Source: Vermamoeba vermiformis (Eukaryota). From it: a stretch of 27,420 nucleotides of DNA. The DNA is taken from assembly GCA_045837725.1 (NCBI GenBank), contig JBEWZL010000012.1:186001-213420 (forward strand). Reading direction: 5' to 3'. Of this stretch, positions 1 to 27,420 are shown piece after piece. The translations under genes and the position numbers were made by a program. The notes beneath the pieces are model-generated. The model had not been told where the DNA came from. It worked only from the letters and a program-made list of their open reading frames with translations, and did no database searches. The first letter of the stretch is position 1; each line of letters opens with the position of its first letter.

Positions 1-2265
1 AGCCACTTGATGTCTTGCGAACAGGCGAGCTGTTGTTTGTTTGTGATGTGCTTGACTTTCTTGGCGGTGTGCTGCTGACTGAACTTCTGCTAGGTCTTCG
101 GGCCGCTATAAGCATACGTTAGTCTATGTAACACTTGAAACGGCAGTCTTACGCTTAGGCACGGCTGCACCGTATTTTCGCAATACAACCAATAAAATTG
201 CTAGTGTAAGGTTCTCATTACCAACGTACAGATCTGGTGTTCATAAACGATAAGCATAACGCACAATATTAGGTCAATCGATGATTACCTTCAGCACTGA
301 CACCGTCAATGCGAATACCAAGAACGCGTAAGAAGCTCAAAAAGTGACCCAAATTGTCTAATTTTTGCATCATCATCTTTGGCACGCCATAGTACTTCTC
401 CAACTTCTTCTCGGACAACACTTCCAACAACTTAATCAACGCAACGCCGTCTTGAATGTCCCCAGTCAAGTTGCGAATAGAAATGCCCCGACAAGCCAAT
501 TGTGAATTGATCCAACTGATGACAATCTGTTTGTGCTGCTCGTGTCGTGATTTGGTTGCGTCTTCTGTCTTGTACAAGAACTACAAAGTATTAACAAGCA
601 ATCGAAATATAACTTTTCATACCTTTCGTTGCGGCGGAGGAGACCCAGAGGGCGAGTTGGAAGTTGCCACGTTCTTTGGAACGGCCTTAGGTGGTGCTGC
701 AAATTGAGCCGAGACAGGTCGTTGGCTGGCTGGAGGAGGCATCTTAAAGTGACCGGATTTTGCTCCACCAGGTGTCTTAGGATTGGATTTTGGAGACATC
801 TTTGGAGCTGTTTTCGGTGACGATAGAGCCCGACTTGGTTCAGCACTAGTATTGTTTGTAGGAGATGCCGTAGCACCGGGACTAGTGATAATTTTCACGC
901 TACTCTTGGCCGACTTGCGCAACGATGACGGTGGCGGCGGTCGTTTTGGTACAGTGTTGCCAATTCTTGGAGGAGTTGGGCCATTAATTGCGACTTGTGT
1001 ACTTTGTGCACGTGTAGGAGGCTTCGGTGCCGCCATTGTGGGCACTCGCATTGAGACTTGAGCTGAAGAGGTGCGGCTGATTCCTGGTGATATGACTTGT
1101 TTGGGCACATCTTCTTGTTGTGGCTTGTCAACGCTGGTTTGAGGCACATCTTCTTGCTGGGACAAGCCTACGTGTGGAAATTGAGCCAAGTCCGTCGGAT
1201 CAAGATCTGGTGTGAAGTCTTCGCTCTGTTGCTCCAAATTGCTGTAGAATTGGTCGTTGGAGTCTGATAGACCAGGCTCCTGATTAGCATCCATATGCGC
1301 GTACATATCCTCGTTAGATCCATTGACCTTCATGTACGTCAAGTCATACGCTGGCGTGCTCATCTCCAAGTTGTAGTCATAGCCCAAATCACTCTGATTA
1401 GGATCGCTCTGGACTACCGATGCATCCTTTGCCGTGTTGTAGCTAATCGTAGGATCGGGCGTAGTATTCAACGTGGGAGTACCGGTAATTTTTCGTCGGA
1501 AAATGCTTGGGGATCCAGGATCTCCGAACTTGGTCTTCGAATTTTGTGGAGAATGCGTTGTAATGCGGGTAGATATAACAGGGCCTGTAGAAGTTGGCGG
1601 CTCGACACCTGCAGCTGGCGTTGAGATTTCGGGAGTCTCTTCGACTGGATCTTCCTACGGATGGATGCACACAGTTACAATTTGCAAAATAATTAAGATT
1701 TCGTACAACTGATAAGAAAATAATTAGATGCTTACTGGTTCAGCAGGATATGGTTCGTCTACTCGTTTGAAAACAAAGCGCAAGTCGAATCCACTGTGGC
1801 GCCCCCATTTTTTATGTACATCGTATGGTTTATCAACAAGAGGACCCACTAAATTGTGATTATTAATAAAAAGGGTCTTAGCTTTGAAATTTTGTACCGG
1901 TGTAGGGTAAATTATTTGGGAATTTTAAAACATACGGAAGGTAATTTTCAGATTATAATGCGGAATGCGGCAATTTCAATATAAATATAATACTATAATA
2001 TATATTACTATGAAATATTTGTACCTATTTTTTCTCTCGTTGCCATGTAGACTCCAAAATTGTTCCAATCGGACTTATCTACATTAGTCTTTTGCGCTAC
2101 GAGATACTTCAATGCGTTGACGGTCATAGTACTCGTCACTAGGAACCCTTTGCAAGTCCCATCCACCAAAAATATTTTAATTACATCCTGCGAGATAAGA
2201 CCTCGTTAATACAATTCTGCAGTATGCGCATCGAATATTACCTGTTCCTTCTCTACGGTGCCCAT
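1..2265 (-). CDS. Ras-association (ubiquitin-like/FERM-F1-like) + Pro/Ser-rich linker + calponin-homology domain protein; 3' end lies outside the window
   Basis: Phase-consistent GT-AG exons 2265-2242, 2187-2025, 1848-1736, 1654-623, 580-289, 233-153, 105-1. N-terminus VIKIFLVDGTCKGFLVTSTMTVNALKYLVAQK...FGVY...KPYDVHKKW...RFVFKR fits an RA-type fold. KQIVISWINSQL...IRNLTGDIQDGVALIKLLEVLS...KLDNLGHFLSFL...DLYVGNENLTLAILLVVLRKY is a CH1-type calponin-homology domain. Confidence 0.85.
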
Positions 2266-2445
2266 TCTGGTGCTGGTTTCTCAGTTCATTCTGCTTTTTG
2301 TAACCGATCTGCGGTACAAATTGGTCAAAAAATTGAAATTTCAGTCGACGCCGCGGAAACTGCAATTACACCTAACAGTACAAAAATCATATGGTGGTTT
2401 ATATTATATTAATATGACTTTTTTTAGTTTTTTTTGTTCGGTATT

Positions 2446-5400
2446 TCAAAACTGCCTATTGAAGCTATTAACATTGGTATTAGTATTGTTATTCACATTT
2501 GGATTCGCAGTATTGCTATTATTAACAGTTTGAGGCTGCGGATTGACTCCAGGAACAGCGCCAGGTGGAGGCTGTCGCCGAGAGTATTCGGCCTCGCACA
2601 AATCCACCAGATCGACGAAAAGTCCTAAAGTCTCTTGCCCAGTAGCTGTAGCCGGAGTATTGTTAGCAGCTGCAGCTTGCATGCTTTGCATTTGCGCGAT
2701 AATGTTGGGCGGCAAGTTCATCGCTACTGGCGAGCTCATAAAGTTCTTAATGTCCGCAGCGCGGTTCGGGTTGTTCGGATCGAAGAACGCAGAGTAATCG
2801 ATAGTCTATGAAAGGCATAGTTAGTCCTACATGCGCCGATAAACAACAAGATCTTAACCGTCGAATTTTCCGACTTTTGTTACGCGGATCTGAATCCACT
2901 TACAGTTTTCTTCAGGTATGACGGCGGGTTCCAATCACTGTCGCTACCACGTGGTTTTTTAGGTCTACCGGGGCCACCGCCAATGCGTCGCCGTCTGCGC
3001 ACTCCTTCGTCATCGCTAATGTCTCCTTCGTTGCCGGAACTGTAGCCTTCACCGCCCCATTCTTCATTATCTGAGCCTTCTGCACTCGATGGACCGGAGT
3101 AATCTCTGTAAAAAGGTAAGATATCAGTACTCGAGCATTGATCAGTGTCAACAGTTTGAAACTTTGACGGATGTAGATGAGATCAAAAGAGCGTTAAGCG
3201 CGCGACGGATGATGCTACACTTAAAAGGAATTTTCCGCGAGTAAGTTAGAAATGGGCATAATAATGGAATTGAACTCTCAAGAATCGATAATCAAGTGAT
3301 GATTTTGACTGGAAGGCCAAATGCGGAGTGGATCGAGAAACACAGCAAAAGAAACTGGCTAAAGCATAGTTACTTACCCTTCGCGGCGCTGGTCAGTCTT
3401 ACGGGGTCGTCCTCGGCCTCGCTTAGCCTTCGGGTCGAATGGGTTGGGTTGCTTGGGCCTGCCTGGAACGCCAGACATGTTACGGAACATTGCCTCCTAT
3501 AGCAAAAATTCGTCAGTTTCGATTTTTTTAACTGGGTATAGTATTTGTCACTATTATTCCGTTTGAGGTTAGGCATATGCCGAACTGTCATCGTGTCTGC
3601 CGACAGGAAATAATATTGAAAGTTTAAAGGTTAAATTTTTAACCCGACAGATCTGATCCCCCTAAGATCGCTTGGATCTGCGCCTTTATAGACGACATTA
3701 AAATGATTGTTGGTAACTTACCTGTGCAAGATTATAGCCAGGCTTTTTCTTGGCCATAACTGAGGTTCCTAAAAATACCATCAGAAAAAAATCGCGTGCA
3801 TGCTGGCAAAGCTTTTGGATCTCAAAATAGAAATGTCACAAACCTTCAGACTCGCTATTAACATCTTGCGAGCTGTGTGCATCGCCCTCCAACCGCGGGT
3901 ATTTCCGCGGTCGACCGGGGCCTTTTCGTTTTTTCATCGGTAAACCACCGGCCATTTCTTGTTGTCGCGCCTAAGTAGATTAATTCTCCGTTAGCATTCT
4001 CGTTACTGACATAACACATGAAAAGATATTCTGGTTATTTCAATCTTGTTTTAAAATTTGAGATTTCAGATTGTCCACGATTGGAAAGTATCAGGGAGCT
4101 AATAATAGAATTTTTTAGGCGGTGTATCTCCGCGTCGGGCGTAAAATAAATCTCCGTCGCTAAAAATCCAGCGGCACCGAATGAAAGAGAGCTTACCATG
4201 TTCAAATCATTAATAGGGGATATAACCGGGGATGATGAGATGGGGCTGTGTGGATCTGAAGGTGAATTCGCGAGAGGGTACTTTCGGGGACGACCCGGAC
4301 CTCGTCGTTGAAAGCCGCCGCTCATATTTATCGTGATCGGCGCTGAAGATTGCATCCCTTGCAGTATTGGCGAGTTTCTGCAATCGTAAGAAATTAGTTG
4401 AAAATCAGGCTTTGCGTGCAATGACATGATAACTTGATTTTAGGGCAATTTAACACAAGAAGTTTACACGTGGTAAATCATCGCAACGTGTGAAAATGGC
4501 AATTAGATCAATTGAGAATCTACAGCAGTTAATACCAAAGTCATAAATGCTAGATTGCGAAGTGGCAAAGGAAAATGCAGATTTCAAGAGAAACAAATTG
4601 ACACGTGCTAATAATTTGAGGGAAATTCAATCGTGTACAACGCGACAATTAGCAGAGATACTCCAAAACGAGTTTGTACTAACTTGTACTTACCCAGCTG
4701 AAGGTTCGTCGGGTCTGGGGTACTTCCTTGGCCTGCCTCGTCCTCGCTTAATGACCAGATTGGACAATGACTGCAATAGCGACTATTAGTACTAAGTACT
4801 CGAAGCGATTGATTTGGATTGCAAAATTGCAAAACTGTGATGGTTGACTCGAATCACGAGGAAAACCACGTTGCATTTTTTATGGTTATTGACTGAACTT
4901 ACCGAGCTTGCGCTGCCATTCATGGGCATGTTACTCGCGGAGATAATTGAAGTTGTATGGGCCATAGGGTACTCGTTAGGTCGTGGGTATTTACGTGGAC
5001 GACCACGACCCCGTTTGACTGCGAATCCTTTAATATTAGTATTGGTCAACCATGGGTCTTAATGACATGATCAACGACATAAGGTGGATATATAGACTTG
5101 CGCGCATGCACGAATGTGATTTCTCCATCCACACGCTGATCTGTGTGCCACATCTAGTACGTTTTTTCAGATCGCAAACTTACCGCCCTGGAACTTTCTT
5201 TTTCTATCACTACCCAAGGAGTTATATACACCTCGTCCACAGTCATCGCACGGCTTTCTCTTCAAACCAAGGTGGGAAATTTCAACATGCTTCCGCCGAT
5301 CAGCACGCGCAGAAAAACCTGTAAAGGATTTTCAGAATCCAAAAGATCAATGGCTATATTGGGCAATAAACTGAATACACGGGCGAAGCGCACGTGTTAC

Positions 5401-8050
5401 TAATTTAAGAATTTTGTAATAAACTGTCAATCGTCAAGAGCTGAAAATTTTGGCTAGTTTTTGTGGGGTCTGTTTAGTCGTATGACCTCTACTTCACTTA
5501 ATTATAGTCGTGACTTACCAATGAAAATCTTTTCACAACCAGGGTACTCGCATCGCAATGTGTCATTGTTCACGCGCTTCAGTTTCTCCATTTGCGCGTC
5601 AAAATCGTCGTCATCGCTCTCATTTACGAGGTTCTTTGCGACAACATTATCTTCTGCTGAATTCTCAATGGAATTGAATTGTTCCACGGGTGGTGGGCCT
5701 TGTTCCCTGGGCTTGACTTCCGGTTTTGGAGCGTGTTCTGTGTTATTATTAGGCTCAATCTCCATTGCATTAGGATTCGCTTGCGGAGCCTGTTGCTGCG
5801 GCTGCTTTGCGGTCTCATCAACGTCCATATAATTCTCCTTGCGGTCCTCGTTGTCTTGGCTCAGATTCATCTGGTCCGCAATCATAATCGGCCGTGGGAA
5901 ACTATCGTGTAAATGGAAGAAATCCGCATGTTGGTTATCAATATGATCGCGCAGCGCGAAGTCAGCGTAGAAGGATTCAACGCAGCCCGGGAAGATGCAC
6001 TTGAAGGGCTTGAAGCCGTCGTGAAGATTGTGCACGTGGTTCTCGAGCATGTAGAACAAGTAGATGCCTAGCGATGAGTCCGCGTACTCCCCTGCTTCTT
6101 TTCTTCGGTAGTCCGTGGATGTTGAAGGCACTTGTGACTTGAGCAGAATTTTTGACTTGCGGCCGCAGTCGGGACATGGTGGCGGGACGTGTCGGATAAT
6201 GTTAGTTGCTGGCTTTGTAGGAGTCTTATTTACGGCCTATAAGAGAAGGGTTTTAGTCATTTTCACGGAAACTGCTATCAACTTGTCAAAAGACCGCGGC
6301 GGATCGCGCGAATAAATCATATGTAAATTTCATCGCCTTGCATCATCAATGTTGCAATAACAATAGTACATACCTGTGTTGCACCATTGTTATCGACATT
6401 AACTTCAGTCTTAACATCAGCTCGCTGTTGAGTATCAGCCTCGACATGCGGTAATGATGCAAGATCTATCATTGTGGTAACAGCTGCTGGCTTAGTTTCA
6501 TTAGCTTGAGCTTGTTGAGGGGCCTAATGTAATGCGTAAGACTAATTGTTCATATACTACCGTGAAATCATACTTTTGGTGGCTCTTTAGTTTCGGATGT
6601 GGAGGGTACCGGACTGTCTTTTTTAAACTCTCGTTGTAATTCTTTTCTGAATATAGCCAAGCCTATTATCAAGCTATGTCAGTTATACTGTCCAAATATG
6701 ATATTGAAGGATTATTAGGCGTTTTTGATTGCTCGTGTAACGGCTTGGAAGCTTTGCGTGCATCTGCTCTGAAAACTAATTCAAGGAATTCTTACCATCG
6801 TCTTCGCTATCCTCGTTATCTTCATCAACAGCATAGGCTTTAACTACAAAGCTATCGCTATCGCTGCCGCTGTGATCCGACGCATCTGATTCTTGTTTCT
6901 TTTCAACAACTTTCTTGGGCTTACGACCAGGTCTTCCAACAGACTTCTTGCTCGTTACACTCTCCTCTTTTGATTCGGAGACATCTTCGCCGCGCTCTTT
7001 CTTTGTTTTCTTCTGTTGTTTATTCCATTCTTTCTCGCGCAGATCCATCATCTGTTTCAAGGCTTGTTCGTGTTTCTTTTTCTCGGGAAGAAGATGAGAG
7101 GGTAGGTCTGGGGGCCGTTGTTTCATTTGTGCGCGGCGCCTCGTAGGAACTTTTTTGTAACTTTCTTTTTGCCATTCGTAAGCCTCCTCGAGCGCTTGTT
7201 GAAAAAGCTTTCCTTTGCGACCGACGGACGTAAATTTCTCAAAATTATCGTCCCAAGGTCGGATTTTATCAGGTTCCATCCATCCGCTATAGTATTAAAA
7301 CAATAGAGTTAAAATTTTGTCGTTCGAAGTGCGGCATCTCCGTCAAAAAAATTTCTTTGCATCGTCATGAAATTGAAGTTAAAATAGCGAGTGTACTCAG
7401 TGAGAAGATTAATAATCATTCATTCAGTAAAGCCCTCTTTGCGAGGGTGGAACGAGAAGATTTATCATCATAATACACTCGAATAATTCAATCAAAAATT
7501 CTAAATAAATGCTAAAAATTGTCTATAGAGTTCTACTTACTATGCATGACTTCCAAAAAAGTATACGAGTACTAAGCCTTCTCGTCCAAGCTTTTGAACG
7601 TCCGCTGAAACTTCGAGCACATCCGCCCTCTAAAACAATCGGATTCGATGTTAATAAAAATAGTCTACATATTTTTCTTAATTTTCCTAGAGGATAAGGA
7701 AGGTAATTTTATGGGTTGTAGCTTAAAATTTTGATTTCAAAATATGAAACGGATTTTAAGGATGAAGGTCAACGAACGAAATTAATCGCTTGAGTAATTT
7801 ACATATTCCTTAATTATGAGGATGATTTTAAGCAAATATTTTGCGGGCGATTTTAATTTTTTGTGACTAATCTGCTGACTTGAAGAGAAGTTCAAATTCC
7901 CTTAAATAATCCAGAATAATTTAGAATAAAATATTACTAGCAATTCCATCATATACAAATCATATAAAAGCATAGTATAATTTTATTTACCCTTGCCGGC
8001 CAAAACGGAAACCCTTCGATCTCAATCCAGCCAAGCTCGCCGTATTCCAT
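2446..8050 (-). CDS. PWWP + C2H2 zinc finger + multiple AT-hook chromatin/DNA-binding protein (~993 aa, 15 exons)
   Basis: Exons 8050-7991, 7629-7541, 7286-6796, 6662-6574, 6523-6374, 6236-5519, 5318-5184, 5027-4903, 4782-4694, 4377-4197, 3970-3844, 3768-3722, 3496-3378, 3105-2904, 2805-2446 join in frame. PWWP: GELGWIEIEGFPFWPAR...VLVYFFGSHAYGWMEPDKIRPW...LFQQALEEA. Zinc fingers: CIFPGC..DHIDNQH and CEYPGC..RKHVEISH. AT-hooks: KRGRGRPRK x3, GPGRPRK x2, GPGRPKK. Confidence 0.85.
7388..7481 (-). ncRNA. SNORD7: Intronic box C/D snoRNA, probable U6 snRNA A47 2'-O-methylation guide (mgU6-47/SNORD7/Z30 family)
   Basis: Lies in intron 2 of the PWWP gene, same strand. 8-bp terminal stem CGAGTGTA/TACACTCG; box C ATGATGA (7471-7465); D' CTGA (7427-7424); C'-like ATGATTA (7419-7413); box D CTGA (7400-7397). 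The D guide TAATCTTCTC is complementary to the conserved U6 sequence GAGAAGAUUA, and the D+5 rule points to A47 (human numbering). Confidence 0.88.
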
Positions 8051-9058
8051 TTATAGAGTAATCGTAGAACAAATAAATATCAAAATTAAATATAAAATAT
8101 CATAATATCATGTTATTTCTTATAGTTACATCAGAATACTACTTGTCGAAGCAAAAAAACTTATTTGCGCCAAAACTCCTCCTTCTCAACAACTCATCAG
8201 TTAACTGTTTTACACTTCGGTGACGACCTATATTATGCATGGAGTATTAGAATACGCACTTATATTGAATGTAAAGCGTTGAACGCATTCTGGCCAGAAT
8301 CTAACGGCATCTGATTTTGGTTACAGCTCTTGCTTCGCACCTCAATATTATGCCAGTTGTAGGAAAGATATTTTTAACGTCACTGACACGAGCGTATACG
8401 ATTTTACGCAATACCATTAATTTTCAACGACAGATTTGAAATTTGGTGCTGTCTCCAATCTCATAGAGTAATATTACCTTTTGGTATAGCATACACATGT
8501 GAAGCAGCGATGGATTGATATCTTTGCATTTCGCGTAAGTCTGAAAGTAAATCAAAACAATCGCGATTAATAATTTTACATCTACTTTACAAAACAGCTA
8601 GGCCCGACAAATCTGCGAAATCCTTCTGTGTTTTTAATTTTATACTTTAATGCAATGAAATCCTCAATTCATTAGTGGCAGTGGCATTTTCGGTGGCGTT
8701 GTTTTTAGATCCCATTCAATCGAAGAATTGTTGTTTCAATATACTTCGCGATTATTCTTATATACGTATACATAGCATCGTCTATAATACACCGGATAAT
8801 ATCCGCTGATTTACTATACGCCGAAAAAAGAACGAATCTGAAACTCGAAATCCGCTCGTTCGGTTTGCCGAAATGTTACTCGCCCGTAGACAACAAATAG
8901 CAATTAATGGTCAATCATTTTAACTCCTGTTTAGGAAAAAAATATATAAATGCATTCGGTATTCAAAAATAGATATGAGTTTCAAACTCTCGACCTTTGC
9001 TAATTCAAAAGGGGGTTGGTTTATATACAAATTATACTACAATTATACATTATACAGG

Positions 9059-9894
9059 TTAATTATTCACATATTGCGAGGGCTGGGGATAGAAAACGCG
9101 TTGGATATCGTAAGTGCCCCAATCGCCCGCTGGGGTGTTATAAATAGAAAGATTTTCCGCCGCACAAGCTCCTCCTTGGTAGATATTCAATTGGTCTTCA
9201 GGATTCCACATATTATTGGTAAAGCTTCCATCCTCTTCGTAGCTGGATGTGTCCACGTCGCTCGTCGATCCGGTACTCCAAGCGTTATCGTCGTATTTGG
9301 GGGCATAGGCGAGTCTGATTACACATGGTTGCGCGTATTCTACGGAGGAGAATTTCTGGTCCTCCGTTTTGACTTCTTTTTCTTGTGTTTTCTGTTTTTC
9401 TATCCGGTCAGTGTGAATCTGGAGCTGCGCATTGAAGTTGTCGGCCCAGGCATCCAAGAGGGTGTCCGTGGCAGTCCATCCTTTGACTCTAGTTGCTCCG
9501 TTCATATACTGGCTCATCATGGTTTGACTAGTGTTGAAAGGTTAGACTTTTTGTGGATCTCGCAAAAAATCATTTTTTTCTTGCAATTTTGAAACGCAAA
9601 TCGCCGAATTGTGATTGTAGTAAGAAGTATATCATATAATCGGACTTACCTAAGGCCGTTCTCGCTCGCAATCTGTTTTTGCGATTTCAATCCCGTCTCG
9701 ATAATGCCACGGAGCTTATTTACTACCTTCTCGTCGGGCGTGGATGTGGCAGGAGCAAAGCTCATAAGCGGGACGACGCCCATCATAGTCTTGCTGTGCA
9801 GTTCTTCGTCAGGCATCACTTTTCTTCGTTTCGAGACGTGGAGTTTAGATGCATCAAAGGAGCTGGAGCGCTTGACGCCGTTAGTCTTTGACAT
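9059..9894 (-). CDS. Small nuclear protein with a lambda-repressor-like (Cro/C1, POU-specific-like) helix-turn-helix (~237 aa, 2 exons)
   Basis: Exons 9894-9650 and 9527-9059 (phase-2 GT-AG intron) join to give LRGIIETGLKSQKQIASENGLSQTMMSQYMNG...LLDAW, which matches the XRE pattern SQxxIAxxxGLSQxxxSxxxNG. Basic NLS-like SKRRK near the N-terminus; acidic/aromatic C-terminus. Confidence 0.8.
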
Positions 9895-10270
9895 TGTGTT
9901 GTGTGTTAATGAGTTGACAAAATATGACTGGCTTGTGGTTTAAACTTGTCAAAAGAAATGATAAAATGACCTCAAGATCCAATCGCCTTTTATTTTTCCA
10001 GCCTTTGTGATTCAATTCTAAAATAGAAACCAGCGGAAATAACACACGAATCTAAAAATTAGTATTTAAACCAAATTTCTACGCTATTGCACGTTCTTTA
10101 GACATGTGCACCCTGCCCTTCTTATCTATTGCCATAAATTCATTAAATTCTTCTTTATTACAATCTATAATACATCGTGCTGCTTTAAATTATGTACTTG
10201 GCCGTTTTTGCTGCTCTGCTAATGCCAATAAACCTTTAGATCTAAAAATAGATCCGGATCGAGTAGCTCG

Positions 10271-12031
10271 TTACGCGGCGTAAGTAATCGGGAACCAGCC
10301 TCGCTGCCCATCCGTTCGCTTGCCCTCGTACCATTCTCCTTCTTCCGCGTATACTTCCATAGTTTCGCCAGCTATCAACGCAAATTTCTTAATTTAGTAA
10401 ATTCAGATCAAATCCGTTTAGCGGCCGGAAGTTTACCGACACGCAATTACCTTTAACGCTAATCTCTCCAATCTGCTCTGCATCGAAATCATATTGCAAG
10501 GTGACCTTTTTCAGCAAAGGACAATGAATATGCTGACTTTCGTAGCGATCTGTAGGAAGCGGATGTAATGCAGACAAACTCGCTTTAAAAATAAATGGGT
10601 TAGTGCCACGAGCGCGCAATTCATATTGCCAAGCGGATCGAAGGTTATACGAGTATACCACCATCAAAATGGTAGCCATGAATTTCCGATTTACAAATCC
10701 GGATTTGTTGATCGAGCAACAGCTACAGCTGTTAAAGCAGGAGGCAATAGAAGAATGATGCGTAATATGATAGTGAAATGAGAAACATGACGTAACTATT
10801 GTAAATTTTCGTTGTGAGTCACAAAAAACTAAAAATACCTGTATCGGATGTTGCGGGTACCTGGCAACAAGTCAAAAATCATTAATTTTGACAGCAGGAT
10901 CATTATTACGACTTACCGATAGCACCAATTGCATTCTTATAAGAATCTCGCCAGAAATCTCGTCTTTTGCAGATCGCTTTTGCAAGGGAAACCTGAGAAC
11001 AAAATTAATAGCTTGATCCGATCCGAAAATGCATTCAAAACGAGGTCAATCAAAAAGAATCAAGAGTATATGCGATATCGATATGTAGGAGGTGTTCCGA
11101 TGGTCTATAAACCATTACTAATCTGGGTAAACCTCGGACTTTACTCGGTCCAAAAAATTTACGGCCGCAATTTACGGCTCCTTTTCTCTAGATTGGATTT
11201 CCTTTGGTTTTCTGCCTCAAAATGTGGTGACACCAAGGATGGCAAAATATCAATTAGTATATTGAACAGTTCGCGTACCATTTTTCTTGCGGTCCTTGGA
11301 ATACTTTATGCAGATCCTCCTTTGCGATGAAAAATTGACCCATAAAATCACGTCCGTGATGATCCCAATCCATACAAACGCATTCAATAGGAGCGTCCAA
11401 AGATAGGTCACTATCATAGGAGTTGGTTAGATTCGGAGTTAATTTACAGGTGCTTTTAATAGTTTCGAATTCCAGATTTACTCTTGTTTATTGCACTGAC
11501 TTGAATTTCTTGCGATTATTTGATTGCATATAAGTTGCATATGGTATTATACTAATTTGAAGCGATTTTGAATCGCTAAACTTAGAAGCGTTATTTATAA
11601 TTACTCGAGCTTCGAATAGGATTTTTCCGGACGTCAAAGGCTTAAATCGTTATTTAATACCATAAAGTGATATTAATAGATGTGACCCTATTGAATATTG
11701 CAATATTGACTTACTTGAAGATGAAGGTCTCGTTCCACTCCGGATTCTGCTCGAAATATTAATTCAATCCACAAGAAAATTTAAAATCGGGTAATTTACA
11801 TCTATTATATTACATTTATATACGCACCAAATTTTGCAATATTTTCTTCGTCTTCTTTTTCTTGTTGCCGGCTGAAATCTTAAGATACGGATCTGATAAG
11901 CCGGTTCTGTCCTTTGGTGCAAGATTTCGTCCTTTAACGACTGCATATGGATGTGTTATATTATGTACTAATTACACATATTTTTGTTTTTCCAAGTGCT
12001 TGCCTGTTAATTGTACATCCGCTCGACTCAT
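10271..12031 (-). CDS. C2 domain + SH3 domain protein (~200 aa, 8 exons)
   Basis: Exons 12031-12004, 11940-11828, 11746-11715, 11410-11279, 10992-10917, 10860-10839, 10549-10451, 10371-10271. C2: VQLTVVKGRNLAPKDRTGLSDPY...KTKKILQNLNPEWNETF...MDWDHHGRDFMGQ...WFPLQKR. SH3: LQYDFDAEQIGEISVKAGE...GEWYEG...QRGWFPITY. Confidence 0.9.
11941..12003 (-). other. Non-canonical GC-AG intron (intron 1 of the C2-SH3 gene)
   Basis: Donor ACAG|GCAAGC and acceptor TGCAG. Splicing here restores C2 beta-strand 1 (MSRADVQLT-V-VKGRNL), and I found no in-phase GT donor that does so. Confidence 0.75.
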
Positions 12032-13117
12032 TCTCTTCACGAAAGTTAAATCAATTCAATGTTTGGATCAATGCTGTAGTGCTATATTATAGCTTAATAT
12101 TGAGGGTAATAATTCTAAAAGTAACCGCCGATTTGTTTCCTGTTCCTTCGTGGTGCAAAAAATAATGTTTGAAATCCGATCCGGTTTCATTAACGTCTGT
12201 CTCACAAAGATTAACGAATATTAATATTTATTACAGTGTATGATATAGATTTTTACAAAATCGACAATTAAGTCGCAATAAATAAGGTTGTTGTTAGATG
12301 TCGCTTTGACTTCGTAACTGAAAAAAATATTGCAATGAAAACTCTCCTAATGCTAAACAGACAGAAATTATAGGTATTCTATACTAGTATAGGGCATATC
12401 AACTACTATCGGACGTTTTCTCCGTATTCTTCGCTGGAATCCATTGGCAAATCCAGTTGATCTATTGATTGAGTACTAAGCTTCCAATTATCGGCATCTT
12501 TGCTACTTCGAGAAGTCTTCTTAGCCCTAAATACAATTAATGTTATTAAAGGCATACGAATGCATGCGGAAGTTAAAGTACGCAATTCACCGCAAGATCA
12601 GATCTTTTTTGGAGCTAAATTTAGAGCACAAAATCTCTTGGCTGCATGTTTCTTTAGCTCCCAGGTCACATATTAATAGTATAAGGCATCGAAATGATCA
12701 TTAGGGCTGCTGACCGGATCCGTTACAAATTTCGGAAATATAAGGTTAATTTTAGCCTTACGCCACACAACACAAAAAATCTGCCAAAAATATTGATTGA
12801 TTGTGCTTAATCGGTGGAACAAAGGGGCTACTTTCATATCATAATTGAAAGTATTAGCGTTAATGCTTGGGAATTGAAAATATTAAATCGACGACTATCG
12901 AATACTAGCGATGACGATATACATATTTAAACATATATAAATCGACAGTTTCAAATCTTTTTCTTATTTTGTTCATGCCAAAAAAACAAAAACAGCCAAC
13001 AAAATCTCCCAACTTGCCAGATCTGCAACACGTATAAACTCTCACTAACGATAATTATAGAAATAATTGCGAAACACGGGATTATGATATATGCATTATA
13101 GACGCCGGCTACTAGAC

Positions 13118-16100
13118 TTACGTGTTGTTCTGAGAGTTGTCGCCCTTTGGAGTGTTCGGAGCCGAGTTGTTAAACTGTGACATTTGATGCAGATCCACTC
13201 CACTCAAATATATCGTTGTGGTCCTATTCGACGCTGTATCATCGCTCTCGTGATAAAAACTGTTGCTGTCGCTAAAATCATCGTCTTCGCCGCCATTGCT
13301 CGTCATACTCGTCATCGAATCTTTCTTGCGCAGTGACCGGTCTTCACGAGGACTATAATTGTTGTAATTGGTATTGTTGTTCAGTTGTTGCTGTTGTTGT
13401 GACCTTTGAATAGTTTGGACCCATAATTGAATGCCTGTATGGACGGCCTGGTCGTACAAAGTGGTGGATGTGGGATCCGCGTTCGTATTGTTGCTTAAGC
13501 TCGCAGTAACATTTCGTGATAATGTTTCTAATTGAGCATATTGAGGCTTCAAGCAAATTTGATTGTTTTGCTCCATGATGAACGACTTGATGTGTTCATG
13601 AATGTACCTTCCTAATAAGGTAAACGCGTCGAACAATCCTAATCGAGCGTTCATATCATTCAATGCAGACTGTGGGTTCGTATGTGCCGTGAGTGTCATA
13701 GTGTCGTAATTCAACTGCGCAAATGTCACTAGAACATCGTCCTCGTGGAACATGGACACGAGGGGCTCGACCATTTGACGAATTTTCTGCTTCAAGTTGA
13801 ACACGTTCACGTGATAGGTCGGGCCTCCAGTGGTCAGAGAGCCGGGCGTGATGCCTGGACCTCCTCGTGGCGACTGTGCGGGTGATGCAGAGACCGCGCT
13901 GGTCGGTGTAAGTGGTGCTGCTTGATCACCTGACAGCGCGACATTGACGATGCGTGACACGAAGAAGTCACGTGCCTTTTGTTTCTCGACCATTATAGCG
14001 TCGCGTGCCAGTGTTTCTATAACAAAGACGTCAGTCTCAAGCTATCTCCAGACCCGTGAAATTTCACGTACCTAATTTCTGTGGCTCGTACTCCAAGAAC
14101 TGTTGCACATTGCAGGCACGCTTTGAGGTCTCGTTGTAAAAATCTTTAATCAGCTTCAAGTGCTGCAGCTCTGTTTGTGCGCGATCCATTTGTCTGAACA
14201 ACATGTCTTTGGCCCGTTCTTTTCGTTGAGCGTGATCTTTCTTGCGCAGCTTGTCCAACTCGTTCTTTAATATTTCGGGTGTTAAGGGGCCTATAATCAA
14301 GTTGCGGAGTTGAGTTTAAACGTCAACATGTCAAATGTATATTCGCGTTTTTGAATCATTTTACCTTGCCATTGAAGTAGATCAGCCAAAACACTAGCAG
14401 GCACGACACTAAGGATATTTTGTGCTAAAAGTATACCAGGATTAATATCATAAGTATAACTCACATCGTTATCATAACACAGAAAAAACACCGTATTTTC
14501 GTATGGATCTGCCACAGTAAATTACATACCCATTGAATCATTAATAGGGAAGTCGTCGTCTAATATGATCATGATTGTTTTGTACGGGTTAATTCTAGAA
14601 GCTTCATATTGCGGGATTTTGTTATTCGCATAATTTTTAGCAATCTCTACGAACTTCTTTTCCTCTGTTCACGAACGACGATAATTAATCAAATCTGAAG
14701 AAACAATACGATATGATAATAGGCGAGGGCCTTAATAGTCTCATACCTTTCTTTAGTCGCACACGTTCCATGCCGTCCATCTTGAACGTCTCCCAATCGA
14801 ACTCGCCCAAAAATTTGTACAAGAACGTGTATTTCAATACGGGATTGTAGAACAGTGCGTACCTATTATACGTTATTAGTACATGTATATGAATATGGTT
14901 TCGTATAATAGGGATAATTAGGTACCTAAAGTAAGCTTCCATAATGTGCTTGCGTTCCACGGGGAACGAGAACTTTTTGTTCAACGTGATCTTATTGAAT
15001 AGATCGCGATAGACCAGTTCTTGATCATATAACTCGCGAACCATATTGCTGTAGAAATAGGACTTAGTTAAGACTTCACTACGGACGAGCGGATCTAGTC
15101 AAAGTAGTTACCTTTCACGTGCTTTTTGATTGTCACCTTCTTCTCGCGATAACCTTTCTAAGAATGCTATGAGTTCTTGATTAGGTTTCTTATTCTGTCG
15201 TGCATAATCTAACGCCGTCCAGCCATGATTATCCTTTGGCAGATGTATCAGTAACAACTTTTTTACGAAGTTTTTTTAAATCAGATCACGCGTACCTTGA
15301 TCGTAACAAATGGCGGGAAATAGCCCTTGCTATAGATTAAGAGCTCTATAATATCCATACGGCCAGTTTTAGCTGTAAAAGAATAAAATTAGTACTAAAT
15401 CGGAGATTTCGGGTGTAAAATCTTTGTGTGGAGAATTACCTGCAAAATGCAATGATGTGGCACCAGATTCATCGCGGTCTTTAATATCAAAGCCCTTTTC
15501 AATGCATTTTTTGACCTTTTTGATCTGTTCTTTTTGAATTGCGTGAATCAACTTGATATTGTGCACATTTTTCACTTCACGTTTTCGTTGTTCCAACAAC
15601 TTTTCTAACATCTATTGATTTGCAATATTATAGTTAGCTCAATATAATATAACCTTACTACTATCTTACCTCGCGCTCGCTTTGCAGTTTCGCTTGTTCT
15701 TGCTGCATTATTTCTTCCTTGAGTACCACTTGTTGGATGCGTTGTTCGAGCTCCTCTCGGTCTTTCTGTAATATAGGAATATTAATACCGATACTAATCA
15801 TGATTCGTAGGTCTCGGCTCAACAACATTTAAGGCATTTTCGATCGACTTACTGATAATTTCTCGGTCAATTCGCTCGTCCTTTCGAGCAGTTCGAGTTG
15901 TTGTTTTTCCAACACTTGTTTGTCTTCGTCAATTTCTCGCAACTGTCTCTTCAGGTCCTATAAGCACCACATTAGTACTGCTTATTATAAAGTCACAATA
16001 CACGCGAGTTTTCGTACTTCGATCTGTCGCAATATTGCGGCGCTTTCAAGTTGTTGCTTGTCAGCCATGTCACGCAACTTGAGTTCTTGTTGCATGACAG

Positions 16101-19100
16101 CTGCTTCGCGGTCAGCAAGCTCGCTTTCACGCTTCAACAACGTCAGTTTTTGTTCGGTAAGTCCTGCTAGTTCGTGGCTCCAATCAACCAACAATTTTTC
16201 ACGGGGAGTCGAGGCCTTCATCATCGCCAAATGTGACTCGAGCGCACTGTCGCTACTAAGGCTAGTGACAGTATTACCATGGCTATTGCTAGTCCGTGGA
16301 GACTTTCGAAGCTTTGGATCTTGCTTCCGCTCCGCTTGTTTCTGTTCGAACTCACGCCAAAACTCTAACGGCCTTAGACTCGAGGACCGTTCAATCCTAA
16401 ACAAAAAAAGTACAATCGATTAAATGGTGTCACGCGTTGTGAATTGGATCACAGATGATACGCACTTGGGTTTTTTCGTGGGAATGGCAGGCAAACTTTT
16501 CTTAGGAGGACGTCGTTTTGTCATTTCAGAAGCAGGTCCGTCGCGTTCTATAATAAAAATTAATATTGTAAGTTCGTGCTAGCAATTCAATTGAATCTCG
16601 TAACAAAAAATATACGGATAAAGTTTTGCAGAAATGCAACGAAAGGACAAAATAACAAAAATACTAAATAATTAGCGTAATTATATCATAAAATAATGTT
16701 ATATTATTAAGCTGGTCATTTGTGCGGGTGTACCTGGAGATTGCGGCGGAGATCTAGGTGAAGTTCGCATCACGATGCTGCTTTGGGGACCAGCATTCAC
16801 GGTGCTATTAATATCACGAGGAGAGCCCGGCTTCTTCTTCATGTTTTCAATGAGTTTGTTCATGGCAATCACTTTGTTCATTTCTTCTTGCAGCTCAGTT
16901 CGGTACTTGGCCACGACGACTTTATTGTTCTCTCGTTCGTGGTATAACTGCTGCGTCAATAGCCTTATCTGGTGCACCAAATCTGCTTTGCCCACGTGCT
17001 CCATAGCTTCTTCTTGCACTAGAAAAATAGAACCAGTTCAGATCAGATCCGCTCACGCACTAACGTTGCATTATACTGTCAGTTAATATATTAAGCGTAC
17101 CTTCAGGGACAGTCAAATCTTTATCCGTAGACATAGGTCCATTCGATGATCCGTTGCTCGTGGGACCTTCTGTTGGTTCAGGATTGACGTTATTGTTTTG
17201 CAGATCTACTGACCCGTGCCCGTCTGGACCTAACGCAGCGGGATCTCCAATGCCTAAATATCATTGGTCAATTCCAGATAAAATAGCACGAAGCGGTAAC
17301 AATCTAGATTAAACTAAGAATGCCAGATCTGTCGAAGTACGTGTAACGATCACGCGGATCGTCCATAAAAATTGTATTATTAGCGTTTGGTTGCAATACT
17401 TACCAGTAATGAAATAAACTCGGTCAGTTGGCATGCTCTCCAAGGTCACGGAGTTCTTGCCACCGAACAACACGATGCGTGTGCCGAACACAGAAGCGGT
17501 GTGACCGAAGTAGCTGAATGATCGTACATTCGTGGGTCCCGAGGTCGATCGAATCCTCCTAGTTTTCCAACTCAGGTCCTCTATATAAGCGCAGAGTAGT
17601 TAGGTAAAGGTAAGGTGGATCCACCGATAGAATTATCGTACCGCAGTCTAGAACATATATCCTGTCTTCATCTGTCATGCCATCTTCTAGCACTCCACCA
17701 GCAATAACAATTTTGTTACCGCCCACAGTTGCTGCAGTGTGCCATGCACGTGGCGGGGGTGGTGTTCCGAGCATTTGTGTTCGTTGCATTGTATTTGCAT
17801 CTGTTACGATAATAGTATTAACAATAGGTAATATAATTCGGAGGTGGCGGGTATGATACTAAACTGTTATTATTAGTCTTTAAAAATACGTACCAGTGTC
17901 AAAAATGTACACGTCATTGAACAGGTTTCGTTCTTTTTCACCGCCAAAGAAAACAATTCTTCGATCTACTAACGACGCAGAATGTCCTCTACGGTCATGC
18001 GGAACATCTCCGTTGAACGGTAACTTGCTCCAAATCTTCTTTGCTGTTCGAATTTAAAATTAAGTAAACGGCTCTAAAAATAGGCGGTAAAATTTTCTTT
18101 TGATAAAAAAGGCATCGTTAGCTGTACAGATGCAATTACAATGCTATATCGATATAAAAACCACGATGGATTAGCCGAACGAATAGTTTTTCCGCATTAC
18201 GTACCAATGTCGTACACGTGCATATCGTTGTAATAATATCCCGATCCAGTACCGCCAAAAATATACATCTTCTTGTTCAATAGTGTCGCAGTGTGGCCTG
18301 TTCTATAAGGCGCAGAACCTCTGAAGTTAGATTGCCTCCACTTCATTTTCTCTGGATCGACAAAGACCAGATCCGGATAAGTACTTTTTTCATCCAAAAT
18401 TACTCAATAGCGCTACGTACCGGTGTTTAATACATATAATTCATTCGTATCGGCCGATCCAGCTTTTGTTCCGCCAAAGACATATAATTTCCGCCCGACA
18501 ACTACGGCTGAATGACCGTAACGCGGCTAAGAAAAAAAAAATTAGGCTTGATTGAATGCTTAGGAAAAACGAGCATTTAAGAATTTAAGAGTCTAGTATG
18601 ATTATATGCGAGTATAAGCTGATTAAAGATTCTAAATGCTAGTTGGCTACATATTTCCTTTTAAGGCGCATTTTCGGCGTTAATTAATGTTAAAGTTAAG
18701 TGTGATACGCTTTATCCCGCTACTAACCTTAGGAACGCTGCCCGTAGTGTTACATTGCACCCATTTCATCGACCCTAAATAAAAATGAGATAAATATTCA
18801 ATTTCGAGCGGATCCGCATAAAATGAGCTTTAAATGGATACAAATTTAAAAATAAAAGCTAAATTAGCATGACGAAATAAAGAATGGCCATATATGTTCG
18901 AATATAGGCCAATAGCAAATGTTAGAAATAGCATATCAATTTGATTTTGTAACAAACTCTAAAAGATTTTGCTGGAATATGTCATGTGAAGTGACTATGG
19001 AAAAATAAATAACTAAATAAATAATAAATAACGTTAGCATTGGGGTCAATTAGCTTGTGTTATGGATTTACGTTGTGAATCTGACATTTTAGATCTTTTA

Positions 19101-19636
19101 CCTGGATCGAACATATGAAGATCGCTAAACACTGTAAATTCATTTCTTCCTCCAAACACTAACATTGAGGCACCTACGACGCATGTTGAGTGCCAGTGAC
19201 GGTTAGCTGGGATCTGCAATTACGAAAAAATGATTATTAATTGCAATTTTAAAGCCGAATAGGATTAATTACGATACTATAATACATTTTAAATAGGAAA
19301 TAATTATAAATTAGAAAATAAATGGTATTCCATTGCAAAATAAAATATTATCAATATTTCCGTTTCAGATATTATTGAATCTCCCATTATCTCCCGAAGA
19401 CCTACTTCTCCATTAACTATTTCATATTTAATCTCGCATTTAGTAGATTCTCGTTTTTTGGCGGGACTGGAAGTGGCATTCAGATCTCGAATGACTTTAT
19501 CCTCGTCCTCGGAATTAGAACTACTCTTTTCTATAATATGCTCTTCAATGACTTCATCTTCTCCGTCTTTTTTCTTCTTATTGACAAGCCGCAGACTCTT
19601 TAGAGAATCCAAACGCTTGCGAATGGATTGCGACAT
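13118..19636 (-). CDS. Six-bladed Kelch repeat + coiled-coil + ankyrin repeat protein with uncharacterised C-terminal region (~1383 aa, 23 exons)
   Basis: Exons 19636-19406, 19213-19102, 18774-18728, 18526-18421, 18351-18205, 18043-17894, 17800-17642, 17580-17404, 17253-17101, 17018-16734, 16547-16466, 16396-16018, 15957-15853, 15765-15670, 15611-15440, 15372-15296, 15233-15112, 15048-14926, 14862-14747, 14664-14530, 14424-14365, 14290-14072, 14016-13118 stay in frame. Six H[ST]..GG Kelch blades (e.g. PRYGHSAVVVGRKLYVFGG), E/Q/K-rich heptads, and ankyrins GATSLHFAAKTGRMDIIELLI and GWTALDYA. Confidence 0.8.
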
Positions 19637-20134
19637 CTAGGAATTGTTCGTTTGGCTATTCTATAATATTACCGCATATAAATCTATCATTTTAATGTAT
19701 TGTTGCAGCCTGGGCTGAAGAGAACAAAAAAGACTTCGTAATTGAACGTGTGCACAAAATGTCGAACACAAAAATAAGATTCCATCTACTCAATAATCCA
19801 AACGATTACTGACTATAGTAGGTCATCCTTTAAACTGTTGCTTAACCGTATTTCTCGGGTTTCTCTCGAGCAGTGGATCCGCTCCTGGCGATTTTAATGC
19901 CTAATTTTGGAAACAACTCGGAGCTGGCCCGATAGCACCTACAGCTGTGCAAACTATATATTAAGGAATAGCAGTCCATATTTAGTCGTATGAGTTTGAA
20001 TTATTGTTTACCATTCCAACAAAATCTTTTGATATTCATTGTAAAAATCAAATCTAGCCCAACAACCGTTTGAAATTCCAATGTAAATGAATTCATTCGT
20101 TTAATCATTAGGTTTATTATACATGTTATAGTTT

Positions 20135-22678
20135 TCAATTTGTTATTGTTTGCACGCGTCGCAAAAACTTTCTCGCCCAGATGCTGTACAAAACTGCGCC
20201 GCATGCAACTGAACCCACTGAAGTCAATACCAAATAGACGTAGTCTTCAGGGTCACTAGAAATGAAACAATTAATAAATAACCGAAGAAAATGCGTCTCT
20301 CGTGTAACGATCGGATTGCGTCTCTAAAGAACATAGTAGAGCAGTTCTAAAGAGATCTAAACCGATAATTTGTATAATATGAGGATATGTGTACTTCGTA
20401 AAATTATTAGATAAGAGCTATATAGTTTTCTAATAAAGATCTTTTTCGGTACACAGCGAGATCGAGTGAGATCGATTTACATACCTTGCTATAATACCCA
20501 ATGCATAGCTCATCAATGCAAACACATTCGTGAGCGAGTATTCAACCGAATTAACGACGCCTCGCTCTTCTTCTCGAACATGAAGTTGCATCATCTGCGT
20601 TTCAATTAAATCGAACGACCACAAAGGCGCCTATGTAAATGACCTTATTAATACAATACATGGCACCGCAAGTTAGACTAGCTTAAATAATAATTCCAAA
20701 GTTCACAAACGAGATTCAGGGAAGTGTGGATCGACTCCATGAATCCGGATAAAATATTTGATTTGTAAGTTACTTGATAAAGAATATGACGTACCCTAGA
20801 CAGAATGATCGGTACCAAGAAGAACCAGACGTTGATATCGAAGTAGAAGTAGGGAACAGCACCTGCGATCAGTACGAGCTGGAACCAAATTGAATAAAGA
20901 CCCGTAATTTCCAATCCAAACTATAAATGCACCATCAGTACCCCAAATACATGTTTGTAGTACAGATGCTAATTGATTTAGCTGAACGAAACGCAAACTC
21001 GAGCTCCATCCGCAACCAGTAATTCCATTTCTTCGTTATATAACTTGACGTACCTTAGATATGAGCCACGGAGTCAAAAATGTAGCAGTAATACCAAAAG
21101 TCGAAGCTAGAGCTTGAAATACACCGACTTCAATGCTCGAAACATCGCGTGTACCCAAGTACGCTAACGAAAAACAGATCAGCTAAAGAACTTTAAATTG
21201 CACATAGTATGAAAGCATATACGCTGTTATAACGATTTGTAGTATTAAGTTGATTTTTGAAAGGATCCAAATTTTTCTCAGATCGTGTAACGGACAGATG
21301 TAGGATTGGGTTGTTGTATAGAAGTTCAATAAATACGTACCTGTCATTAATGAGCCAGGGCTAAGCACAGTCAAGTACAGGAACACATAAGCAAAGCTGC
21401 CTAAGAATACTGACTGCGCGAAGTACAACTTCCAGCCCTTGAAAATCATCAACAGTTGATTAGGCTTGCGCTTAGGTGGATCAGGTGGCGGCGGGGCTTG
21501 AATTTCATCGGAGTTCACGTCGAGTTGTGGATTTGGTGCTGCTGCGTGGTTTGTGCTCGGGATCTCTTCATCTTCTACATTTTCTTCGTAAAATCCTCCT
21601 TTAGGCATTGCTAATTGCGGTACCTCTCGATAAATGAAATGGTACATAGTCATTTCTATGAATAAATACGATTAGTAAGCGTTTCTGGCAGTTCCTTGCT
21701 TTAACCGATCCTCGATCTACTACATAAAGCTGAATTCAAACAGCTCAATATGTATATTAGCGAATAATATATATGAGATATGTTGCGCTTAACATTCAAT
21801 ATGAGCGCATTGTATAAAGTGCAAGGTACATCCGCCGAAGCGTGTACTGGCTTGAATAAGACTTACCAGGAAAGAACGAGCATATATTCCATGCAGATAC
21901 AAATATGAGCGAGACATACACCCCTGCAAACTGCAACAATGCGCTGAATACTACTGGCGTAAACACTTTACAAAACAAGTCGATCCGACGCACGTTGGCA
22001 TTAGTCTCTGTAATAATATTACGTTAAGATTATATTGTAATGGAGACTATAATATGAGTAATATTAGTATTAATTTAACGAAGGCGTACCTGATAATCGT
22101 TTTTCAGCCGCTGGATGTGTTTTACATAACACGATCGTCCAATCTTTCGCAATTGAAATCTAGGAATATAATATTAATATTGTACTAATATATTATCCTA
22201 TCAATGCTTACACTTGTAGCCATTGAAGCTACGGCTGATGTTGCAGAAAAAACATTGAGTGCGATGAATAATAGGATAAAACCAGCCGATTTAGGGGGCA
22301 GATCCTATACGGAAATAAGAGGTTATTATGATTATACTTTATTATGATAATAGACACTACTTACGTTATCAGCCGGAAAAAAGCGAAAAATTAATATTAA
22401 CAATACAAAACTGATTATTACAGAAGTGTTCTGCGATACCAATGATATTCTAATCACTATAATATGACAATATGAGTCATATAATACCAATATAGACCAT
22501 ATCTAGTGTTGTACGCACCTTTCAATCGGTTGTATTTATCGATCCAGTAGCCGACGGCAGATCCAGTCAGAATTACTGCTAGCGTCGCTACAAATGATAG
22601 TATACTAGGCAATAATAAAGAGCCACGATACAGTTCTGAGAATAGAAGCGGCACTGAGAACGTCCACATTTTTTTTTT

Positions 22679-22718
<40 letters not shown>

Positions 22719-23551
22719 TTTTTTTTTGTTTTTTTTTCTTTTTTTTCGCTTTTCTCTATCTTTTGTTGTTCTTTTTTGTTTTTTTTTGAGAGTCGGTGGT
22801 GTAGGAGGGTGGGGGTTTGTAGTGACACGCGATGGTGGGGTGGCTAGGTGGGGGGGCGAGTTGGCAAGCGCTGTGATGGCTAAGACAGTGGGTCGTGGGC
22901 GAAGGCGTCAGTAGGAGGGGGGGGGAGTTGGCAGGAGCAAGGCGTGCGGAGGGAGCGGGCGGCGGGCGGGGAGGGGGGGCACAAGAGAGGGGGGCGGGGG
23001 GGAGGAGCGGGGGGGAGGGCGGGGGGGAGGGGTCTCAGTACGACTTCGTCCCCGATCTCCCTACAAAATTATCGGGTATTTAGAAAAAGCACGAAAATGC
23101 GAAATACATTTGAAAACGAGCTTACCCATGATGATAGGAACGTGGCTATATACAAAAAATAATAGGGCTCTACAAGCAACGTAAGCATCTGTATCCGAAA
23201 GGCGGGCATCGATAAAAACCCGCAATTTGACACAAAAAACATCACAACAATTATTTTGTGTTATATATAGGCATTATATCATTTTTATAAAGAGGTAAAG
23301 AGTATATTAATTAATCAATAAATATGGCGCCAATTTGAAAATGAGAAAAATATTATTTGAAATTGGATTGATCGTTAATTATAAGCACATAATTAAATAC
23401 GCTACTTACTATATGATATTACAGAATATATTGAATTCAAATCTTGTTGCCTTCGTTGCTCGAGATCGTCGTCTTCAATCTGCTTGTCTAAATCGTCTGC
23501 TTCAAGCGGGACGGTGTCTCGTGTATTTTTAGTGGCATTATTCAATTCCAT
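20135..23551 (-). CDS. SLC40A1: Ferroportin / IREG (SLC40 family) metal exporter, ~519 aa if the exon-3 insert is removed; interrupted as assembled
   Basis: Exons 23551-23410, 23169-23126, 23060-23052 + 22669-22519 (split), 22456-22365, 22304-22212, 22159-22090, 22007-21867, 21655-21341, 21163-21054, 20920-20795, 20630-20485, 20255-20135. Family motifs: LYIATFLSSWGDR/MWTFSV, ISIAKDW, TNANVRRIDLFCK, YLTVLSPGSLMTAYL, SRAPLWSFDLIETQMMQ..V.EEERGVVNSVE. Confidence 0.92.
22669..23032. repeat. Poly-T tract decaying into T-rich, then G-rich low-complexity sequence
   Basis: Nearly pure T at 22669-22727, T-rich to ~22787, and G-run-rich at ~22788-23032. The composition is unlike the rest of the window. 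Confidence 0.9.
22670..23051 (-). mobile_element. Poly(A)-tailed insertion inside ferroportin exon 3 (possible retroposon/SINE-like insert; interior may be low-quality sequence)
   Basis: On the minus strand it begins GGACGAAGTCGTACTGAGAC, continues with a C-rich body and ends in a ~60-nt poly(A). It sits exactly between the codons GGA GAT CGG and ATG TGG. It has no GT..AG ends and no visible target-site duplication. Confidence 0.45.
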
Positions 23552-24055
23552 CCCATATTAGCCCATATAATAAATATCTAATGGTTTGGTGTTCAACCGC
23601 AGAAAAAATTACAAAAATGAACTGATTGCGATAATTTTGAAATGAGGCTTAAAAATAAGATTTGAAGCATGATATAAGTATGGTGCTGTTATATAGACGA
23701 CTAAGAGTGCTTTTATGAAGTTTTGTTGAGGATTCGTGGTCTGAAAACGTGTTAGAAATTCCGCAACAGCGCGACCCCGGATCAAAACGTTTAAGATGAC
23801 AAATCTCAGTGTGATTTCAGGTGGTCTTATCCACAACTTGTAATTCAAAGTGAAATGAATCTCTGAATTAATTATTTTGCCTAATATGGTCAAAACCCTG
23901 CTTGAAGCCCTGAGCGGTGAACCACGGCCAAACCAAAAGAGAATTCCGAGCAAGGATTCATGACACCATAATCGCAACAACAACCACCAGTATTTATTTA
24001 TTTTTTGTTGCGACGCATCTTACGTCATAATTCCAAAAAATAAAATGAAAATATT
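23552..24055. promoter_or_regulatory. Probable bidirectional promoter/5'UTR region between ferroportin and MAP2K
   Basis: About 500 bp separating divergent start codons (23551 on minus, 24056/24062 on plus). Inferred from position only. Confidence 0.5.
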
Positions 24056-24061
24056 ATGACA

Positions 24062-27000
24062 ATGTCGAAGAAAGGATTACGATTAACGCCTATTATCACA
24101 GACGCTGCCAAAAAATATAAGTAAGGATTTTTTAAATTACTAACAAAGTTAGAAACTTGAGATCGTTTCACTAATTTAATTTACAACTTGATCAAGCAGT
24201 TTGCCTTTATTTTCCTTTCAATTTGCCATATATACTATTAATATATCTTTGTAATAATATTTTTCTTCATAATAGCTCTGACCCAACAATCTTGCGGGTT
24301 CAGGACAACATCACCATCGGAGAACACGGATTGCTGGTCAACGGCGAACGGTCTTCTATTATAGGTAATGATCGATCATGTATTTATATGAAGCGTATAT
24401 TGCGTTAATTGATAGGCAGCTATACCATTTAAATTTGAAATCTGAGCGATCGGATCGTGGGAACGCCTCAAATGCTGTTTCAATAGCGAGTAAAAAACCT
24501 ATGCGGCACATTATTTGCAAAAATATCGAAGATATTTCTCCTGCCTCATTAAAAGCCCCGATATCACGCTCAGATCTAATCTTTATTTTTCAAATTGATT
24601 CTTTCAATATTAAAGCACTAAATTTCGCCGAATTGCTCAAATCTACGGCAATTAAGTGTAAAATAGGGTTAATTGCTTGTGTGGTATTTGCTGCACTCCA
24701 ATTATTTCAGTTTTTAAGGCATTGCAAATCATCTTTCAGAACTTGGTCGGATGCGACTAATTTTTCTTTACATTTATTACAACGATAATAATGTATGATA
24801 TCTTTGGCAATTAATCCGCTTTTTCGTGCTTCCGCTCCTCGGCCTTTTTTCCTTATTTAACCTTATTTCCTTTTATAGAAGGATTGACGGACCTCGAAGA
24901 CATATGCGTCCTTGGATCTGGTGCTTGTGGTATAGTAAAGAAAGTGAAGCATAAAACATCGAATCAAATTTATGCGTTGAAGGTACGTAGCAGTCGTTTC
25001 AAAAAATTTTTTCGAAATCTGTTTTTTTGAGAACGCTCGTCGAAATTAGAGCAATTTATCGTGTTACGAGCTCGGAAAAAATCAAAGCATATTGGCGGAT
25101 ACCTAGTCCGCTGGTCTTCGTGGACCTACAATCAAGTTAACGAATCGGATCTACTTTTAGATCGATAAATTGACTGAAAAATCGATTCAAATATGCCATA
25201 ATAGCCATTTAAATCCATTAAAAATACCATTTATGATTATTATACCATTTCTTTGTTAATTACATTGCATTATTATTCAGATTACATTTGCAACTACTAA
25301 CATTCAATTTGTTTTTGCAATAATTAGACTGTTACAGCTGAAATAGACGACAAAGTGTTGAATAAGCAGCTACTAGAATTAAAGACATATCATCAAGTAA
25401 GTTGAGCGCATAATTTCAGTTTTTTCAGATCCGATCGCGATCTCTGAAAACACCAGCACGCTCTAACCCGAAAATTGCTATTTATAGTCCAACCATCCAT
25501 ATATAGTATCATTCTATGGCGCATTTTATACAGAAGGACGGCTATCGTTTGTTTTGGAGTATATGGATGCCGGAACTTTAGCAGATTTGATTAAAGCGGG
25601 ACCGATTCCCGAGAACGTATTAGCAAGATTAACAGCTCAGGTACTATACTTAATATAATACTATAATTATCGAGCTAACTCTTCGTACAGATTTTAACTG
25701 GCTTAGAATACCTGCATAAACAACTTCATATTATTCATCGCGACATTAAACCACAAAATATATTGATAAATAGTAAAGGTACGTATACATAGACTATTAT
25801 AAGCATGTACCGTACCATAGTTATCCGTTCATAAGATCCAGTACGCGGCCAAAAAATTTCGGCCAAATATTTTCCGAAGAATTTTCTCGCAAAATGGCTC
25901 GTAACCATCGATCCACCGTTATTGAGCACAATATGCCCTAATATGACCATACTAATGCTATATCGTTCTAATTTCATGCTTAGGTCAAGCTAAAATTACC
26001 GATTTTGGCGTCAGCGGCGAAATTGCTCATACGCAAGCTATGGCAAAGACTTTTGTAGGCACAGCGAAGTACATGTCGGTAAGTAGTATTATATGCATCA
26101 TAATAGATCCATATTTATCAATTTAACGGCGTTAGATTCGATTTTAATATTTGTTTTTCTAGCCGGATCGGATTGCGGGCAACGTTCATTCAGCGAAGAG
26201 CGATATTTGGAGTTTAGGACTCGTAGTATTAGAATGTGCCTTAGGCAAGCATCCTTATGAAGCTAATAAGCGGAATTCAGGGTAAGTCTTATCGTCCATC
26301 TCGATCGGTCAACTTGCGAGATCTTTATTTGATTCTAAACATCGAAATTTTGTCTTATAAATAACCATAATAAGCGTAAAATAACGAATAGTTATAAATA
26401 TTTTTAATGATTCGATCCGCTGCGTAATATTAGCGTAAAAAGTCTTCTTACGATCCATCCAAATTTTTTTCCGCCGCAACAGCGGATAAACTTAACAGCT
26501 ACTATATCCAATATAATCCTATTATATGAATACCATACTATATACAATACTAACGGACGATATATCTTGCCAGATCTTCCTTTTTTGAGTTGTTGAACGA
26601 CATTGTAAGACAACCCCCGCCAATGCCTCCCAGTGACAAATTTTCCCCTGAATTTGTGTCATTTATTCGTGACTGGTAAGGACTATAATCAGTTAATATT
26701 ATGACCCCTATAATGAAATTAACGATCGAATTTTCAGTTTGCAAAAAGAAGAGGACAAACGGGCTGATAGCACGTCACTACTGGTAAGTCTGAGTCATTA
26801 TTAGTATATTATTAGATATATATGGCCTATTTAAGTAATAATACGCTTATTATTGCACGTTGCATATTCGGAGCAATTCCGATGCCGCGGCGATAATTAA
26901 TTTTTTTATGACACTTGACGTTTTGTTACAATCTTGCAATTGCAGACACTTTAATATATACTTCAATTGTATGAGGCATACGACTGACGGAATAATTCTA

Positions 27001-27325
27001 TTAATAGAAACATCCATTTATTGCGAAGTACACTGAAAATGACGCGGATGTGTCAGCGTGGATCAAGAAGACTTTAATTTCGTTAGGCAAACCAGTGTCG
27101 AACGAACCGATAGATAACACTAATAATAATAGCAATATCAATAGTAATACCACTGATGAAGCCAAAAAATTGAAAATGACACAATCAGCGCCAGCGACAT
27201 TAGCTTCACTGCCTGGCCCTAAAATTTCAACAATTATCGACGACGAGCCGTCTGGTCGAAAAAAGAAAAAAGATAAAGAGAAGGATAAGGACAAAGATAA
27301 GGACAAGAAGAATAAGCTCAAGTAA
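24062..27325 (+). CDS. MAP kinase kinase (STE7/MEK family), ~413 aa, 11 exons
   Basis: Exons 24062-24120 (alternative in-frame ATG at 24056), 24276-24364, 24879-24982, 25328-25396, 25488-25640, 25691-25778, 25984-26078, 26163-26281, 26574-26675, 26738-26783, 27008-27325. Motifs: KKGLRL docking site, [79 protein letters not shown]. Confidence 0.93.
27259..27322 (+). repeat. Coding K/D dipeptide repeat at the MAP2K C-terminus
   Basis: Imperfect AARGAY hexamer repeat encoding [21 protein letters not shown]. Confidence 0.8.
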
Positions 27326-27420
27326 TCGATCACATCCACATTCGTGAGCGTTCGATCGAAAAACAATCAACTCCCCGTGTATTATTTGTTAATGCGATAA
27401 AAAAACAAAGTTTGTTTTAC

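Follow-up and report, generated by a model that had tools for sequence, protein, structure and literature searches.

Why would a small nucleolar RNA (snoRNA) carry two separate stretches complementary to the same part of U6 snRNA, only one of which is placed like a methylation guide? This question is raised by a locus on contig JBEWZL010000012.1 of Vermamoeba vermiformis, of which we analyzed a stretch of 27,420 nucleotides (the window in the following).

An intronic box C/D snoRNA with a predicted U6 A47 guide

A box C/D snoRNA of 92 nt can be read directly on the minus strand of the window (positions 7389 to 7480) and is conserved in two copies from environmental sequences (L103 and L119). 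It is closed by a terminal stem of 7 bp (GAGUGUA at 7474 to 7480 with UACACUC at 7389 to 7395) and contains a perfect box C (AUGAUGA, 7465 to 7471), an internal box D' (CUGA, 7424 to 7427) and box C' (AUGAUUA, 7413 to 7419), and a box D (CUGA, 7397 to 7400). Among the three orthologues (window, L103, and L119), no column varies in box C (0/7), box C' (0/7), or box D (0/4), and one of four does in box D', which reads CUGA in the window, in L119, and in the dissimilar copy L116, and AUGA or UUGA in L103. A GT..AG intron of 254 nt (7287 to 7540, minus strand) in a PWWP-domain gene hosts the snoRNA in sense orientation, with distances of 60 nt to the 5' splice site and 102 nt to the 3' splice site; the exons of this gene were placed by tblastn of P0001. 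The intron is spliced: one read of X21, two reads of X23, and one contig of X9 span the joint 7286/7541. RNA depth is 0 over positions 7310 to 7514, snoRNA included, in X21 and X23, which are not small-RNA libraries and probably unsuited for its detection. Pfam searches of 18 open reading frames of the window gave a single match, ferroportin. In homologue searches, one open reading frame gave no matches, and the PWWP and ferroportin-like ones matched unnamed proteins only.

As a reference for U6, we used eleven environmental eukaryotic U6 genes retrieved by an exact 26-nt motif, which may differ from the native U6. Positions 41 to 66 are identical in all eleven because of this mode of retrieval, and the unselected positions 32 to 40 read TGGAACGAT in 10 of the 11 (L006 differs). 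The D guide UUAAUCUUCUCA (7401 to 7412, minus strand; 0/12 columns vary) is followed by the CUGA of box D and forms 11 pairs with G44 to G54 of environmental U6 at a predicted -13.6 kcal/mol, from which the native duplex may differ. A47 of the environmental U6 consensus is thereby placed opposite the fifth guide nucleotide upstream of box D, in line with the fifth-nucleotide rule described for box C/D methylation guides (PMC5389607). The initial annotation had claimed a snoRNA with an A47 guide like that of Z30/SNORD7, and this is supported. Judged by this layout, the locus should encode an intron-encoded box C/D snoRNA that is a predicted guide for U6-Am47.

The mgU6-47/SNORD7/Z30 family (RF00288) and plant snoZ30a (RF01196) share the D guide UAAUCUUCUC followed by one nucleotide and CUGA, again with A47 at the fifth position. 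The cmscan consensus lines show agreement among the guides of vertebrates, plants, and the window, and SNORD7 is reported as the Am47 guide (PMC7960923). Both families match positions 7393 to 7476 well below the gathering score (16.8 vs 50 bits and 19.1 vs 80 bits), and Rfam at gathering thresholds gave no matches in the window, L103, L116, L119, L037, or L046. Unlike the window snoRNA, to which their 5' half is unrelated, these families have, by eye, a consensus without the GUUCC element described below. In viral contigs, we found 0 matches to the U6 motif and 14 loci with the snoRNA pattern, none of them snoRNA-like by eye.

A second U6-complementary element outside the guide positions

The second stretch of U6 complementarity lies at positions 7448 to 7462 (TGGAACGAGAAGATT on the plus strand, AATCTTCTCGTTCCA on the minus strand) and begins 2 nt past box C, ATGATGA in the DNA. 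As RNA, this element reads AAUCUUCUCGUUCCA and is complementary to positions 32 to 37 plus 44 to 52 of environmental U6 with 6 nt skipped, the bipartite arrangement that had been claimed for it. Half A, UCGUUCCA (7448 to 7453, or up to 7455), is predicted to pair with U6 32 to 37, or 32 to 39 (UGGAACGA), and half B, AAUCUUCUC (7454 to 7462), with U6 44 to 52 (GAGAAGAUU). The "UC" at their junction can pair with either G38A39 or G44A45 of U6 so that the bulge comprises positions 38 to 43 or 40 to 45; A41 to A43 are unpaired in every register for the three close orthologues.

Since AATCTTCTC occurs twice in the snoRNA, at 7402 to 7410 within the D guide and at 7454 to 7462 as half B, the element overlaps the target of the D guide by 9 nt including A47. 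The target of half A (U6 32 to 39) lies 4 to 6 nt upstream of the guide duplex in the environmental U6 genes, from which the native one may differ. The element is not placed as a guide and would itself be unable to direct methylation because a hairpin of 15 nt directly 3' of it (CCCUC-GCAAA-GAGGG, 7433 to 7447) and a spacer of 5 nt (CUUUA, 7428 to 7432) separate it from the CTGA of box D'. Both the position outside the D and D' guides and the overlap with the D guide's target had been proposed by the initial annotation and were borne out. The hairpin is predicted by RNAfold in the window, L103, and L119, and L116 has a different hairpin of 6 bp at the same place. A reading of this region as a D' guide was rejected because the hairpin lies 5, 7, or 3 nt from D' depending on the orthologue, which would make each orthologue's guide target different nucleotides. 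A short UUUA or AUUUUA match to U6 26 to 31 occurs just before D' in the window, L103, and L116 and is absent in L119; this stretch is AU-rich.

The predicted duplex of the element with U6 (-16.6 kcal/mol) is more stable than that of the D guide (-13.6 kcal/mol), but its energy alone is not discriminating: 147 of all 4096 hexamers placed after AATCTTCTC match or beat it, 33 of 5000 random 15-mers of the window attain -16.6 kcal/mol, and 16% of shuffled 24-mers attain -16 kcal/mol against whole U6. The complementarity of the single sequence is thus at most modestly beyond chance. When whole U6 and the whole window snoRNA were folded together with RNAcofold, the minimum-energy structure showed the bipartite pairing and the hairpin for both U6 types, whereas the D guide was used instead of the element for L103 with the L011-type U6 and for L119 with either type. 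Whole-region RNAduplex runs gave implausible long-range pairings.

It is conservation in orthologues that raises the element above chance. The copies compared, three close and one distant, are those found among the matches listed of a metagenome scan. L103 is a syntenic orthologue of approximately 76% DNA identity with the snoRNA in the same intron, and it retains all 15 nt of the element. Over the window, L103, and L119, only 3 of the 15 element columns vary, all three in pairing-compatible ways, compared to 52/60 and 44/53 columns of the flanking intron; the spacers before the element and after the hairpin vary in 2/2 and 3/5 columns, respectively. In the more distant copy L119, a deletion of 2 nt falls precisely between the two halves, at the site of the U6 bulge, and the last A of the element is changed to G, which would still pair with U32 as G.U. 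Such a deletion could not be accommodated by an uninterrupted target. Retention of the element in orthologues, which the initial annotation had named as a check, is thus observed both as identity (15/15 nt in L103) and as compatible change (L119).

L116, an otherwise dissimilar snoRNA, has its parts in the same order (box C, U6 antisense, hairpin, spacer, D' CUGA, C', and A47 guide). Its antisense comprises 12 nt complementary to U6 29 to 40 and, immediately 5' of half A, a CU-rich stretch. The second half is short and ambiguous in register (UCUUC against U6 46 to 50 or CUCU against 43 to 46), and A43 is paired, not bulged, in the best duplex. RNAalifold on the four copies gave no useful consensus, with L116 misaligned by MAFFT, and true covariation is impossible because the U6 target is invariant. 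Judging from these comparisons, we consider that the element is real and under constraint.

Accessory docking and its alternatives

Extra base-pairing by an unused guide region has been described for rRNA-modifying snoRNAs, for which docking was proposed and where overlaps reach up to 5 nt and include the methylation site (van Nues et al. 2011, PMC3116282). We put the chances at about even that the window element is an accessory ("extra base-pairing") antisense element of this kind, belonging to an intron-encoded U6-Am47 box C/D snoRNA and located in its otherwise unused D'-side guide region; its role would most likely be that of a docking or unfolding aid for U6. It is conserved outside of boxes and guides, complementary to environmental U6 beside the methylation site, and does not adjoin D or D', as is typical of extra base-pairing, and its stimulation of methylation is putative.

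The U6 telestem suggests how such an aid could work. Telestem positions are given as 33 to 39 (PMC7229813), and in the animal-type U6 genes (L001, L004, and L006), UGGAACG is predicted to pair with CGUUCCA. With this partner, half A has the sequence of the 3' telestem strand of animal-type U6 itself; the likeness is to UCGUUCCA, and AAUC recurs in both. Pairing by the snoRNA differs in being intermolecular and in reaching into GAGAAG, a segment that stays in an internal loop when U6 pairs with its own strand. In U6 genes of the protist or plant type (e.g., L011), a different telestem is predicted. The element would bind the single-stranded or telestem part of U6, with half A on positions 32 to 39 (the 5' telestem strand) and half B on 44 to 52, while the nucleotides of the ACAGAG box between them would remain unpaired. 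It would thereby dock the snoRNP on U6 and displace the 3' telestem strand. The D guide, because it carries an identical AAUCUUCUC, could then capture U6 44 to 54 by strand exchange while half A may remain bound, and fibrillarin would methylate A47 after the exchange. Docking followed by exchange is plausible by analogy to the rRNA cases. As counterpoints, the RNP may pose a steric or topological obstacle to a duplex of 15 bp within the closed loop of the snoRNA, and an internal duplication of the guide might have left half B behind as a relic.

Alternatively, the element may be a plain accessory guide in which only half A matters: UCGUUCCA would sit on U6 32 to 39 while the D guide holds 44 to 54, so that a junction with U40 to A43 as linker would arise around the C/D kink-turn, and AAUCUUC would be a snoRNA linker with inherited likeness to the guide. 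Extra base-pairing is normally understood in this way (PMC3116282); the strongest match of L116 is half A alone (the 12 nt against U6 29 to 40), and the two helices together would comprise 19 pairs vs 15 in the contiguous mode. However, none of the three close orthologues shows a change in AAUCUUC although the adjacent 2-nt and post-hairpin spacers vary, and the CU-rich stretch 5' of half A is kept in L116 as well. Since a free linker should drift, the reading is weakened, and we regard it as rather unlikely.

The extent of the overlap with the D guide's target, A47 included, could also indicate that the element is a competitor or regulator that holds U6 in a non-methylatable mode and so tunes down or times Am47, or retains U6 in the nucleolus. 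The higher predicted stability of its duplex compared to that of the guide would fit such a role, and van Nues et al. suggested a regulatory role for HBII-316, whose extra pairing lies over the methylation site (PMC3116282). Nevertheless, long retention of a built-in inhibitor next to a guide that is itself perfectly conserved makes less economical sense than retention of a helper, and we find such a role improbable. Similarly improbable, in our estimate, is that the element has no U6-binding function at all; it would then be a D' guide that arose when the D guide was duplicated internally and has since decayed, or else serve a different RNA or protein as guide or binding site. The presence of AAUCUUCUC twice within the snoRNA and the weak single-sequence statistics speak for this. 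Set against them are the strong constraint on the element relative to its flanks, the L119 deletion that would break a contiguous target yet is tolerated at the U6 bulge, the additional GUUCCA that lies outside the duplicated guide yet matches U6 just upstream, and the independent 12-nt match of L116 to the same U6 segment.

A more ambitious version of the docking model would make the element a built-in mimic of the telestem strand that acts as an RNA chaperone. It would invade the telestem, capture U6 32 to 52 with the ACAGAG box looped out, and hand GAGAAGAUU to the D guide by isoenergetic strand exchange, gating the m6A enzyme at the bulged A41 to A43 and thus fixing the order of m6A43 and Am47; this is a long shot. 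The coupling of m6A43 to Am47 that the initial annotation had proposed, with UACAGA looped out so that A43 is either presented to METTL16 or shielded, found no support and is very unlikely. It is true that A41 to A43 are unpaired in all registers of the three close orthologues and that the U6 substrate of METTL16 has UACAG bulged beside the telestem (PMC7229813). However, A43 methylation is reported to need G46 to A48 in a non-canonical "transition region" with G88/U89; mutation of GAA 46 to 48, G88, or U89 lowered METTL16 activity, for which the U6 internal stem-loop is required as well (Aoyama et al. 2020, PMC7229813). In the predicted duplex, the snoRNA would keep G44 to U52, including G46 to A48, in Watson-Crick pairs and replace the telestem partner, unlike the METTL16 substrate described there, and the best L116 duplex pairs A43. 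As far as they can be applied to this predicted duplex, the published METTL16 data argue against a "presenting" of A43.

Accessory guides, U6-directed elements, and access to U6

A close parallel to our preferred reading, an accessory element for docking, is found in the accessory guides of rRNA snoRNAs (snR75, snR13, U18, and human HBII-316; van Nues et al. 2011, PMC3116282; van Nues and Watkins 2017, PMC5389607). As described in these reports, they share with the window element a conserved non-guide element in an unused second guide region that does not adjoin D or D', complementarity beside the methylation site, a proposed docking model, and, in some cases, an overlap with the target of their own guide. 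They target rRNA, whereas the window element is predicted to target U6 snRNA, and their reported overlaps measure 1 to 5 nt (PMC3116282) compared to 9 nt in the window element, which further differs in its bipartite pairing with a 6- to 8-nt target bulge and in the conserved hairpin that follows it. By this comparison, the class is known from rRNA snoRNAs, and the U6 target and the 9-nt overlap with its own guide's target are what is unusual.

Second U6-directed elements of another kind are common in A47 snoRNAs, since 11 of the 50 distinct snoRNA-like matches listed carry, in the same 5' half before box D', a C77 guide of the mgU6-77/SNORD10 type (UGCGUGUCA, complementary to U6 74 to 82). These elements abut D' with C77 at the fifth position and are thus ordinary methylation guides, whereas the window element lies 20 nt from D' and targets U6 32 to 52. 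In a partial search of the literature, no report came up of a snoRNA that pairs with U6 or the U6 telestem in an accessory manner, which is a weak absence.

How modification snoRNPs reach the tightly folded, protein-bound U6 is poorly understood, and in mammals the adaptor protein LARP7 has been invoked (PMC11863803). If the docking reading is true, this snoRNA would offer an RNA-only answer to the problem of U6 access by duplicating the target site of its guide and copying a telestem strand. The "accessory guide" principle would then extend from rRNA to spliceosomal RNA, and the locus would provide a simple system, open to mutation, in which docking of a C/D snoRNP and the hand-off between strands could be tested.

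An intron-encoded box C/D snoRNA

The minus strand of the window carries a whole box C/D snoRNA of textbook layout at 7389-7480, closed by a terminal stem of GAGUGUA (7474-7480) and UACACUC (7389-7395). Box C (AUGAUGA, 7465-7471) is followed after a spacer of 2 nt (7463-7464) by the element under study (AAUCUUCUCGUUCCA, 7448-7462), a hairpin of CCCUC-GCAAA-GAGGG (7433-7447), a CUUUA spacer (7428-7432), box D' (CUGA, 7424-7427), box C' (AUGAUUA, 7413-7419), the 12-nt D guide (UUAAUCUUCUCA, 7401-7412), and box D (CUGA, 7397-7400). Direct reading of 7448-7462 gives TGGAACGAGAAGATT on the plus strand and AATCTTCTCGTTCCA on the minus strand. An Rfam search of the window at gathering scores returned no match. 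Once thresholds were relaxed, snoZ30a (19.1 bits, threshold 80) and snoZ30 (16.8 bits, threshold 50) were among the best matches, with scores that come mostly from the common guide. Elsewhere, and unrelated to the element, an exon-sized ORF at 21183-21671 (minus strand) matches ferroportin (PF06963; E 7.5e-14).

The PWWP-domain protein P0001 maps to minus-strand exons flanking the snoRNA on both sides. A splice joint at 7286/7541, seen in 1 read of RNA run X21, 2 reads of RNA run X23, and 1 contig of X9 (a run labelled as another organism), delimits a GT..AG intron of 254 nt, within which the snoRNA lies in sense orientation. No RNA reads lie over this intron in X21 and X23, but since both are ordinary cDNA libraries this neither proves nor excludes expression of the snoRNA. 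A water-metagenome contig (X5) spans 7313-7535 with zero differences from the window. Over the coding exon at 6900-7300, RNA runs with the species label of the best-matching DNA source are mostly only 90-95% alike, while X9 and X5 are 99-100% alike; species labels and sequence likeness thus disagree, and divergent lineages may share one name.

Predicted pairing of the element with U6, and its conservation

As a stand-in for the host's own U6, which they may not match, we used 11 eukaryotic U6 genes chosen by exact match to positions 41-66, so that only the upstream part counts as independent evidence; there, U6 32-40 reads UGGAACGAU in 10 of them. The bacterial-bin contigs that carry these genes (L001-L011) hold eukaryotic non-coding RNA clusters, with U6 beside many tRNAs, U2, U4, U5, 5S, SRP RNA, and U3, and are contamination of these bins. 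With the environmental consensus as target, 11 pairs form between the D guide and G44-G54 (-13.6 kcal/mol), and U6 A47 then faces the fifth nucleotide upstream of box D. The second U6-complementary element that the initial annotation had noticed 2 nt after box C is confirmed at 7448-7462 (minus strand), where it forms 15 pairs with U6 32-37 and 44-52 and leaves 6 nt bulged (-16.6 kcal/mol). The annotation had given the bulge as GAUACA/UACAGA, with the METTL16 site A43 in it. The junction "UC" of the element can pair with either G38A39 or G44A45, so that the bulged nucleotides are GAUACA or UACAGA.

With a hexamer appended to AATCTTCTC, 147 of 4096 variants score at least as well as the element. 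A value of -16.6 kcal/mol is attained by 33 of 5000 random 15-mers from the window, and against whole U6 a shuffled 24-mer attains -16 kcal/mol in 16% of cases. On one sequence alone the element is only weakly beyond chance, and it is the comparison of copies that makes the case for this predicted feature.

Metagenome contigs were scanned for box C followed by a gap of 40-70 nt and then the A47 guide with box D, which gave at least 116 loci. Most of the 116 listed, including L012 and many other gut-metagenome loci, are false positives from one recurrent protein-coding-like bacterial sequence. This sequence and matches lacking a purine before UGAUGA were removed before counting, which left, among the matches listed, 58 matches in 57 loci and 50 distinct sequences with the window added. 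Locus L103 is a syntenic orthologue, around 76% identical over window positions 6571-7633, in which the snoRNA sits in the corresponding intron of the PWWP gene; its element is identical at 15/15 positions. L119 is a non-syntenic and more distant copy (its match covers 79 nt only) with AAUCUUC--GUUCCG as its element; the final A is replaced by G, which would still pair with U6 U32 as G.U, and 2 nt are absent precisely at the junction of the element halves. Such a deletion could not be tolerated with a continuous target, whereas a target bulging at that point can accommodate it. Across these three copies the anticipated conservation is borne out, with 3/15 variable columns in the element compared to 0/12 in the D guide, 0/7 each in boxes C and C', 0/4 in box D, 1/4 in box D', 2/2 and 3/5 in the first and second spacers, and 52/60 and 44/53 in the flanking intron on its two sides.

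A fourth snoRNA (L116), otherwise dissimilar, repeats this arrangement. Its box C is followed after 4 nt by CUCUUC and then by AUCGUUCCAAUU, a 12-nt stretch with complementarity to U6 29-40; next come a 6-bp hairpin unlike that of the window, a spacer, D' (CUGA), C' (AUGAAGA), and finally the A47 guide with box D. Its CU-rich half pairs either with U6 46-50 (ACAGA bulged) or with 43-46 (A43 paired), and RNAduplex favours the latter. Given this ambiguity, L116 backs a U6-directed element with a hairpin, not a fixed loop-out of A43. In L116:1663-1754 (plus strand), AAUUUUA lies 1 nt before D' CUGA and is complementary to U6 26-32, with shorter versions just before D' in the window (UUUA) and L103 (AUUUUA) and none in L119. 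This complementarity is rich in A and U and could have arisen by chance; if genuine, it would let U6 26-39 pair to either side of the hairpin in the snoRNA.

A predicted accessory guide and the fate of A43

The "extra base-pairing" elements of van Nues et al. (PMC3116282) are conserved, span 4-11 bp, and lie away from the D or D' box, in many cases within a second guide region that is otherwise unused; they are complementary to the target beside the methylation site. Some overlap the guide's own target (in HBII-316 by up to 5 nt, including the methylated nucleotide). As roles, the authors propose either that docking close to the site aids the guide in competing against local structure, or that the elements regulate methylation. 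The window element shows every sequence-level feature of the class as that paper defines it; it is new to this class in that it targets U6, overlaps by 9 nt, is bipartite, and has a hairpin next to it. Judged from its sequence and copies, the element genuinely belongs to a predicted U6-Am47 snoRNA, is conserved, and is best read as a putative accessory guide for U6. Among the articles searched, none turned up that describes a snoRNA making accessory pairs with U6.

RNAfold predicts that the telestem of animal-type U6 (L001, L004, L006) joins UGGAACG (32-38) to CGUUCCA close to the 3' end, and that protist- or plant-type U6 uses CGAUAC/GUAUCG instead; according to Aoyama et al. (PMC7229813), the telestem spans 33-39 in human U6, and UACAG bulges alongside it. 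The snoRNA's UCGUUCCA is identical to the 3' telestem strand of animal-type U6, and both contain AAUC. On binding, the element would need to push this strand aside, which suggests an aid for unfolding and docking if the host U6 is animal-type. In sense orientation, box C plus the element (window 7448-7471, minus strand) can be aligned to the 3' portion of animal-type U6 (L001:1089-1195, minus strand) over GAUGA ... AAAUC ... CGUUCCAC. This likeness could be a coincidence that stems from their shared pairing partner, one strand of U6, or it could point to where the element came from.

The initial annotation had proposed that the element presents or shields A43 and so links m6A to 2'-O-methylation. 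According to PMC7229813, m6A methylation dropped upon mutation of GAA 46-48, G88, or U89, and the enzyme's C-terminal domain requires the internal stem-loop. In a complex with the snoRNA, U6 G44-U52 would sit in Watson-Crick pairs with a foreign strand, which together with the effects of the GAA mutations makes presentation of A43 unlikely. The element may shield A43, and coupling to m6A is unsupported.

Second U6-directed elements in other A47 snoRNAs

Among the matches listed, 11 of the 50 distinct candidates (L030, L033, L039, L048, L060, L065, L066, L095, L097, L120, and L127) carry UGCGUGUCA (U6 74-82) directly before a D' box of AUGA or CUGA, with C77 at the fifth position. These Z30-like candidates combine a C77 D' guide and an A47 D guide in one snoRNA, whereas PMC7960923 lists these jobs in humans for separate snoRNAs, SNORD10 and SNORD7. 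Other loci have 11 nt against U6 78-88 (L037) or 8-9 nt against U6 69-77 (L019 and L020), so that A47 snoRNAs commonly have, in their 5' half, another U6-directed element. In the lineage of the window, this second element is predicted to be non-methylating and aimed at U6 32-52.

Follow-up and report, generated by a model that had tools for sequence, protein, structure and literature searches.

A probable heterozygous DNA-transposon insertion in the ferroportin gene of Vermamoeba vermiformis, hidden by low-complexity assembly sequence

DNA transposons that encode transposases with a C/DxxH signature form a group of superfamilies, which in the part of PMC10045372 used here includes hAT, P and Kolobok. 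MULEs, as described in the sections of PMC6446971 on which we draw, generate target-site duplications (TSDs) of 8-11 bp, and one of them, Spectre, has a C2H2 finger along with 74-bp TIRs and an 8-bp TSD. Where their ends are defined, Dada elements have no TIRs; their TSDs measure 6-7 bp and their targets are small RNA genes, at least according to the sections of PMC3706591 and PMC8869645 considered. For Dada-U6_DR, the motif residues C389, C394, C429, C432, D567, D635 and E811 are given, with gaps of 135, 68 and 176 (PMC3706591, in the same sections). Dada and several other superfamilies are listed without a Pfam domain in the portion of PMC5751038 considered. Here, we describe a locus of V. 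vermiformis at which the reads entering an apparent SINE in an exon of the ferroportin gene lead into the terminus of a TIR-bearing element that shares some traits with MULEs and others with Dada.

The ferroportin gene and its insert as assembled

The window analyzed here, i.e. the whole stretch of 27,420 nt to which positions refer unless a contig or locus is named, corresponds to G000:C12:186001-213420 of an assembly of 43.3 Mb in 309 contigs. It contains the single FPN1 locus of this assembly: all four FPN1 matches fall inside the gene specified in Table 1, two exons of which match the Pfam profile with E values of 5e-12 and 4e-12. Eleven GT-AG introns provided by the RNA-like run X3 lead to a stop-free ORF of 519 aa for the empty allele, in agreement with the original prediction that the remaining exons are intact and free of stops. 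The gene is a ferroportin and iron export is predicted from the FPN1 match over the intact multi-exon ORF. GDRMW makes up residues 63-67 of the 519-aa protein, and the aspartate of GDR is presumably the metal-binding residue. On the basis of ORFs and motifs, one neighbouring gene is labelled as Kelch-repeat coiled-coil and another as MAP kinase kinase-like (window 13118-19640 and 24800-26300).

Table 1. Features of the ferroportin locus, with positions in the window
Feature	Position	Strand	Basis
Ferroportin exon 1	23410..23551	-	ATG at 23551; X3 splice joint 23169/23410; ORF
Ferroportin exon 2	23126..23169	-	Splice joints and GT-AG check
Ferroportin exon 3, first 8 nt (GGAGATCG)	23053..23060	-	Inferred left TSD copy; X1 graph fork at 23060/23061; 8-bp TSDs in related elements
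Ferroportin exon 3, remainder (MW...)	22519..22669	-	X1 loose end at 23052 has the letters of window 22649-22669; bridge by X2 record 10; Pfam FPN1
Ferroportin exons 4-6	22456-22365, 22304-22212, 22159-22090	-	X3 joints, GT-AG check, ORF
Ferroportin exons 7-9	22007-21867, 21655-21341, 21163-21054	-	X3 joints, GT-AG check, ORF
Ferroportin exons 10-12	20920-20795, 20630-20485, 20255-20135 (stop included)	-	X3 joints, GT-AG check, ORF
Intron 2 markers of the minor haplotype: 3 SNPs plus 2 small indels	23068..23111	.	Same contig as transposon end; X2 record 11
True left end of DNA transposon, GGGACGAAGTCGTAC	23038..23052	-	Covered by read contigs, whose next 13 (X1) or 12 (X2) letters are those of the C208 end
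C-rich assembly junk (C = 147/247 nt)	22791..23037	-	Depth absent in X2 and X3, and in X1 bin 22767-22893
A-rich assembly junk, apparent poly(A) tail (A = 103/121 nt)	22670..22790	-	Read-contig depth; X20 reads partial

On the minus strand of the assembly, the acceptor AG (23062-23061) is followed by GGAGATCGG (23060-23052), an insert (23051-22670) and ATGTGG from 22669. A break of the exon between GDR and MW with 382 nt in between had been noted before, and the assembly contains it at exactly these coordinates. The insert had been described as a 20-nt head, a C-rich body and a poly(A) tail, with an interior resembling collapsed sequence. This last impression proved right: the bin 22767-22893 has a depth of zero in X1, X2 and X3, and so has the bin 22894-23020 in X2 and X3. 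In X1, a summed depth of 2150 falls on this second, G-rich bin and probably stems from low-complexity contigs. Read support covers only 15 nt of the insert as assembled (23052-23038), and beyond 23038 the reads diverge and enter a TIR terminus. The head is thus real up to 23038, while its last 6 nt are junk at which the reads continue differently; the C-rich body and the poly(A) tail are not borne out. This 368-nt body is assembly junk. Its C-rich part reaches a best match of E 0.15 when compared with the transposon. The A-rich part takes the place in which the right end of the element, another copy of the TSD and a single host base are expected; X20 reads on it are partial, 90-95% alike, and have poly-T loose ends.

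Of the four other places in the assembly matched by the insert, three turned out to be noise tracts of the same kind, and the fourth is simply a stretch of poly-T. Noise tracts that ramp into homopolymers were seen at C13:523.2-524.2k (L003), C266:269.6-270.3k (L005) and C239:241.3-241.5k (L006). The first is flanked on both sides by GTTCATAACAC, as judged by eye, and the second features a 6-nt direct repeat. It is conceivable that these three tracts hide further heterozygous insertions.

Two alleles at the insertion site

Of 23 runs, four were compared with the window: X1, X2 and X3, which represent one sample, probably the assembly's own, and X20. Runs X4-X19 share few words with the region and do not enter the evidence. 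X20 is from a divergent strain (0 of 88 placed reads at >=99%) and uninformative on the allele, and the evidence from X1, X2 and X3 consists of assembled contigs, not raw reads. Words of the region 21200-24200 are present at a fraction of 0.85 in X1 and 0.83 in X2, and 0.87 is expected without the junk body. Contigs of X1 and X2 represent both an empty and a filled allele, which part exactly at the GDR-MW point, and the empty allele is the major one; the earlier suggestion of a recent or heterozygous insertion is thus upheld. In X1, the empty-allele contig passes from 23052 directly into the letters of 22649-22669. In X2, it is record 10 (614 nt, depth 69) that bridges 23141-23052 to 22662-22146. 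Contigs of the filled allele cover 23038-23141 with the SNPs of the minor haplotype and then exit the assembly sequence; record 11 of X2 (119 nt) has 3 other letters and 3 gaps. The filled allele has a depth of 180.5 of 519.9 (about a third) in X1 and of 25.7 in X2. At four sites within window 20270-23300, the minor share in X1 amounts to 0.31-0.40, which is nearer to 1:2 than to 1:1 and possibly points at triploidy or aneuploidy.

Following the 15-nt head, the filled contigs run on for 13 (X1) or 12 (X2) letters that match the end of contig C208 exactly (27/27 with the head). The first 14 nt of the head have 12 matches in the assembly at <=1 mismatch, two of them exact, and the second exact match is the last 14 nt of C208, to which the 13 loose letters of the filled contig adjoin. 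The filled allele thus joins, at its left junction, exon 3 of ferroportin to letters identical with the terminus of the element on C208. An adapter origin of the head was considered and dropped, as the head matches the end of C208.

The original prediction held that no host sequence is duplicated. This is true of the assembly, but the real allele is probably not devoid of a TSD. Neighbouring contigs in X1 overlap by 30 nt, and this overlap is the basis of the break-point arithmetic. The empty-allele contig stops after 9+21 nt and record 6 begins 16 nt (7+9) beyond 22662, from which it follows that a second path joins at 23060. A fork at 23060/23061 is just what would be expected if the right end of the element were followed by another copy of GGAGATCG. 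We therefore infer an 8-bp target duplication GGAGATCG at ferroportin, with the right junction placed by contig break points rather than read letter by letter. In X1, the filled contig breaks off 28 element letters and 2 host letters further on, an outcome expected if the copy on C208 had an 8-bp TSD of its own, GTGTCGCG, ending in CG. In X2, the filled contig ends one letter before the prediction from C208 only (12 versus 13), and a further copy of the element is a possible reason. A 9-bp TSD with GG ends was dropped in view of a third G/C in 3/3 readable element ends and of the 8 bp given by the relatives.

The 11 GT-AG joints identify X3 as RNA. Its main mRNA contig (depth 182) continues beyond 22662 by 37 nt, a length consistent with 7+9+21 nt across the empty site. 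Another contig, of depth 38 (side 22), contains the joint 23059/23125 and thus has exon 2 spliced to exon 3; this joint is placeable only if the contig continues into the element head, which means that spliced RNA enters the element. The frame of the filled allele stops at codon 80 if its copy matches that on C208, and this allele is probably null. Contrary to the proposed knockout of an iron exporter, the cell keeps an intact, expressed allele, as the uninterrupted form predominates both in DNA and in spliced RNA. The coverage listed for introns 1 and 2 in X3 comprises minor-haplotype letters only (20.6/20.6 and 22.8/22.8). This may reflect intron retention or, the contigs being strandless, antisense read-through from the second gene of the element, which is oriented that way.

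We regard a heterozygous insertion of a cut-and-paste DNA transposon in exon 3 of ferroportin, hidden by assembly junk, as the best explanation, with a probability of roughly 0.86. On one haplotype, integration of a DNA transposon would have led to a duplication of the 8 bp GGAGATCG. The assembler would then have averaged long molecules of the filled and the empty allele into 368 nt of low-complexity junk and kept 15 true bases. In filled-allele transcripts, exon 2 is spliced to exon 3 and the sequence enters the element, where translation would end at codon 80; the full 519-aa transporter is made from the empty allele. The ferroportin copy is presumably of full length, though it may be internally deleted. 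That the assembled 382 nt are instead a real SINE or retroposon without TSD, as originally proposed, is very improbable. An A-rich 3' end in sense orientation, the X1 depth on the one G-rich bin and the X20 reads on the poly-T part are in accordance with this idea. However, the A-rich tail, the only feature in common with a SINE or processed retroposon, is apparent in the assembly and absent from the junction reads, which leave the assembly after 15 nt and enter the TIR. A copy family and a head derived from tRNA, 7SL or 5S RNA are likewise missing. The search for other head copies followed by C-runs and poly(A) found the 20-nt head a single time in the assembly at <=2 mismatches, and the whole insert retrieved itself and 7 low-complexity matches only. 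Rfam yielded one chance match on 22500-23200 (E 3.6) and the window is without tRNA. Hardly more credible is a pure assembly artefact in a gene that is uninterrupted on all chromosomes. The empty allele is indeed the major one and 368 of the 382 nt are without read support, but a haplotype-specific junction into the transposon end is found in X1 (depth 180) and X2 (depth 26), and a spliced form of it in X3.

Slightly more weight, though still little, may be given to a rearrangement by which the 5' part of the minor-haplotype ferroportin gene is joined via the element to the C208 flank, such that the copies at C208 and at ferroportin would be one and the same. C208 ends exactly at the left end of the element, the host sequence upstream of it could not be located, and the complete element is present only once in the assembly, namely on C208. 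Yet it follows from the fork at 23060/23061 that a right junction lies inside ferroportin, and the 28+2 overlap implies a separate copy with a left flank that ends in CG, as would the C208 TSD. Unlikely, but to be taken more seriously than any of the former, is a real insertion that consists of a short non-autonomous derivative or is confined to some of the cells instead of being a fixed heterozygous allele. Just 28 nt of the ferroportin copy have been seen, and the minor share is 0.31-0.40 and not 0.5. The same minor share is, however, observed at insertion-free sites, and ploidy or depth bias fits better than mosaicism. Either variant would be a refinement of the heterozygous insertion rather than its opposite.

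The transposon on C208 and its relatives

C208 terminates in a stretch of 4,452 nt (L026:5549-10000; about 4,454 bp with the terminal bases) that is bounded by an imperfect TIR pair of 67 nt with 76% complementarity (L026:5549-5615/9934-10000) and has GGG...CCC ends. It contains two intron-containing genes in head-to-head arrangement, whose starts are about 63 nt apart. The first encodes a transposase of 647 aa, stop-free from an internal Met and of the DDE type with a DxxH motif; its exon limits are manual assignments based on GT-AG signals and not on RNA. Upstream of it lies a C2H2-finger exon (zf-H2C2_5, below the cut-off at E 0.0012) that may be joined to the transposase via a non-canonical intron, for a total of perhaps about 740 aa. 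The second gene (ORF B), oriented opposite to the transposase gene, is an ORF of about 340 aa for which a tblastn match is absent from 11 related loci. A AAAGTTTAAACTTT-like motif is found repeatedly in the two TIR regions and in numerous introns within L026:5549-10000, and a TAAAGTGTAAAG-like one in the relatives L100-L103; these motifs are possible candidates for transposase binding sites.

Just as at ferroportin, the C208 copy is situated in a gene, in this case in an intron (L026:5300-5548); one exon of this gene is M28 peptidase-like, a label that we assume from a motif. The idea that C208 is a giant viral insert was rejected in view of its low ORF density and of host-type genes along all 21 stretches. 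Receptor-like tyrosine-kinase genes, labelled from sequence, make up a large, tandemly expanded family with 45 matches (L048-L057; start of C208, and C150, C143, C198 and C179).

A third site of the C208-type element is present at C260:443553-444094, where a host exon, 350 nt of C-rich junk and about 190 nt of the right end of the element (88%) follow each other, which makes this the second copy of the element to have been collapsed into junk. This copy (L107:3500-4150) lies in an exon of a membrane-protein gene, and all three sites fall in protein genes. Protein searches led to seven related loci. Six of them have TIRs of 41-77 nt, and TIR ends were not found in the relative on C145 (L104). 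TSDs of 8 bp are exact in four of the six TIR-bounded relatives, agree in 7 of 8 positions in one and are cut by the contig end in another; one of these was flagged by script and the others were read from printed flanks. Two relatives are 99% identical over 6.1 kb and reside at different loci. The family is apparently active. Internal tandem arrays with a unit of about 140-155 bp lie between the two genes of some relatives (L100:6180-7464, L102:6096-7468, L103:3390-4066). Alignments of the family conserve CxxH, DHTYK, TD, DxxH and GTxxxExWH; alignments A4 and A5 were left out because of misplaced last-exon fragments.

In metagenomes, five loci among 251 candidates encode relatives, one of them with D2, DxxH and E in a single exon of 357 aa. 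The metagenomic relative L116 exhibits perfect inverted repeats of 291 bp (3328-3618, 6418-6708; also L117:2108-2178), each of which starts with a complete, inward tRNA-Gly(TCC) gene, and an 8-bp duplication is absent directly outside. None of 64 candidate relatives on viral contigs was confirmed. Homology searches among longer proteins, for which one exon and two alignments served as queries, returned no hits in 3/3 cases. HMMER against 1.84 billion representatives gave 9 hits, which were rejected: eight are short fragments and the ninth is a repetitive protein of Hydra that lacks any aligned stretch. A PDB sequence search resulted in chance hits only.

Affiliation of the transposase and meaning of the locus

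No exon of the family reaches the Pfam cut-off, and the MULE and Transposase_mut profiles give no hit at E up to 1, including the 357-aa exon with D2, DxxH and E. With this metagenomic relative's exon, the nearest Atlas entry is an oomycete cluster auto-named 'MULE transposase domain-containing' (0.94, 181 shared features, no common Pfam), and the best Pfam-bearing row is a cluster with DUF6729 on 16% of its members (0.86). We take DUF6729 to be the Dada finger region; its profile has no match in the element loci. The last transposase exon scores 0.85 at best in Atlas and gives no lead. Structure models are of low confidence (pLDDT 40 and 55), and fold searches ended without a significant match, which is no argument against an RNase H fold. 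The motif residues of the transposase are C100, C108, C137, H140, D271, D341 and E502, with gaps of 131, 70 and 161, and the D, D, DxxH and E residues are putatively catalytic. TIRs, a TSD of fixed length (in the relatives) and D, D, DxxH, E in an open frame are all present, and by these features the element is predicted to work like a C/DxxH cut-and-paste transposon.

The combination of TIRs, an 8-bp TSD, a DDE transposase with DxxH and a C2H2 finger is known from MULE/MuDR elements, e.g. Spectre and Mutyl, and some MULE/MuDR clades also have a second ORF (both from the sections of PMC6446971 mentioned above). Unlike MULE/MuDR, the family transposase is without a Pfam MULE or Transposase_mut match. 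DHTYK, DVWH and variants were not found in three supplementary text files of PMC6446971. With Dada, the family shares DDE plus DxxH, introns and a similar motif spacing, as far as the cited sections of PMC3706591 go. It differs from Dada by its 41-77-nt TIRs, 8-bp TSDs, unrelated targets in protein genes and by H as the fourth zinc ligand (CCCH). A tRNA scan found none in the window and none in 9/9 loci scanned in the own genome. Strict Dada membership fails on ends and targets. The ends of hAT and P elements are CA and the TSD of Kolobok is TTAA; neither is seen in the family, and Pfam hits to the domains of these three superfamilies are absent. What is shared with them is the C/DxxH signature (PMC10045372, in the part used here) and, for hAT and P, a TSD of about 8 bp (PMC3706591, likewise).

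Only tentatively do we propose that the family constitutes an undescribed, currently mobile DDE lineage in which a Dada-type transposase would be combined with a second gene and with ends of the MULE type (TIRs and an 8-bp TSD, without target specificity). If true, the lineage would show Dada before TIR loss and RNA-gene targeting, and the metagenomic relative with tRNA-Gly inverted repeats could be a step between MULE-like ends and the Dada state. A description of a TIR-bearing Dada-like family was not found in searches of the openly accessible literature.

A transposon in an exon is ordinary. Noteworthy are a family that is matched by no profile used and an artefact that serves as a marker of hidden insertions. 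What looked like a SINE knockout is most probably a heterozygous allele with a DNA transposon, and the locus illustrates that real insertions can lie concealed behind low-complexity tracts of a few hundred bases in this assembly. The element, whose transposase is intact and which occupies three recent sites in a single genome, may lend itself to native mutagenesis in a microbial eukaryote and, if the transposase is related to Dada, would offer a testable case for the origin of target-specific DNA transposons. The ferroportin allele itself may serve as a natural half-dose test of a single-copy ferroportin.
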